From an uncultured Pseudomonadales bacterium (GTDB lineage Bacteria; Patescibacteriota; Microgenomatia; UBA1400; CAYNFZ01): DNA of 64,000 bases. The stretch spans positions 2,403-66,402 of the forward strand of contig CAYNMS010000002.1 of the NCBI GenBank assembly GCA_964398525.1, given 5' to 3'. Shown in pieces: positions 1 to 64,000 of this stretch (its first letter is position 1; each line of letters begins with the position of its first letter). The notes beneath the pieces were generated by a model. The model was not told the DNA's origin, made no database searches, and saw nothing but the letters and a program-made list of their open reading frames with translations. The position numbers were made by a program, and so were the translations under genes.

Positions 1-1111
1 TGTCGGCAAGTTTTTTAGCGGATCGGGCAACGGGAACGTTGAAGGCAATAATGACGGCGTCGGTAGTTTGGGCGAGGAGTACATCGGATTCGGTAACCGG
101 ACCGGTACCGGTTTTGATAAATTGGACTTCGTCGGCTAAGTTTTGACGGATGGCTTCGAGAGAGCCTCTGGTGTCGGCGTTTAAGATAATTTGAATGGAG
201 GCTGGAGTTTCTTCTTCGGAAAAAGCAGCCGGAGCAATAGGGGTTGAGGAGGGAATGTCGGCCTCAACTGCTTGGGAGTTAGTGGTGGTTTGAATATGTT
301 GAAGATTGTCGGGGGTGGTAAAGAGGGAGCCGGCTGATGGGACATCTGAGAGACCCAGGACTTCGACTGGGGTTGAGGGTCCGGCTTGATTAACTGGGCG
401 ACCGGCGCTATCGGATAGACGACGGGCTTTACCAGTCACGGGTGGGGTTTGGAGAGAGACGAGTTCATCGCGAAGTTTAAGAGTGCCTTGGCTGACTAAA
501 AGAGTGGCAACTGGGCCAAGATTTTTTCTCATTTGGCTTTCGATAACTACAGCCTCGAGAGGAGCGTTGGGGTCGGAGGTTAATTCTTCAATTTCGGCCA
601 AGGCGAGAATGGTGTCGAGAAGCTTGTCGATATTAGTGCCTTTGATGGCAGAAATTTCAACAACCGGAGTGTTACCGCCGTAGCCTTCGACGTTAATCCC
701 CTCTTCGACGAGTTGGGCTTTGGCCATTTCTGGGACGGCGCCTTTGACATCGATTTTGTTGATGGCCACAATAACGGGGACGCCTGACTCTTTGATGTGG
801 CGAATTGATTCTTTGGTTTGGGGCATGACGCCGTCGTCGGCGGCCACGACCAATACAACGATGTCGGTAACAGCGGCTCCCCGGGCTCGCATTTTGGAAA
901 AAGCGGCGTGACCCGGAGTATCAATAAAGGTGATGGGTTGGTCTCGATGGGTGATTTGATAGGCGCCAATTGCCTGAGTAATACCGCCGGCTTCTGAGGC
1001 AGTAAGGTTGGTGTGGCGGATATGATCCAGGAGAGTGGTTTTACCATGGTCGACATGACCCATGATGGTAACGACTGGTGGCTTGGTGATGGTAGCGGAT
1101 TTTTTGGCCAT
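1..1111 (-). CDS. infB: Translation initiation factor IF-2, 3' partial (runs off window start); protein begins directly at the G domain
   Basis: Minus-strand translation from ATG (cat at 1109-1111) gives [71 protein letters not shown], i.e. IF-2 G-domain motifs G1/G2/G3. The frame stays open to position 1. A TAA one codon upstream closes the frame, and the same TAA is the nusA stop. Not listed in the ORF track because it runs off the edge. Confidence 0.85.
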
Positions 1112-1114
1112 AGT

Positions 1115-2299
1115 TTAGGAAGTAGCCTCCAAAGCAACTTGTAACTCCTCAGCAGCTTTGGGGCCGATACCGGCGATTTTTTTAAAATCTTCTTGGAAGG
1201 ACTTGAGCTGATCTAAGGTGGTGATATCGGCTTTGGTTAGTGCGTTTAGAGTGCGAGGAGTTAAACCCAGAGCCTCAAGTTGGCTTGAGGACGCTGGTTG
1301 GCCGGTCTCGACTTTATCTCCAGATTGACCTTTGATGTCAATTTTATAGCCGGTGAGTTTGGCAGCGAGGCGGACATTTTGACCACCACGGCCGATGGCC
1401 AGACTGAGTTGATCATCTGGGACAGTGACTAGAACGGTTGATTCATCCTGATTGATGTCGATATGAAGACCTTCGGCAGGAGCCAGAGCAGCCGTGATGA
1501 AGGTAAGGGGATCTTGACTGTACTGAATGATGTCGATTTTTTCGCCGTTTAACTCGTTGATGACTTCCTGGACACGAACGCCCTTTTGGCCAACACACGA
1601 GCCGACTGGGTCGACACCTTCTTGAGTGGAATGAACGGCAATTTTGGTGCGGTAGCCAGCCTCGCGAGCGATAGCTTTAATTTCGACAGCGCCTGAAGAG
1701 ACTTCTGGTACTTCGCGGCGGAAAAGTTCTTCAACAAGCTGAGGGGCGGCACGAGAAACAATGATGGTTTTGCCTCGCATGGTGTCACGGATTTCTTTGA
1801 TGTAGACAGCCAGGCGTTGGTTCATTTTGTAGTATTCGCCTTGAATTTGTTCCTCGGAAGGCATAACTCCCTGACCGCGACCAATATCGATAATGACGTT
1901 TTTACCGTCAAAGCGCAAAACCATGCCGGAAATGACTGAATCGACTCTTTCCTCGTACTCGCCAATGATGGCATCCTTTTCGGCTTCACGAACGCGTTGA
2001 AGAATGACCTGTTTGGCGGTTTGGGCAGCGATTCGGCCAAAACCGGGAGGGGTAATATCTTGGTCGGTATCGGTGTCGACAATTTTGGCGGCACCGGTGT
2101 CGGCGTCGAGTTCGACTTGATAGCGTTCAAGGGGTGTCTCGTCGTCGGTAAATCGGTCGGGAAAATCCTTTCTAAAAGCCGCGAGAATGGCGGTTTTAAT
2201 AGTATCGAGGACGACTTGGGGGTCTATACCACGTTCATTACAGATTTGATTGATTGCAGCCGCGAATTCAGTTCGAGCTGATAAAGGTGAGTTGGCCAT
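1115..2299 (-). CDS. nusA: Transcription termination/antitermination factor NusA
   Basis: 394 aa. Has the NusA N-terminal domain, S1 and KH motifs (GRGGQNVRLAAKLTGYKIDI). Canonical nusA-infB adjacency. Confidence 0.9.
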   Translation of the reverse strand: MANSPLSARTEFAAAINQICNERGIDPQVVLDTIKTAILAAFRKDFPDRFTDDETPLERYQVELDADTGAAKIVDTDTDQDITPPGFGRIAAQTAKQVILQRVREAEKDAIIGEYEERVDSVISGMVLRFDGKNVIIDIGRGQGVMPSEEQIQGEYYKMNQRLAVYIKEIRDTMRGKTIIVSRAAPQLVEELFRREVPEVSSGAVEIKAIAREAGYRTKIAVHSTQEGVDPVGSCVGQKGVRVQEVINELNGEKIDIIQYSQDPLTFITAALAPAEGLHIDINQDESTVLVTVPDDQLSLAIGRGGQNVRLAAKLTGYKIDIKGQSGDKVETGQPASSSQLEALGLTPRTLNALTKADITTLDQLKSFQEDFKKIAGIGPKAAEELQVALEATS

Positions 2300-2321
2300 G
2301 TTAGTCTTTTTAGTTAATCAC

Positions 2322-2352
2322 TAATAAAAAAGGTGGATTGCGGCCACCTTGA
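2322..2352 (-). terminator. Rho-independent terminator downstream of the dnaJ-like gene (minus strand)
   Basis: Minus-strand reading: aaggtgg-ccgcaat-ccacctt hairpin (7 bp stem) followed immediately by TTTTTTATT. Confidence 0.55.
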
Positions 2353-2391
2353 GTCAAACAGGGGTATTTTACCACTCCAGACCTCTTGGGG

Positions 2392-3255
2392 TCAATTATT
2401 AAGGGTTGAGTCTAATTGGCGAAGAAGAGTTTTCTGCTCCCTAGTAAGGGAAGTGGGGACGGTGACTTGAAGGTGAACATATTGGTCGCCTTTTGATGAG
2501 CCCCGTAGATGTTTAATGCCTTGACCTTTGAGTCTGACGATAGTACCGGATTGGGTTCCCGGGCGAATTTTGAGTTTGACTGGCCGATCGATAGTGGGGA
2601 CTTGAATGGTTGTCCCCAGGGCGGCCTGGGTAAAGGGGAGTTGGAATTCCAGATGGACGTCATAGCCTTGGCGTTTGAATTGGGGGTGAGGCCGAACGTT
2701 TAGGGTAACGTCAAAATCCTGATAGCGGATTCTGGTGCCGTCACTGGCTCCGGCCGGGATATTGACGGTGTGGCTTTTGCCTTGATGAACCAGGGTTCTT
2801 TTAGTACCTTTGACGGCTTCCATGAAATCGACTTCAAGAGAGTAACGAGGCTTTTGTTGGCGAGTGAAACCACCGCCAAAAAAGGATTCAAAAATCTCAA
2901 ACGGGTCGGAGAAATCAAAATCGGAGAAAGGTTGGCCAGAGCTGGTGTAGGTATAGGTGAAAGGCCCACTACGGGAAGATTGGGGTCCGCCAAAACCGTC
3001 GAAACCAGAGAAACCGGAGTTGGCAGCGGGATCGAAGGCGGCAGACCCGAATTGGTCGTAGGTTTTTCTTTTTTGAGGGTCGGAGAGGACTTCGTAGGCC
3101 TGATTGACTTGTTTAAACTCCTTGTCGGCATTGGGGGATTTGTTTCTGTCAGGATGAAACTCTAAGGCTTTTTGTCGATAAGCTTTTTTGATATCGGCGG
3201 GACTGGCTGATTTGGAAACGCCGAGGATGTCGTAATAGTCGCGTTGTTCAGGCAT
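2392..3255 (-). CDS. dnaJ: DnaJ-family co-chaperone, type II/CbpA-like (J domain + G/F region + C-terminal substrate domain, no CxxCxGxG zinc finger)
   Basis: N-terminal DYYDILGV...HPDRN J-domain signature. G/F-rich linker. No Cys-rich zinc-finger repeats in the translation. Confidence 0.8.
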
Positions 3256-3323
3256 AGGGAGTTTGAGTTAATTTTGATAGACTGGGTTGACCAAGTAAAT
3301 GGCAGAATTGACCAAGCAGGGCA

Positions 3324-3731
3324 TTAGTTGGATTGAGAGGGGTTGGTAGAAACCCGAGTTACATGAAGCTTGAATTTGGCAATGGGTTTATTTTCTGAGG
3401 AGAGAATGAGATGGTAGGTGCCGGTTTGAGAGAGATTTAGGTTGATGATGTCGGTAATTAGATTGGCCCGGCCGTTGGTACCAAGATTGATTTTGATACT
3501 TCTGGCGGGAATTATGGTTTTGTCTTCGGGACCTTCGAGCTTAAGGCTGACTTGAGCCTTTGCCTCTGGCTGGCCGGTAATTACGGCGACAACAAAGAAA
3601 CGGGAGTATTGGGCAGGTAAATCGCGGACAAAGATACGATCAAACATGCCGATGACGCTTAATTTGCCTTCTTGGCTGGTTAGAGCAAAGTCGCAAAGAG
3701 TAAACAGATCTACTTTAAGTGTTTGGGCCAT
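3324..3731 (-). CDS. Hypothetical 135-aa protein inserted between dnaK and dnaJ
   Basis: Clean ORF with ~60-nt gaps to both neighbours on the same strand. No recognisable family. Confidence 0.45.
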   Translation of the reverse strand: MAQTLKVDLFTLCDFALTSQEGKLSVIGMFDRIFVRDLPAQYSRFFVVAVITGQPEAKAQVSLKLEGPEDKTIIPARSIKINLGTNGRANLITDIINLNLSQTGTYHLILSSENKPIAKFKLHVTRVSTNPSQSN

Positions 3732-3750
3732 AATTGTGATAACTAATAGA

Positions 3751-3775
3751 GGCGAGGAGAGAGACTCTCCCCGCC
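3751..3775 (-). terminator. Imperfect hairpin between dnaK stop and the downstream ORF (possible partial terminator/attenuator)
   Basis: ggcgaggagaga/tctccccgcc inverted repeat with one mismatch. Weak T-tract on the minus strand. Confidence 0.25.
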
Positions 3776-3793
3776 TAGAAATAATATTTTAGC

Positions 3794-5686
3794 TTATTCT
3801 TCGACGATTTCCCCTTCTTCGACATCATCTTTTTTGTCGGATTCTTTTTTGGTTTCGTCAGAAGGTGACTCTTGAGACTTTTGAGACTCCTGATAAATGG
3901 CCTCACCTAGTTTTTGAGAAGCTTCGAGAACTTCTTCGGTTGCTTGGTTGAGAGCTTCGGCGGTGGCATTTTGATCGTCGGCAAGTGACTTGAGTTTTTC
4001 GGTTAGGTTTTTGATCTGGTCAAGTTCTTTTTTGTCGATCTTGTCGCCATGTTCTTTGAGTTGTTTGTCTACTTCAAAGGCAGTTGATGAAGCCTTGTTG
4101 CGAGCCTCGGCCAGGGATTTTTTGGCTTGATCCTCCTTTGCATGCGCTTCGGCTTCTTGGCGCATTTTTTCAACTTCGGCCTCGTCTAAGTTGGTAGCAT
4201 TTTTGATGGTGATCTTTTGCTCTTTGCCGGTCCCTTTGTCTTTGGCAGAGACGTTTAGGATACCGTTACTGTCGATGTCGAAAGTAACTTCGATTTGAGG
4301 CATACCCCGAGGAGCTGGGGGAATGCCATCGAGAATAAAGCGGCCAAGAGTTTTGTTGTCGGCGGCCATTTCCCGCTCACCTTGAAGGACGTGGATCTCA
4401 ACTTGAGTTTGATTGTCAGCGGCGGTGGAGAAGATCTGAGACTTGCTGGTGGGGACGGTGGTATTCCTGTCGATAAGTGGGGTTCTGACTCCACCAAGAG
4501 TTTCTAAACCGAGAGTAAGAGGAGTGACATCAAGAAGAAGGACGTCTTTGACATCGCCGGTGAGAACGCCACCTTGGATAGCGGCACCGACGGCAACCAC
4601 TTCATCGGGATTGACCCCTTTGTGGGGTTCTTTGCCGAAAAAGTCTTTGACAACCTGTTGAATTTTGGGCATACGAGTCATGCCACCGACGAGGACAATT
4701 TCATCAATGTCCGAAGCCGAAAGTCCAGCGTCTTTGAGAGCGGCTTTGACGGGAACCAGGGTTTTTTGAACCAGTTCATCCACTAATTCCTCGAGCTTGG
4801 CTCGAGTGAGTTTGAGGGTAAGATGGAGAGGCTGACTATCCTGACCTTGAGTAATAAAAGGCTGGTTGATTTCAGTTTCCTGGGAAGAGGAGAGTTCGAT
4901 TTTAGCTTTTTCGGCGGCGTCTCTGATGCGTTGCAGGGCTTGTTTGTCCTTGGAGAGATCGACGCCTTGTTCTTTTTTAAACTCGGAGACAATCCAGGTG
5001 ATGATGACTTGATCGAAATCGTCACCGCCAAGGAAAGTATCGCCGTTGGTAGCTTTGACTTCGAATACACCGTCACCGACCTCAAGAATGGAAATATCGA
5101 AAGTACCACCGCCTAGATCGTAGACAGCGATAGTTTCATTTTGTTTTTTGTCGAGGCCGTAGGCCAGTGAGGCGGCGGTGGGTTCGTTGATAATCCGCTC
5201 AACAGTGAGGCCGGCAATTTCTCCGGCTTGTTTAGTGGCTTGGCGCTGAGAGTCGTCGAAATAAGCAGGAACAGTGATGACTGCCCGGGTGACTTCCTCA
5301 CCGAGATAACTTTCAGCGTCGGCTTTGATCTTTTGGAGGATCATGGCTGAGATTTGTTCAGGAGTGTAGGTTTTGTCGGCGACCTTGACATCGGCTGTGT
5401 TGTTTTTGCCGCTGACAATTTCGTAGGGGACCATTTTTTGAGTCTTTTTAACTTGGGAATCAGAGGTTTTGCGACCCATGAGACGCTTGATGGAGTAGAT
5501 GGTATTTTGGGGATTTAAAATCATTTGGCGTTTGGCAACTTCGCCAACTAGCCGTTTTTGAGGCTCGACAATTGAAGGAATGGTGTTTTTTCCCTCTGAT
5601 GAGGGGATGATTTTAGGTGAACCGCCTTCCAGGACGGCAACGGCTGAATTGGTGGTACCTAGATCAATGCCAATAATTTTGCTCAT
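3794..5686 (-). CDS. dnaK: Molecular chaperone DnaK (Hsp70)
   Basis: 630 aa. [28 protein letters not shown] Hsp70 signatures and acidic C-terminus. Confidence 0.97.
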
Positions 5687-5721
5687 AGTAGCTCCTTTGA
5701 GAGGTGATTGGTTAATAAACG

Positions 5722-6159
5722 TTAAGATTTTTGGCCAGTGCCGACAGTGACTTGGGCTGGCCGAATGAGAGTCTGGTCTAGACTGAAACCAGGCTTTTCA
5801 ACAGTGACGACTTGATCTTTGGGTCCCGGAACTTGCTGAAGACATTCCATAGTTTGAGGATCAAAGGTCGAATCTTGAGGGTTAATAGTAGTGACACCTA
5901 AATCGGTGAGGATTTTATCGAAGTGGTCGACTACTAGTTGTAGACCAGTATCCTTTAAGTGGTGATGGGCCCGGAGAAGGTCGTCGTAGAGAGGTAAAAA
6001 TTGGCTGATGAGGTCGGCCTGAAGATGGTGAGCTAGGGCAAGGCGTTCCTGCTCAACTCGCTTTTGCAGATTGTGGTAATCGGCTAGAGCACGTTTGTAT
6101 TGTTCCTCTAGTTGTTGATTTTGTTGGTTGTCAGCTGATTTGGTTTTGGAACGGGTCAT
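5722..6159 (-). CDS. grpE: Nucleotide exchange factor GrpE
   Basis: 145 aa, coiled-coil N-terminus, GrpE-like C-terminus. Position between hrcA and dnaK. Confidence 0.8.
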
Positions 6160-6160
6160 G

Positions 6161-6889
6161 TTAAGCAGATCGAGAAATATCTTGTAAAGTGCGAGAGAGG
6201 TGACGGACGAGAGGAATTATGTAGGCGTAATTGAGGCGACTGGGGCCGATGATACCGATGGAGCCGGCGGTATTGCCGAGATTAAAGTCGGAAAAGACAA
6301 TGGTGATGGGCTGGAGGTGGCGGTTGTCAAAATCGTCTCCTAAGAGAACGTGGATGGCACCCTCGTCCTGGGCTCGTTCGAGAAGGGAGAGGAGTTGGCC
6401 GGTTTCTTCCAAAAGGGAAAAAACGGTTTTGGTTACGTCGATATCAAAGAACTCGGGCTCATCAAAGAGATGGAAGTAACCGGCATGATAAGAGCGGTGA
6501 TCGCTGGTAACTGCCAGACCGACACAGTGGGTTTTGTCAGCTAAAGTGCGGGTGGATTCACGAAGAAGGTCTTCAAGATGGCCGCGGACATCCCAAATTC
6601 TTTGTTTTACTGAAACTTCTTCGGCGACGGAGAGGTCATCTTCTTTCATGAGTTGTTGAACGTAGAATTTGATCGCCTTGGGGGTGGGGATTCGTCCTGA
6701 GGAAACGTGGGGTTGGTGCAGGTAACCGGAGCGGACGAGTTGAACCATCTCGTTTCTGATGGTGGCCGGTGAAACGCCGAGATTGAATTTACGATCAAGC
6801 ATCTCAGAACCGATCGGTTGGGCAGTCTCGATATATTCTTCAATAATAATTTTGAGAATGTCAACCTGGCGAGGAGTGAGATCGTACAT
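6161..6889 (-). CDS. hrcA: Heat-inducible transcription repressor HrcA (start moved to internal Met; the ORF-track N-terminal extension to 6955 is probably untranslated and contains the CIRCE operator)
   Basis: MYDLTPRQVDILKIIIEEYIETAQPIGSEML...ATIRNEM matches the HrcA N-terminal wHTH consensus. ATG at 6887-6889. Confidence 0.8.
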   Translation of the reverse strand: MYDLTPRQVDILKIIIEEYIETAQPIGSEMLDRKFNLGVSPATIRNEMVQLVRSGYLHQPHVSSGRIPTPKAIKFYVQQLMKEDDLSVAEEVSVKQRIWDVRGHLEDLLRESTRTLADKTHCVGLAVTSDHRSYHAGYFHLFDEPEFFDIDVTKTVFSLLEETGQLLSLLERAQDEGAIHVLLGDDFDNRHLQPITIVFSDFNLGNTAGSIGIIGPSRLNYAYIIPLVRHLSRTLQDISRSA

Positions 6890-6918
6890 AGGTGCTAGAA
6901 ACAATCGATTAATGAGTG

Positions 6919-6945
6919 CTAGCACTATGTTAGCAAGAGTGCTAA
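6919..6945. promoter_or_regulatory. CIRCE operator (HrcA binding site) upstream of hrcA-grpE-dnaK
   Basis: cTAGCACTa-N9-GAGTGCTAA compared with consensus TTAGCACTC-N9-GAGTGCTAA. Sits 30 nt upstream of the corrected hrcA start. Confidence 0.7.
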
Positions 6946-6963
6946 ACCTTGTCAATACTGGGG

Positions 6964-8778
6964 CTAACGTTTGAGAACTGCAAGATAGGCAGATTGAGGG
7001 ATTTCGACTTTAGAAAAATGGCTGCGTTTAGTTTTGCCCTTTTTTTGCTTTTCAAGAAGTTTTTTTCTTCGAGTGATATCGCCTCCATAGAGTTTAGCGG
7101 TAACATCTTTACGATAAGCTTTAATGGTTTCGCGGGCGATGATTTGACCACCAACGGCGGCTTGAACAGGAATCTGGTGAAGAGTGCGGGGGATGGCATC
7201 TTTGAGTTTGGCAACGATATGTTTGGCGGTATCTTGGACTTTGGAGGAATGGAGAATTTGAGAAAGAGCTTCGACAGGCTCGTGATTGATTAGGACTGAG
7301 AGCTTGACGGCGTCGACAGGCTGATAATCGAAAAGTTCGTATTCAAGACTGGCATAACCACTGGATAGGGATTTTAACTGGTCGTAGAAATTTATGATGA
7401 GTTCGGAGAGGGGGACGAGATACTCAAGTTTGACTTTTTGGCCATAGAAGGTTTGATTAATCATTTCGCCACGAGCATCGTTTAAAAGGTTCATGATGGC
7501 ACCAAGATATTCATTAGGAGTATAGATAACCACTGAGGTTAATGGCTCTTGGATTTCGCGAATGAGATTGGAGTCGGGAAGTTCTTCAGGGTTTTTGACT
7601 TCGAGAGTTTGGCCGTCGGTGGTAGTTACCCGGTAAACCACGGTGGGGGTGGTGGGGATTAGATCGAGCCCGTATTCGCGTTTGATGCGCTCCAGGACAA
7701 TTTCTGCGTGAAGTACCCCCAAGAAACCGACGCGGAAACCTTTACCTAGCGCAAGGGAGCTGGAGGGCACAAACGAAAGTGAGGCGTCGTTGAGGGCTAG
7801 TTTTTCTAAACCTTCTTTTAGGAGTGAAAATTCTTTACCTTCAAGAGGGTAAATATCCATGAAAACAACCGGTTGAGGGTCTTTGTATCCGGGTAAGGGG
7901 GTTATTTGAGAAAGGGAAGCAAAATGGGTAATGGTATCTCCTGGACGGACGAGTGAGACATCCTTGAAACCAGTGGCAATGTAACCAACTTGACCAGCTT
8001 GGAGTTGATCGACTGGCTGCATTTGAGGGGTAAAAATTCCAAGTTCCTTAACCGGAAACGACTGCTGATTATTAAACAGACTGACTTCATCTTGGGAGCT
8101 GAGGAACCCTGATTCGAGTTTGACGAAGGCAATGACGCCTTTGTGAGGATGATATATAGAGTTGAACACCAGACAACGCAAGGGATCTGAAATTGCACCT
8201 GAGGGAGCGGGGATGGCGGTGGCTAGAGCAGCAAAAAGGGCGTTGATGTTGGTTCCGGTTTTGGCTGAAATGGAGACAATGGCTTGGGAGTTGAGACCGA
8301 GAGTGTCGACTAAGTCCAGGGTTACGGCCTCTGGATCAGCAGCCGGGAGATCGATTTTATTTAAAGCAACGATGAGGTTTAGACCAAGATTTTTGGCTTT
8401 TTGAAAATTGGAGAGAGTTTGAGCTTGGATGCCTTGGGTGGCATCGACTAAGAGAACCGCACCTTCGCAGGCGGCGAGAGAGCGGGAAACTTCATAGCCA
8501 AAGTCGACGTGACCGGGAGTGTCGATGAGATTTAAGTTTAGCTGGGGGTAACCCAGACTCGAGACAAGGTCAGGTGGCAGAGTGTAGGTGAGACTAACGG
8601 GAGCGAGTTTGATGGTGATCCCCCGCTCTTGTTCGATAGGGTTGCTGTCTAAGAGGCGCTCGTGGAATTGTCGCTGACTAATAGTGTTGGTTGCCAAGAG
8701 GAGTTGATCGGTAAGTGTGGTTTTGCCGTGATCGATGTGAGCGATGATGGAAAAGTTACGGATTGAAGATTGATTCAT
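6964..8778 (-). CDS. lepA: Elongation factor 4 (LepA)
   Basis: 604 aa. IRNFSIIAHIDHGKTTL GTPase and the LepA-specific C-terminal domain. Confidence 0.92.
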   Translation of the reverse strand: MNQSSIRNFSIIAHIDHGKTTLTDQLLLATNTISQRQFHERLLDSNPIEQERGITIKLAPVSLTYTLPPDLVSSLGYPQLNLNLIDTPGHVDFGYEVSRSLAACEGAVLLVDATQGIQAQTLSNFQKAKNLGLNLIVALNKIDLPAADPEAVTLDLVDTLGLNSQAIVSISAKTGTNINALFAALATAIPAPSGAISDPLRCLVFNSIYHPHKGVIAFVKLESGFLSSQDEVSLFNNQQSFPVKELGIFTPQMQPVDQLQAGQVGYIATGFKDVSLVRPGDTITHFASLSQITPLPGYKDPQPVVFMDIYPLEGKEFSLLKEGLEKLALNDASLSFVPSSSLALGKGFRVGFLGVLHAEIVLERIKREYGLDLIPTTPTVVYRVTTTDGQTLEVKNPEELPDSNLIREIQEPLTSVVIYTPNEYLGAIMNLLNDARGEMINQTFYGQKVKLEYLVPLSELIINFYDQLKSLSSGYASLEYELFDYQPVDAVKLSVLINHEPVEALSQILHSSKVQDTAKHIVAKLKDAIPRTLHQIPVQAAVGGQIIARETIKAYRKDVTAKLYGGDITRRKKLLEKQKKGKTKRSHFSKVEIPQSAYLAVLKR

Positions 8779-8807
8779 GGAATGGGTATTTTACAGGCCA
8801 GCCAAGG

Positions 8808-10478
8808 TTAAAGAGAAGTGGAAGATTGATCCAGGGTTTCCTCAGAAGAAGAGAGGACTTTGCGCCAATTGCCGATTTTGGAAAGAAGCTTCAAGTAGGC
8901 GTTTAACTGCTGGACGCGCAGTAACTTGGAGAAAATAAAGTAAACCGAAAGACCGATTAAGCCGACGATAATTGTAAGGATAATTAGATCAATGGTACGG
9001 GTGGTATCGAAGATAAATTCATCTAAAAGGCGCATGGGGGCCCAGAGGAAAAGACCGGTGGCAGCTGAAGCAACGAACATTTTGAGTAAAGGAAGAAAGA
9101 GAGCATAGAGGTTGAATTGGCCCAGCTTAAAAATTAAGACAATTAATAAAAATGCGGCCTGGAAAAGAACGGCCAAGGTAGAGCCCCAAGCCATACCCAG
9201 GACACCTAAATTAAGAGTGAAAACGAAGTAGAACGAAAGGGCTACATCAATTATGACAGCCAAAAAAGTAGCCAGGAGGGGGGTTTTGGTGTTATGAAGA
9301 GCATAAAAAGCCCGGGCTAGAAGGTGGATAGCGGCGTGAGCAAAAACTCCTAGAGCCAAGATGGCAACGATTTTGCCGGTTAAAAGTGTAGCCTGCCAGG
9401 GGAAAGTTTTGGCGCCGTAGGCAATACGAACTGCGGGAATACGTAAAATGATGAGCATGACGGAGGCAGGTAAGGCAAGATAGAAGATTTGATGAAGAGA
9501 ATCAATTAGAGTTTGAGAGAAGCGTTTGAGATCCTTGGTAGCAGATTCTTGAGACAGGAAGGGCAGGCTCGCTTGGCCGATGGGAATACCAAAGATGCGG
9601 ACAGGAATATTCATAAGGGTGGTGGCCAGACGAACTAATGTCAAACTACCTACGGCTAAATTGGTGGCGAGGTAAATCATGACAAATGGCTGAATTTGTT
9701 CGATTGACAAAGCAGCGGTACGAGGCAGCATTAAGCGGATAATTTGGCGGACTCCAGGATGGCGTAGATTGAATATGGGCCGGTAGCTGAACCTGAGCCG
9801 GCCAGCTAATGGCACTTGCATCATCAAATGAAGGAAGGCACCTAGAACAACCCCAAAAGCCGCGCCATAAAGGCCAATAGTAGGCCCAAGAATAAGGGTA
9901 CCGAGAATAATGCCAAGGTTATAGGCCAGAGGGGAAAGGGCAGGGATTAGGAAGCGGTGGTTGGCTTGAATGATGCCGGTCATAAAATTACTGATAGCAA
10001 AAAAGAACTGGGCTAAAAGCATGATGCGGGTAAAATTGCTGGCTAGATGAACTTGCTCTTGGCTAAAATTTGATCCGGTGATGAGTTGGTTTAGAGGCTG
10101 GGCGAAAATAAAGATAGGAAAAGCCAAAACCAGGAATACCAAAAGGACAAGATTGATCATGGAATTGGCTACGAGATTGGCTTCATCGACACTTTTGTGA
10201 AGATACTTGGAGTAGACCGGAATAAAGGCAGCAGAGAGAGCGCCAATAACCAAAAGTTGAAAAATAAAGTCAGGCAAACGAAAGGCTACGCCGTAGGCGT
10301 CGAGAGCCGCTTGGTTTACCGGATGATTGTAGAACATGGACACCAGAAGACGTTCGCGCAACAGGCCAAGAATGCTTGAGAGGAAGTAAGCAGCTGTGAT
10401 AATGGCGGCGGCTGAAAGAATACTGGACTGTTGGCGCTCAAAAATGAGTTGGCCGTTTTTGAAAAGATGCTTAACCAT
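8808..10478 (-). CDS. murJ: Lipid II flippase MurJ/MviN
   Basis: 556 aa polytopic membrane protein with an MviN-like N-terminus. Confidence 0.8.
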   Translation of the reverse strand: MVKHLFKNGQLIFERQQSSILSAAAIITAAYFLSSILGLLRERLLVSMFYNHPVNQAALDAYGVAFRLPDFIFQLLVIGALSAAFIPVYSKYLHKSVDEANLVANSMINLVLLVFLVLAFPIFIFAQPLNQLITGSNFSQEQVHLASNFTRIMLLAQFFFAISNFMTGIIQANHRFLIPALSPLAYNLGIILGTLILGPTIGLYGAAFGVVLGAFLHLMMQVPLAGRLRFSYRPIFNLRHPGVRQIIRLMLPRTAALSIEQIQPFVMIYLATNLAVGSLTLVRLATTLMNIPVRIFGIPIGQASLPFLSQESATKDLKRFSQTLIDSLHQIFYLALPASVMLIILRIPAVRIAYGAKTFPWQATLLTGKIVAILALGVFAHAAIHLLARAFYALHNTKTPLLATFLAVIIDVALSFYFVFTLNLGVLGMAWGSTLAVLFQAAFLLIVLIFKLGQFNLYALFLPLLKMFVASAATGLFLWAPMRLLDEFIFDTTRTIDLIILTIIVGLIGLSVYFIFSKLLRVQQLNAYLKLLSKIGNWRKVLSSSEETLDQSSTSL

Positions 10479-10648
10479 GAAAAGATGATGAATTGAAATA
10501 TAGGACTGCCATCAACCAAGCACGAACACAGACAAGGCGATGGAAGTTATGAGGATATTGTAAATCTAAGGCCTGGTTTTGGGAAGGGAAGAAACGAAAC
10601 CATAAAGAGCCGGTTGCAGAAAAAAGAGGACGCAGATAGAATTGGAGG

Positions 10649-11371
10649 GTGGTAAAGAAAAAGAAATATTCACGGGTCCTTTTGAAGATTAGTGGTGAAT
10701 CGCTTTTAGGAGAGAGGGAGTCGGGGATCTCTTATGAAGCCGCTTTGTCGGTGGCAGAACAACTCAAGGAAGTGTATGGTCTGGGAGTGGAAATGGCTAT
10801 AGTTATTGGTGGGGGAAATATTTTTCGAGGATTGTCGGCTTCAAAAACTGGTTTTGACCGGGCAACGGCTGACTATATGGGAATGTTGGCAACGGTGATT
10901 AATGGTTTGGCACTACAGAATGCCCTGGAAGAGCTGGGGGTGGACACCAGAGTACAGTCGGCTTTGGATATGCCCAAGGTGGCAGAGCCGTTTATCAGAC
11001 GACGGGCAATTAGACACATGGAGAAGGGGCGAGTAGTAATCCTCGTAGCCGGAACAGGAAGCCCTTATGTAACCACGGATTCTGGAGCGGCTTTGAAGGC
11101 TTTGGAACTAAACTGTGAAGTATTGATGAAAGCGACAAAAGTTGACGGAGTTTATGATTTTGACCCGATGAAAAACTCGGAAGCAGTGAGGTATCCGAAA
11201 CTAAGTTATTTAGAGGCAATTCAAAATGAGAATGTGCAGGTAATGGATACGGCAGGCATTTCACTGTGCATGGATAATGGATTACCGATTATGGTATTTA
11301 ACCTATTTAAAGATGGAAACCTGAAAAGAGCGGTAGAAGGGGAAGAGATTGGGACGCTGATTGGCGTGTAG
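10649..11371 (+). CDS. pyrH: UMP kinase
   Basis: YSRVLLKISGESL...GGGNIFRG amino-acid kinase/UMPK motifs. GTG start inferred. Confidence 0.88.
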   Translation: MVKKKKYSRVLLKISGESLLGERESGISYEAALSVAEQLKEVYGLGVEMAIVIGGGNIFRGLSASKTGFDRATADYMGMLATVINGLALQNALEELGVDTRVQSALDMPKVAEPFIRRRAIRHMEKGRVVILVAGTGSPYVTTDSGAALKALELNCEVLMKATKVDGVYDFDPMKNSEAVRYPKLSYLEAIQNENVQVMDTAGISLCMDNGLPIMVFNLFKDGNLKRAVEGEEIGTLIGV

Positions 11372-11379
11372 AAGAATTT

Positions 11380-12054
11380 TCAGAGTTTGATGAAACCAGC
11401 AGGATTGACTTGGATACCGTTGTCGTGGATTTCAAAGTGAAGATGAGGACCGGTGGTAAAACCGGTCAGGCCAATTTCGCCAATTTGGTCACCGGCGTCA
11501 ACAACCTGACCAAGGATGACCTGGAAGCGCTTGAGGTGGGCGTAGACGGAGAGAAGGCCGTGGCCGTGATCAAGAATTAAGTAGTGACCATAGCCAGTGA
11601 AGCCTGATTCAAGGTAAACTACTTGCCCGGCAGAGAAGGCTACCACAGGTGATCCAGCTTGGGCAGTTAGATCCCAGGCGAGATGGCCGTTTCGATAACC
11701 TTGAGAAAGGTCGCGCATCTGAGGAACGGGATTAACCGTTTCTCGAGGGGTGGTGTGAATAGGGGGGAGGGACTCAGACAGGACTACATCAGAGACCGGA
11801 AGGAGGTCTGGCGAGAGAGGCGAGCCTTGAGGGTGAGCGAGAGGATTTAACAGAGGCACAGCAAGCATGGCCGTAGCCAAATTAAGGCCAACAAAACGAC
11901 GAATCCAGCGTTTTTCCAACCAACGGCGAAAGAAGCGACTGGCAGGATTGGCTTTGTATGGCCGGGGAAGCCGGTCAATATGGGGCAAATTAAGAGTATT
12001 GACCTGGATATGGAGGAAAAAGTTAAAAAAGATTTCGGAAAGAAAACGTATCAT
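11380..12054 (-). CDS. M23/LytM-family metallo-endopeptidase, secreted (start uncertain)
   Basis: HxxxD...HLHFE LytM motifs (GHYLILDHGHG...GPHLHFEIH). Confidence 0.75.
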   Translation of the reverse strand: MIRFLSEIFFNFFLHIQVNTLNLPHIDRLPRPYKANPASRFFRRWLEKRWIRRFVGLNLATAMLAVPLLNPLAHPQGSPLSPDLLPVSDVVLSESLPPIHTTPRETVNPVPQMRDLSQGYRNGHLAWDLTAQAGSPVVAFSAGQVVYLESGFTGYGHYLILDHGHGLLSVYAHLKRFQVILGQVVDAGDQIGEIGLTGFTTGPHLHFEIHDNGIQVNPAGFIKL

Positions 12055-12229
12055 AGGGCGGCTTAGTTAGGCCGCTTGAAGGTTTTGCCAAGATGAGGCG
12101 GGAGGATTGCCTTAATTAATTGGTAACTAGGGCAAAAAAACTTCCAAATTCAGGAAGTTTGGTGGAATTTAGCACAATTGGAAGTGAATGTCAATAATAT
12201 TATAGGATATTTCTAAGCTTGGTGATCAA

Positions 12230-12290
12230 AGCAAACCTTACGAAGGGAGATAAAAATTTGTATACTGGGAAAAGAAGAATAAACGGAGGT
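12230..12290 (+). promoter_or_regulatory. Putative gap promoter (ttacga-N17-tatact) and GGAGG ribosome-binding site
   Basis: -35/-10-like hexamers with 17-bp spacing. GGAGG 6 nt before the ATG at 12296. Confidence 0.3.
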
Positions 12291-12295
12291 TAATC

Positions 12296-13357
12296 ATGGA
12301 AAAAGTAAATGTAGCAATAAATGGTTTTGGTAGGATTGGCCGAACGGCTTTGAGAGTGTGGCTGTCTAGGGACGATTTAAAAGAAAAAATGTGGATGACA
12401 GCGATTAATACGTCTGGTTCGATGGAGGCGGCTGGCTGGGCACATTTGCTTAAATATGACAGTAATTATGGAGTGTTTGAGAAAAAGATATGGGTGGAGG
12501 AGGAAAGGCCGGTTAAGGAAGCGACTGCCGAAGACCCTTTTATTGGAAATCTGGTGATAGAAGGAATCAAAATTCCCCTGCTGGCCCAAAGAGATCCTGA
12601 GCAGATTCCCTGGAAAAAATACTATGTAAAAGTGGTACTGGAGTCTACCGGAGTGTTTACGGATGAAGTTGGAGCAGGTAAACACATAAAAGGCGGGGCA
12701 GAGAGGGTGTTAATTTCGGCACCGAGTAAGGGTGGTAAGATTAAAACTCACGTGCTGGGGGTAAATGAATACTCGGGAGAGTATCCAGTTGCCGACAACG
12801 CCTCTTGTACGACTAATTGCACCGCGCCGGTCGTGGCAGTATTACACGAGAAAATTGGAATGGTTAAGGCTGCGTTGACGACGATTCATGGCTATACCGA
12901 TGACCAGAACTTGCAGGATGGTTCCCACAGAGACTTGAGGCGAGCAAGAGCGGCTGCCAAAAATATTATTCCCACTTCTACGGGTGCGGCAATTGCGGTA
13001 ACCAAAACAATACCTGATTTAGAGAATAAGTTTGATGGTGTGGCTTTAAGGGTGCCGGTGTCGGTTGGGTCTCTATCGGATATTACTTTTTTGGCTAATA
13101 GAGCGACAACGGTGGATGAGGTAAATGGCTACTTAAAAGAGGCTTCGGTGAGTGAAAGATTCAAGGGAATATTGGCGGTAACAGAGGAGCCGATAGTGTC
13201 AGGGGATATCGTGGGTAGAGGCGAATCATCTATCGTGGACTTATCCCTAACTCAAGTGATAGATGGAGATTTGGTCAAAGTCTTTGCCTGGTACGACAAT
13301 GAATGGGGTTATTGCAACCGCCTGATGGAACAGGCGGTGGCTGTGGGTAACAAATAG
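12296..13357 (+). CDS. gap: Glyceraldehyde-3-phosphate dehydrogenase (type I)
   Basis: VAINGFGRIGR NAD-binding motif and SCTTNC catalytic motif. Confidence 0.92.
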   Translation: MEKVNVAINGFGRIGRTALRVWLSRDDLKEKMWMTAINTSGSMEAAGWAHLLKYDSNYGVFEKKIWVEEERPVKEATAEDPFIGNLVIEGIKIPLLAQRDPEQIPWKKYYVKVVLESTGVFTDEVGAGKHIKGGAERVLISAPSKGGKIKTHVLGVNEYSGEYPVADNASCTTNCTAPVVAVLHEKIGMVKAALTTIHGYTDDQNLQDGSHRDLRRARAAAKNIIPTSTGAAIAVTKTIPDLENKFDGVALRVPVSVGSLSDITFLANRATTVDEVNGYLKEASVSERFKGILAVTEEPIVSGDIVGRGESSIVDLSLTQVIDGDLVKVFAWYDNEWGYCNRLMEQAVAVGNK

Positions 13358-13360
13358 AGA

Positions 13361-13431
13361 GGCCGGAGCGGGAGTCGAACCCGCGCATGGCGGTTTTGCA
13401 GACCGCAGCGTTACCACTTCGCCATCCGGCC
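13361..13431 (-). tRNA. tRNA-Cys (anticodon GCA)
   Basis: Reverse complement ggccggatggcgaagtggtaacgctgcggtctGCAaaaccgccatgcgcgggttcgactcccgctccggcc. 7-bp acceptor stem, GTTCGA T-loop, anticodon loop ctGCAaa. CCA not encoded. Confidence 0.85.
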
Positions 13432-13518
13432 ACACAGGGATTATACCAAGGCTCGAGAATAAGTGCTGGTTTGTGGAAGTGAAAGGGGTTTGTTAAAATC
13501 ACCTCTGGAGAAAAGAGT

Positions 13519-14496
13519 ATGAAGAAAATTTTTGGCCAGATGAGAAGGTGGGTGACTGGGGGGTTAATATTGGTGCTGGCAGCGTGTGGAAGATTGGGAA
13601 TGGCCGGAGGTGACCAGGGGGCGCTTCAGGTGACGAGTAACGCCGCCTTTGGAGTGTATCTTAATGATAATTACGTGGGTCAAACGCCATTTTATGATGA
13701 AAAAATTGGGGTGGGAGAGTATGTGTTGAAGTTAGTACCTAATGGAGCAGAAGGGTCGGGGGTGTGGCAGACTCCAGTGATGGTGGACAACAGAGCCTTG
13801 AGCGTGGTGCATTATGAGCACGGTCGAAGAAGTGAATTATCCACGAGTGAAGTAATGGAGCTGGAGAAACTGCCGAATGAAGAGGGGGTGGAGTTGTCAC
13901 TAACAAGTATTCCCGACAACGTGGTGGTCAGACTTGACGAACAGGCGGTGGGGTTTTCGCCGGTTTTACTGGATGACTTGACTGAAGGGGATCATGTGTT
14001 AGCAATGGAGGCGGTAGGATATAAAACCAAAACAATTAACTTGAAATTGAATCGAGGTTACCGGCTCAACGTGGCGGTGCAGCTAGCCCGAGATGAAGAA
14101 ACAATGATAGAGAAAGTAGAACCGGTGACCGAGGCGACTGGTAGCGGTGAACTGCTGGAAGTGGATGAATTGCTATCCCCTTCTCCATCCCCTAGTCCAT
14201 CGATTCAGCCAGAAACGTCACCAAGTTCGGGATTTGGACAGGTGATAGGTGGAGTAATCACCGGTGCTGGAAATAATGAGTTGACAAAACCATATGTGGA
14301 AATAAGAGAGACCGGAACTGGATGGTTGAGAGTGAGAAGTCAGGCAGTGGTAGCTGATAATGAAGTAGCCAAAGTAAAAACGGGAACTTTTTTCCCTTTG
14401 GCGGTGGTGAGTAACAATCAAGAGTGGGTGAAGATTGAGTACCAAAAAGACAAAGAAGGATGGGTGAGTAAGTCGTTTGTGCGAATTGTGGAATGA
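13519..14496 (+). CDS. Lipoprotein with PEGA-like repeats, Ser/Pro linker and C-terminal SH3b-like domain
   Basis: Lipobox LVLAAC. Two PEGA-like segments. SPSPSPSPS linker. C-terminal KVKTGTFFPLAVVSNNQEWVKIEY. Confidence 0.6.
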   Translation: MKKIFGQMRRWVTGGLILVLAACGRLGMAGGDQGALQVTSNAAFGVYLNDNYVGQTPFYDEKIGVGEYVLKLVPNGAEGSGVWQTPVMVDNRALSVVHYEHGRRSELSTSEVMELEKLPNEEGVELSLTSIPDNVVVRLDEQAVGFSPVLLDDLTEGDHVLAMEAVGYKTKTINLKLNRGYRLNVAVQLARDEETMIEKVEPVTEATGSGELLEVDELLSPSPSPSPSIQPETSPSSGFGQVIGGVITGAGNNELTKPYVEIRETGTGWLRVRSQAVVADNEVAKVKTGTFFPLAVVSNNQEWVKIEYQKDKEGWVSKSFVRIVE

Positions 14497-14500
14497 AGAG

Positions 14501-15457
14501 TTAACTGAGCCAATAGATGATGGTGAAGGAGAGAAGTAGCCAGGTAAGGACAGCGGCAATGAGGGGCTCGTCTGACAGCAGGACCCGTTCGGGACTCTCG
14601 CCTCGATTTTGTTCGTAAACCAGTTGGAGGTAGCGCATAACGCCGTAGATGACTAAGGGAACGGTGGCCATCATCAGCTTTTCGCTAGTAAAAGTTCTAG
14701 GAAAGAGAGTGTAAAGAGACAACAGAAGACCTTGTGGTTTGACGGGTGAATAATTGAAAGAGAAAAGAGCGTAAGAAAGCCAAGTAGCGTTGGCAAACAT
14801 GCCGGTATAAATGTCCAGAAGTCGGGGGGTGTAGCGAGAAAGGGTTTGGCGGTGTCCGGTTAGGTCACCGACGGTACCCTTGAGGAGGGTGCGTTCGCTT
14901 TGGCGTTTACCCACAGCCAAGAAGAGGGAGACTGAAACTACGGTAAGCAAAAACCAAACGCTCATATGAAGGTTGACGACGAGGGCACCGGCATAGACAC
15001 GAAGGATAAAGCCAGCGGCGATGGCAAAGACATCTAATATGGGTTGGTGTTTGAGTTTTAATGAATAAAAAGTGTGAAGCAAAATGTAAAAAAGGATAAT
15101 GGCCAGGAAAAAAGTGGAAGTGGTCCAGGCTAAATAGATGCTGGTAAAAAAGCCGGCAATGGCAAAAAAGGTGGCAGCGGAGACGGAAAGATCACCTGAG
15201 GGAATAGGACGCTTTTTTTTGAAGGGGTGAAGTTTGTCTTGAGGGGCGTCGATAATGTCGTTGACGACATAGACACAGCTGGTAACCAAAGTGAAGATAA
15301 GAAAAGCCCAGGTAACACGGAGGAAATAGCCAGGTTCGAACATAAAACCAGAGAAGAAGAGGGCAGCAAAAAGACTAAGGTTTTTGAGCCATTGGCGGGG
15401 ACGAGCAGTGCGGACAAGGTAGAAAAAAGTAGAATGGGTGATGGTGTTAAGTTTCAT
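14501..15457 (-). CDS. UbiA-family polyprenyl-phosphate phosphoribosyltransferase-like protein (decaprenyl-phosphate 5-phosphoribosyltransferase/Rv3806c-like)
   Basis: RPRQWLKN...YVVNDIIDAPQDKLHPFKKKRPIPSG (NDxxDxxxD...RP motif), ~8 TM. Start moved to internal Met (cat 15455-15457) to limit overlap with the upstream gene. Confidence 0.65.
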   Translation of the reverse strand: MKLNTITHSTFFYLVRTARPRQWLKNLSLFAALFFSGFMFEPGYFLRVTWAFLIFTLVTSCVYVVNDIIDAPQDKLHPFKKKRPIPSGDLSVSAATFFAIAGFFTSIYLAWTTSTFFLAIILFYILLHTFYSLKLKHQPILDVFAIAAGFILRVYAGALVVNLHMSVWFLLTVVSVSLFLAVGKRQSERTLLKGTVGDLTGHRQTLSRYTPRLLDIYTGMFANATWLSYALFSFNYSPVKPQGLLLSLYTLFPRTFTSEKLMMATVPLVIYGVMRYLQLVYEQNRGESPERVLLSDEPLIAAVLTWLLLSFTIIYWLS

Positions 15458-16553
15458 GAGAGCGAGTGGCTTGAGTGAGATATTTAAGCCACAACAAGAT
15501 GCCACTAGTAATTAGGGCAGCTAGGGCTATTGTAAAGATTTTTTGGGCGCTGTTCAATTTGAGTGACAAAAGGCCAAGGACGAAAGTAGCAGCCCAGTAA
15601 AACAAAGCAATCTGTGGCCGGGACCAGCCTGAGTCAAGAAGGTGGTGATGGAGGTGGCCGCGGTCTCCCCAGACTGGAGACTTACCTTGATACACGCGCC
15701 TGATAATAGAAACGATAGCGTCGGTAGTGGGGATGGCGAGGATGAGAATCATGGCAGCAACTTTGGCTCCAGAAAGGATTGCCAAAATAGCGAGAAGAAA
15801 ACCGGCTAAAGTGCCCCCGCCATAACCGGGCATAATTTTTTGGGGGAAGAAGTTAAAAAGGAGGAAACCAGCGTAGGCTCCGGCGGTGATGGCAGCCAGG
15901 GAGGTGACCTCCCACTGAGTGATATCGGAAGAGAATCGAAGAGAGAATAAACCCATAAACACGGCGGCGATGGCCACAAACCCGGGCATTTGACCGTCTA
16001 AACCCTTGGACCAGTTGACGATGTTGGACATCCAGAGAATCCAGATTAGGGCAAAAAGATCTGAGATTACCCAAATGGTGCGGAGTTTGCCAAAAAGAAA
16101 GATGGGGATTTGGGGAGTGTTGAGATGGATTACGGAGCCAGGGGGGCCGAAAGGATTGGTGATAAACGCAATGCCGATACCAGCCCCAACGACAATCAAA
16201 GCGGCAACGGTAGTGGTAAGGAGACGCAGGTAAGGGGAAAGGTCATAGATATCGTCGGCTATACCGACAAGAGTGAGAATGAGGGCGGCGGTGAGAATGC
16301 CAACGAAATGCTTGTCTACACCCAAAAAGAAGAACCCGGCTATGGCCAGAGCGATAAAAATGGGAATACCTCCTCCGCGAGGAACCGGGTGGGAGTGAGT
16401 GTTTTTGAGGCGACTATGTTTAGCTGGGTCGTCTACCCAGCCCCGGCGGCGATAGAAGCCAATAACCAACGGAGTGAAGAAGGCGGTGAGAATAAAGGCT
16501 AGGATAGCGGGTAAAAGGAAAGTGGAGACAAGTATTGGCAATGAAGGAAACAA
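15447..16553 (-). CDS. GT4-family polyprenyl-phosphate N-acetylhexosamine-1-phosphate transferase (MraY/WecA family)
   Basis: PLVIGFYRRRGWVDDP N-terminus, DDIYDL, and NIVNWSKGLDG (NxxNxxDGxDG) motifs. Polytopic. Confidence 0.75.
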   Translation of the reverse strand: MFPSLPILVSTFLLPAILAFILTAFFTPLVIGFYRRRGWVDDPAKHSRLKNTHSHPVPRGGGIPIFIALAIAGFFFLGVDKHFVGILTAALILTLVGIADDIYDLSPYLRLLTTTVAALIVVGAGIGIAFITNPFGPPGSVIHLNTPQIPIFLFGKLRTIWVISDLFALIWILWMSNIVNWSKGLDGQMPGFVAIAAVFMGLFSLRFSSDITQWEVTSLAAITAGAYAGFLLFNFFPQKIMPGYGGGTLAGFLLAILAILSGAKVAAMILILAIPTTDAIVSIIRRVYQGKSPVWGDRGHLHHHLLDSGWSRPQIALFYWAATFVLGLLSLKLNSAQKIFTIALAALITSGILLWLKYLTQATRSHET

Positions 16554-16919
16554 TTAAAGAATGATGATTAAAACGTGGAAAAGGGCGATAGTAAAAAGAA
16601 AGGAGATTAAAGTGGAAGTGACGGCAAGAATTCGAGCAAACATGCGATCAGATTGGAAATGGATGCGAGACAACCAAATATGGGTGATGAGGAAAATGAG
16701 GGTGGCTAAAGGTAGAGCTAGAAGGAAGGGTTTTTTGGCAAGTTGTTCTGGGCCTCTGGCAAGAGAGTAAAAAATAGGGACTACGGGAGGGAGGCGATGG
16801 TAATGGTAGATGAGGGTGAGAGTAGAGGAAATTAGGAGGCCAAAAGACACGAAGAAAGAAGTGCGAACTATTGAATCACGTACAAAAGAATTAGTGGAAA
16901 AGTGATGCGGTCTGGGCAC
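16554..16919 (-). CDS. Small 4-TM membrane protein, possibly a GtrA-like lipid-linked sugar translocase
   Basis: 121 aa, ~4 predicted TM segments. Embedded between the GT4 and GT-C genes. Size and context resemble GtrA/Rv3789-type proteins. Confidence 0.3.
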   Translation of the reverse strand: MPRPHHFSTNSFVRDSIVRTSFFVSFGLLISSTLTLIYHYHRLPPVVPIFYSLARGPEQLAKKPFLLALPLATLIFLITHIWLSRIHFQSDRMFARILAVTSTLISFLFTIALFHVLIIIL

Positions 16920-16944
16920 AGAGGCATTATATCAAGAGATTCGG

Positions 16945-18489
16945 CTAGAGGCGTTTGTAAACCAGGGCGCGATGGCCTTGATTTGCCTGGGCAGAAAGGC
17001 CGGGGTCGCCAATTCGCTCCACAAGCAAATAACTAGTGTCGATATGGGCTTGTAACTCTGGAAAAGGCAAGGGTTCGTTTTCCATGATGACGATGGCAGC
17101 TGGGGGATTGGCTTCTAAATGATTGAGAGTGGTTTGGTAGTAATCCAGGTCGTTAACATGAAAGGAAGTGACGAGTTTGGTGGCGGGCAGGCGATTGGAC
17201 ATGACGTAAACCTCCGGGTCATTGCCCCAAACGTAGATTTTTTCTCCCGGTAGAGTTAATTGCCTGAGTCGAGTGGCTAAGGCATAGTTACGGGGAACCC
17301 GACGATCAAAAGTACGATAGAAACTGGTACGGTCGGCTTGACCGGTGATATAGGTAAAGAAATGGCGATAGTAAGGAACAACACTCCAAAATGAGAAATT
17401 AAAACGGACAAAAGAGGCTAAAACTAGAGTGATACCCGCTAGCGAAAGGACTCGGATCAATCGGGAAGGGTGGAGGAAAAGATAACCGACAACTAAAAGG
17501 AATGGAGCAACAACTTGGAGGAGATAGTGGGGATAAGGACGGGCAGAGAGTAAGGCGGCAAAGAGAGAGCTAACGAGCCAGAAGAGAGAGAAAGTGACGA
17601 AGGGAGGAAGGCGGCGGCGGGAGAAATATAAAAGAAGGATAAAAGTAAGCCAGAGCAGAATTCGAGCGGTAAGGCTGCCAAAGAGGAGATATTGAGTGAG
17701 GAAATCAGAAGCCTGCCAAACAGAAACATAGCCAGCACTACCGGTGGCGTTAAAAATTAAAGAAAGGGGAGAGACGCCTAAAATGGCCAAGAATATCACA
17801 GCGATAACCACGGGGAGGGCGAGGCCAAGGACAAAGAGGTGGAAATGTCGATTGGAAATAAGGTGCTTTTGTAACTCCTTGAGGGAGTGGGGAAAGAAAT
17901 AGAAGAAGGTGGTGATGGCAATAATATCTAGGGCGGCATGTATTTTGAAGAGGAAAGCTAGTGAGAGAAGTAGGCCGGAGACAAAATGGAAAGAGGGGCG
18001 GGTGGTAAGCTGCTGGCGGCGACCAGGTTTAGTGGTAAGAAGAACTAAGGCTAGCAAAACTAGAACAATAAAGAAGTTTTCTGCATTGGCAATGGTGCCT
18101 TCAATGATGGGAGTGGAGGTGAAAAAAACAAAAGCCAGTGTGAGGAAAAAAGCCGAAGATAAGGAGAAAAGGCGACGAGAGAGGATAAAAAAGCAGGAAG
18201 TACCCAGGAGGGTGGCCAGGATTAAGATGAGGCGAAGGTTAGTGACATGGGTGGCAAGGGCGGACAAAAGATAAATGGCAGGGGGTTTGTTGGGGAAGTC
18301 GGTGATTTGGGAGTAAAGAACCTGACCGTGACGGATGCCGTGACCGATGGCTAAGTAGATATTTTCGTCACCGTACCAAAATGGCTCAAAAAGAGAAGGC
18401 AGACGAAGGATAACGACCAAAAGGAGAAGGAGAAGGAGATATTCGTGTTGGTTTAGATAACGATTGAATTTGGCCAAGAGAGCAAACAT
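16945..18489 (-). CDS. GT-C fold membrane glycosyltransferase (ArnT/PMT_2-like, GT39/83)
   Basis: 514 aa, more than 10 TM. WYGDENIYL in the first loop (DE motif). Confidence 0.7.
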   Translation of the reverse strand: MFALLAKFNRYLNQHEYLLLLLLLVVILRLPSLFEPFWYGDENIYLAIGHGIRHGQVLYSQITDFPNKPPAIYLLSALATHVTNLRLILILATLLGTSCFFILSRRLFSLSSAFFLTLAFVFFTSTPIIEGTIANAENFFIVLVLLALVLLTTKPGRRQQLTTRPSFHFVSGLLLSLAFLFKIHAALDIIAITTFFYFFPHSLKELQKHLISNRHFHLFVLGLALPVVIAVIFLAILGVSPLSLIFNATGSAGYVSVWQASDFLTQYLLFGSLTARILLWLTFILLLYFSRRRLPPFVTFSLFWLVSSLFAALLSARPYPHYLLQVVAPFLLVVGYLFLHPSRLIRVLSLAGITLVLASFVRFNFSFWSVVPYYRHFFTYITGQADRTSFYRTFDRRVPRNYALATRLRQLTLPGEKIYVWGNDPEVYVMSNRLPATKLVTSFHVNDLDYYQTTLNHLEANPPAAIVIMENEPLPFPELQAHIDTSYLLVERIGDPGLSAQANQGHRALVYKRL

Positions 18490-18550
18490 AGCATTAGCAT
18501 AGCAAATTGTGGCGTGAGTGGCTATTAATAACTAGGACTTAACTGGAGTT

Positions 18551-20050
18551 TTATTTGGGAGAAACTTTCTCGGTGACACGATATTCGATGTAGCGGCCCA
18601 GCATTAGGCGAGTGTGGGCGTCTAAGCCAGGAAGAGCAGAGAAAAAGAAGCCAATGATGGGTAGCAGGAAAAACTCTAAGGGTTGGAGAAGTTTGGTGAA
18701 GATAGAAACCTGGTGAGGCCGGGGAGGGCGATTTTTGGCATCAATGAGAATGATGATAAACATTGAAAGAAGGGACAAGGTAAGAATGGTACTGGAGACT
18801 TGAGGGAGGGTTTTGCCCATGATGGTACGGGAGAATTCGGGATTGAGAAGTGGAGGGAAAAAGGCGCCCACGGTGATGGCAAACCAATTGACTGGCCAGA
18901 GGAAGTGGTCTTCAATGACTTTTAAGACTCGTACAGTTTTGTCCCAAAAAGGAACTCCGGGGACAGTTAAGTATTGGCGAATAATGTAGGCATCGTCGCT
19001 AACTCCCCAAGCCCAACGTTTGATTTGTTCATATTGATTTACCATGCTGGCCCAAAAACCATTGGCTTGAGCGGCGTCGGCATAGACGGGAAGGAATAAC
19101 GGCTCGACTTCCAGATCGCCTTTAAAGTGAAAATAAGCCTTGAAGAAAAGCCGATAATCCTCGGGAATGACGTCGGTATCCCAGTAGCCAATTTCATCAA
19201 TCATTTTGAGGCTGGTGGAGTAGGTAGAAAAGTTGATCAGCCGGTCACGACGCATAAGGATAAACATTTGAGTGACCGAAAAAATTGAAGCCAGGACTCG
19301 AACCGGGGCGGGAACCTGCCATATATTGTTGTAAAAAGTAATGGCAGCCTGCCAGATGCGGCGGTAGCGATGGGGGTGATTCAAAAACTCGAAAGTGAGG
19401 GCAGAGAAATACTGGGAATCAAGCAGGGCGTCGGCATCTTGACTGGTAATGGTGACCAAGTTAATATCAAAGCCTTGTTGATCGATGAGTTTTTGTTTGG
19501 CAAGTTTGGCGCCCCAAGCGGTGTTGCTGCTTTTACCTTTGACTTCATTTTTAATGTCAGGATGGTAGGTAGTCCAAAGGTGACCAAAGTGGTGAGAATA
19601 TTTTTTGACTAGGAGTTTGGCTTTTTGATGGGCCGACTCCCCTTCTCGCTCTTCAAAAGAAAGCATGAGATGAAGGTTTTGGGTTGGATAGCTTTGTCCA
19701 GCTAAGTTAGCCAGGGTACGCTCGAGTGTCGGCAGCGGTTCTTGGTAGGTGGGAATAACGATGATGTGGTGGTATTGATCCCAAGCGGATTTGGTTTTTA
19801 GATCCGCGAGCCAATCATTTTTTCTTGAGGCTTGGATGCGCATGTGAGCAAAGACGGCAAGGAAAGCGACGGACAGAGAGCGGTATAGCCAGTAAACCGA
19901 AAAGGAAATGATATAGTAGGCAACCACTTCGGGAATAAGGATCGAACCCCAGACTGGGAAGAGAATGAGAAACCAAGAAAAAAGCCCTGGCAGAATTTCG
20001 AGAGCACGTTGGGTACGGACGGGATGGCGGCGAACATAGGAACTGACCAT
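18551..20050 (-). CDS. Processive family-2 glycosyltransferase (cellulose/chitin-synthase-like)
   Basis: QDADALLD (D,D,D) and QIKRWAWG (QxxRW) motifs. N- and C-terminal TM segments. Confidence 0.75.
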   Translation of the reverse strand: MVSSYVRRHPVRTQRALEILPGLFSWFLILFPVWGSILIPEVVAYYIISFSVYWLYRSLSVAFLAVFAHMRIQASRKNDWLADLKTKSAWDQYHHIIVIPTYQEPLPTLERTLANLAGQSYPTQNLHLMLSFEEREGESAHQKAKLLVKKYSHHFGHLWTTYHPDIKNEVKGKSSNTAWGAKLAKQKLIDQQGFDINLVTITSQDADALLDSQYFSALTFEFLNHPHRYRRIWQAAITFYNNIWQVPAPVRVLASIFSVTQMFILMRRDRLINFSTYSTSLKMIDEIGYWDTDVIPEDYRLFFKAYFHFKGDLEVEPLFLPVYADAAQANGFWASMVNQYEQIKRWAWGVSDDAYIIRQYLTVPGVPFWDKTVRVLKVIEDHFLWPVNWFAITVGAFFPPLLNPEFSRTIMGKTLPQVSSTILTLSLLSMFIIILIDAKNRPPRPHQVSIFTKLLQPLEFFLLPIIGFFFSALPGLDAHTRLMLGRYIEYRVTEKVSPK

Positions 20051-20089
20051 AGAGTGTATTTTAAAAGATGATGAGGAGGAAAGCGAAGA

Positions 20090-20878
20090 TTAGATGGCTA
20101 ATCGGAAAAGGGAATGGGTGTTTTTTGAGATTTGGTGAACAAGATTTGAAAGGGATTGGTTGAGGAGTTGAGAAGCACAGGTGTAGGTGGAGGCAATATT
20201 GGCCGGGTGGTTGGGAAACTGACCCCGATGGGGATTTAGGTAGGGAGCGTCGGTTTCAAGTAGGAGCCGATTGGCAGGAACAAGAGGAAGCAGAGAGCGA
20301 AGGGTTTTGGAAGAAGAGAAAGTTAGATTGCCAGCAAAAGAGATGTATAAGTCCAGGTCGAGGGCTCGACGCAAAATGGTCTCGTCGCCTGAAAAGCAAT
20401 GAAGAACGGCTTTGACTGGGTGGCTATGGAGAAGATTAAGAGTGTCGGAATGGGCGTCTCTGATGTGAATGGTAAGCGGGAGTTTGTTTTCTTGGGCAAG
20501 TTTGAGTTGGTGGAGGAAAAGTTCCTGTTGAAGCTCGATAATTTGGAGTCGCTTAGGATGGTGAGTGATCCAGTGATAATCAAGTCCACACTCACCTAGG
20601 GCAACGGGAGAGCGAGTGAGTTGGTCGTTTAGAGCTTGAAAAAGAGGTTTGGGGGAGGCTTGAGACTCGATAAGATCAGTGGCCAGACTGGGGTGAAGGC
20701 CGATGGCGGCATAAACTTGAGAGTGTTGGGAAGCGAGTTGGAGAGCCTGATGATTGGAATCCGGATCAATACCGGGCACAATTATGGTGTTGACTCCGGT
20801 TTGAGTGGCGAGAGAGAGATAGTGATCTGCTTGAGAAAGTAGAGGGGGTAGGTTTAAGTGAGTGTGAGTATCGACCAT
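20090..20878 (-). CDS. tatD: TatD-family metal-dependent hydrolase/DNase
   Basis: MVDTHTHLN... TatD signature. Confidence 0.8.
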   Translation of the reverse strand: MVDTHTHLNLPPLLSQADHYLSLATQTGVNTIIVPGIDPDSNHQALQLASQHSQVYAAIGLHPSLATDLIESQASPKPLFQALNDQLTRSPVALGECGLDYHWITHHPKRLQIIELQQELFLHQLKLAQENKLPLTIHIRDAHSDTLNLLHSHPVKAVLHCFSGDETILRRALDLDLYISFAGNLTFSSSKTLRSLLPLVPANRLLLETDAPYLNPHRGQFPNHPANIASTYTCASQLLNQSLSNLVHQISKNTHSLFRLAI

Positions 20879-20887
20879 AAGAGTAAA

Positions 20888-22318
20888 TTACTGGTCGAGA
20901 CGAGGAAATAAGGGTTTGAGGGCGGATATTTCAGGACCTTGAAAGTGACTGGTGAGAGTGGCACTGGTTTGGGGCAGGAAAGGTTGGAGCTCGAAGCTGA
21001 CTTGACGGAAATGAGCTACCAGGGTTTGAAGAGTGGATTGGAGTTGACTGCCTTGCTGCTGCCAAGGACGTTTTTCCTCAATGAGTTGATCGATTTCTTT
21101 GAGCCGGAGCCAAATGGAAGCCAAAGCCAGATCAAAACGATAATCATGGAGGTGATTTTTGACTTGAGAGCGCAGACCGGGAGGGGTATCTGAGGGGAAC
21201 TCGAGTCCGCTTTTGGCACAAAGGGAGGCAAGACGGGAGGCAGTGTTACCTAAACCGTTGGCGAGATCTGAATGATAGGCGGCGAGGAATTTATCTTTGG
21301 AAAAATCACTATCGGCAAAAGGAGAAACCTTGGCCAGAAGGAAATAACGAAGCGGGTCGGCACCGTAACGGTCAAGAAGAGGGAGAGGATCAAAAACGTT
21401 GCCAAGAGTTTTGCTCATTTTTTGGCCAGATACGGTTAAATATTCATGAACAAAAAGTGACTTGGGTAGTGCCAGGCCAGCGGAGAGAAGGAAAGCGGGC
21501 CAGTAGACAGCGTGGAAGCGAAGGATGCCTTTGCCAATGACGTGGACATCTGCTGGCCACCACTGATGGTATTTGGCCTGATCCCATCCGAAACCTACTC
21601 CAGACTGATAGATATTGAGAGCATCGAACCAAACGTAAATGCGCTGAGACGGGTCTCCCGGAACCGGGATGCCCCAGTCTCTGGCTCTTTGATTAGTGCG
21701 GGAAATACTAATATCGGCCAAACCCCGTTTGATGAAGGCAATGACTTCATTTTTTCGAGTTTGGGGGATGATCAATAATTGGTTGGAATCAATGAGGTGA
21801 AGAAGTTGGTCTTGGTAGCGAGAGAGGCGGAAAAAGTAATTGGTTTCAGTAACGGTTTCGAGTGACTTACCCGGGTGCTCGGGACACTGGTTATCTTCCA
21901 GTTCTTCGGGTTGATAGAAGGCTTCACAGCCAACACAATAAAGGCCGGAGTAAGATTTTTGATAAATGTCGCCGTTTTGGTCACAAAGTTGCCAGAGTTT
22001 TTGACTGGCGGGGTAGTGGTGAACTTGGTCGGAACCTTTTTGCCAAATATCAAAGGCGGCATTGAGTTTCTGAGAGAGAGCCAGAAAACTTTGAGTGTTT
22101 TGATCGACAAAGTCTTGGATAGGCTGGCCGGCGGCTTCGGCGGCTTGAACGTTTTTGAGGGCGTTTTCGTCGCCACCAGAGAGAGTGAGAACTTGGTCGC
22201 CAAGGAGCCGGCGGAAACGAGCGATGGTGTCGGCTTGGACAAATTCAAGCGCGTGGCCGATGTGGGGCCGGGCATTAACATAGGGGATAGCGGCGGTGAG
22301 ATAGTATTTTTGGGTCAT
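20888..22318 (-). CDS. metG: Methionyl-tRNA synthetase (short form)
   Basis: PYVNARPHIGHA (HIGH) and KMSKTLGN (KMSKS) motifs. Confidence 0.9.
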   Translation of the reverse strand: MTQKYYLTAAIPYVNARPHIGHALEFVQADTIARFRRLLGDQVLTLSGGDENALKNVQAAEAAGQPIQDFVDQNTQSFLALSQKLNAAFDIWQKGSDQVHHYPASQKLWQLCDQNGDIYQKSYSGLYCVGCEAFYQPEELEDNQCPEHPGKSLETVTETNYFFRLSRYQDQLLHLIDSNQLLIIPQTRKNEVIAFIKRGLADISISRTNQRARDWGIPVPGDPSQRIYVWFDALNIYQSGVGFGWDQAKYHQWWPADVHVIGKGILRFHAVYWPAFLLSAGLALPKSLFVHEYLTVSGQKMSKTLGNVFDPLPLLDRYGADPLRYFLLAKVSPFADSDFSKDKFLAAYHSDLANGLGNTASRLASLCAKSGLEFPSDTPPGLRSQVKNHLHDYRFDLALASIWLRLKEIDQLIEEKRPWQQQGSQLQSTLQTLVAHFRQVSFELQPFLPQTSATLTSHFQGPEISALKPLFPRLDQ

Positions 22319-22336
22319 AGAAAAAATGAGGTGGAA

Positions 22337-22738
22337 TTAAGGAGATTTTAGCACAGGCTTGCCTGGTGGATGAGACAGGTAGAGAGCGGCGGCTTCAAAA
22401 GAGAGAAATAAGAGCAGGGTTAAGGCCAGATAAAGAAGATGGGAAAAACCAAGGAGGCGTAATAGTAAGATGGTTACCAGAAAAAGACTGATAAATAGTG
22501 AGCGACGAGTGTGGAGAAGAAGAAACTTGAGTGAGGAAAAGAGAGCGAGAAAGAGCAAGAGAAAGAAGGGTAGATAGAGGCCAGGAAGAAGCAGATTTTG
22601 AAAAAGGCGGGGAGGGAGCCGGAAGAAGATGTAGACCAAGATTGTCCAGGAAAGAATCGAGACAGTAAGATAAAACCAGCGGGAAGAAAGATGAAATTGA
22701 GGAGAGGTTTTTTGGAGACGACGATTGCGACGGGACAT
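22337..22738 (-). CDS. Hypothetical small polytopic membrane protein
   Basis: 133 aa, 3-4 hydrophobic segments, basic N-terminus. No family recognised. Confidence 0.4.
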   Translation of the reverse strand: MSRRNRRLQKTSPQFHLSSRWFYLTVSILSWTILVYIFFRLPPRLFQNLLLPGLYLPFFLLLFLALFSSLKFLLLHTRRSLFISLFLVTILLLRLLGFSHLLYLALTLLLFLSFEAAALYLSHPPGKPVLKSP

Positions 22739-22830
22739 GGGGATAGTGTAGCGGGAAAAAATCTGAGGGGGGAGGGGTAAATTCAGACTGGGAAAGTTGA
22801 TTGCAAGAGATGCCCTGGTAGAATGAGCTT

Positions 22831-23967
22831 ATGGATTTTATGGGGAGCTTGTTACTAATACTGTTGGTGGGAGTGGCGGTTTTGGTAGTGGTTTTGTATA
22901 GGAAATTGGAAGGATTGGCCAGCAGAACAGGAGAGATGGATGAGGAGAAAGCCAGGTCAATTGTGAATCAAGTGTTTGGTGAAATAAGCAATAAAGTAAT
23001 TTTGCAAACTAAAGGGGCTTTGTCGAGCGAGAAAGAGGCGATTTTTAAAGACAATGAAAATAAGGCAAAAGCGATTGAAAAAATGGTGGCGGAGTTGAAG
23101 ACAGAGATAGATGAGAGACAAAAGGAAATTAGAGGGTTGGAACAGGACCGAAATAAAAAATTTGGAGAGATAACCACGGCAATTGAGGAACATAGAAAAA
23201 TTACGGAAGAACTGAAGACTTCGACCCAATCGCTATCTAAAGTGTTATCCAACAACCAAACCCGAGGACAGTGGGGGGAGAGAATTATTGAGGATATTTT
23301 GCAGAGTGCAGGTTTGATGGAGGGGGTGCATTTTTTAAGACAGGCAACCTTGGGAAGTTCGAGTGTAAAACCGGATATAACCATATTGCTACCTAACCAG
23401 CGGAAAGTGTGTGTGGATGTGAAATTTCCATATGCGGAGATACAGAAAATGGCGTTGGCTGAGGGAAAAACGGCTAAAGCGGAACATTTGAAGAATTTTA
23501 GCAGGGATGTAAGAAAGAAAATTGGCGAGATAGAAACTAGAGGTTATATAGATGTTGAACATGGGACACTGGATTACGCGATTATGTTTGTGCCCAACGA
23601 AATGCTGTTTTCGTTTATAAATCAACAATTGCCTGATGTGGTAGACGAGGCTATGGATAAAAAAGTGATGATGGTCTCCCCGTTTACGTTTTTGATTGTG
23701 GCGCGAACGGTGATGGAATCTTACCGGAATTTTATGATGGAGAATAATTTAAAGACGATAGTTAAACATATAACTGAATTTGTAGACGACTGGAAAAGAT
23801 TTCAAGGGGAGTTTGGAAAGTTTGATGAGTCGATTGAATCAATGAGGAAAAGGTTTGATCAAATTTACACCACCAGATATAAACAAATGGATTTGAGAAT
23901 TAAGAGGATTCAAGAGGATCAACAAGAAAAACTAATTGAAGAGGGGCAACCTTTGTTGAAGGGGTAG
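22831..23967 (+). CDS. rmuC: DNA recombination protein RmuC
   Basis: N-terminal TM, long coiled coil, GQWGE motif and C-terminal PD-(D/E)XK-like region. Confidence 0.8.
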   Translation: MDFMGSLLLILLVGVAVLVVVLYRKLEGLASRTGEMDEEKARSIVNQVFGEISNKVILQTKGALSSEKEAIFKDNENKAKAIEKMVAELKTEIDERQKEIRGLEQDRNKKFGEITTAIEEHRKITEELKTSTQSLSKVLSNNQTRGQWGERIIEDILQSAGLMEGVHFLRQATLGSSSVKPDITILLPNQRKVCVDVKFPYAEIQKMALAEGKTAKAEHLKNFSRDVRKKIGEIETRGYIDVEHGTLDYAIMFVPNEMLFSFINQQLPDVVDEAMDKKVMMVSPFTFLIVARTVMESYRNFMMENNLKTIVKHITEFVDDWKRFQGEFGKFDESIESMRKRFDQIYTTRYKQMDLRIKRIQEDQQEKLIEEGQPLLKG

Positions 23968-23968
23968 G

Positions 23969-24499
23969 ATGGAAACCATAGTAACTAAAAGTGGCAAGAA
24001 GTTGATGGTGAGGGCACCCAATCCCGGGGACGCGAAAGTGGTGCTTACTTATATAAACGAGTTGGTTTTAGAGGATGTACCGATTTTAGTAAATGAAAAA
24101 CAAACTCTAGAAGATGAGGAAAGGTATATAAAGGAGGCTTTGGCTGAAATCGAACGAGAAGAAAAGATCCAATTGTTAGTGTTTGATGGTGAGAAACTGG
24201 TAGGAAATGCTCAAGTGGATAGAGGTAAATATCGGGAGAAGCATGTTGGAGTCTTGGGAATTTCGATAGCCAAAGACTTTCGGGGCATGGGAGTAGGCTA
24301 CAAGTTGGCAAAAGCCGTGACAGAAAAAGCAAGGGGGATAGGGGTAAAAATAGTAGTGTTGGAGTATATGAAAATAAATAAACTAGCAAGAAAAATGTAT
24401 GAGAAATTGGGATTTATTGAGTTTGGGGAATTGGCAAATGGGATGGAGTACCAAGGAAAGTTGGTGTCGAAGGGGTATATGTACAAACAACTAGATTAG
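23969..24499 (+). CDS. GNAT-family N-acetyltransferase
   Basis: 176 aa. Starts 1 nt after the rmuC stop, so translationally coupled. Confidence 0.6.
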   Translation: METIVTKSGKKLMVRAPNPGDAKVVLTYINELVLEDVPILVNEKQTLEDEERYIKEALAEIEREEKIQLLVFDGEKLVGNAQVDRGKYREKHVGVLGISIAKDFRGMGVGYKLAKAVTEKARGIGVKIVVLEYMKINKLARKMYEKLGFIEFGELANGMEYQGKLVSKGYMYKQLD

Positions 24500-25014
24500 G
24501 CTTGATAGAAGTAAACTCCTTTGAAGTTGTCTTTGAGGTGTTGGTGAAATTTGAGACCAGGGATTTGATAGTCGGGAGAAATGATGAGAGTGCCAGGTTT
24601 TAGTTGGGGAAGAATTTTGGATTTGACTGGTCCCATGTATTTGGTCATTTGATAGAGATAGACAATATCGACTTGGGAGAGATCCGCCCGCCACATGTCG
24701 CCAAAATGGATTTTGATTTTTTTATGGTCTACCCCACTCTTTCTGGTGCGCCAAAGAGCAGTTAAATAGACTAGAAAGTCAGATTCCCAGCCCTGAGCAA
24801 ATGAAGCTCCTTGTTTGACGGCTTCGATGAGAATGCGGCCATCACCACAGCCCAGGTCTGCGACATGGTCGCCTGGCTTGATAAAGCTGGTGATTGTTTT
24901 GAGACGCTCTTTAGGTAAGGGTACATAGGGAGAACCTTTGAAAGAAGTGTAGACGAAACTGGAAAGCCAAAAGAGAATGAGACCGAAAATCAGGAGGGCC
25001 AGAAGTGAGAGCAT
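24496..25014 (-). CDS. Membrane-anchored class I SAM-dependent methyltransferase (start corrected to internal Met; ORF-track extension to 25311 overlaps the helicase gene)
   Basis: MLSLLALLIFGLILF TM, then VADLGCGDGRIL (motif I). Confidence 0.6.
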   Translation of the reverse strand: MLSLLALLIFGLILFWLSSFVYTSFKGSPYVPLPKERLKTITSFIKPGDHVADLGCGDGRILIEAVKQGASFAQGWESDFLVYLTALWRTRKSGVDHKKIKIHFGDMWRADLSQVDIVYLYQMTKYMGPVKSKILPQLKPGTLIISPDYQIPGLKFHQHLKDNFKGVYFYQA

Positions 25015-25087
25015 AAAAGCATTGTAGCGGCTAGGAGAGCGAATCGCCAGAAGATCAATGAAGACAGGAGGCTTTATAATAGCTCTT

Positions 25088-27907
25088 ATGGACCAGTTAA
25101 AAGGAATTGAAGAATTAAATTTAGAACAAAAACAAGCAGTAGAGAATGAAGACGGACCACAACTGATTGTGGCTGGGGCGGGAACCGGAAAAACCAGAGT
25201 GATCACCGAGAAAATGAAGTGGCTAGTAGAGAGAGGATTGAAGCCGGATGAGATTTTGGCATTGACTTTTACCGAAAAAGCAGCCGAGGAAATGGTAGGA
25301 AGACTGGACACGATAATGCCACTTGGATATGAAGAGCCGTGGGTGTCGACTTTTCATAGATTTGGAGAGAGAGTGTTGAAACAAGAAGCATTGGAGATTG
25401 GACTGGATCCTTCGTACCGGATTATGACCCAACCGGAACAGTGGCTGTTGGTAAAGGAGCATTTATTTGAGTTTGAGCTTAGTTATTACCGGCCGCTAGG
25501 AAACCCCAACAAGTTTATTGGTGCTTTGATTAAATTGTTTGCCAGAGCTGGTGATGAAAATGTAAGCGCTCAAGAGATTAGAGAATATGCCAAAAGTATA
25601 AAGGGGGACGTGGAAGAAACTGAAGTGGAAAAACTGTTGGAAGTGGCGGGAGCGTATGAAAAATATAACGAATTGAAACTGAAAGAGTCGGTAATGGATT
25701 TTGGAGATTTGATTTCGTGGTGTTTGAAACTGTTTGCAGAAAGAAGCAACGTGCTGGCAAAGTATCAGGGGCAGTTTAAGCATATTTTGGTGGATGAATT
25801 TCAGGACACAAATTACGCCCAGTATCAATTGATAAAGATGCTGGCGCCGGTTGAGAAACAGCCAAATTTAACGGTAGTGGGAGATGACAGCCAATCGATA
25901 TATCGATTTAGAGGAGCGGCGATTTCTAATATTTTGAATTTTATGAGGGATTACCCTAAGGCAAAGCAAATTGTACTGACCAAAAATTACCGCTCGATTC
26001 AGCCGATTTTGGATGGAGCTTATAGATTAATCAAACAAAACGACCCGGAGACTTTGGAGGCGAAACTGGGTATTAGTAAAAACCTGATAAGCCAACGACA
26101 AGTCAAGATTGATGAGAAACCCTTGGTGGTGGAACTAGACTCGGCAGAAGAGGAAGTGGGGTGGGTGATTAAAAAAATATTCGAACTGTTGGCAAAAGGT
26201 TACAACTATAAGGATGTGGCGATTGTGGCACGAGCCAATAGTCAACTTGAGGCTTATGTGGCAGGACTGAAGCAACTGTCACTACCCTATCGAAGGGTGG
26301 GAAATAGGGGGTTGTTTGATCAGGAGGAAATAAGAGGGTTAATTAACTTTATGAGAGTGATGGTTAACCCGGAAAATAACGTAGATTTGTTTGGTTATTT
26401 GTATATGGAGGAGCTGGAACTTAACAAAAGCTTGATCCTGAAAAAGCTAACTGAGGCAAAAAGAAACCGAGTGAGTTTGTATGAATTGATTTTAAAAGAT
26501 GAGTCTTTTGGCCGAGCAGTTGAGTTGATCCGACAGGCGCAAGAGAAAATAGATGAGCAAAAAAGTAGTCAGATTTTGTTTAATTTTGTCAATGAAAGTG
26601 GTTACTTGAAAAGACTGGTGGAGAAGGAAAGCTTGGAAAATGCTTTGAAGTTGAAAAATTTGAATTTATTTTTTAGATATTTGAGAGGCTTTGAGGAAAA
26701 AACAAATTTAAGTGTAGTGGGACTGGTGGAAATGTTGGATGACTTGATGGAGGCGGGAGAAAATCCCCAGCAAGCAGAAATTGAAGATATTGACGCGATT
26801 ACTTTAACCACAGCACACAGTGCTAAGGGGTTGGAGTTTGGAGTGGTATTTATGGTGAGTTTGGTGGCCGGGAGGTTTCCGGCATATGGCAGAAGAGACC
26901 CGATTGAGTTACCCACTGATTTATTTAAAGAAAGCTTGCCTGAAGAGGATAAAACTGCGGAAGAAAGACGACTGTTTTATGTGGGTATGACTCGAGCACG
27001 CGACCGGTTGTTTTTAACCTGGGCAAAAGATTATGGAGGAGTCAGAAAAAGAAAAGCATCCGGGTTTTTGACTGAAACAGGGTTTGAAGGGATAAAAGCA
27101 GAAACAAACGGACAATTGACGTTACTGGGAATTAAACCTCAAGACCCGCCGGTGATTTATGAGGGGGAACAAGAATATAGATTGGATCACTTGAGCTATT
27201 CGCAAATTGATACGTATAAAGCCTGTCCACTAAAGTTTAAATACAGATATATCCTACAAATTCCAGCTGAACCACACCACGCTTTATCTTTTGGGAGATC
27301 GATACATGAAACACTCAAAGAGTTTCACCAGTTTGAACAAGCAGGAAGAGAGGTGAAGCGGGAAGAGTTGCTGGCGATATATGAGAAAAATTTCGTGAAA
27401 GAAGGTTATGATTCGGAACAGCACAGAAGAGAGAGGTATGAAGCTGGGAGGTTAGCGATGAGTGATTATCACAGTAAATGCAAGGAACTGTTGGGGAGGG
27501 CGTGGAGATTGGAGCAGAGCTTTAAATTAGTGATCGGTGGAATTCCCTTGATTGGCAAGATCGACAGAATTGATAAAAACGGACAAGCTTATGAAATTAT
27601 TGATTATAAGACCGGATCGGCTGGAAGAAAAGGGCAGGCAGATAAAGATGAGCAGCTGAGTATTTATGCGCTAGCGGCTCATGAGGCGTTGGGGATTGAG
27701 GCAGAGCGGCTATCGCTTTATTTTATTGAGAGCAATGAGAAAGAGGCTTCGACAAGAACGCTAAAGCAAATGGAAAAGAAGAAGGCGGACTTGGAAGGAA
27801 TGGTGGAGGAGATTAAAAGTTCGAAATTTGAACCTAAGCCAGGTAATCCCTTTCCATGCGGATTTTGTGAGTACAGAACCATATGTCCGTTTGCGGACAG
27901 GGGTTAG
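25088..27907 (+). CDS. UvrD/PcrA-family SF1 helicase fused to a C-terminal PD-(D/E)XK (Cas4/AddB-like, 4-Cys) nuclease domain
   Basis: LIVAGAGTGKT (Walker A), DEFQDTN, TAHSAKGLEF helicase motifs. C-terminus IDRIDK...IIDYKTG...CGFCEYRTICPF (RecB-nuclease motifs plus Cys cluster). Alternative start at 25058. Confidence 0.8.
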   Translation: MDQLKGIEELNLEQKQAVENEDGPQLIVAGAGTGKTRVITEKMKWLVERGLKPDEILALTFTEKAAEEMVGRLDTIMPLGYEEPWVSTFHRFGERVLKQEALEIGLDPSYRIMTQPEQWLLVKEHLFEFELSYYRPLGNPNKFIGALIKLFARAGDENVSAQEIREYAKSIKGDVEETEVEKLLEVAGAYEKYNELKLKESVMDFGDLISWCLKLFAERSNVLAKYQGQFKHILVDEFQDTNYAQYQLIKMLAPVEKQPNLTVVGDDSQSIYRFRGAAISNILNFMRDYPKAKQIVLTKNYRSIQPILDGAYRLIKQNDPETLEAKLGISKNLISQRQVKIDEKPLVVELDSAEEEVGWVIKKIFELLAKGYNYKDVAIVARANSQLEAYVAGLKQLSLPYRRVGNRGLFDQEEIRGLINFMRVMVNPENNVDLFGYLYMEELELNKSLILKKLTEAKRNRVSLYELILKDESFGRAVELIRQAQEKIDEQKSSQILFNFVNESGYLKRLVEKESLENALKLKNLNLFFRYLRGFEEKTNLSVVGLVEMLDDLMEAGENPQQAEIEDIDAITLTTAHSAKGLEFGVVFMVSLVAGRFPAYGRRDPIELPTDLFKESLPEEDKTAEERRLFYVGMTRARDRLFLTWAKDYGGVRKRKASGFLTETGFEGIKAETNGQLTLLGIKPQDPPVIYEGEQEYRLDHLSYSQIDTYKACPLKFKYRYILQIPAEPHHALSFGRSIHETLKEFHQFEQAGREVKREELLAIYEKNFVKEGYDSEQHRRERYEAGRLAMSDYHSKCKELLGRAWRLEQSFKLVIGGIPLIGKIDRIDKNGQAYEIIDYKTGSAGRKGQADKDEQLSIYALAAHEALGIEAERLSLYFIESNEKEASTRTLKQMEKKKADLEGMVEEIKSSKFEPKPGNPFPCGFCEYRTICPFADRG

Positions 27908-27914
27908 GAAAAAA

Positions 27915-28949
27915 TTAAAGAGGAAAACGGGAGCGGAAACGAAGATATTTCCAGCGGAGACGGTCGAGTTTGGTGAAGAGATTGTAACGGGAAGGTTGCC
28001 AAACGTAGTCATAGGTACCAACAAATTCCATGAGAGTACCACCATAACCTTCTTTGAAACGGTGAAAACCGTACCAAGGATCGCTGGCGTCTGGATGGGG
28101 CCCAAGAGAGCCCCAGAAATCAAAGAGGGTACAGCCCTTAGAGAGACCAAAACGGATTGCTTCCCAAGCGAGTAGGTTGTTGGCCATAACATCCCGGTGT
28201 TGGCGGCTGCTGGCACCGTAGGGGTAGTAAAGAGTGTGGTTGTGTCGAAAAAGGATCCAGGCGCCGAGAGTTTGATCTTGATAGACAGCTTTGAGAAGAT
28301 GGGCCATGCCAGCGGAATGGAGATGTTGCCACATAAGCCGATGGTATTTTTCTGAGTGGGAGTAAAACTCCTGACGTGAGGTGGTTTGACGCCAAAGATC
28401 TAGGTATTGGTTGAAGCCAGTTTCAGAATTATCTTCAACGACGGTGACGCCTTTTTTTTGAGCGAGCCGAATGTTGTAGCGGGTTTTGCTTTTGAGATTG
28501 GCAAAAAGGGCGTCTTCACCTGGGGTGAGATCGAGGATAAAGCTAAAAGGGGTAAACATCGGCCGGCCGGCGACGTGATTATGTTCCTGGAGAAATTGCC
28601 GGGCGGCCTTGATGTCGGCTGAAGGCGAGTCAACTGGTGAGTAAAGATTGGGCTCGTTTTTGATGTAGATAAGATTATGTTTTTCGGCGGCAGTTTTGAG
28701 GGCAAAAAGTTGGGCATCATCGGGAAAGCCGGCTTTGGGGAGATAGCCCAATTTCCAGCCAAGACGGGGTATTTGATGAATGGTGATTTGAAAACTTTGA
28801 AGGATATTGGGGCCATCGAAAAGAGCAAGGCGTAAAAGATCGGTGCCGGTAGCACGGCGAAAGTCTCCCCAAGCCCAGGTTTGGAGTGGATGAGTGGCGA
28901 CAGAATCAAATTTGGCTTTTTCTTGAAGGAGAGGTTCTCTGATGAGCAT
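27915..28949 (-). CDS. FemAB-family peptidyl/aminoacyl transferase (peptidoglycan interpeptide bridge formation)
   Basis: 344 aa. Recalled S. aureus FemA alignment: KTRYNIRLAQKKGVTV aligns with KRNTKKVKKNGVKV, and LYYPYGASS...FDFWGSLG...GFHRFKEGYGGTLMEFVGTYDYV aligns with VYYAGGTSN...YNFYGVSG...GVVKFKKGYNAEIIEYVGDFIKP. Confidence 0.7.
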   Translation of the reverse strand: MLIREPLLQEKAKFDSVATHPLQTWAWGDFRRATGTDLLRLALFDGPNILQSFQITIHQIPRLGWKLGYLPKAGFPDDAQLFALKTAAEKHNLIYIKNEPNLYSPVDSPSADIKAARQFLQEHNHVAGRPMFTPFSFILDLTPGEDALFANLKSKTRYNIRLAQKKGVTVVEDNSETGFNQYLDLWRQTTSRQEFYSHSEKYHRLMWQHLHSAGMAHLLKAVYQDQTLGAWILFRHNHTLYYPYGASSRQHRDVMANNLLAWEAIRFGLSKGCTLFDFWGSLGPHPDASDPWYGFHRFKEGYGGTLMEFVGTYDYVWQPSRYNLFTKLDRLRWKYLRFRSRFPL

Positions 28950-28961
28950 AAGTCGATTGTA

Positions 28962-29606
28962 TCATGGCCTCTGGTGACGATGAGTAAGGAGACGGAACAA
29001 AGCTTGAAATGACCTTTTTATACCCAAAAGGAGAAGAAGAGCGTCTGAATGAGGCGAGGCGGTTTGGAGATAGAGAAGTTCTGATTGGAGGCGTTTATCC
29101 AGTGATGGCAGAGGTAGAAAGCGGATTGCCGGTGATATGAGTCCAGGCCGGACGGTGAAACGGGCACGGGCTTTGGAGGGGAGTTTTTTGGATTGGCTGG
29201 GCTCGAGAGGACGGGGACCAATTAGACTCATATGGCCGGAGAGAATATTGAAAAGCTGAGGGAGTTCATCTAAGCCCGTGTGGGAGAGTAAAAATCCTAG
29301 ACGAGTAAAACGAGGGTCGTGGTGGATTTTAAACAAAGGAGGTTCGGCTTGATTGAGATGCTGATGACGCCAACGTTGTTGGGGAGCACCTTTGATCATG
29401 GTACGAAACTTGATTAGAGTAAAGGAGCGGGCGCGAAAACCTGTGCGTTTTTGACGAAAAAAAACGGGAGGGCCTGAAGTAATTAGAATTAAGAGAAATA
29501 GAGTTAAGAATGTTGGAAGTAAAAGGAGGATGAGGAGAACGGAAACTGAGAGATCGAAAATCCGTTTGGCGGGATGGCTGAGATAAGGTGAAAGAATTTG
29601 GGGCAT
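28962..29606 (-). CDS. Polyprenyl-phosphate sugar phosphotransferase (bacterial sugar transferase, WbaP/PglC C-domain type)
   Basis: N-terminal TM. KFRTM motif (LIKFRTMIKG). Size 214 aa. Confidence 0.65.
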   Translation of the reverse strand: MPQILSPYLSHPAKRIFDLSVSVLLILLLLPTFLTLFLLILITSGPPVFFRQKRTGFRARSFTLIKFRTMIKGAPQQRWRHQHLNQAEPPLFKIHHDPRFTRLGFLLSHTGLDELPQLFNILSGHMSLIGPRPLEPSQSKKLPSKARARFTVRPGLISPAIRFLPLPSLDKRLQSELLYLQTASPHSDALLLLLGIKRSFQALFRLLTHRHQRP

Positions 29607-29754
29607 GGTTTATGCTAGATAAAGATGTTAAGTAAATTTAAAAGAAGATTTGGTTGGCAACTTTTGCCGGGGTGGGCTAAGGTGTTATTAGTGCTGGAAG
29701 TGTTGGTGGGAGTGGTTTTTTTGGGCGGAATGGTGTGGGTGATTTGGGGGTGAA

Positions 29755-31656
29755 TTAGCCCAGGAGTTGGTCGATATCGATTTCGTCATTTAAGAACTGG
29801 TCTAGGAGCGAATCGTTGAGATTGGAGTTGGGAGAGGAAAAAGGACGAAGAAGATGGGGTGGAATTTCTGAGAGAAAACGCGAGGACAGATTGGAGCCAC
29901 GACCACCAAAATACAACCGGTTTTTGGCATAAGTTAGATAGAGGTGGCGCCGGGCTCGAGTCAAAGCCACATAGCAAAGGCGTCTTTCTTCCTCGAGCTC
30001 GTGAGGCTCGAGAAGACTGCGGCTATGGGGAAACAAGCCTTCTTCCAGGCCAACCACAAAAACCTGATCAAACTCCAAGCCTTTGGCTGAATGCATGGTC
30101 ATGAGAGTTAAAGGAGCGGAGGTAGCGGCGTTGGTGGGCCGATGATTTTGATCGTAGCTTTGAGTGTTGTTTTCAACCAGGGAGACACTTTCGAGAAAAT
30201 CAGAAAGAGACTCAAACTGAGTTGAAACACTTTTTAACTCTTGAATATTTTCCAAGCGGGAGAGGTCGGCTTCATCTTTGGGATCGAAGCGGTCGAGGTA
30301 GTTGGTGGCCTCGAGGACCTGATCGAAAATTTGAGTGCTAGTTAATTTTTGGAGATCAAGAGAGGAAAGTTTGGTTTGAAAGGAATGTAAACGGCGTTTA
30401 CCCAAGGCTTGGGCACGATTGAGACTGACGGTGTCGGAAGGGTTGATGAGAAGGCGCAGATAGGCAAGGATGTCTTTGATTTCTTTGCGTTGGTAAAATT
30501 TGACGCCACCAACTAAGACATAGGGAATACCGGCTCGTATACAAGCTTCTTCGAAGGCACGTGATTGGGCATTAGTGCGATAAAGGACGGCGGAGGATGA
30601 GTCAGGGTGGTGACGAAGCGCGCTTAAAACAAATGAGGCCTCGTGTTTTTCGTCTTCGGCAACAAAAAGGTGGAGCGGATCGCCGTCGGTTTGATCGGTC
30701 CAAAGAGAAAGAATGGGGTGGGTTTTGTTGTGGGAGATAACAGCGTGGGCGGCGTCGAGGATGGGTTGGGTACTGCGGTAGTTGCGTTCAAGTTTGATGG
30801 TGGTGAGTTCGGGAAAATCGGTTTCAAGAAAGTTAAGATTTCTGTAGTCGGCGCCGCGCCACCTGTAGATGGATTGGGAGGCATCACCGACAACTGTCAA
30901 GCGGCGATGCTCTTGAGCAATAGTTTTGATAATTAAGTATTGGGCTTTGTTGGTGTCTTGATATTCGTCCACTAAAACGTGGGCAAAACGAGATTGGTAA
31001 CGGAGACGAACCGGAGGAACATCGAGCAAGAGGCGGACGGTGTAGTTGAGAAGGTCGTCAAAATCTAGAGCAGAAATTTCCTGGAGGTGACGTTGATAGT
31101 GGGTGTAGAGGGTGGCGATGGTAGTTTGAAAGTGGCCATAGGCGATGGTTTGATAATCGGCTGGGGTGAGTAATTCGTTTTTGGCTTGAGAGATTTGAGA
31201 TAAAACGGTGCGGGGGCGAAATTCTTTGGGTGATAAATCGAGTTGGCGGAGAAGGTGTTTGATCAGGTCTAATTGATCAGTGTCGTCATAGATTAAATAG
31301 TCGGGTGAGAGTCTCAAGTGGTGGGCTTCACGGCGAAGGAGTTTGGCACAGAAGCGATGAAAAGTGCCAGCGAAAGGTAGAGTGGTACCGACTAAGGTTT
31401 CCAAGCGTTCCTGCATCTGGCTGGCGGCTTTGTTAGTAAAAGTGAGCAGGAGAATTGAGTTGGGATCAGCCCCTTGATGGATGAGGTTGGCGGTACGATA
31501 AATGAGGGTTCTGGTTTTACCACTACCGGCTCCGGCTAAAACCAAGAGAGGCCCCTGATTGTGAGTGACGGCAGAGAGTTGTTGAGAATTGAGTTGTTGG
31601 GAAAAGTCGATGGCTGATGGCATGCTAGAATGAGCTAAAGAACTGCTGGTTACCAT
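29755..31656 (-). CDS. UvrD/PcrA-family ATP-dependent DNA helicase (minimal form; start at 31656 or 31623)
   Basis: LLVLAGAGSGKTRTL, DEYQDTN, TMHSAKGLEFD motifs. The ORF-track start at 31887 overlaps tpiA and has a non-conserved N-terminus. Confidence 0.8.
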   Translation of the reverse strand: MVTSSSLAHSSMPSAIDFSQQLNSQQLSAVTHNQGPLLVLAGAGSGKTRTLIYRTANLIHQGADPNSILLLTFTNKAASQMQERLETLVGTTLPFAGTFHRFCAKLLRREAHHLRLSPDYLIYDDTDQLDLIKHLLRQLDLSPKEFRPRTVLSQISQAKNELLTPADYQTIAYGHFQTTIATLYTHYQRHLQEISALDFDDLLNYTVRLLLDVPPVRLRYQSRFAHVLVDEYQDTNKAQYLIIKTIAQEHRRLTVVGDASQSIYRWRGADYRNLNFLETDFPELTTIKLERNYRSTQPILDAAHAVISHNKTHPILSLWTDQTDGDPLHLFVAEDEKHEASFVLSALRHHPDSSSAVLYRTNAQSRAFEEACIRAGIPYVLVGGVKFYQRKEIKDILAYLRLLINPSDTVSLNRAQALGKRRLHSFQTKLSSLDLQKLTSTQIFDQVLEATNYLDRFDPKDEADLSRLENIQELKSVSTQFESLSDFLESVSLVENNTQSYDQNHRPTNAATSAPLTLMTMHSAKGLEFDQVFVVGLEEGLFPHSRSLLEPHELEEERRLCYVALTRARRHLYLTYAKNRLYFGGRGSNLSSRFLSEIPPHLLRPFSSPNSNLNDSLLDQFLNDEIDIDQLLG

Positions 31657-31698
31657 AACACGGAAACCGAGGTCTGTACAGTAAATCGAAGGAGAAAA

Positions 31699-32367
31699 AT
31701 GGAATATATTGTGGCAAATTGGAAATCTCACAAAAGCTTGGCTGAGGCTAAGGAATGGATGGAGGAAATGAGTAAATACTGGAGAGAGTTGTCTGAGAGG
31801 GAAGTGGTGGTAGCACCGCCGATGCCTTACTTGGAGCAGATGAGTGAATATAAAAAGTCTTTGACTGGAATGAAGTTGGCTTGCCAAGACTTATCACCAT
31901 TTCCTTTTGGGGCCTATACCGGAGCCGTGGCGGCAGCGATGGTGAATGATTGGTGTGAATATGCCATAGTGGGTCATTCTGAGAGACGAGCTTATTTTGA
32001 GGAAAAACACCAACAAATTGCCAATAAAGTTGAGCAAGCAAGAGAGGCAGGAATAAAGGCAATTGTGTGTGTGGATCGAGGATATGTGAAGGCTCAAGCA
32101 GCAGCGTTGGGAGAAAATATAGGAGAAATAATTGCTTATGAACCGTTGGAAGCCATTGGGACGGGATTGGCCCAAGATCCGGAGGAAGTTAAGAAAGTGG
32201 TGGCTGAAATTCGTCTGGTGGCAAAACCAAAAGCAATTCTTTATGGCGGAAGCGTGAATGCGGATAATGCTAGAGAGTTTTTAAAAATAGATGGGGTGGA
32301 TGGTCTACTGGTGGGAGGGGCGAGTTTAAAAGCCGAGAGTTTTGCCAGGATTTGCGGACTAGTGTGA
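31699..32367 (+). CDS. tpiA: Triosephosphate isomerase
   Basis: IVANWKSHKSL, VGHSERR, AYEPLEAIGTG motifs. Confidence 0.88.
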   Translation: MEYIVANWKSHKSLAEAKEWMEEMSKYWRELSEREVVVAPPMPYLEQMSEYKKSLTGMKLACQDLSPFPFGAYTGAVAAAMVNDWCEYAIVGHSERRAYFEEKHQQIANKVEQAREAGIKAIVCVDRGYVKAQAAALGENIGEIIAYEPLEAIGTGLAQDPEEVKKVVAEIRLVAKPKAILYGGSVNADNAREFLKIDGVDGLLVGGASLKAESFARICGLV

Positions 32368-33981
32368 AACAGAATAAATGGAGTAAGAGGGAGACTCGAG
32401 TAGGAGAGGAAATTGGCTGAAGTAGCTGAGATTGATTTCAAATGAAGCGTGTTCGGAAGGGCCGATAACCACATAATCGATTGAGTAGTGGTCTAGGAGC
32501 AAGGAGGCCTGGCTGGAACCGGAGTAGATATTGGCGATGTCTGTTTCTCTGGTGGTGTAGTCGAGGCCATAAGTCCAGAGCCAACCACGGTAGCCCATGA
32601 GAATTTGTCTGCCGGTGAGGGTGGGGATAAAGTGATTGTGTTGGTCGCTGGTGAGAATAACTGAGTCGGGGGAGGTAAGTTCTCGGACTTTGGAGGCTAG
32701 GTCTAATTCTTCATTCGTAAACATGGGGGTTTGGAGCTTTTCAAAATCCAGAAGGCGAAGAGCGTCGAGAAAACCGGAGAAGGTGAAAACAAGGAAAAGG
32801 AGGCTGAAAGCGATTAAACCAAGGCGTTTGGCTTGAAGTAGACGAAAAAGAAGAGTGGTGGCAGGCAGACTAAAGGCAAGGTAAATCCAGGTGAAGATTT
32901 TGGAATTGTCCCAGTCGTAGGGTTGGAAAAGAATTAGGTTTGATAAAAAGAAGAGAAAATAGAAGGGCAAGAAGAAAAGCTTTTGGCGCGAGGGGAGAAA
33001 GAAGTAGCCAACAAAAGAGGCGGGGAGAAACAAACCCCAGTTGATTAACCAAAACCAAAACCAGTTGATGTCTTTGCTTTTAGCTAGCCAGCCAGGATAA
33101 AGGCGGAAAAACGATTCAGAAGTACTAGGAAAGATGAAATGAGTGGCTAGAGGATAAGCGACAGAAAGACTGATAAAGGCGGTGAGCATCCAGTAGGAAA
33201 AAGGGTGGCGTCTGAGAGTAAGGAGAAATATCCAAAGGGTTAAGATAGCCATGACTATGGCGGTGTGAGCGTGGATAATAGGAAGGGGGCCAAGGAGAAG
33301 ACCGAGGACGAGAAAATGACGGAGTTTGACTTTGGTGGCAAAAATGCGCCAGAGGAGAGTGAGGATGAGTAGACCAGTGATTAGCCCCAGAAGAAAGGCA
33401 CGTTGAGGCACGAGCTCGCCCGAGATGATGTTGATCCATTCGATGTAATGGGAACCAATGTGAGTGTATTCCTGAGGCAAATGGGTGATGGTGGTCAAAA
33501 AGCCAGTCTGGGCAACGTCCTGGAAGAAATAAATAAAACCCAAACCACCACTGAAGAACCATAAAAGAGAGGCAACGAGCGCGCGGGAAAGAGAGGAAAA
33601 TTGGGAGTATACCCAAGGCAGGAGAAATAAAAGAATGAGGCAGAGAAAACCTCCGAGAAAATTCCAGGCCAGATGATGGGGAAGACCTAGACGAAGAAGA
33701 TAGCCGCCAAGCATATCCGCGACAAAAGAATAAGAAAAAGGGTGGCCGTAAAAAAGAGGGTGATTCAGGGGAAAAGTCGAGCGGAAAGCAAAAGCGCTCA
33801 TGTAACTTAGGTGAACAGCGCCGTCTGCCCAACTGCCCACCCACCCAGCAACAATACCAGTTGGGGTGGAGACTAATTGCCGGCTCCAAAGAAGGAGAAA
33901 GTAAAGAGAGCCTATCAGGGAGTAAACTAGGAGAAAGAGTTTGGAGCGGGTAAAAGTAAACTTGAGGCGAAACTTAGTCAT
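32359..33981 (-). CDS. Large polytopic membrane protein, possible GT-C fold glycosyltransferase
   Basis: 540 aa, more than 12 hydrophobic segments, periplasmic-loop Asp residues. No firm family. Confidence 0.35.
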   Translation of the reverse strand: MTKFRLKFTFTRSKLFLLVYSLIGSLYFLLLWSRQLVSTPTGIVAGWVGSWADGAVHLSYMSAFAFRSTFPLNHPLFYGHPFSYSFVADMLGGYLLRLGLPHHLAWNFLGGFLCLILLFLLPWVYSQFSSLSRALVASLLWFFSGGLGFIYFFQDVAQTGFLTTITHLPQEYTHIGSHYIEWINIISGELVPQRAFLLGLITGLLILTLLWRIFATKVKLRHFLVLGLLLGPLPIIHAHTAIVMAILTLWIFLLTLRRHPFSYWMLTAFISLSVAYPLATHFIFPSTSESFFRLYPGWLAKSKDINWFWFWLINWGLFLPASFVGYFFLPSRQKLFFLPFYFLFFLSNLILFQPYDWDNSKIFTWIYLAFSLPATTLLFRLLQAKRLGLIAFSLLFLVFTFSGFLDALRLLDFEKLQTPMFTNEELDLASKVRELTSPDSVILTSDQHNHFIPTLTGRQILMGYRGWLWTYGLDYTTRETDIANIYSGSSQASLLLDHYSIDYVVIGPSEHASFEINLSYFSQFPLLLESPSYSIYSVSH

Positions 33982-34054
33982 TGTGATAGTATAGCCAATT
34001 GGAGTTGAGTCAAAAAGGGTCGTGTAAATGAGGTAAGTGAGATAGAATTTAGAA

Positions 34055-35308
34055 GTGAAAAAAAGGACAAAATTTTTACTGGGGTTAATTCTAGGGTTTG
34101 CTTTGGTAACAAGACTCTGGAACTTGAATTACCCGCAAAACTACTACTTTGACGAGGTTTATCATGCGTTTACGGCTGGAGCATATGCCCAAAATGACCC
34201 CAAAGGTTATGAATGGTGGCACACATCGGTGGTGGAGGGAACGGCTTATGAGTGGTTGCATCCACCTGTTTCTAAATTAATGATGGCGGTGTCGATATGG
34301 CTAATAGGGGATGAGAGTTTTGCGTGGAGATTTCCAGGAGCCTTGATGGGGGTAATAATGGTGGGAGTGTGCTTTTGGTTGGGGAAAGTTATTTTTGGGA
34401 GCAGAAGAGCAGGTTTGTGGGCGGGGGCAATTGCTAGTTTGGAAGGGTTACTTTTGGCTCAATCACGTATAGCCATGAATGATATTTATGTGACGACATG
34501 GATGTTGCTGGGGATAGGTTGGTATTGGAAATGGAGAAAAGAGGGTAGAAATAATTGGAAGGATTTGATGATATCAGCTGGGTGGTTGGGACTGGGGGTG
34601 GCAACTAAATGGTCGGGAGTATTTGCCCTAGGAACGGTGGGGTTATGGGAAATTATGGAGTTAATAGCAAATAAGGGTAAGCACTGGAGAAAATCGGTAG
34701 CTGGTGGGTTGATTTATTTGGTAGCAGCAGGGGGAATTTATATTGCTTCTTACAGCCAGTTTTGGTTACAGGGGCATACGTGGCAACAGTGGGTGGAACT
34801 GCATAAGCAGATTTGGTGGTATCAAACTAATTTGGAGGCAACTCATGCTTATCAAAGCACACCAATACAATGGTTATTGAATTTAAAACCGGTGTGGTAT
34901 TTTGTGGAATACAAAGAGAAGACTGTAGCCAATATCTATGCCCTAGCAAATCCAGCCATTGCCTGGGGAGGATTATTGGCGGCGGGATGGATGTTGTGGC
35001 AGGGGGTTAGGGCTAAAAAAAGAGAATACTTGTTTTGGTTGAGTTGTTATTTGTGGGTGTGGTTACCTTGGGTGGGTTCACCCAGAATAATGTTTTTTTA
35101 TCACTACACGCCGGCGATGGCATGGTTGAGTATTGGTATTGGGGAGAGTTTGGCCCGACTGGAAAAGACTAGTTGGGGGAAGTGGTTTGGGTTTACTTAC
35201 TTATTGGTGGTGATAGGTATGTTTGTTTTTTTCTGGCCGGTGTGGACTGGAGTGGCGGTACCAACAGAGTGGAGCAAGTGGTTCTTTTGGATATCAAGCT
35301 GGAAATAG
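34055..35308 (+). CDS. GT-C glycosyltransferase, protein O-mannosyltransferase/ArnT-like (PMT_2, GT39/83)
   Basis: YYFDEVYHAFTA DE motif in loop 1. 417 aa, ~11 TM. Confidence 0.7.
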   Translation: MKKRTKFLLGLILGFALVTRLWNLNYPQNYYFDEVYHAFTAGAYAQNDPKGYEWWHTSVVEGTAYEWLHPPVSKLMMAVSIWLIGDESFAWRFPGALMGVIMVGVCFWLGKVIFGSRRAGLWAGAIASLEGLLLAQSRIAMNDIYVTTWMLLGIGWYWKWRKEGRNNWKDLMISAGWLGLGVATKWSGVFALGTVGLWEIMELIANKGKHWRKSVAGGLIYLVAAGGIYIASYSQFWLQGHTWQQWVELHKQIWWYQTNLEATHAYQSTPIQWLLNLKPVWYFVEYKEKTVANIYALANPAIAWGGLLAAGWMLWQGVRAKKREYLFWLSCYLWVWLPWVGSPRIMFFYHYTPAMAWLSIGIGESLARLEKTSWGKWFGFTYLLVVIGMFVFFWPVWTGVAVPTEWSKWFFWISSWK

Positions 35309-35309
35309 G

Positions 35310-36179
35310 TTAGAGCAACAAAAGGCTTAAAGCGCCGACAACCAAAACGGCAAATCCGACTGAGAAGACTGTAAGAGTGGGAAAAGACGAGCCGGCTGTA
35401 GGTAGGTTGGGTGCGGGAGAGACTGAAGGTGAAGGCACAACTCCACCCGTGACTGGAGTGGAAGGGTTGGGGGTAGTACTGAGAGGAGTGGGTGTGGGTG
35501 AAGGAGTTGGGGCAGTTGGAGTAGGAGTGGGAGAGGGTGTAGGTGAAGGTGAGGGTGAAGGTGTGGGAGTGGGTTCGGGTCCACCTAAAGGCTGACAGGT
35601 AGCAGATTCTGGATAAGACTCAAGTCGACAGGTATCAGTTTGGGGGGAACAGAAGTAAGTTTGATCGGCGGTTTGACACTGCTCATCGGTGGTGCAAGGT
35701 GAGTCACAGGTGTATTCAACATCTTCCGGCTGACAATCAGATTGGTCCGGATAATCCGGATGTCGACAAGTGCCGGTGGTAGTAGAACAGGTATATTCTT
35801 GATCGGCGGTTTGACACTGCTCATTGGTGGTGCAAGGTGAGTCGCAGGTGTATTGGCAAAGACAATCTTGGGAAGCTGGACATTCAGGATTAACACAAAC
35901 CTCAAGATCTTGATTACAGACTAGACCAGTTCCACACTGATTGTTTGTTTGACAAGTGCCTTGGTAGCAGCTGAGAGGGTTAACAGTAAAACTAAAAGAG
36001 CAAGTTTCTGCCGCAGCTGGCCGGGATTGGGGAGCAGTGGGGGCTACAGAAGTGCTACCGCGAGACTTAAGAAAAAGGGCGACTCCAACTGCGGTGGCAG
36101 CGATAAAGACAATTGAAGTAATGATGACTAGTGAGATGGGCTTGGGTCGATGCATTAAAGTTGATCCCAGGCGGTACAT
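35310..36179 (-). CDS. Secreted/anchored Cys-rich modular protein with two 46-aa Cys repeats, a Pro/Thr/Ser linker and a C-terminal hydrophobic anchor
   Basis: N-terminal signal-anchor. Repeats YTCDSPCTT(N/D)EQCQTADQ.Y.C. PTPTPSPSPSPTPSPTPTP linker. C-terminal LTVFSVGFAVLVVGALSLLLL. Confidence 0.55.
   Translation of the reverse strand: MYRLGSTLMHRPKPISLVIITSIVFIAATAVGVALFLKSRGSTSVAPTAPQSRPAAAETCSFSFTVNPLSCYQGTCQTNNQCGTGLVCNQDLEVCVNPECPASQDCLCQYTCDSPCTTNEQCQTADQEYTCSTTTGTCRHPDYPDQSDCQPEDVEYTCDSPCTTDEQCQTADQTYFCSPQTDTCRLESYPESATCQPLGGPEPTPTPSPSPSPTPSPTPTPTAPTPSPTPTPLSTTPNPSTPVTGGVVPSPSVSPAPNLPTAGSSFPTLTVFSVGFAVLVVGALSLLLL
35661..35855. repeat. Tandem direct repeat (period 138 bp, 57-bp core 55/57 identical) inside the Cys-rich gene
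   Basis: ttgatcggcggtttgacactgctcatcggtggtgcaaggtgagtcacaggtgtatt at 35661 and the same with 2 mismatches at 35799. Confidence 0.8.
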
Positions 36180-37636
36180 TGTGGTTGGGCATCACATGCC
36201 TGGCACTGGACTTGGTATTGGCCAGGTTGTGTGACAAAAAGGTTGAGAGATAAATTGGGTTGAGATGAACTGACGCCGATGGTTTGCCAAGCTTGATCAT
36301 TGATGCGATAGCGAAAGTTGTAACTAGTAACTTGACTAATGCCAGCCCCTCCTGCAGTACAAGTGAAATTGACAGAATCACCGATTTGAGGGGATGGAAG
36401 AGAAGAGTTGAGGTTGGAACATACAAAAGATTCGGTTATTAAAGGGGTGGGGGTTGGTGTGGGTAAGGGAGTAGAGGGTGGGGTGGGCGAAGAAGGTGGT
36501 GGAGTAGGTTGGGAAGAATATACAGGTAAAGGGGTGGGGTAAGTTCCACCGACGGCAGGCTGGCCACAGGAGAGGTTGGGTTCACATTCACAATAGGTGA
36601 TGCCAGAGAGAACCAGTTCACCAGCGATGGAGTCGGACTGGATGCGGACACAATCCTGATAACAATTGGTTTTGGCATTTGAACCACAAGCCTCGTTGCC
36701 ACAGCCTATAAATACCCGATCACCTTCTTGGGAACAAGTTTGTTGGGAGGAGCTGATATAGCCACAGGCGTGCATGTTGACTTCAGTTCCCCACTGACCA
36801 AATTCATTACACATTCGTCCCATGCCATCCGTGGTACATTGGGCTTGTCCGGGGGAGCATTCTTGAGAAGAGGTGTTACCCGTACAGATGTTGGCACAAA
36901 CACTGGCGGCTTGAGAACCGGTGGTAGTGTTGGTGCACATTTGAAAATCGACGGAACCGTTGTTGTCATAATCACATTTTAGAAGGTAAAGACAACCCCC
37001 ACCGGCAGTATTGCCGGTGTCAACCCAACCATTGACGTTGGTGCAAGATGATGAAGGACTAGGGTTGGTGGTTGATGTTGGTCCTGTCCAACCTTCACAA
37101 CAGTGGAGCCCCCCACACACGTCCACAGGTCCGCCAGATTCAGATGCATGAGGACAGTCGCCACTGCCGGAGCCAGGGTTGGCACACCAGCTACAAGTGG
37201 GTCCTGAAGGGTTTGAGGGGGGTGGGGTGGGGTCTGGATTTGAAGTACCGCCAGGATTCCAACCGGTACAACAAGGCAGACCACCACAAACATCGACGCC
37301 GCCACCTGACTCCGGAGCGTGGCCGGTTGAAGCAAAACATTGATCTGCACCAGCACACCAACTACAAGATGGGGTGGTGGAGGCTTGTTGGCGAATATCT
37401 TGAGATTGTTGAACCAAGCGCAAGCCTACGACGCTACCAATTCCAAGCGTGAAGACTAGAAAGGTTGATAATAGAAGGTTTTTTTTAGGGTTAGGTTTGC
37501 CAAATCTTGAAGGCTTAGAAGAGTTTGGTGAATCAGAAGCAGCGTTTGGTGAGGGGCTTGAAGGTGGATTGAGGATTGGTTGACCAGGACGAGATGTCGG
37601 TGGGCGAAAAGTTGGAGTGGTTGGGTTTTGGTCCAT
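36155..37636 (-). CDS. Large Cys-rich surface protein: Pro-rich N-terminal tail, one TM, duplicated CSWCA...VDVCGGL.CC.GW modules, Ig-like C-terminus
   Basis: 493 aa. More than 40 Cys in the ectodomain. Two ~45-aa modules in tandem. PT linker. Overlaps the downstream gene by 25 nt. Confidence 0.55.
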   Translation of the reverse strand: MDQNPTTPTFRPPTSRPGQPILNPPSSPSPNAASDSPNSSKPSRFGKPNPKKNLLLSTFLVFTLGIGSVVGLRLVQQSQDIRQQASTTPSCSWCAGADQCFASTGHAPESGGGVDVCGGLPCCTGWNPGGTSNPDPTPPPSNPSGPTCSWCANPGSGSGDCPHASESGGPVDVCGGLHCCEGWTGPTSTTNPSPSSSCTNVNGWVDTGNTAGGGCLYLLKCDYDNNGSVDFQMCTNTTTGSQAASVCANICTGNTSSQECSPGQAQCTTDGMGRMCNEFGQWGTEVNMHACGYISSSQQTCSQEGDRVFIGCGNEACGSNAKTNCYQDCVRIQSDSIAGELVLSGITYCECEPNLSCGQPAVGGTYPTPLPVYSSQPTPPPSSPTPPSTPLPTPTPTPLITESFVCSNLNSSLPSPQIGDSVNFTCTAGGAGISQVTSYNFRYRINDQAWQTIGVSSSQPNLSLNLFVTQPGQYQVQCQACDAQPQCTAWDQL

Positions 37637-37639
37637 ACA

Positions 37640-39028
37640 TTACTTGGTGGAGCGGTGTCGCAAAAATAATCCAGCAAGAAGGGTGGAACTACCCAGGAAA
37701 AGAATGAGAAGTGTTTGACTAATATTGCCAGCCACAGGCACACCTCCCTTGGAAACAGGTTGTGTAGTTCTGCCGGAATCTGTGGCCACGGTGGCGGGGG
37801 TTGGAGAAGGAGTGAGGGTTGGAGTTGGAGAAAGAGTGGGCAGAGGAGTGGGGGTGGGAATTGGAGTGGGAATTGGAGTGGGGGTGGGGGTAAGTTGGCC
37901 CGAAGGGGAAGAGGTAAAGGAGGGAAGATTTGAGTCTTGAGCATAGACCGTGAAACTTCGGGTAAGGGTTTGTAAAAGTCCAGAAGTGTCGGTGTAGGTT
38001 AGAGTAATTGTGTGTTGGCCGGGTTCAAGATCTTGTGGGGGTGTCCAAGAGAAGTTGCCCTCTGAGTCAGAAGTAACTTCATCTTCGTAAGTAACAGGGG
38101 ATTCGACTTTGATTTGGAGGCGAGTATTGGCAGGTGCTTTTCCTTGGATTTCCGGACGCGAGGTATCTAGTTGTTGGCCATCGGAGGCGGGGTTTAATAA
38201 AATTACCGCAGCTTGACTGGCGGTTTCTGACTCTAGATTAGTTTCTGAGGTTGATTCTGGGCTAGGATCTGGGGTTGATGATCTTGAAAAATCAAAGTCT
38301 TGGCCTAAAACAATAGGAGGAACGGGTTGGTGGTTGGAAGTGTCGGTTTTCCCTGAGGTTTTGGTGGAGTCGGTACTAACGACATCGATGATGATGGGGG
38401 TGGTTTGATCATAGGAAATAAAGCCACTGAGATCGGCGGTGCGTATTGTAGAAAGAGGGAGTGCCCAAGAACCTGAAGCTTTGACAAGAGTGGAAATAGG
38501 GGTAGCGCCAGGCAGACGAATGTAGAGTATAGACCCCTCAGCTGGTGTTTGGGCGGGCGTGGTCACAGTCCCATAGATAGTTTCTGAGTCTGGAGCGTTA
38601 CCGAGAGATGCACCTGTAGTGATCTGATAGGGTTGGCCGTTTTGATCAAAAAGGTCTTGACTTCCAGAGCCAAGTTTAAAATAGTAAGTGGTAGTTGGTT
38701 TGAGATCAGAGATAGAGATATGATGAGTGACGAAAGAGCCGGTCTGACCAGAGAGACGATCTCTTTCATCGGGGACGGTAGTGTCCAACTCTGTGGAAGT
38801 GCCGTAACGAACAAAACCAGTGGTTGGCTGATCCGTTACCCAGGAAACGGTAAACGAACGATCAGTAACGTTGGTTATTTGAACTTGTTTTGGGGTGGCT
38901 TCTGGGGCGGCTCGGGGTAAGAAATTGGTTTGTCTACCAACCAAAAAGACACCGACGCCAGCACCGATAAACAAGATTAGGAGGGCAAAAATGGTAGGTA
39001 TTTGTTTCTTGAGCAGGGTTTTGTCCAT
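37640..39028 (-). CDS. Surface protein with N-terminal signal-anchor, fibronectin type III-like domain, PT-rich stalk and C-terminal TM anchor (start at internal Met)
   Basis: FTVSWVTDQPTTGFVRYGTS FN3-like (purple-acid-phosphatase N-domain type). C-terminal LLILFLGSSTLLAGLFLRHRSTK. Confidence 0.55.
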   Translation of the reverse strand: MDKTLLKKQIPTIFALLILFIGAGVGVFLVGRQTNFLPRAAPEATPKQVQITNVTDRSFTVSWVTDQPTTGFVRYGTSTELDTTVPDERDRLSGQTGSFVTHHISISDLKPTTTYYFKLGSGSQDLFDQNGQPYQITTGASLGNAPDSETIYGTVTTPAQTPAEGSILYIRLPGATPISTLVKASGSWALPLSTIRTADLSGFISYDQTTPIIIDVVSTDSTKTSGKTDTSNHQPVPPIVLGQDFDFSRSSTPDPSPESTSETNLESETASQAAVILLNPASDGQQLDTSRPEIQGKAPANTRLQIKVESPVTYEDEVTSDSEGNFSWTPPQDLEPGQHTITLTYTDTSGLLQTLTRSFTVYAQDSNLPSFTSSPSGQLTPTPTPIPTPIPTPTPLPTLSPTPTLTPSPTPATVATDSGRTTQPVSKGGVPVAGNISQTLLILFLGSSTLLAGLFLRHRSTK

Positions 39029-39123
39029 AAATTCAGGATGACACGAAGTTATCACCATGAGAGAACTCAGGGCTGACTCCATGGTAACGGCTCAAGAGAA
39101 TTAACTCAATATGTCAAAATGTA

Positions 39124-39519
39124 TCATTGCCCCAAAAAAGGATTATTTCCAGGCGAAGCTGGTGGTGGGGTTGGGGTTGGGGTGGTGGCGGAGGGGGAGG
39201 CGGTTAGACCGGCTGATGGAGTGGCGGGGGGAAGGGTTGACTGGATGTCTGGATTGGGCAGAGTGGAGGCCCGGAGTTTGAACGCCTCCAACTCTTGACT
39301 GGTAAAAGAAAGGCGATTGCCTAAGGCTCCGGCTTGATCAATGTAGAGCTCGGAAGTTATAGGTTCCACATTTAAAGAAATTTGTTGAGAAGAATCTTGC
39401 TGGTTATAGACCCAAAATATTTCGAATGCGATCCAAATGATGACGACCAAAAAACTGATTAAGGCGAGTTTGAAGAGATTTTGTTTTAATTTTAGTCTCG
39501 GGTGGGAGGATAATTTCAT
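39124..39519 (-). CDS. Small bitopic membrane protein with Pro/Thr-rich C-terminus (possible PilP-like accessory component)
   Basis: 131 aa, single N-terminal TM. ATGA overlap with the upstream PilO-like gene. Confidence 0.4.
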   Translation of the reverse strand: MKLSSHPRLKLKQNLFKLALISFLVVIIWIAFEIFWVYNQQDSSQQISLNVEPITSELYIDQAGALGNRLSFTSQELEAFKLRASTLPNPDIQSTLPPATPSAGLTASPSATTPTPTPPPASPGNNPFLGQ

Positions 39520-40178
39520 AGGTCTGGAGTGGTAACGATTGACTCTTTGGAGTAATAAACGTTAAAGGTAACGGTCATGGAAATGGCAGGATCAACTTCT
39601 TCATCTTCGAGTGAAGGCTGACTGAATGATACTGAATCGATCAAAACAACCCGTTGAAGATTGTTTAGATCAGCTAGCAACTGTTTGAGTTGTGGTAATT
39701 CCCCTTTTGATGTCATGCGGATTAAAAGGCTGGAAAATGGGGAAGCCTCTGCTTCTGGATTGGTGCCTACTAAAGTGAGTGGGTCGATGCGAAGACTCAC
39801 AAGCCGAGTGCTGTGAAGGGAGTTGATGTATTCAAGTTGAAGTAAAAGTTGATCAAGTTGGTGTTCGGGAGGGATGGCTAGATCGAAGTTAAGAAGGGTA
39901 GTTTGGTGTTGATTAAATTGAGCTTGGGCAGTATTTAGGGCATTGAGTTTGGTATCAACTTTTTTTTCTAATTCCTCTTTTTCTTTTATTTCACCCACTA
40001 GGCTGGATACAGTAGAAAGAGTGGGGCGAATCGCGGCAAAACCGAAAAAACTGATTGTTAGAATGGTTAAAATTAAGGCAGATGAGGTTTGGGCAATGGG
40101 TTTATGATAAGCCCGGCGGATTGAATGGTAGTAGCTTTTGTAATTTAACTGATTGGTTTGGTTGAGGGGTTGATACAT
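39516..40178 (-). CDS. PilO-like type IV pilus inner-membrane assembly protein
   Basis: Cytoplasmic N-terminus, one TM, coiled coil, C-terminal LQRVVLIDSVSFS region similar in architecture to PilO. Confidence 0.45.
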   Translation of the reverse strand: MYQPLNQTNQLNYKSYYHSIRRAYHKPIAQTSSALILTILTISFFGFAAIRPTLSTVSSLVGEIKEKEELEKKVDTKLNALNTAQAQFNQHQTTLLNFDLAIPPEHQLDQLLLQLEYINSLHSTRLVSLRIDPLTLVGTNPEAEASPFSSLLIRMTSKGELPQLKQLLADLNNLQRVVLIDSVSFSQPSLEDEEVDPAISMTVTFNVYYSKESIVTTPDL

Positions 40179-40181
40179 GAA

Positions 40182-40784
40182 TTATTCCTCGAATTCAGAG
40201 CTAGATTCTGTTTTTGGTTTGGGAGCGGGGGTGGAGACGCCGGCATATTTAGCGCTAACGATGAAGCTTATACCAGTGTCTTTGTCGCTAGTGTTAATTT
40301 TATCCAAAAGTACATCATCGAACATGGCTTCACCTTTGAGGGTGTCGACGAAAACAGACAGGGACTGAGAAGAGTAGGCTTTGGCGATCATGACAAAGCG
40401 ATCGTTGCGAGTGGAGATATCTTCAAAGACGATATCACTGGGGGTATTTTCTGTCACAAAGTTGACTACTTGAATTAGTTGAGGTTTGTCATCAAGTGTT
40501 TGAAGGAACTCGGCTTTTTTTTGAATGGTGCGTACATTGGTTTCGAGTTGTTGGTATGACTGAAGGAGGGCTTGGTTGGAAAGGATGGAGTTATTGAGGT
40601 CAGTAAGTTTGCGGTCGAGAGTAAAACGAGACAAGAAGGTGATGATGACCACCATTTCGGTAAAAACTACGATATAACGGCCAATGGAAAGAGCCCAGGT
40701 GAGAAATTTGCCTATAGGACTTTCGGCAAAAGGATCCTTGGGGAGAAGGTTGACATCAATGGGTTTTGAGCGTCGGGCAGGCAC
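40182..40784 (-). CDS. PilN-like type IV pilus assembly protein
   Basis: N-terminal KPIDVNLLPKD (INLLP motif), single TM, ~200 aa. Confidence 0.5.
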   Translation of the reverse strand: MPARRSKPIDVNLLPKDPFAESPIGKFLTWALSIGRYIVVFTEMVVIITFLSRFTLDRKLTDLNNSILSNQALLQSYQQLETNVRTIQKKAEFLQTLDDKPQLIQVVNFVTENTPSDIVFEDISTRNDRFVMIAKAYSSQSLSVFVDTLKGEAMFDDVLLDKINTSDKDTGISFIVSAKYAGVSTPAPKPKTESSSEFEE

Positions 40785-40864
40785 TTAGTTTGGCAATAAT
40801 GTCTAATTACCCCAGTTAGGGGCTAATACCAATACCATAGCAGGTTTTGAGGCAAGGAACAATC

Positions 40865-41176
40865 TTAAGACTTGACGGATTTGGTGGGTCGGGAAGTAGC
40901 TTTTTGGGAGGATTTTTTGGGTTTAGCTGAATCAGGACTGGAAGTAGTGGTTAATTTGGATAGGCGAGATTTGATGCGAGCTGCTTTGTGAGGGTGAATA
41001 AGATTTTTTTTAGCACTCCGGTCGATAGCAGAAAAAGCTTCGCTTAAATTTGACTGGTTGGGGTTTTGTTCGATACTTTTGATAGCTAATTTGAATTTGT
41101 CTTTAGTGCGTCGATTGACGAGGGTGCGACGTTGATCTTTTCTGAGAGCTCGTTTGGCTGATGAAGTAATAGGCAT
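40865..41176 (-). CDS. rpsT: 30S ribosomal protein S20 (with basic C-terminal extension)
   Basis: MPITSSAKRALRKDQRRTLVNRRTKDKFKLAIK matches the S20 N-terminus. Confidence 0.75.
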   Translation of the reverse strand: MPITSSAKRALRKDQRRTLVNRRTKDKFKLAIKSIEQNPNQSNLSEAFSAIDRSAKKNLIHPHKAARIKSRLSKLTTTSSPDSAKPKKSSQKATSRPTKSVKS

Positions 41177-41295
41177 AGATGATTAATTTTATTTGATGAC
41201 TTAAAATTGACTGGTAAACCAGGTTTGGATTATATCACCTTAAGATAAATAGGAGAAGGGGTTTGTAAAAAGGTAGGGTAGAAACTAAAGGAATT

Positions 41296-41856
41296 ATGAT
41301 AAAAAATAAAAACTTTGGAATACTTAAGGGTGAAGAATGGTTAGGTGAAAAATTCGTTCAGTGTAGGTTTGAAGGTTTGATGGAAATGTGTGTGTTTGAT
41401 GGGTGTGAGTTTGTTGAGTGTAATTTTTCTGAGGCAAAACTGCAAAATGTGGGACTGCTTGAATGCAAACTGGCTGAAAGTAAATTGGCCTACATTAATT
41501 TTGCTGAGACTTTAATAAAAAGTTGTGAATTTATCAAAGCGATTATGCCGGGTTGTGTCTTTGAAAAATTTGAGTCAGAAAGTAAGACTCAAAGAAAAAG
41601 ACTTAATTTAAAAGGTTGTAGATTTGATCAAACTGATTTAAAGAAAACCTTGTTTATAAAAGCTAATTTGACTGAAGTGAGTTTTAAGGGAGCAAATTTA
41701 GAGAGAGTTGGATTTGAAAACTGTAATTTGAGTGGGGCGGATTTTAGAGAGGCTTTACTGGGTGGAATTAACTTAGTAAACACAACTGTTGATGGAGCAA
41801 AAATAGATGTGGCCGGCTGTATAGCCTTGGCACAAAACCAAGGTTTTAGCTTGTAA
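41296..41856 (+). CDS. Pentapeptide-repeat protein
   Basis: Tandem A(D/N)LxG-type quintets through most of the 186 aa. Confidence 0.65.
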   Translation: MIKNKNFGILKGEEWLGEKFVQCRFEGLMEMCVFDGCEFVECNFSEAKLQNVGLLECKLAESKLAYINFAETLIKSCEFIKAIMPGCVFEKFESESKTQRKRLNLKGCRFDQTDLKKTLFIKANLTEVSFKGANLERVGFENCNLSGADFREALLGGINLVNTTVDGAKIDVAGCIALAQNQGFSL

Positions 41857-41891
41857 AGGAGACAGGTTTAAATCAAAACTGTTATGATGGA

Positions 41892-42431
41892 TTGATGGAA
41901 TGGTGGCCATGGATAATTGTGAGATTATTGGCTCCACTACTGATTTGGAAGTGGCAGTTTGTGGGAGCGTTGGTCGCAATTGTGGCTGACAACCTGGATG
42001 TAGTGGTGTGGGACGTGATGGGAGTGGAGAAGTTGAGCCAATATTACAACCCAATTGATAAAGCTTTGGATATGTGGATTTATTTGGTAGCAGGAATGGT
42101 GGTTTTAACCAAGTGGAAAAACAAGAGAGCAAAAAAAGCAGGAGTAGTGTTGTTGGTTTGGCGGTTGTTGGGGTTTTTAATTTATGAGTTAACCGGATGG
42201 CGTTATCTGCTGTTTATCTTTCCTAATTTGTTTTGGACATTCTTTGTGGTCTATACAGGCTGGATGGCAATGACAAAAAAGGATCCAATAAATTCAAGTA
42301 GGAGGCTTGGACTACTGTTGTTGGTGTTGGCAATACCAAAACTAGCACAGGAATATCTATTTCATGTAGTGGAATTTGATTTATATGGATTATTTAATGA
42401 TGTGGTTGGCTGGGTGGCTAATTTGGTTTAA
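41892..42431 (+). CDS. Hypothetical 5-TM membrane protein
   Basis: 179 aa. Trp-rich hydrophobic segments. Confidence 0.4.
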   Translation: MMEWWPWIIVRLLAPLLIWKWQFVGALVAIVADNLDVVVWDVMGVEKLSQYYNPIDKALDMWIYLVAGMVVLTKWKNKRAKKAGVVLLVWRLLGFLIYELTGWRYLLFIFPNLFWTFFVVYTGWMAMTKKDPINSSRRLGLLLLVLAIPKLAQEYLFHVVEFDLYGLFNDVVGWVANLV

Positions 42432-42443
42432 AAAAGTAGACAT

Positions 42444-42478
42444 AAAAAAACCGGGGCAAAAAGCCCCGGTTTTGTAGT
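42444..42478. terminator. Bidirectional rho-independent terminator between the membrane-protein gene (+) and groEL (-)
   Basis: accggggc-aaaaa-gccccggt perfect 8-bp stem, flanked by an A-tract upstream and T-tract downstream, so it works on both strands. Confidence 0.75.
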
Positions 42479-42490
42479 TTAAATAAACGT

Positions 42491-44122
<1,632 letters not shown>

Positions 44123-44132
44123 CTATTAAAAC

Positions 44133-44447
44133 TTATTTGATGACTGCAAGAATATCTTCAAATTTGAGGAATTGGTATTCAACGTCGTTAATTTTAACGT
44201 CGTTGCCACCCCATTTTTTGTAAACGACTTGGTCGCCTTTTTTGACAGGGGAGGTGATTTTGGCGCCTGACTCGGTTATCCAAGTGTCGCCAACGGCCAA
44301 AACTTGGCCTTGTTGAGGTTTTTCATCGTGAGAATCGGGAAGATAGATACCAGATTCAGTTTTGGTTTCGCTAGAAACCGGTTCAACCAGAACATACCCG
44401 GGCATGGGTGAAAGGTTGGTGGGGGTCATTTTGGTGGACTTAGCCAT
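44133..44447 (-). CDS. groS: Co-chaperonin GroES
   Basis: 104 aa. Mobile loop and β-barrel conserved residues. Confidence 0.9.
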   Translation of the reverse strand: MAKSTKMTPTNLSPMPGYVLVEPVSSETKTESGIYLPDSHDEKPQQGQVLAVGDTWITESGAKITSPVKKGDQVVYKKWGGNDVKINDVEYQFLKFEDILAVIK

Positions 44448-44537
44448 AACTTGACTCCTAAAGATAAATAATTAGTAGTTAATTTAGGCACACTAGTAAA
44501 AATGAAAAGGCAAGCTGACAGCAGACTTATGATAATG

Positions 44538-44564
44538 CTATCACTCAACGGTGTCAAGTGCTAC
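44538..44564. promoter_or_regulatory. Degenerate CIRCE-like inverted repeat upstream of groES
   Basis: ctaTCACTC-N9-aAGTGCTAc (7/9 + 7/9 matches to consensus), ~90 nt upstream of groES, in the intergenic gap. Confidence 0.4.
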
Positions 44565-45191
44565 CTAAGAGGTAAGAGCTTGTTCGGTGTGGGCGGGAAT
44601 GATTGGCGGCAGAGAGGATTCAGAGTGGCCTATGGGAGTGATTTGGGAGAGGAGAACATTTTCGCAGACCAAGCCTTTGGAATCAAAATGAGCATTAAGC
44701 TCGTTTCTGAGCATGTTCTCAACCTGAGGACGTTGGGAGCGAATGTCTGCCAAAGTTAGGCTGAGAAAGGCGTTGCCAATTTTGGAACGGGAAACGGGGC
44801 GGACAATTTTGCTGACAAAATTCTCGCCAACATTTTCCCAAAGTTCTGGAGCTTGGTTTTTGTTGATGCGAAAGTGAATCGAGCCTTCGACTTGGATATC
44901 ATGACCATCTTTGGTGGTGGTTACAATTGATTCATCACCGAGGGCTTCTTTTTGACTTGAATCGAAGTTTTTGTGGATGGTGTATTCGAGAATTTGAGCA
45001 TTAAATAGCTTGGCGATTTGCCAAAAAGGGATTTTGAGGTGTAAACCTGGTCCCCAAGTGTAGGGGAGAACGCCACGACCACGGTCGTAGACACAAGCAA
45101 TATGGCCGGGAGGTACGGAGATAAAAAAGCCCCCAACCACCTCGTCAACTAGAAAACCGACAACTAAACGATCAAATTCCATAAGACACAA
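44565..45191 (-). CDS. SPFH/band-7 domain protein (start uncertain)
   Basis: SPFH-like core (KDGHDIQVEGSIHFRI...). No N-terminal TM in the called ORF. Confidence 0.55.
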   Translation of the reverse strand: MCLMEFDRLVVGFLVDEVVGGFFISVPPGHIACVYDRGRGVLPYTWGPGLHLKIPFWQIAKLFNAQILEYTIHKNFDSSQKEALGDESIVTTTKDGHDIQVEGSIHFRINKNQAPELWENVGENFVSKIVRPVSRSKIGNAFLSLTLADIRSQRPQVENMLRNELNAHFDSKGLVCENVLLSQITPIGHSESSLPPIIPAHTEQALTS

Positions 45192-45258
45192 AAGGGGTGA
45201 TAAGTAATGAAGGGTTGAGAGTATTTTACTTGACTCTTAATAGAATTGCACACAATAT

Positions 45259-45987
45259 CTAGCGAGAAGGCTTAAAGAGAAGCTGAGAAAAGAAACGGGA
45301 GAGGAGGTCGATGACAACAACGATGAAACTAAACCAGAGAGTGGTGATGACGAAAAGTTTTTTTCCAGCGGGGAGAAACATAAAAATAAAGAAAGAGGCG
45401 ATAGGGAGAATAAAAAGATAGCGAATTAAATCTTGGCGGGAAGTGGGGAAAGGGGAGTTGATGAGACTAACGGCTTCGACCATAAAAATGGTGAAGGATT
45501 GAAGGAGGTTTAGGAATAGATTGGTGTGGGTTAAATCAAACCTACCCAAAAAGGTTAAGTTGAAGGGTTGGGCAATAGCGGGCATAAAATCGTAGAGCAA
45601 ATGAAGGTCGGCACCCAAGAGGCCGGTGGTGAAGATACGATAAAGAATGAAGAAAATAATCATTTGAATGGCGAAATTGACCGCTTCGGAGATTAACACA
45701 CGACGATTGGAGCGGAAAATAAGCCTAACGGCTGTTTTTTGCCGATGAGGTTGATTTTCAAATTCATTTTTGGCTTTGAGGATTGATTGTTGGATTTCGT
45801 GACGTTCACTTTTTGAGCGCATACCGGCTAGGGTCAAAGGCAGGAGAAGGATGCGGATAGTTAAAGTAAAAAGAATGACGGCAATGCCCATATCAGCAGA
45901 GATAAAAGGGAGACGCTCGGTTAAATAATAGAAAGCAACCAAGAGGTTGAAGAAAGGCTGGTAAATTAGGGTAGTAAATAGGGGCAT
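45259..45987 (-). CDS. YidC/Oxa1-family membrane insertase, short paralog
   Basis: GIAVILFTLTIRILLLPLT...helix-hairpin...NFAIQMIIFFILYRIF. 242 aa. Confidence 0.65.
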   Translation of the reverse strand: MPLFTTLIYQPFFNLLVAFYYLTERLPFISADMGIAVILFTLTIRILLLPLTLAGMRSKSERHEIQQSILKAKNEFENQPHRQKTAVRLIFRSNRRVLISEAVNFAIQMIIFFILYRIFTTGLLGADLHLLYDFMPAIAQPFNLTFLGRFDLTHTNLFLNLLQSFTIFMVEAVSLINSPFPTSRQDLIRYLFILPIASFFIFMFLPAGKKLFVITTLWFSFIVVVIDLLSRFFSQLLFKPSR

Positions 45988-46017
45988 AAAAACTTAGGTT
46001 GATTGTAACCTAAAAGC

Positions 46018-46542
46018 CTAGGTTTGATTGCTGGGAGTGGAAGCGAGAAGGCGAGTGGTGGAAACTTTGGGATTAAAATAATGAACCACTTCTACCTGAC
46101 CGCCATGTTTAGATAAAATCTCGCGCTTTTTTTGAAGATGAGGGGTGTGAGAAGAAACTGCCAGGACGTGAGGGGAGATGGTTTGAATCAAATTCGAATG
46201 ATCTTTGGGGGAGGAAAAGTGGGAGGGAAGAATAAAGGCAGTGTCAACTGAAGGGTGGTCGAGGACCTGTTGAAGCCGCTGGTGTTGTGGTTGTTTGGGT
46301 CTTTGAGGTCCTTTGAGTTGACGGACGCGCTGGTCAGACTCGATTCCAACTATGAGAAAGTTGCCAATTCGCTTGGCTTTGGTGAGGAATAGTTGGTGTT
46401 CTGCATGAAAAAGGTCGAAAACACCTGTGGCGAGCACAATGACTTGCTTAAGTTGACGGGCATGGTCAAGTTTAGTTTGAACTGGAGGGGGGAGAAGAGA
46501 TTTCATGAAGGTGATTTTAACCGGTGGTAGAAGTGAGGCCAA
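46018..46542 (-). CDS. Cytidylyltransferase-like (HxGH-type nucleotidyltransferase) protein
   Basis: VLATGVFDLFHAEH matches the (T/H)xGH motif with a variant third position. Confidence 0.45.
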   Translation of the reverse strand: MASLLPPVKITFMKSLLPPPVQTKLDHARQLKQVIVLATGVFDLFHAEHQLFLTKAKRIGNFLIVGIESDQRVRQLKGPQRPKQPQHQRLQQVLDHPSVDTAFILPSHFSSPKDHSNLIQTISPHVLAVSSHTPHLQKKREILSKHGGQVEVVHYFNPKVSTTRLLASTPSNQT

Positions 46543-47446
46543 GAGAATGAAGTCGCTTTTGATAGCGAGACATGATTAAGGGGGCAGTTTGCCTTGGGTG
46601 GAAAAATGCACTATAGGTCGTTGTCTCCTCTTGAGTACGGTGTTTGTTCATGTAAATTTGTTGGAATTTATAAGCCAAAAATTCCAGTGGGATAAAAAGC
46701 TGAAAAAAAGGATTGAGGGGTTTAAATGGATGGAAAGGTGTTGGCGGTAGGGGAGAGTGGGGGAGAAAATCAAGCACCCATCGGTTTTGGTGGCGAAAGT
46801 GAGCATCCAGATTGGGTTGGCGTTGCCATAACAGTTGGGCTTGGTGAATTTCATAGGCAGTGTAAAGATTGCGACGATTTGGTGCAAGTTTTAAATGGTG
46901 TGAATCCAGAAAAAGATTGGTACAAAATTTGTTGGTTACTCCCCTGCCTCGAACCGGCATTTCGGGTTTTCTTCTTAAACGCAACACATCTAAGGTTAAA
47001 GTTAAAATCAGTCTGGCGGTCCACATTAGTTTGGGTCTGGTGACGATCATTAAATCAATGTCATCATCGGGATTAGCATTACCTGAGGCGACAGAACCAG
47101 TGAGATAGATAGCCTCAATAAAGGGAAAAACTCTCCCCCACTCCCCTACCCACTTTCGGGTTTTGTTTTGTTTTTTTCGAGAGGCTAGACGGCGAAGGCT
47201 TCTGAGTGAAAAAAGTTGAGATCGACCGGAAAGGGCAAAAAGCTTTTCCGACTCCCCTGCCCCATCGTGGATGACTTGGTTGGATTTGAATAGACGAGAA
47301 ATAGCAAGACTTAGGTCTTTTGGGGAAATTGGGGTAGACGAGATGAGTCGAGAGTGGATTTCGGTTTGAGTGAGGGGATAGTCAAAGATATCGGCATAGG
47401 CGAGAGTTTTGAGGACGGCAACTTCTGAGGGAGACATAGAAAACAA
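46517..47446 (-). CDS. Pol-beta-superfamily nucleotidyltransferase with N-terminal wHTH-like region
   Basis: TGSVASGNANPDDDIDLMIV ([QT]GS-x9-DxD motif). 309 aa. Overlaps the downstream gene by 26 nt. Confidence 0.55.
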   Translation of the reverse strand: MFSMSPSEVAVLKTLAYADIFDYPLTQTEIHSRLISSTPISPKDLSLAISRLFKSNQVIHDGAGESEKLFALSGRSQLFSLRSLRRLASRKKQNKTRKWVGEWGRVFPFIEAIYLTGSVASGNANPDDDIDLMIVTRPKLMWTARLILTLTLDVLRLRRKPEMPVRGRGVTNKFCTNLFLDSHHLKLAPNRRNLYTAYEIHQAQLLWQRQPNLDAHFRHQNRWVLDFLPHSPLPPTPFHPFKPLNPFFQLFIPLEFLAYKFQQIYMNKHRTQEETTTYSAFFHPRQTAPLIMSRYQKRLHSLGLTSTTG

Positions 47447-49297
47447 TCAATTTGCCAACGGTTGGGTTGGTTGACGGTCAGACTGAGGAGTATAGCCGAA
47501 GCGAGTGAGAACCTGAGTGACTCCTTGGGAGGCGGTTTCGAGAGTAGAGTCGGTTTGGGCTCCAGAGTTGAGGTCGTTAATAGCAGTTTGGTAATACTGA
47601 ATGATTAGATCGTTAATGCCGTTATCAAAGGTACGTGAAGCCATGGGAAAACTGACTGCATCAGGGGCTTGTTTGATGTAGGCGCCGACATATGGATCAT
47701 CGAGGAGTTGGGAGGCCATGTCCGGTCTAGGATAAGGTTCCCCAAAAAGGCGTTCCTGGCTGGCAGCATTGTAGAGTTGTTGGAGGACCTCGGGTGAAGA
47801 GAGGTAAGCAAGGAGTTGCCAAGCGGCTTCTTTTTCTTTGGTCGAACTGGCTTTGGATACACCTTCTACCCAGTAAGACGCCCAGGTTACCTGAGTGTCT
47901 GGAAGTTGAGGGAGAGGAACTATGGCAAAATCTAAATTCGGGTTAATGGAGTTGACTTCGTGTGCCCGCCAAGAAGGAGCAATCATCATGGCAGCTTTTT
48001 CGGTGGCGAAAGCGTAAGTTGCCTCTGGAAGAGTTTCGTCCCAAAGGGCATCTTCTTGGCTAAAAAGGGTGTAATACTCTATCGCGTCGATGGCGAAAGG
48101 GTGGTTGGGAGTGGCGGGGGTGGTGCCGTTTTGGAAGATCATAAGACCCAAAATATCGGAAAAGTGATCTATTTTTTCGGTACTGCCTAGCGCAACACCT
48201 GAGCGCTGAATTGTTGGTCCAGTTTTGATAGTAAGCTCGTTGGCAGTAGTGCGGAGTTCGTCCCAGGTGCGGGGAGGAGCCTTGGCAGCGGTCGCAAAAA
48301 TGGTTTTGTTGTAATAAAGACCTAGGCCATCGATCATGAGGGGAATGCCCACAAATGAATCATTGGCGGCTAAGTCGGTGGCGGCTACGGGGTAAAAGTT
48401 GTTTTGAAATTGACTGGAAGTCATGACGGATGAAGGCAGAAGGTCTAGCTCATTACTGAGCATAGTTGCCCAAGTGTTGTGGAAACGGAAGAGATCTGGT
48501 CCGTTGCCTTGTTCAAAAGAGGATTGAAGCCTTTGGCGATAATCCTGAGGTGATTGTTGGGTGTAGTTAACGGTGACACCGTGTGAATCCTCGAACTGAG
48601 AAAGGACATTCTCCAAAACCATAGAAGGCTCCCACAACCCCCAATATTCCAGAGTGACTCCACTAACCGAAGGCAGGGAGGTTGAGTTGGAAGGGTTTGA
48701 AGGAGTGTCCGTTGAGTCGGAAAAGAATAAAAAGTAAGCAGCGGCTCCAGCAGCTGATAAAAGCAAAAGGACAATGACTATCAAAAAGATTTTTAGAATT
48801 GGCTTTTTTTTAGGTGAAGAGGGAGGAGGGTTGGAGTTGATGGTAGGGTTTTCTTGAGGAGGAAGTTGAGGAGATGGTTCAAGAGAAGGTGATGGAGTTG
48901 TAGGTTGGGGTTGAGGTGGAAGTGGGGGTTGGGGTGGCTGGGTTGGAGAAGGGTTGGCAAATGGGGGCGGGGTGGGCAATCCTAGGCTGGGGTCTGGTGT
49001 GGGGTTGGGTGAAGAAGTGGGGTTGGGTGGGGGTGAAGCCTCTGTGAGGCTTGGTGTGGTATTGGGAGAAGGGGGTGGGGTGGGTTGTGGTAAGGGTGAA
49101 ACATTTGCTTGGGTGGATGGAGGTGGGGTGGAAGGCTTGGTTTCGGTTTGAAGTTGAGGTAGGGGTGGAGTGGGGGTGGGGGGTGGGGGTGGGGTAGGAA
49201 TAGATGCAATACCCGGTTCGGATTGAGGATTGGTGGGTGCGTCGGGTCGAGAAGGGGTTTGAGGTGGGGTGGGGCGATTGTTGGGTGAATCAGTCAT
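47447..49297 (-). CDS. ABC-transporter extracellular solute-binding protein (family 1, sugar type) with ~170-aa Pro-rich N-terminal tail and TM anchor; no cognate permease/ATPase adjacent
   Basis: C-terminal 430 aa has a typical SBP fold signature (YYNKTIFA..., periplasmic-binding motifs). N-terminus PPTPTPP... then ILKIFLIVIVLLLLSAAGAAAYFLF. Confidence 0.6.
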   Translation of the reverse strand: MTDSPNNRPTPPQTPSRPDAPTNPQSEPGIASIPTPPPPPTPTPPLPQLQTETKPSTPPPSTQANVSPLPQPTPPPSPNTTPSLTEASPPPNPTSSPNPTPDPSLGLPTPPPFANPSPTQPPQPPLPPQPQPTTPSPSLEPSPQLPPQENPTINSNPPPSSPKKKPILKIFLIVIVLLLLSAAGAAAYFLFFSDSTDTPSNPSNSTSLPSVSGVTLEYWGLWEPSMVLENVLSQFEDSHGVTVNYTQQSPQDYRQRLQSSFEQGNGPDLFRFHNTWATMLSNELDLLPSSVMTSSQFQNNFYPVAATDLAANDSFVGIPLMIDGLGLYYNKTIFATAAKAPPRTWDELRTTANELTIKTGPTIQRSGVALGSTEKIDHFSDILGLMIFQNGTTPATPNHPFAIDAIEYYTLFSQEDALWDETLPEATYAFATEKAAMMIAPSWRAHEVNSINPNLDFAIVPLPQLPDTQVTWASYWVEGVSKASSTKEKEAAWQLLAYLSSPEVLQQLYNAASQERLFGEPYPRPDMASQLLDDPYVGAYIKQAPDAVSFPMASRTFDNGINDLIIQYYQTAINDLNSGAQTDSTLETASQGVTQVLTRFGYTPQSDRQPTQPLAN

Positions 49298-49329
49298 GTT
49301 GGACAGGAACTACTTTTCTCTGGTAGGTT

Positions 49330-51162
49330 GTGGTTATAATAGCATCTATGAAGCAAGCTGTGCAAGATAAAAGCAAGAGACTAAAAAAGATAGCCTTGGA
49401 AGTGGTAAAAAACCGTTGGTGGCAGTTAGTGGGTGGTTTGATAATTTTGACGGGAATGATGGGAGTGATTATTTGGATGACTTGGCAGGAGCGGGTTTTG
49501 CCAGGAGTTGAGATTGCTGGATTTAAGGCTTCGGGATACACCAGAGAAGAGCTGGTGAAAACAATGGAAACTCTTGAGACTGATTATTTGAACCAAAAGC
49601 AGAAGTGGTATGAATTTAGACTACCTCAAGATTCGAGTCAAAGCAGCAAAATTGCGGTGGATGTGGAGAAAATAGGAGTGGTGTTTGATCCGATCAAAAC
49701 TACAGATAAGGCTTTGTTGGTGGGAAGGCGTGGGGGAATTAACGACAGATTGAGAGAAATCTGGTCTTCCTGGAGAAAAGGAGTGAATTTAACTCACGAA
49801 TTTAGCTATAACCAAGAAGCATTAAAAGAAATAGTAGAAATGATTGGAGAGGAAGTGGATAAGCCTGGAGCGGAAGCGGGGGTAGTCTGGGAAAACGAGG
49901 AAATTCAAGTACTCTCGGGTGAGAATGGTTGGGTGGTAGACAAAGAAGAGTTAGCTAAGCGAGTAGTGGCTGATGTGGCTAGAATAAACAACCAGGAATC
50001 AGTGATTGTACTCAAGGAGGAGGACAACAAACTTCAAGAAAGTGAAATTGAAGCAGTGAGAACAAGGGCAGAGCTGATAATGGAAAAAGGACTGACTATT
50101 AGAGTAGACGGAGAGGAGGATTTGGGTTGGAGTTTGACTGGAGAAGATTTGCTGGGACTGGTGGAGGTTAGGGGTGGTTGGTCAAAGGATAAAATTGAAG
50201 ATTATTTAGTTAGCATTGCTGAGAGTGTGAATCGACCGGCGCAAAATGCATTGTTTAAATTTGAAGAGGGTAGGGTGAGTGAGTTTGCTGCTGGTGTGGC
50301 TGGACTGAGTTTAAACGAAGAGGAAAGCAGACAACAGCTTGAAGAGTCACTTGAAAGGCTTGAGACTGAAGAAGTAGAAGTGGAAGCAGTACTGGTGGCA
50401 AACAAAAACGAACCGGAGATAAAAACTCCTGAGGTGAATGACTTGGGAATTAATGAGTTGATTGGTCGAGGAGACAGCACATACAGAGGCTCGATAGCAG
50501 GCAGGGTGCACAATGTGGCTTTGACTGCTTCGAAACTGAATGGAGTGCTGGTGCCACCTGGAGAGGTGTTTTCGTTTAATCAAACCATTGGGGAGGTGAG
50601 TGGAGCGACGGGGTATCAGGCGGCTTATGTGATAAAAAATGGCAGAACTGAGTTGGGTGATGGAGGTGGAGTGTGCCAGGACAGCACCACCTTGTTTAGG
50701 GCAATTTTGGATGCTGGATTGCCAGTACTGGAGAGAAAAGCGCATTCATACCGAGTGGGGTATTATGAACAAAACGACAAACCAGGGTTTGATGCGACAG
50801 TGTACTCACCGAGTGTTGATCTGAAATTTAAAAACGACACGCCGGGGCATATTTTAATCCAAGCCAAAGCTGATAGTGCAAATTTAAAGTTGGTGATAGA
50901 ACTTTATGGCACAAGTGATGGAAGGGTAGCTGAAGTGACTAACTATCAACAATGGGCGGCTGTGCCAGCCCCTCCCCCACTCTACCAGGATGATCCAACA
51001 CTACCTCCTGGGACTGTAAAACAAGTGGATTGGGCGGCAGCTGGACTGAAGGTAAAGTTTGATTACAAGGTAACCAGGGATGGTGAAGTGCTCCAAGAAG
51101 AGACGTTTTATAGCAATTTTAGGCCTTGGCAGGCAGTTTACCTTAAAGGACCTGAAGTTTAG
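49330..51162 (+). CDS. VanW-family protein
   Basis: N-terminal TM. GDGGGVCQDSTTLFRA VanW-domain motif. Confidence 0.6.
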   Translation: MVIIASMKQAVQDKSKRLKKIALEVVKNRWWQLVGGLIILTGMMGVIIWMTWQERVLPGVEIAGFKASGYTREELVKTMETLETDYLNQKQKWYEFRLPQDSSQSSKIAVDVEKIGVVFDPIKTTDKALLVGRRGGINDRLREIWSSWRKGVNLTHEFSYNQEALKEIVEMIGEEVDKPGAEAGVVWENEEIQVLSGENGWVVDKEELAKRVVADVARINNQESVIVLKEEDNKLQESEIEAVRTRAELIMEKGLTIRVDGEEDLGWSLTGEDLLGLVEVRGGWSKDKIEDYLVSIAESVNRPAQNALFKFEEGRVSEFAAGVAGLSLNEEESRQQLEESLERLETEEVEVEAVLVANKNEPEIKTPEVNDLGINELIGRGDSTYRGSIAGRVHNVALTASKLNGVLVPPGEVFSFNQTIGEVSGATGYQAAYVIKNGRTELGDGGGVCQDSTTLFRAILDAGLPVLERKAHSYRVGYYEQNDKPGFDATVYSPSVDLKFKNDTPGHILIQAKADSANLKLVIELYGTSDGRVAEVTNYQQWAAVPAPPPLYQDDPTLPPGTVKQVDWAAAGLKVKFDYKVTRDGEVLQEETFYSNFRPWQAVYLKGPEV

Positions 51163-51200
51163 GTGAAGCCAAAGTGAGGCTCTTTGTCGTCTGGTAGAAT

Positions 51201-52280
51201 TTGAGAGTGAAAATACTAGCAATTGAAACCAGTTGTGATGAGACGGCCGCTGCGGTGGTAGAGAACACGGAAACTGGAGGAGTTAAAGTCTGGGGAGAGA
51301 TGGTGGCCTCATCGGAGGAAATGCATGTTAAAACAGGTGGGGTGGTGCCTGAGGTGGCGGCCAGAGCGCAGATGGAATCGGTGGTACCGGTGGTGAAGGA
51401 AGCGATAAAAATAGCCATGAGGGTGAAAGAGGCTTCGTTAGTTAAAGTGAATGAGTGGGTAAAAACAGAGATTGAGGTGATGGCGGTAACGGTGGGGCCA
51501 GGACTGATTGGTTCTTTGTTGGTGGGAGTGGAGACGGCGAAAGCAATGGCGCTTGCCTGGGACAAACCGTTGGTGCCAGTTAACCATTTGGTGGGACACT
51601 TGTATGCGGCTTGGGTGGAGACAGATAAGCGAGAAGTGCCGGAATTGCCAGCACTGGGGCTGGTAGTAAGTGGAGGACATACGGACTTAGTGATAATGAA
51701 TAACCATCAAGACTGGGAGTATTTGGGTGGAACCAGGGATGATGCGGCGGGTGAGTGTTTGGATAAGTGTGCCCGGATACTAGGCCTCCCCTACCCCGGA
51801 GGGCCTAATGTGGCGAACTTGGCAAGTGAATACAAGGGAGTGGAACAATTGAGATTGCTGCCAAGGCCTTTGTGGGATAGTCAAGAGCTGGATTATTCAT
51901 TCTCCGGACTTAAGGTGGCAGTAGGGCGAGAAGTGGATAAGATTAAAAAAGAAAAAGGCAGGGTGAAACAAGAGGACAAAGCTAGATTGGCGGCTGAATT
52001 GGAGGAGGCAGTAACCGAGAGTTTGATAAAAAAGGTAAAAATTGCCCTCGAGAATCACCAGCTAAAAAGTTTGATTGTGGTGGGTGGGGTGGCGGCTAAT
52101 TTGAGATTGAGAAATAGATTAAATGAGTTGGTTGACGGAAAAGCTGTTAAATTATTTTTGCCTGAGTTAAAATATTGCACAGACAATGCAGTGATGGTGG
52201 GGGCGGCGGCCTTGTTTCACTACTCCCCCGTCTCAATTGATCAAGTAAAAGCTGATCCGTCGTTGTCGCTAGAAAGTTGA
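51201..52280 (+). CDS. tsaD: tRNA N6-adenosine threonylcarbamoyltransferase TsaD
   Basis: ILAIETSCDETAAAVV, HLVGHLYA, VVGGVAAN motifs. Confidence 0.88.
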   Translation: MRVKILAIETSCDETAAAVVENTETGGVKVWGEMVASSEEMHVKTGGVVPEVAARAQMESVVPVVKEAIKIAMRVKEASLVKVNEWVKTEIEVMAVTVGPGLIGSLLVGVETAKAMALAWDKPLVPVNHLVGHLYAAWVETDKREVPELPALGLVVSGGHTDLVIMNNHQDWEYLGGTRDDAAGECLDKCARILGLPYPGGPNVANLASEYKGVEQLRLLPRPLWDSQELDYSFSGLKVAVGREVDKIKKEKGRVKQEDKARLAAELEEAVTESLIKKVKIALENHQLKSLIVVGGVAANLRLRNRLNELVDGKAVKLFLPELKYCTDNAVMVGAAALFHYSPVSIDQVKADPSLSLES

Positions 52281-52286
52281 GGAAAT

Positions 52287-52703
52287 ATGGCAATAGGAAT
52301 TGAGACAGAGCATGTTACTCCCCCAACAACAAACCATAATGAAGGTCGATTGCACAAGGCTTTTTACAGAGTAAGAAAGTTTCTAGGGTTAGAACAACAA
52401 CAAAACAAAGAGGGTGAAAGTGGTGTGTCCTCGGATAAAAGTGAAGTTGACCTGTTTGAGAATGATAAGGATGGTGTTGTGGGTGTGGCGGGATACACAC
52501 AAAATGAAGTTCGACAGATTCGAGAGTGGGCAGCTCAGGCTAGAGAACGCAATGCTGGTGTATACACACCCGAACCTAGGGTGAGCCCACAAAGACCTGG
52601 AAGATCAAGAACTGATGAGGATAAGGGTGGTTCAGTCAAAGTAGACCGGAAACAAACAAACGATTGGATCACAAGGCAAACTAGACAGGGAGGTCGTGGC
52701 TGA
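52287..52703 (+). CDS. Hypothetical small hydrophilic, Arg-rich protein
   Basis: 138 aa, low complexity, disordered-looking. 6 nt after the tsaD stop. Confidence 0.35.
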   Translation: MAIGIETEHVTPPTTNHNEGRLHKAFYRVRKFLGLEQQQNKEGESGVSSDKSEVDLFENDKDGVVGVAGYTQNEVRQIREWAAQARERNAGVYTPEPRVSPQRPGRSRTDEDKGGSVKVDRKQTNDWITRQTRQGGRG

Positions 52704-52706
52704 GTT

Positions 52707-52715
52707 TGGTATAAT
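52707..52715 (+). promoter_or_regulatory. Extended -10 promoter element (TGgTATAAT) for the valS leader
   Basis: tttggtataattgg. Perfect TATAAT with upstream TG. Confidence 0.4.
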
Positions 52716-52719
52716 TGGT

Positions 52720-52908
52720 CAAAACCAGGCTGGGAATGATGTCGCCCGGCCGTCCCGCAAGGGAGAGTGGAAGAAGAAAAGGGAAACCTGATTAGAACTT
52801 CCCGGGTAAGCCCGTAACAGCAGGAATAAGTCTGAGGTTGGTGGTTGCCAACCAAAGATCAAAGGTGGTACCTTCTCGTTAGAGAACCTTGAAGGCCATC
52901 TTTTTTTG
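52720..52908 (+). ncRNA. Structured leader, T-box-like antiterminator element upstream of the valS operon
   Basis: AAAGG-UGGUACC-UUCUC(GUUA)GAGAA-CCUUGA reproduces the T-box antiterminator layout: A1 helix, 7-nt UGGNACC bulge able to pair the tRNA ACCA end, A2 hairpin. Upstream are a 6-bp stem ggttgg/ccaacc and a GUC codon-like triplet. Followed by UUUUUUU and a GAGGAGG SD. Confidence 0.35.
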
Positions 52909-52924
52909 TAATTAGAGGAGGATT

Positions 52925-53296
52925 ATGTCAAAAATTGAGACCTATTTTGCTTCGGGTGACACTGGTAATGATAAAAATGGGAGAGTAATAAATGGAGACA
53001 CGATCCTAAATGAAAGCAGCCAAGACCAATTTGCAGCCGAGGAAGATTTTGCATCCTTATTAGAAGAAGGATTAGTTGATGGCCCACAGATTAGACCCAC
53101 AAGTCGTAGGGGTAAAAAAGAATCCTATCAGGTTTTACATGGTAGCCCAATAGTTCATCGCGATACTGATAACGAAAACAGTCGAATAGCTAAAGAGAGA
53201 GGGTCACGTGGTCGATCATTTGCTGAAGATGGTCTACCAAAATCAAAAAAGTGGCGAAGAAAAGCAAAACTCCCAAGAAGGAATGTGTATGAATAA
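52925..53296 (+). CDS. Hypothetical small basic protein (Lys/Arg-rich C-terminus) preceding valS
   Basis: 123 aa. Strong SD gaggagg 4 nt upstream. Stop overlaps the valS start region. Confidence 0.4.
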   Translation: MSKIETYFASGDTGNDKNGRVINGDTILNESSQDQFAAEEDFASLLEEGLVDGPQIRPTSRRGKKESYQVLHGSPIVHRDTDNENSRIAKERGSRGRSFAEDGLPKSKKWRRKAKLPRRNVYE

Positions 53297-55556
53297 ACAA
53301 TACAACCCACAAGAGCACGAAGGGAAAATTTACAAACAATGGGAAGAGAGTGGAGCTTTCTCCCCTACCGACAACCCCAAGGCTAAGCCTTTTTGCATCA
53401 TCATGCCGCCGCCGAATGCTAACGACCCCTTGCATGTAGGACATGCGATGTTTGTGACTCTTGAAGATATCTTGATTCGCTATCACCGAATGAAGGGAAA
53501 AGCGGCTTTGTGGTTGCCTGGCACAGACCATGCAGGGATTGAGACTCAGTTTGTGTTTGAGAAGAAACTAAAAGAGAAAGGCCAGAGCCGGTTTGATTTT
53601 GAGAGGGAAAAACTGTTTGAGATGATTTCTGAGTATGTAAAAGCTAACAGTGGTGTGGCGGTGGAGCAAATGAAGAAATTGGGGGCGAGCGCTGATTGGG
53701 GGAGGTATAAGTTTACGCTAGATGAGGATATTGTCGCCGATGTGATAGAAACGTTTGAAGAACTACATAAGGATGGAATGGTCTACAGAGACATGAGACT
53801 AGTGAATTACTGCACTAAGTGTGGGACGGCATATAGCGAACTGGAAGTGGAGCATGTGGAGAGAAAAGACCCGTTGTATTATATTGCCTACGGGCCGTTT
53901 ACTTTGGCCACAGTCAGGCCAGAGACTAAGTTTGGCGACACGGCAGTGGCGGTTAATCCAGACGACACCAGATATCAGGAATATGTGGGGCAGGAAATTG
54001 AGGTTGAAGGGCTACTGGGAAAGTTTAAGATGAAAGTGGTTGCTGATGAGTATGTAGATCGGGAGTTTGGAACGGGAGTAGTAAAGATTACTCCGGCTCA
54101 TGATCCCAATGATTACGAGGTGTGGCAAAGACATAAAGACGAAATACCCGGCCTTAAACAAGTGATTGGATTTGACGGCAAAATGAATGAATTGGCGGGA
54201 AATTATGAGGGGTTGAGTGTAGAACAGGCGCGAGTGAAAGTGGTAGCTGACCTCGAGTCTAAAGGTTTGTTAACAAAGGTTGACAAGGCTTACAAGCACA
54301 ATGTGGGGGTGTGTTACCGGTGTGGAAAGGTGTTGGAGCCGCTACCGATGCCTCAGTTTTTTGTCAAAACTGGCGAAATGACCAGGAGAGGATTGAAGGC
54401 TATGGACGAGGGAGAAGTTAAAGTATTTGGGGCGGGACACGACAAAATATTAAAACATTGGCTGACAAACCTCAAAGAATGGAATGTGTCAAGACAGATT
54501 GTGTGGGGTATTAGAATGCCGGTATGGTACGAGGTAAGTGAAGGTGATTTAAAGCCAGGAGAAGAACTGGAAGTGGTGTTTTTGGATAGCAAAGGGGAAA
54601 GCCAGTCTGGGGAAATAAGAGAGATGCTTAAAAAATTTGAGCTCAAAGAGATTGCCAGAGGGCTCCAGAGTTTGAGGGCTGGGGTGGGGGCAAAATATGT
54701 GGTCTCCCCTACCGCGCCCGGAGAAGGCTATATTCAAGAGACAGATACGTTTGATACCTGGTTTTCGTCGGCACAATGGCCTTTTGTGACGCTTAAAAAC
54801 GCTAAAGAGGGTGATTTTGAGAGGTTTTACCCCACCCAAGTAATGGAGACGGCTTATGATATTTTGATGTTTTGGGTGATGAGAATGCTCATGGTGGGAA
54901 TTTATAAAACGGGAAAAGTGCCGTTTGAGAAAGTGTACTTGCATGGTTTGATTCGAGACGAGAAAGGCAAGAAAATGAGTAAGAGTAAGGGGAATGTGAT
55001 TAACCCGCTAGATGTAGTGAGTGAATACGGAGCAGATGCGCTACGAATGGCATTGGTGATTAGATCGAGTCCTGGGTTGGATAAGAATGTGGGGGAAAGG
55101 GATTTTCGAGGCATGCGAAATTTGACGAACAAGATCTGGAACGCGTCAAGGTTTGTGATCATGAGCATGGAAGACAAAGACGTGACCGGCTCGAGTGGAG
55201 AGGGAGATGGAGAATTTAGAGAGAAACTGGATGAGATCGTGGCTTCGGTTGGCCAACAATTGGAAGACTTACGCCTAGGATTGGCGGCGGAGACGGTTTA
55301 CAACGAGTTTTGGCATTGGTTTTGTGATGAGGGAATCGAAAAGGCTAAAAAGGGTGAGGTTTCATACAAAGCACTGCTTGAAGGATTGGTGGTGTTTTTG
55401 AAACTAATGCATCCGTTTGTGCCGTTTGTGACGGAGGCAGTGTATCAAGAGTTGAAAAACAACAGAAAAGTAAAAGATGTTGGTGGAGAATGGTTGAAAT
55501 CAGAAATGTTGATTTCAGCTTTGTGGCCTGAAAGCAAAACAAAATACTCAAGTTGA
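53289..55556 (+). CDS. valS: Valyl-tRNA synthetase (short form without C-terminal coiled coil)
   Basis: PPPNANDPLHVGHA (HIGH), KMSKSKGN (KMSKS), editing-domain motifs. Start chosen at MNKQYNPQ with an AAGGA SD. The ORF-track start at 53208 is an upstream extension. Confidence 0.9.
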   Translation: MNKQYNPQEHEGKIYKQWEESGAFSPTDNPKAKPFCIIMPPPNANDPLHVGHAMFVTLEDILIRYHRMKGKAALWLPGTDHAGIETQFVFEKKLKEKGQSRFDFEREKLFEMISEYVKANSGVAVEQMKKLGASADWGRYKFTLDEDIVADVIETFEELHKDGMVYRDMRLVNYCTKCGTAYSELEVEHVERKDPLYYIAYGPFTLATVRPETKFGDTAVAVNPDDTRYQEYVGQEIEVEGLLGKFKMKVVADEYVDREFGTGVVKITPAHDPNDYEVWQRHKDEIPGLKQVIGFDGKMNELAGNYEGLSVEQARVKVVADLESKGLLTKVDKAYKHNVGVCYRCGKVLEPLPMPQFFVKTGEMTRRGLKAMDEGEVKVFGAGHDKILKHWLTNLKEWNVSRQIVWGIRMPVWYEVSEGDLKPGEELEVVFLDSKGESQSGEIREMLKKFELKEIARGLQSLRAGVGAKYVVSPTAPGEGYIQETDTFDTWFSSAQWPFVTLKNAKEGDFERFYPTQVMETAYDILMFWVMRMLMVGIYKTGKVPFEKVYLHGLIRDEKGKKMSKSKGNVINPLDVVSEYGADALRMALVIRSSPGLDKNVGERDFRGMRNLTNKIWNASRFVIMSMEDKDVTGSSGEGDGEFREKLDEIVASVGQQLEDLRLGLAAETVYNEFWHWFCDEGIEKAKKGEVSYKALLEGLVVFLKLMHPFVPFVTEAVYQELKNNRKVKDVGGEWLKSEMLISALWPESKTKYSS

Positions 55557-55572
55557 ATGGTTGAAACAAAAA

Positions 55573-55592
55573 GGCGCCGGATGTCCGGCGCC
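55573..55592. terminator. GC-rich hairpin between valS (+) and rplY (-); terminator for rplY, possibly bidirectional
   Basis: ggcgccgg-atgt-ccggcgcc 8-bp stem. On the minus strand it is followed by TTTTTGTTTC. Confidence 0.6.
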
Positions 55593-55618
55593 AGGAATAA
55601 CGAATTTTAGTGACTCCC

Positions 55619-56287
55619 CTACTCGGCATTTTTGTCAGAAGCCTGAGCAGAATCTTCAGCTTCTGGGGTTTCTGGGGCTGTGGCTGCTTCTTCGCCCTCA
55701 GTTTCAACTGGTTCTGGTTCTTCTTCCTCGGCCTGCTGCTCTTGAATAAGAACAATGGGGGTTTCGGGGTCGGTTTGAATTTCAACCTTAGTGCCGATTT
55801 TGAGGTCAGCGACAGTTATGGTGTCGCCGATGTTTGCTAGACCGGAAATGTCTACCTGAATAGATTCCGGTAGATCGGTAGGTAGGGCCTCGACTTCAAT
55901 TTCATCTAAAGGAGTAACCAGGACTCCATCTTTTTCTTTAATAGCGGGAGATTCACCAATGATTTCGATGGGAATATTGGCTGTGACTTTTTCTTTCAAA
56001 TTTACTTGGCGAAAATCAACATGAAGCGGCTTACCACTGACCGGGTCGTGATGGATTTGGCCAATAAGGACGGGGTGGTTTTTGGTGTCGACAACCAAAT
56101 CTACTAAACCAGTTTCTCCCTCTTGTTGGTAAACTTTTGTAAACGAAACAGTGTCAACCTGAAGAGCCTGAGATTTAATCTTGTTGCCAAAAAGGTTGGA
56201 GGGCAAAATGCCTTGTCGACGAAGGCGGTTGATCTTGCGACCAAAAAGTTCGCGCTTTTGAGCCTTAAGCTGGGTTCTTTGTGCCAT
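55619..56287 (-). CDS. rplY: 50S ribosomal protein L25/general stress protein Ctc (start corrected to internal Met)
   Basis: MAQRTQLKAQKRELFGRKINRLRRQGILPSNLFG... L25 N-terminus, acidic C-terminal tail. cat at 56285-56287. Confidence 0.8.
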   Translation of the reverse strand: MAQRTQLKAQKRELFGRKINRLRRQGILPSNLFGNKIKSQALQVDTVSFTKVYQQEGETGLVDLVVDTKNHPVLIGQIHHDPVSGKPLHVDFRQVNLKEKVTANIPIEIIGESPAIKEKDGVLVTPLDEIEVEALPTDLPESIQVDISGLANIGDTITVADLKIGTKVEIQTDPETPIVLIQEQQAEEEEPEPVETEGEEAATAPETPEAEDSAQASDKNAE

Positions 56288-56352
56288 GAAAGTAGATGTG
56301 TGATTGATGATTGGGTGGAAAGGAAAAACGACTTTCCAGAGGTGAAATTTTA

Positions 56353-59300
56353 TCACTGGCGAGGACTAAACTCAAACTGGAAGCTTTGATCTGAGGAAAT
56401 TGTTTGAGAATATTTTATTAAGTCCTGAGTTGAAAACTGGATTGGTAGAGAAGTTGGATAATAGTTTGGAGGTGGAATAATTTGAAGATTGAAAATGTAA
56501 GGGGCAACACCTGGTTGATAATCGTAGAAATAGTTTAAGTTAAAATTGGTTTTTAAAAGAGATAAGGGTAGATGATAATCAACAACAAGAGTTGAAGTGG
56601 TTGAAGGTGAGACATCTAAGAGAAGACCTAAAACTAAGAAATTGTGTTGAATGCTGGTGTCGTATTGGTCTATTTTTAGAAGGGTCTCACCAACTTTTAC
56701 AGTATTAATTTGAGCAGATTGAGGCAAGTAAAGCCTGAGGTAATTTTTATAACTGCCTAAAGGCCAATTTGCCGAATCGGCGGAGTTGGTGAAATTAATT
56801 TGAAGAGTCTCCCCCACTTGGTTGGGTTGGGAAAAATCCAGGAGATGGCTGACCTGGCGATTAATGAAGGGGTTGATTTTGTTAACACCCACATTGGCTT
56901 CGACGAGCGAAAAATGAGTAGAGTGACAAGGCTCAGACAAACAGTGGTTGGGTGTAAGTGGGTTGGTGAAGTGGGTTTGATTCAGTGACTGATTGCTTTC
57001 TGGTTTTAAGGGGTAAAGGGTGAGGGGTTGTTGGGGAAGGGTTTGCAGAAGAGCTTGGGAGAGAAGGGAATAATTGGTCTGGGGTGATGACAGGTTGGAG
57101 AATAGTTGTTGAAAAAGAAGGGTAAGAAAATCTGATTGTGCCTGGTCGGCTGAATCGACCAGGTGGTTTCTTTGGAGGGAAAGGTAATTTTGTGAATTAA
57201 CCGGCTGAGAAATTGAAGGGGGGGTAAGAGGTCCAGTGATGTCGAGCAGAGGAGTAAATAGGTTGGAGTTTAGAAGGAGAATATAATCGACATTAAAGTT
57301 GGTTTGCTTTTGATAAAACCAAGCAATTCGTTTGGCAGTGGTGGCAGTATCCGGATCCCAGTTTACATCTCTTAAAAACCAACTTGATTCACCCAAAAAT
57401 TGTTTGACTGCCAGTGGGGGTTCGACGTGTCCCAAAAGTTTGTTGTCCAGAGAAGAGACGTCTCCGATCTCGACCGAGATGAGTTTGCCTTGATTGAGAG
57501 TAAGATCGGCGTAGGTGGTAATAAAGCCGCCAGTGGGACGAAGCTCGGAAGTGTCTTGGACTAGAACAAGTATTCGCTGAGGTGTAGAGGAGGAGAAAAT
57601 CGGGCCGAATTGTGTAAAAAGCTGGTGTTGGGAAAATAGGGCGGACTTGACATGGGTGAGTTTGGACGAGGCTTGGTCGAGGTTCAAACTCGACAAAAAT
57701 GATGACTCCCCTACTTCTAAGAATTGTTTTTGGTGAGCTTCGAGTTGGGAGATGGAACGAAAGGCTTTGAGTGAGTCTGTGGTGGCTTTGGTTAAATAAC
57801 TGCTTTCAAGGTTTGTGTTTGGATCAAAGAGGGCTTGGAGTAAAGATCCGGTTGAGATTTGAGCCTGTGCCAAGTCGTTTAAACTACTGGAAAATGAATG
57901 GGTGTAATTTAGTTGAGTTTGAAATGAGTGGGCAGTTTGTTGACCAAACACCATGGATACGGGTGATTGAATGACGTTGAAGGCTAACCTAAGTGTATTT
58001 AAAGTTGGATTAAGAAACGAAGTGTGGCTGAGGATTTCTTGTGGTGGAGAAAATATTAGTTCGGGAAGAACACGAAGTTTTTGAGTAAAAATAAAAAGTG
58101 CAGTTAACACAATTAAAACTAAGGCAGATAGTGTCCCCAAAAACGCCACGACTCGACGACGGGGGTTTTTGGGTTTGATCGAAGGAAAATTAAAGCGCCG
58201 AGATTTTTTGGGGTTGGAGGTTACGCCAAGGGATTGGAGGGTGAATTGTTTGTGATCTTGGTTGGTGAAGGAAGTGAGAGGGGGGGTGGGTGGTTTAAGG
58301 TTAGAGGGTGTTTCAGGGTTTGGTTGGAGACTAATTTTTTGATTGTTGGGGGGTGAGGTGAAAATGAGATGGTTTGGGTCTGTTTTTTTGAGGGTGACAG
58401 GTTGGGTGACAATTGGATTCGGGGGTGGGGTGGGTGATGATGGTTGTTTCTTTGAATGGTTGGTGGAAATGGACTCTGATTTGTGCCGAGTTTCCTGTGA
58501 AAATCCCAACTGAGGATGGGCTTTGTACCAAGAAACGGTTTCAGATAAGTGGGTAGAAATGTCAGTGGGAGGAAGCCACGACAATTGCTGCCAGGTAGCT
58601 TGAATTTGCTGCCATAATTCTGGATGATCTTGATAATTAAATTTTGAAGCAGAAAGTGAAGGAGAGGGGGGAGAAACTTCAGTTATTTGTTGGAGCTTTG
58701 AGACAAGATCACGTACCAATAGAGGTTGACCACCAAGTTGAAAAATTTTGCCAACAGAATCTGAACTAAGCAGGCTTTTGACAATGGCTTGGGTGGCGGA
58801 GGCTAAATGAAGTGGGTAGATAGTGGTATCTAAAGAAGGATAATCTAAAAGGTCTGGTGCCAGAGTGGATAGAAAAATTGGAGTGAGAGGATTATTGGTC
58901 TGTGAGACTACAGCTCGCCCAAAAAGATGGTTGGTGACAATGAAGCGGAGATTTTGTTGATGATTGACGAGCCGAGAAGAGATAAATGTTTGAAGACGAT
59001 CGAAGTCAGATTCTTGATCTGAATCAGGTAGGGGAGGGGGGGAAATAATGGCAAGTTTGGCGGAAATGGGGAAAAGACCAAAAAAGCGATCGAGTGATTC
59101 AAAATCGGGATGTTGAGGAGAAAAAACAAAAAAACCATAGTGGGGTGTTTGGGTGGTGTCGGTGATGGAGGTAAGGTGGGTGGTTTCTGGCAAATCTATG
59201 ATTTGATCAAAAATGTGGGTGTCTAAAAAATCCGATTTGGGTCCGACAAGAGTAACACCAAGCCCTCGAGACAACAGATCACGGGCAAGGAATAATCCAA

Positions 59301-59382
59301 GATTGTCGGTATTGCCGGTAATTAATGCGGTAATGGTTTGAGTAAGGGTTTCAACCTGGACAGATTGGTTAGCCATAGACAA
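56353..59382 (-). CDS. Large (1009 aa) fusion protein: N-terminal NAD(P)-binding epimerase-like Rossmann domain, Pro-rich linker, single TM, ~580-aa extracytoplasmic domain
   Basis: ITALITGNTDNLGLFLARDLLSRGLGVTLVG (Rossmann). SPTPPPNP linker. VVAFLGTLSALVLIVLTALFIF TM. Confidence 0.5.
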   Translation of the reverse strand: MSMANQSVQVETLTQTITALITGNTDNLGLFLARDLLSRGLGVTLVGPKSDFLDTHIFDQIIDLPETTHLTSITDTTQTPHYGFFVFSPQHPDFESLDRFFGLFPISAKLAIISPPPLPDSDQESDFDRLQTFISSRLVNHQQNLRFIVTNHLFGRAVVSQTNNPLTPIFLSTLAPDLLDYPSLDTTIYPLHLASATQAIVKSLLSSDSVGKIFQLGGQPLLVRDLVSKLQQITEVSPPSPSLSASKFNYQDHPELWQQIQATWQQLSWLPPTDISTHLSETVSWYKAHPQLGFSQETRHKSESISTNHSKKQPSSPTPPPNPIVTQPVTLKKTDPNHLIFTSPPNNQKISLQPNPETPSNLKPPTPPLTSFTNQDHKQFTLQSLGVTSNPKKSRRFNFPSIKPKNPRRRVVAFLGTLSALVLIVLTALFIFTQKLRVLPELIFSPPQEILSHTSFLNPTLNTLRLAFNVIQSPVSMVFGQQTAHSFQTQLNYTHSFSSSLNDLAQAQISTGSLLQALFDPNTNLESSYLTKATTDSLKAFRSISQLEAHQKQFLEVGESSFLSSLNLDQASSKLTHVKSALFSQHQLFTQFGPIFSSSTPQRILVLVQDTSELRPTGGFITTYADLTLNQGKLISVEIGDVSSLDNKLLGHVEPPLAVKQFLGESSWFLRDVNWDPDTATTAKRIAWFYQKQTNFNVDYILLLNSNLFTPLLDITGPLTPPSISQPVNSQNYLSLQRNHLVDSADQAQSDFLTLLFQQLFSNLSSPQTNYSLLSQALLQTLPQQPLTLYPLKPESNQSLNQTHFTNPLTPNHCLSEPCHSTHFSLVEANVGVNKINPFINRQVSHLLDFSQPNQVGETLQINFTNSADSANWPLGSYKNYLRLYLPQSAQINTVKVGETLLKIDQYDTSIQHNFLVLGLLLDVSPSTTSTLVVDYHLPLSLLKTNFNLNYFYDYQPGVAPYIFNLQIIPPPNYYPTSLPIQFSTQDLIKYSQTISSDQSFQFEFSPRQ

Positions 59383-59553
59383 TAACCATGATAATCGCTT
59401 GATGAAGGGGATGCAATTATTGGGTTGTTTTTAGGTATTTATTAGTTTTTATGGTTTTACTTACGTTTTTTTTGTTACTTGTCCCTTGGGTTTTGATTAT
59501 GTTTTTTATCCCTTTTTTGTTCTTACCTCTTTCACGTGCTCACTCCTTGGGTT

Positions 59554-59583
59554 AAACAAAAATAACCACACAGAAGTGTGGTT
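59554..59583 (-). terminator. Rho-independent terminator downstream of rnhA
   Basis: aaccacac-agaa-gtgtggtt perfect 8-bp stem, with ATTTTTGTTT on the minus strand. Confidence 0.65.
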
Positions 59584-59605
59584 GACCTATAAGGTGGATA
59601 GGAGT

Positions 59606-60040
59606 CTAGATGGAAGAATCGAGCGCTTGGTTTAAAAGTTGGTCGGCACGGAAGTTTTGGGCGCGGGGAATATGTTTAAAAGTTGGGTTAATATTTAATT
59701 GTGCAAGCTTGGTTTTTATAGTGAGAGCAAGTTTGATAAGGGTAGAATTTTTGATTTGATAAACGCCGGAGAGTTGACGAACCACAAGTTGAGAATCTAA
59801 GTAAAAACAAACCGAAAAGGGAGAGGGGAAGTTTTGGGAGTCGAACCATTCTAAGGCACAAATGAGCGCGGTATATTCAGCGACATTGTTGGTAGTGGAC
59901 CCAATGTAACGAGAGGTTTCGAAAAGAGTTTTTTGTTGGGAGTCCTGAATAACCACGCCAACAGCGGCAGGGCCCGGATTACCACGAGCACCGCCATCGG
60001 TAAAAACACTAAATTGACAACTTGAAGTCGGAGAATTCAC
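59606..60040 (-). CDS. rnhA: Ribonuclease HI
   Basis: VFTDGGARGNPGPAA...NNVAEYTALICAL RNase H motifs. Confidence 0.82.
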   Translation of the reverse strand: MNSPTSSCQFSVFTDGGARGNPGPAAVGVVIQDSQQKTLFETSRYIGSTTNNVAEYTALICALEWFDSQNFPSPFSVCFYLDSQLVVRQLSGVYQIKNSTLIKLALTIKTKLAQLNINPTFKHIPRAQNFRADQLLNQALDSSI

Positions 60041-60492
60041 GACAGGGGACGAAGATCGACAATTAAGTTTCGATGGGGTTCTTCGCCTTCTGAATAGGTG
60101 ACGACATCGGGATGTTCTGAAAGTGTGGTGTGGACAAGGCGGCGTTCATAACTACTTAGACCAGTAAGACTGACAGCTTGGCCCCGGGAAACCACTTTGG
60201 AGGCGGCGTTGTGGGCAAGGTTTTCAAGAGCAACTTGGCGTTGTTGGCGGTAGTCATTGATGTTGAGTCTAACTGGTAGGCGCTCACCAGTTTGTTGTTG
60301 AATAAGTGAAAAAATTAATTGGATAGCACCCAGAACTTCACCCCTGTGTCCAATTAACAGCCCAGAATCTTGTTGATCAATATTGACTTGGACGATAATG
60401 GCATCGTCACTGGTCTCAACTTCTAATTCAGGAGAATAACCAAGAAGAGTGGTAAAGAATTCAGTAACAAAATCTGAGTTAATAACTGACAT
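60037..60492 (-). CDS. jag: KH/R3H RNA-binding protein Jag/KhpB
   Basis: KH-like region plus R3H motif (ERRLVHTTL). Conserved position downstream of yidC. Confidence 0.7.
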   Translation of the reverse strand: MSVINSDFVTEFFTTLLGYSPELEVETSDDAIIVQVNIDQQDSGLLIGHRGEVLGAIQLIFSLIQQQTGERLPVRLNINDYRQQRQVALENLAHNAASKVVSRGQAVSLTGLSSYERRLVHTTLSEHPDVVTYSEGEEPHRNLIVDLRPLS

Positions 60493-60503
60493 AAAATCCT
60501 TAA

Positions 60504-61253
60504 CTACTGATTAACAATAAGGCCAAAACGATTAAGGTGGGGTTTCAAACCGCCCCAACCGGAAACAAAGTATTGTTGAATGAGACTAAAGAGGGTGGAG
60601 ACAACCCAATAGAGGGCTAGACCTGAGGGGAAGGCGCGAGCGATGAAGAAAGTAAAAACAGGCATGACATACATCATTTGAGACTGCATGGTTTGGGCCA
60701 TATCAGTGAGATCTTCGGCTTTTTTGTCGTCTTTTTTAGTTTTAGTTTGGGCGGCAAGTTTGGTTTCAGCAGTGGTGCTGGTAGCGGGGGCGAGCATGAG
60801 GCCTAGAAGAAATTGGGATAAACCTGCGAGAACTGGAAGCACAAACGTGGAGTCGGGTTGATTGAGTTGGAGCCAGAGGAAATTAAGATTGGCTCCCGGT
60901 GTGTCGGAAGTGAGAGAACTGGATAAAACTTGATAAAAGATGATGAACAGACCAATTTGAACCAGTTGAGGTAAGCAGCCGCCTAGAGGATTAATTTTGT
61001 GTTCTTGATAAAGCTCAAGTTGTTTTTGAGACAGAAGTTTTTTGTCGTTGCCGTATTTTTCTTTAAGTTTGTCTAGTTCTGGTTTGAGGCTAGACATTTT
61101 TTGAGTGGAACGGAGTGAGGGTAGGGTAAGGGGGATAAGACCCAGACGGATAACCAGAGTGACGGCAATGATGGCTAGACCGTAGTTGTTACCTAGCAGA
61201 TTGGCGGTGACTTCGAGAATTTGGGAAAAGAATTGATTAACAAAAGTAAACAT
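60504..61253 (-). CDS. yidC: Membrane protein insertase YidC (short Gram-positive-type)
   Basis: GLAIIAVTLVIRLGLIPLT...coiled hairpin...NPLGGCLPQLVQIGLFIIFY. Confidence 0.85.
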   Translation of the reverse strand: MFTFVNQFFSQILEVTANLLGNNYGLAIIAVTLVIRLGLIPLTLPSLRSTQKMSSLKPELDKLKEKYGNDKKLLSQKQLELYQEHKINPLGGCLPQLVQIGLFIIFYQVLSSSLTSDTPGANLNFLWLQLNQPDSTFVLPVLAGLSQFLLGLMLAPATSTTAETKLAAQTKTKKDDKKAEDLTDMAQTMQSQMMYVMPVFTFFIARAFPSGLALYWVVSTLFSLIQQYFVSGWGGLKPHLNRFGLIVNQ

Positions 61254-61270
61254 AAAAGCCTCAAGTTTGA

Positions 61271-61516
61271 TTAAGAATGACAGGAAAGCAAGCGTTTGAA
61301 CGCCAAGACACTACCTCGAATTGTACCATAGCGGCGAATGGCTTGACGGGCATATTGACTACAAGTAGGTTGGTGGCGGCAAGCATGAGGAGCGATGCCA
61401 ATTGAAGTGAGAAGGAGGGTGCGGACCGGGTGAAGGGTTTGATAAAATTTAAGAAGGAAATTCACGGATTTGAGAGTGTAATTTTTGGAAAAGGTGTTGG
61501 ATTTGAATAAAATCAA
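61271..61516 (-). CDS. yidD: Membrane protein insertion efficiency factor YidD (true start probably GTG at 61465)
   Basis: LKFYQ...[19 protein letters not shown]...RLLSCH haemolytic-domain motif. Confidence 0.7.
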
Positions 61517-61775
61517 GAGAATTGGCAGCAGGCTTGAGAATAATTAAAAGATCGAAACCTAGGTCTAGGGACAATTGAGAACGAAGGGCGGAAAGAAACT
61601 GGCGTTTTAAGTGGTTACGAGCGGAGGCTTTGAGAGCAACTTTTTTGGAAACAATGAGGGCAACACGAAGGTGTGAAAGTTGATTATTTTTGAATATAAA
61701 GGTGGCAAAAGGGGTTGATAGCTTTTTTCCAATTAAATTTTGGTCTAAAGATAAACGATATTTTTTGGGTAACAT
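61449..61775 (-). CDS. rnpA: Ribonuclease P protein component
   Basis: MLPKKYRL...FKNN...[10 protein letters not shown] RnpA pattern. Adjacent to rpmH. Confidence 0.78.
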
Positions 61776-61776
61776 A

Positions 61777-61911
61777 CTAGACAGTAAGTCGACTACGGCC
61801 CTTTTGTCGGCGGTTTTTGAGAACTTGGCGGCCGGTTTTGGTGCTCATGCGTTTGAGAAAGCCATGAACTCGGGTGCGTTTGGTTTTCTTGGGTTGATAA
61901 GTACGTTTCAT
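61777..61911 (-). CDS. rpmH: 50S ribosomal protein L34 (44 aa; below the ORF-track size cutoff)
   Basis: Minus-strand translation [44 protein letters not shown]. cat at 61909-61911, cta at 61777-61779. Confidence 0.9.
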
Positions 61912-61984
61912 ATTGCCTCAAAAATGTAAATGAAGGAGTGTATTTTACCAGAGAAGCTAGACAAGAAAAAGGGGTTTGGGTAAG

Positions 61985-62027
61985 TTGTGGGTTGACGGAG
62001 TGTGGAAAACTTGGTTTTATGTGGAAA
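61985..62027. promoter_or_regulatory. DnaA-box cluster in the dnaA promoter region
   Basis: tgtggaaaa at 62000 and 62019 (complement of TTTTCCACA), plus weaker tgtgggttg at 61985. Confidence 0.5.
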
Positions 62028-62041
62028 AGTAAGGAAGCAAT

Positions 62042-63427
62042 ATGGATCAAAATGGATTTAGTTTGGACCAAAAAGAATTGTGGAGGGACGCTATTGCCGA
62101 TCTGGAGATGACGGTATCTAGACCATATTTTGAGTCATATGTAAAAAAATTGACAGTGCTGAGTGTTCATGAAAGTGAGGGAGGGATTACGGAAATTACA
62201 CTGGCTTGCCCAAGCGTGTTTCACCAAAAAGAAATTGAAAAGAGGTTGGAAAAAGAAATCAGAGAATCTTTGGGGAGAGTGACGGGAAAAAAGATTGCTA
62301 TGGAACTGGTGGTAGACACGAGGGGAATAAATACAGAGATTGTGGATAGTGGACCGTTGTTTGCAGGAGTTGATGAGGGAGAATACAGACCTCCGGTACA
62401 AGATGTGGGGCTAAAAAAAGATTTTACTTTAAGTAATTTTGCCGTGAGCAGCTCAAATGAAATGGCCTATGCGGCAGCTAAGGCGGTAGCAAACAACCCC
62501 GGTAAAGCGTATAACCCGTTGTTTTTATATGGTGGAGTAGGGGTGGGAAAAACCCACTTAATGCAGGGGGTGGGGCATGTAATATTGAATAGAAGAAAAG
62601 AAACAACGGTAATATATTGCTCGGGTGAAGACTTTACAAACGAGATAATTGATGCAATCAGGAAAAAAAGTACACCGGGGTTTAGAAAAAAATACAGAAG
62701 TGTGGAACTCTTGCTGATTGATGACATTCAGTTTATAGCGGGTAAAACTGCGGTTCAGGAAGAATTTTTTCATACGTTTAATACAATTACCCAGGCGGGG
62801 GGGCAGGTAATTTTGACCAGCGACAAACCACCAAAAGAAATTGATTCTCTTGAGGAGAGGTTGAGGAGTAGATTTGAGGGCGGATTGAGTATTGATATTG
62901 GCCAGCCAGACTTTGAACTGAGAAGTGCAATTGTGATGATTAAGGCAAGGCAGCTGGGAGCGGAAATACCAACTGAGGCAGCCCAAATGGTAGCTCAGCT
63001 GGAATCGGACGCAAGAACTTTGATCGGAAGCTTGATGAAAGTAATTGCCATGAGCGAGGCACAAGGAATTAAAATTGATAAAGAATTAGTGATGAGGGTG
63101 TTGGGAAGGGAGTTGGCTCAAAATCGAAGTCAAAACCGGGTTAGCCCAGGAGTAATAATTGAAAAGGTGTGTGAAGAATACGGGGTGGAGGTGGAAGAAG
63201 TTAAAGGACCGAGACGATTAAAACAACTAACGACTCCACGGCATGTGGCGATGTTTATACTTAAAAATGATCTTAATCTGGGGTTGGTGGAAATTGGTGG
63301 TTGGTTTGGAGGACGAGATCACACGAGTGTGATGCATGCAATTACTAAAGTGGAGAAATGGCAGAAAGAAAAACCAGAAACCCGGGAAAAAATTGACAGG
63401 CTTAGAAGGGGTTGGGGAAAAAATTGA
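62042..63427 (+). CDS. dnaA: Chromosomal replication initiator DnaA
   Basis: NPLFLYGGVGVGKTHLMQ (Walker A), DDIQFIAGK, and C-terminal DNA-binding HTH (TPRHVAMFILKN). Confidence 0.93.
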   Translation: MDQNGFSLDQKELWRDAIADLEMTVSRPYFESYVKKLTVLSVHESEGGITEITLACPSVFHQKEIEKRLEKEIRESLGRVTGKKIAMELVVDTRGINTEIVDSGPLFAGVDEGEYRPPVQDVGLKKDFTLSNFAVSSSNEMAYAAAKAVANNPGKAYNPLFLYGGVGVGKTHLMQGVGHVILNRRKETTVIYCSGEDFTNEIIDAIRKKSTPGFRKKYRSVELLLIDDIQFIAGKTAVQEEFFHTFNTITQAGGQVILTSDKPPKEIDSLEERLRSRFEGGLSIDIGQPDFELRSAIVMIKARQLGAEIPTEAAQMVAQLESDARTLIGSLMKVIAMSEAQGIKIDKELVMRVLGRELAQNRSQNRVSPGVIIEKVCEEYGVEVEEVKGPRRLKQLTTPRHVAMFILKNDLNLGLVEIGGWFGGRDHTSVMHAITKVEKWQKEKPETREKIDRLRRGWGKN

Positions 63428-63731
63428 GGAAAAGCTATTAAATGGGGGGAAAAGTTTGGGGAAAGGATGGGGAAAGGATAAATAAATTAAACTTGAGGTA
63501 AATGTAGAAAAATCTAGGTCACAAGATAAAGTTAAAAAATAAACCTGAAAGCATGAATGATAGATATCCACAAGTTATTCACAAATATCCACAAAGATTT
63601 CAACATTAAACAAACGGTTATTAACACAAGTAAAACCCAAAAAGAAATCAAGGAAAAATAAATTTTCCACTTTTGTCGGGTACCTACTACAACTACTGCT
63701 AATAAAATAATAAAGAAGAAGGGGAAGCTAA
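63428..63731. other. Putative chromosomal replication origin (oriC): three phased DnaA boxes plus AT-rich unwinding region
   Basis: ATATCCACA at 63564, TTATTCACA at 63575, ATATCCACA at 63585 (10-11-bp phasing). TTATTAACA at 63619. TTTTCCAC at 63664. AT-rich 63650-63720. dnaA-dnaN intergenic region. Confidence 0.7.
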
Positions 63732-64000
63732 ATGAAAATAGAATTATTGCAGGAAAACTTAAATCAAGGATTAAGCTGGGTGGGACGGTTTGTGGCCAAC
63801 AAGCCGAGTTTGCCGATATTGGGAATGGTAGAGATAACCGCTGAGAAAGGAAAAGTAAAAATCCGGGGTACAGATATGGATACGGGAATTGAGGCAGTCG
63901 TGGGGGCAAGAGTGGAAGAAGAAGGAAGGGTGGTGGTGCCAGCTAGATTGTTGGCAGAGTATGTTAATTTACTGCCGGCGGGTAAAGTAAAACTTGAAAA
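63732..64000 (+). CDS. dnaN: DNA polymerase III beta sliding clamp, 5' partial
   Basis: MKIELLQENLNQGLSWVGRFV...LPILGMVEI DnaN N-terminus. Runs off the window end. Confidence 0.75.
   Translation, partial: MKIELLQENLNQGLSWVGRFVANKPSLPILGMVEITAEKGKVKIRGTDMDTGIEAVVGARVEEEGRVVVPARLLAEYVNLLPAGKVKLE

Follow-up and report, generated by a model that had tools for sequence, protein, structure and literature searches.

The valS leader in the window, as we call the whole 64,000-nt stretch of DNA that was analysed, is probably (roughly 70%) a T-box riboswitch specific for valine, with a shortened Stem I and a terminator as its OFF state, which controls a small gene (ORF2) together with valS. The initial annotation had proposed a T-box leader for valS, and this was borne out by the match to a covariance model derived from a related leader (L084) and by covariation among homologous leaders. 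Transcription is apparently shut off by an unusually wired terminator. The features of the locus are as follows.

ends 52280, + strand: tsaD, upstream neighbour of ORF1
52287-52703, + strand: ORF1, candidate hydrophilic protein of 138 aa; open reading frame with a GAGGAAA SD
52707-52715, + strand: extended -10 promoter TGGTATAAT, read directly
near 52721-52723, + strand: putative transcription start
52728-52751, + strand: ultrashort Stem I, GGCUGGG / loop AAUGAUGUCG / CCCGGCC; MFE fold and match to model R1
52741-52743, + strand: specifier GUC (Val) in the Stem I terminal loop, followed by the purine G52744
52753-52764, + strand: extra hairpin P1.1, UCCC-GCAA-GGGA; MFE fold and R1 match
52769-52802, + strand: Stem II, outer helix GGAAG/CUUCC and inner helix AGG-GAAA-CCU; MFE fold and R1 match
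52803-52819, + strand: Stem IIA hairpin CGGG-UAAG-CCCG, then F-box-like GUAACA; aligned to the IIA/F-box of RF00230
52830-52859, + strand: Stem III, GUCU-GA-GGUUGGU-GGUU-GCCAACC-AA-AGAU; MFE fold and R1 match
52861-52890, + strand: discriminator/antiterminator, A1 + bulge + A2; sequence, RF00230 alignment and fold energy
52862-65 / 52887-90, + strand: helix A1, AAGG/CCUU; sequence and fold
52866-72, + strand: T-box bulge UGGUACC, 7 nt; invariant in 13 leaders
52873-86, + strand: helix A2, UUCUC-GUUA-GAGAA; sequence and fold
52861-52907, + strand: terminator-like hairpin AAAGGUGG(UA)CCUUC ... GAAGGCCAUCUUU, abutting U7; MFE of 52858-52908
52891-52900, + strand: segment GAAGGCCAUC, between the A1 3' strand and U7
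52901-07, + strand: U7 tract, 3' of the antiterminator-like fold
52914-52921, + strand: SD of ORF2, AGAGGAGG, read directly
52925-53296, + strand: ORF2, 123 aa; open reading frame with a syntenic homologue in L005
53289-55556, + strand: valS (755 aa), the regulated gene; Pfam match

The valS product matched Pfam tRNA-synt_1 (E 4e-116) and Anticodon_1 and is 50-66% identical to ValRS of Patescibacteria, the nearest genomes by ValRS being Ca. Chisholmbacteria and other Patescibacteria MAGs. Reading of the sequence confirmed the proposed extended -10 promoter between tsaD and valS, as well as the U7 tract and the GAGGAGG SD that follow the antiterminator-like fold. The second ORF does end inside the valS start, as the valS ATG at 53289 shares 8 nt with the end of ORF2 (TGTATGAATAA). 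Counted from the promoter, which lacks a -35 element and was therefore not flagged by a simple promoter scan, the leader is ~200 nt long. We found a TAnAAT hexamer ending 18-43 nt 5' of the GUC in 12/12 homologous leaders (26 nt in the window), with the TGn extension in seven of them, indicating that a long Stem I cannot fit between promoter and specifier.

A cmsearch with the Rfam T-box model RF00230 supported the proposal only in part: the alignment spans the whole model at 52709-52893, but the score of 21.9 bits (E 0.018 in a 1.2-kb search) is well under the gathering score of 93, and a whole-window scan gave no match to the leader at E<=5. From Rfam alone, the evidence for a T-box is weak. 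The leaders of relatives scored higher with the same model (L055 43.8, L041 36.6, L001 36.0 and L005 29.6 bits), with E-values of 2e-6 to 1e-2 for homologous leaders, all in a 66-kb search. We built a covariance model, R1, from the L084 leader only, using a hand-drawn structure. R1 gave a single match in the window (64 kb, both strands) at 52725-52893, with 83.8 bits and an E-value of 2.8e-24. A sequence-only version of R1 scored 47.4 bits at the same leader, indicating that ~36 bits come from structure. When 820 kb of sequence from 86 sources was searched, R1 identified nine sites, all of them on the + strand and directly 5' of valS or ORF2-valS.

Covariation was assessed in nine related leaders. 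In this alignment, which is biased towards pairing because it was fitted to R1, both partners change in 39 of 46 base pairs, and 93.9% of cells are paired, compared with 67.4% in shuffles; none of 500 shuffles attained the observed values, and slid controls of the alignment were 32-53% paired. An alignment of seven leaders by MAFFT and RNAalifold was set aside, as it misaligned the helices and recovered only the invariant IIA hairpin. The search for further leaders used the bulge motif TGGNACC; the narrower GGNTGGNACC missed most leaders, including that of the window. The T-box is present at about 12/81 related valS loci. Variation within populations was uninformative, since the same-species contigs L087-L091 are 99.99-100% identical and the L005-like leaders differ by one SNP. 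The organism is present in the samples of the SRR346462xx runs.

Stem I of the window is a hairpin of 7 bp, and all seven pairs of this helix (helix 1) covary, with 100% of the cells paired. The long form of Stem I with an AG bulge and a distal-loop platform is absent, and the Rfam alignment of this region covers 44 nt, compared with 82 in the model. The GUN specifier triplet that the initial annotation had suggested looking for in a Stem I internal loop was located as GUC in the 10-nt terminal loop of this short hairpin, and it is conserved: GUC followed by a purine (A or G) lies within a hairpin loop both in the window and in 11 relatives, in each case before valS. On sequence reading, the base of Stem I showed no recognisable K-turn (GA motif) in the window and L084; a GC-NNU-GA ... 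GA-GC arrangement was read in L041, L068, L073, L077, L078 and L080. Between Stems I and II lies P1.1, which is outside the canonical T-box architecture and in which four of five pairs change on both sides. All nine pairs of the Stem II helices (3 and 4) covary. The internal loops of Stem II are purine strings, AAGAAA and GAUUAGAA, which resemble an S-turn, and the AAGAAA / (A)GUAGAA strings are kept in both leader groups. The Stem IIA block CGGGnAnGCCCGU is invariant in seven leaders, with CGGG-UAAG-CCCGUAA conserved among leaders; no partner for a IIB pseudoknot was recognised. In Stem III (helix 6), directly 5' of the discriminator, 8/10 pairs covary. The distance from specifier to bulge is as short as 39 nt in two relatives. 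No tRNA-Val gene was found in the window, whose sole tRNA is a tRNA-Cys (anticodon GCA from the Rfam alignment), or in 60 related loci.

The antiterminator is present as first drawn, with an invariant bulge and with A1 and A2 (helices 7 and 8) covarying in the nine leaders, and its predicted energy is -6.3 to -7.1 kcal/mol. The hairpin that abuts U7 is predicted to be considerably more stable, at -13.9 kcal/mol (MFE of 52858-52908) against about -7 for the antiterminator, and together with U7 it looks like an intrinsic terminator. The 5' strand of this hairpin is the T-box strand itself, which comprises A1-5', the bulge and A2-5'. Forcing this strand to stay unpaired abolished the hairpin and left -2.6 kcal/mol; a canonical terminator built from the A1/A2 3' strands, which reaches only that -2.6 kcal/mol with the T-box 5' strand blocked, was accordingly rejected. 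The T-box-strand topology is common to the window, L084, L001 and L005, that is, to four sequences only. In six other relatives the terminator is independent of the T-box 5' strand, and six relatives with a short Stem I carry strong canonical terminators of -21 to -30 kcal/mol followed by a U-run. The window hairpin is irregular: it contains internal loops and a bulge of 2 nt, and three A-U pairs draw on the U-tract. It was missed by a simple terminator scan because its loop exceeds the limit of the tool. Hairpin-plus-U terminators occur elsewhere in the genome, for example at 55573-55592. A cis 'CCA' at 52896-98, in the 3' strand of the hairpin, would face the UGG of the bulge.

Two basic ORFs had been described as flanking the leader. 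Both are present, and they fared differently, as ORF2 proved to be conserved with valS and ORF1 is without a detectable relative. ORF1 had no match in Pfam, only identical copies among 5.8 billion proteins, no tblastn match in 86 related loci and no homology by BLASTP to a syntenic 119-aa ORF of L005 (E 1.5). Its codon-usage score is low, yet neither of the other two frames scores as well; codon usage fails to tell either ORF from non-coding sequence, as even the validated ORF2 scores low. A stop-codon/promoter arrangement that is apparently common to ORF1 and L084 was discarded, there being no ORF behind it in L084. Because ORF1 lies upstream of the leader promoter, it falls outside the regulated unit.

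ORF2 belongs to an uncharacterised family of small basic proteins tied to valS. A homologue lies in synteny in L005 (E 2e-6), six relatives were found among 1.8 billion cluster representatives, and valS stands immediately 3' of the family member in 8/8 contexts found. The members share the core Y-x-V-L-H-G-x-P-x-[IV]-H-R-D-T..N.N..IA..RG.RG..SKK..RK. No match in Pfam or NCBIfam was obtained for any of the eight members, and none of significance among PDB sequences (best E 0.21). For a metagenome scan the 8-member alignment was too divergent, and a 4-sequence alignment led to only two loci. The AlphaFold model of ORF2 is mostly disordered, with a pLDDT of 58.9 that is too poor for a fold search. 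Such disorder would suit a translated spacer that delivers ribosomes to valS and whose peptide lacks a function of its own, as would the low codon-usage score, the unconserved N-terminal half, the conserved overlap or near-abutment of the ORF2 stop and the valS start, and an unrelated 20-codon upstream ORF that occupies the position of ORF2 in L007. We regard this as unlikely, given that the ~60-residue core of ORF2 keeps 35-58% identity and ten invariant residues while ValRS itself goes down to about 52-64% identity, and that the family is retained with or without a T-box.

The T-box might also act mainly on translation, so that in the absence of uncharged tRNA the ORF2 SD would be sequestered by ACCUUCUC or CAUCUUUUUUU, with the hairpin and U7 forming an inefficient terminator. 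The initial annotation had suggested a sequestrator of this kind, in which ACCUUCUC pairs with the SD. Such pairing is indeed possible, as CCUUCUC (52871-77) and GAGGAGG (52915-21) can form 7 bp including one G-U (-8.2 kcal/mol alone), and an enforced sequestrator fold reaches -15.8 kcal/mol. However, this fold is one of several that are nearly isoenergetic: in the full-length RNA, the terminator, the antiterminator with the U-tract paired to the SD, and the sequestrator all lie within ~2 kcal/mol, and therefore thermodynamics alone leaves the choice between transcriptional and translational control undecided. Nor is the sequestrator conserved, since the closest leaders, L084 and L001, lack an SD 3' of the U-tract and the ACCUUCUC pairing is impossible there. 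What is conserved as the alternative to the antiterminator, in the four closest leaders, is the hairpin that ends exactly at a U7-U8 tract. The full-length MFE structure does pair the U-tract with the SD, but a switch wired in this way would make no sense, since the SD would be blocked in the ON (antiterminator) state. In L041 and L055, SD sequestration is clear (CCUUU:GGAGG) and a terminator is absent, and the U-tract of L001 and L084 runs directly into the start codon, indicating that the hairpin there would also occlude the ribosome site. The ultrashort-Stem-I T-boxes described so far are all translational (PMC7583486). A mainly translational switch in the window is quite improbable in our view, also in the light of the six relatives that combine an equally short Stem I with canonical terminators.

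It is very unlikely that the leader is a decaying, non-functional T-box remnant upstream of a constitutive ORF2-valS: the Rfam score below threshold, the atypical 10-nt Stem I loop, the patchy occurrence among related valS loci given above and the absence of a T-box from the ORF2-valS units L081, L083 and L085 and from the close relative L002 would fit decay, but compensatory changes preserve every helix across lineages whose ValRS is only 50-66% identical, no variation among leaders was seen in the bulge, the specifier or the S-turn-like strings, and the relation between terminator and antiterminator energies is that needed by a working switch.

We propose the following mechanism for a T-box with a terminator as its OFF state. 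The GAC anticodon of tRNA-Val would base-pair with GUC, the specifier exposed in the loop that caps the short Stem I, and the S-turn-like purines of Stem II and the IIA/F-box element may assist this pairing. In T-boxes, position 4 of the bulge is complementary to the discriminator base of the tRNA, which in tRNA-Val is generally A73. When the tRNA is uncharged, its 3' ACCA would pair with UGGU of the bulge and stabilise the otherwise weak antiterminator (A1 + A2), so that RNA polymerase could read through and ORF2 would be translated from its strong SD. Translation of valS may come in part from coupling through the 8-nt overlap with ORF2. With charged tRNA, the extended hairpin, being the more stable, would be expected to form, with the T-box strand (A1-5', bulge, A2-5') paired with GAAGGCCAUCUUU, and transcription would then halt in the U7 tract.

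T-boxes are usually regarded as Firmicute and Actinobacterial devices. Our search of openly accessible literature, which does not prove absence, found no report of a T-box in CPR/Patescibacteria. It is conceivable, and we put it forward tentatively, that these leaders represent an uncatalogued T-box lineage of Microgenomates, which would act on transcription, would lack the tRNA-elbow contact because of the ultrashort Stem I, would have rewired its terminator in a sub-group that includes the window, so that the terminator 3' strand competes directly for the T-box strand and the acceptor-binding bulge, and would co-regulate ORF2, a protein that helps the short ValRS of these organisms in trans by binding tRNA or ValRS. 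As the Rfam threshold misses these valS leaders entirely, riboswitch censuses of Patescibacteria probably under-count. Moreover, a conserved and unannotated partner of valS points to a so far unrecognised accessory factor for an essential enzyme of organisms with minimal genomes. Aminoacyl-tRNA synthetases can have lysine-rich appendages that bind tRNA, as well as helpers that act in trans (PMC8319005). The resemblance of ORF2 to them offers a lead: its basic tail S-K-K-x-x-R-K-x-K is predicted to form a short helix, and it is encoded and co-regulated with the synthetase. Class IIb synthetases carry an N-terminal xSKxxLKKxxK helix; unlike such appendages, ORF2 stands alone as a bacterial protein, and the enzyme encoded after it belongs to class I.

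Among known T-boxes, an ultrashort Stem I has so far been known from the translational ileS leaders of Actinobacteria (PMC7583486, PMC11297988). Like those of M. tuberculosis and M. smegmatis, the window leader has a short hairpin as Stem I with the specifier in the terminal loop, is without the distal platform for the tRNA elbow, and contains the Stem II purine strings, an IIA/F-box-like element, Stem III and an A1/bulge/A2 unit with UGGNACC. Unlike them, it comes from Patescibacteria/Microgenomates, precedes valS with GUC rather than ileS with AUC, has an extra hairpin between Stems I and II, and carries, in place of an SD sequestrator, a terminator-like hairpin and U7, 7 nt before the SD, with the T-box 5' strand used in the OFF-state hairpin. 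Transcriptional T-boxes generally require a long Stem I (review PMC7583486), and current reviews link the speed needed for a transcriptional decision to the long Stem I with its tRNA-elbow contact, and slower translational control to the ultrashort form. The valS leaders that pair an ultrashort Stem I with terminators are thus natural tests of this kinetic argument. With the canonical RF00230 leaders, such as B. subtilis tyrS and glyQS, the window leader shares the T-box bulge sequence, a specifier that fits the regulated aminoacyl-tRNA synthetase and, as modelled, a tRNA-stabilised antiterminator opposed to a more stable terminator with a U-tract, whereas it lacks the long Stem I and the tRNA-elbow contact. 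In canonical T-boxes the A1/A2 3' strands turn into the 5' strand of the terminator (PMC7583486). In the window this role is taken by the A1/A2 5' strands and the bulge, and the sub-group that has swapped the strand shared by the ON and OFF folds is a test case for the minimal requirements of a T-box.

The locus belongs to a Patescibacteria (Microgenomates/OP11) genome; the nearest ValRS, from a Candidatus Chisholmbacteria MAG, was 66% identical, and Patescibacteria-type MAGs were the source of all 80 relatives retained. Inspection of the sequence recovered the promoter, the leader features and both ORFs where the initial annotation had placed them, in the following order:

51201-52280, + strand: tsaD (Pfam TsaD, E 1e-77)
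52287-52703, + strand: ORF1, 138 aa
52707-52715, + strand: extended -10 promoter TGGTATAAT, read from sequence
Between promoter (52707-52715) and U7, + strand: non-coding stretch
52728-52751, + strand: Stem I, GGCUGGG / AAUGAUGUCG / CCCGGCC
52741-52743, + strand: specifier GUC, next base G
52753-52764, + strand: extra hairpin between Stem I and Stem II, UCCC-GCAA-GGGA
52769-52802, + strand: Stem II, purine strings AAGAAA and GAUUAGAA around an AGG-GAAA-CCU tip
52803-52819, + strand: Stem IIA and F-box-like element, CGGG-UAAG-CCCGUAACA
52830-52859, + strand: Stem III
52861-52890, + strand: discriminator, bulge UGGUACC at 52866-52872
52901-52907, + strand: U7 tract
52914-52921, + strand: Shine-Dalgarno (SD) sequence of ORF2, AGAGGAGG
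52925-53296, + strand: ORF2, 123 aa, its stop codon in an 8-nt overlap with the valS ATG (TGTATGAATAA)
53289-55556, + strand: valS (tRNA-synt_1, E 4e-116)

The GC skew of the window (1-64000) was extreme, +0.31 overall and constant in sign through all 64 kb, and the C-rich strand carries about two thirds of the long ORFs. Measured along the coding strand at third codon positions, the skew was +0.51 for ORFs of the + strand and -0.56 for those of the - strand, indicating that it is mutational and not tied to gene orientation.

At gathering thresholds, Rfam identified one tRNA in the window and nothing else, and no T-box appeared in the whole-window scan at E<=5. Two other sub-threshold matches were noted: RF03531 (n00280, 'C. 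difficile sRNA included into helicase gene') at 26932-27030 (+; 47.2 bits, gathering score 65.2, E 1e-4), which sits within a 949-aa ORF (25058-27907) whose conserved coding sequence probably explains the match, and Termite-leu RNA at 42413-42489 (+; 24.4 bits, gathering score 51, E 0.61), which adjoins the 3' end of a - strand ORF (42491-44113) and is probably a chance match. For the T-box model RF00230, with which the initial annotation had proposed to verify its T-box-like antiterminator, a 1.2-kb scan gave a full-length alignment to 52709-52893 at 21.9 bits (E 0.018), far under the gathering score of 93, with a Stem I segment of 44 nt versus 82 in the model. The same model scored the leaders of four relatives at 29.6-43.8 bits (E 2e-6 to 1e-2 in a 66-kb search).

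Comparison with related loci was more decisive. UGGUACC within an AAGG...CCUU-type helix was found upstream of valS in 11 of 80 related valS loci, and a twelfth T-box leader, that of locus L084, was reached through the ORF2 search. A covariance model built from the L084 leader alone, with structure assigned by hand, gave a single match on either strand of the 64-kb window, at 52725-52893 over the full model length (83.8 bits, E 2.8e-24). When the same input was used for a sequence-only model, the window leader scored 47.4 bits, indicating that base pairing adds about 36 bits. The structured model gave nine matches in a search of 86 sources totalling 820 kb, all on the coding strand directly before valS or ORF2-valS. 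Standard pairs filled 93.9% of pair cells in the model-derived alignment versus 67.4% in shuffles, figures inflated by fitting the alignment to the model; both-side changes occurred in 39 of 46 pairs, none of 500 shuffles equalled the observed pairing and covariation values, and sliding partners by 1-3 columns lowered pairing to 32-53%. Double changes in Stems I, II and III and in A1 and A2, the helices around the bulge, were plainly visible in the raw sequences. These comparative data, not Rfam alone, settle the question. In the leader, a discriminator and a matching specifier are joined by an OFF fold that would compete with the antiterminator and by Stems II and III; it departs from the T-box family in two respects, the missing long Stem I platform and the score below the Rfam gathering level. 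By its core defining features, as predicted from sequence and structure, it works like a T-box.

The GUN specifier anticipated by the initial annotation was present as GUC in the terminal loop of Stem I. In 11 relatives GUC plus a purine likewise occupied the terminal loop of a short hairpin, mostly a 7-nt NUNGUCA loop, and the surrounding stems were all different (GAUAGG/CCUGUC, UCGGU/ACCGA, CGAGG/CUUCG, AGAG/CUCU and others). The specifier of L005 is ambiguous, and that of L058 may be GUG. In each of the 12 leaders a TAnAAT -10 element ended 18-43 nt before GUC, and seven of these elements had a TGn extension; transcripts would therefore start just before the hairpin, leaving no room for a long Stem I. 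The extra hairpin carries compensatory changes and is also found in L084, L055, L001, L007 and L058. Very small valS T-boxes were seen at L041:1815-1927 and L073:3819-3945, with 39 nt from the GUC specifier to the UGGUACC bulge and without Stem II or IIA/B; the L041 leader, about 113 nt in total with an SD sequestrator, scored 36.6 bits with Rfam. If functional, these two may rank among the smallest natural T-boxes.

Folding of the alternatives gave a weak window antiterminator (-6.3 to -7.1 kcal/mol), whereas the minimum-free-energy fold of 52858-52908 was an extended hairpin (-13.9 kcal/mol) formed by pairing of AAAGGUGG(UA)CCUUC with GAAGGCCAUCUUU and continuing into U7. In canonical T-boxes the 5' strand of the terminator consists of the A1 and A2 3' strands (PMC7583486); in the window, by contrast, the strand common to both folds is the T-box strand itself (A1 5' strand, bulge and A2 5' strand). 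When this strand was barred from pairing and the leaders were refolded, four of them (window, L084, L001, L005; group A) retained only -2.6 to -8.5 kcal/mol and no hairpin adjoining the U-tract, while six (L007, L058, L068, L073, L077, L080) kept canonical terminators at -21 to -30 kcal/mol. The four group A leaders differ in sequence, yet in each of them the nucleotides directly before U7-U8 are paired with the bulge ACC and the A2 5' strand. In the window, and not in L084, L001 or L005, a CCA in the terminator 3' strand (52896-52898) is also predicted to pair with the bulge UGG (52866-52868), the same pairing as the tRNA 3' CCA, of which it would be a cis mimic.

We favour transcription attenuation for the window leader on this modelling, because the -13.9 kcal/mol hairpin runs into U7, the group A wiring is kept, and the genome uses hairpin-plus-U terminators, as at 55573-55592 between valS and the L25 gene. 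The terminator hairpin is irregular, and three folds of the full-length RNA all fell between -14.8 and -16.9 kcal/mol: the terminator, the antiterminator with U-tract:SD pairing, and the CCUUCUC:GAGGAGG fold. The last of these is the SD sequestrator that the initial annotation had suggested as a variant; its energy is close to that of its rivals, and the pairing cannot be conserved since L084 and L001 pass from the U-tract directly into the start codon. A classical sequestrator, with A1 CCUUU pairing with GGAGG and no terminator, was found in L041 and L055.

The two small ORFs noted around the leader fared differently in relatives: an ORF2 family was recovered alongside valS, while ORF1 had no match among the 86 related loci (tblastn). 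ORF1 lies outside the regulated unit because it is upstream of the promoter. It had identical copies only in a collection of 5.8 billion proteins, and its position is without an ORF in L084 and L001. L005:146-505 and L092:696-1055 carry a 119-aa hydrophilic ORF in this slot (tsaD - ORF - T-box - ORF2-like - valS), with no similarity to ORF1 detected. By our own estimate a 138-codon open frame would span the whole gap by chance with a probability of roughly 1e-3; chance is thus unlikely, and ORF1 is a candidate coding sequence. Its own frame had the best codon usage of the three, at a score far under ordinary genes; the ORF2 score was likewise low.

For ORF2, a word-indexed search of the 5.8 billion proteins recovered itself alone. 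A 123-aa ORF at the same position in L005 is 35% identical (E 2e-6), and exhaustive phmmer over 1.8 billion cluster representatives identified six relatives, 74-100 aa long, at E 7e-10 to 2e-4. Their alignment has a variable, often acidic N-terminus ahead of a conserved core, Y-x-V-L-H-G-x-P-x-[IV]-H-R-D-T-x-N-x-N-x-x-I-A-x-x-R-G-x-R-G ... S-K-K-x-x-R-K-x-K. In every recovered context the valS start overlaps the stop codon or lies within a few bases of it, both with a T-box (window, L005/L092, L084) and without (L081/82, L083, L085/86, L097); a divergent ruvC lies immediately upstream in L081, L083 and L085. The L005 homologue, the six relatives, the conserved core and the constant valS adjacency argue that ORF2 is a real, uncharacterised, valS-linked gene. 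Among public records, NCBI has the exact ORF1 protein, and the exact ORF2 protein appears in JGI and Logan gene calls alone, which suggests that the deposited annotation missed ORF2 (52925-53296) or called a different start. At L007:3936-3998, the space between valS and a canonical T-box terminator contains a 20-codon upstream ORF (MPYMNLNEIIVFGLTFQDDV), unrelated to the ORF2 family, which has a strong AAGGAGGG SD and ends 2 nt ahead of the valS ATG.

ORF2 had no match in Pfam, NCBIfam or PDB, and AlphaFold predicted two short helices in an otherwise largely disordered protein (pLDDT 58.9). Class IIb synthetases have an N-terminal xSKxxLKKxxK helix as a lysine-rich motif. The basic SKKxxRKxK tail of ORF2 resembles the lysine-rich tRNA-binding appendages that eukaryotic synthetases are generally stated to carry (PMC8319005); from this likeness our leading guess, held with low confidence, is a helper that might bind tRNA or ValRS.

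No paper combining T-boxes with CPR or Patescibacteria was found in the partly covered searchable literature, which is only suggestive of an unreported T-box there, since many papers lie outside it. The leader has the "ultrashort Stem I" architecture, described in translational ileS T-boxes of Actinobacteria (PMC7583486, PMC11297988); the TBDB class II model was searched in Actinobacteria only (PMC7778990). The newer claims, that an ultrashort Stem I may serve a transcriptional switch, that the putative terminator uses the T-box strand and that ORF2 may act as a helper, rest on computation from few sequences. The window leader is like the actinobacterial class in its decoding half and differs from it in host phylum, gene, specifier and expression platform, and its extra hairpin has no counterpart in the canonical or the actinobacterial ileS T-box as reviewed. 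Altogether, we rate the leader as a T-box of a type already known, in altered form.
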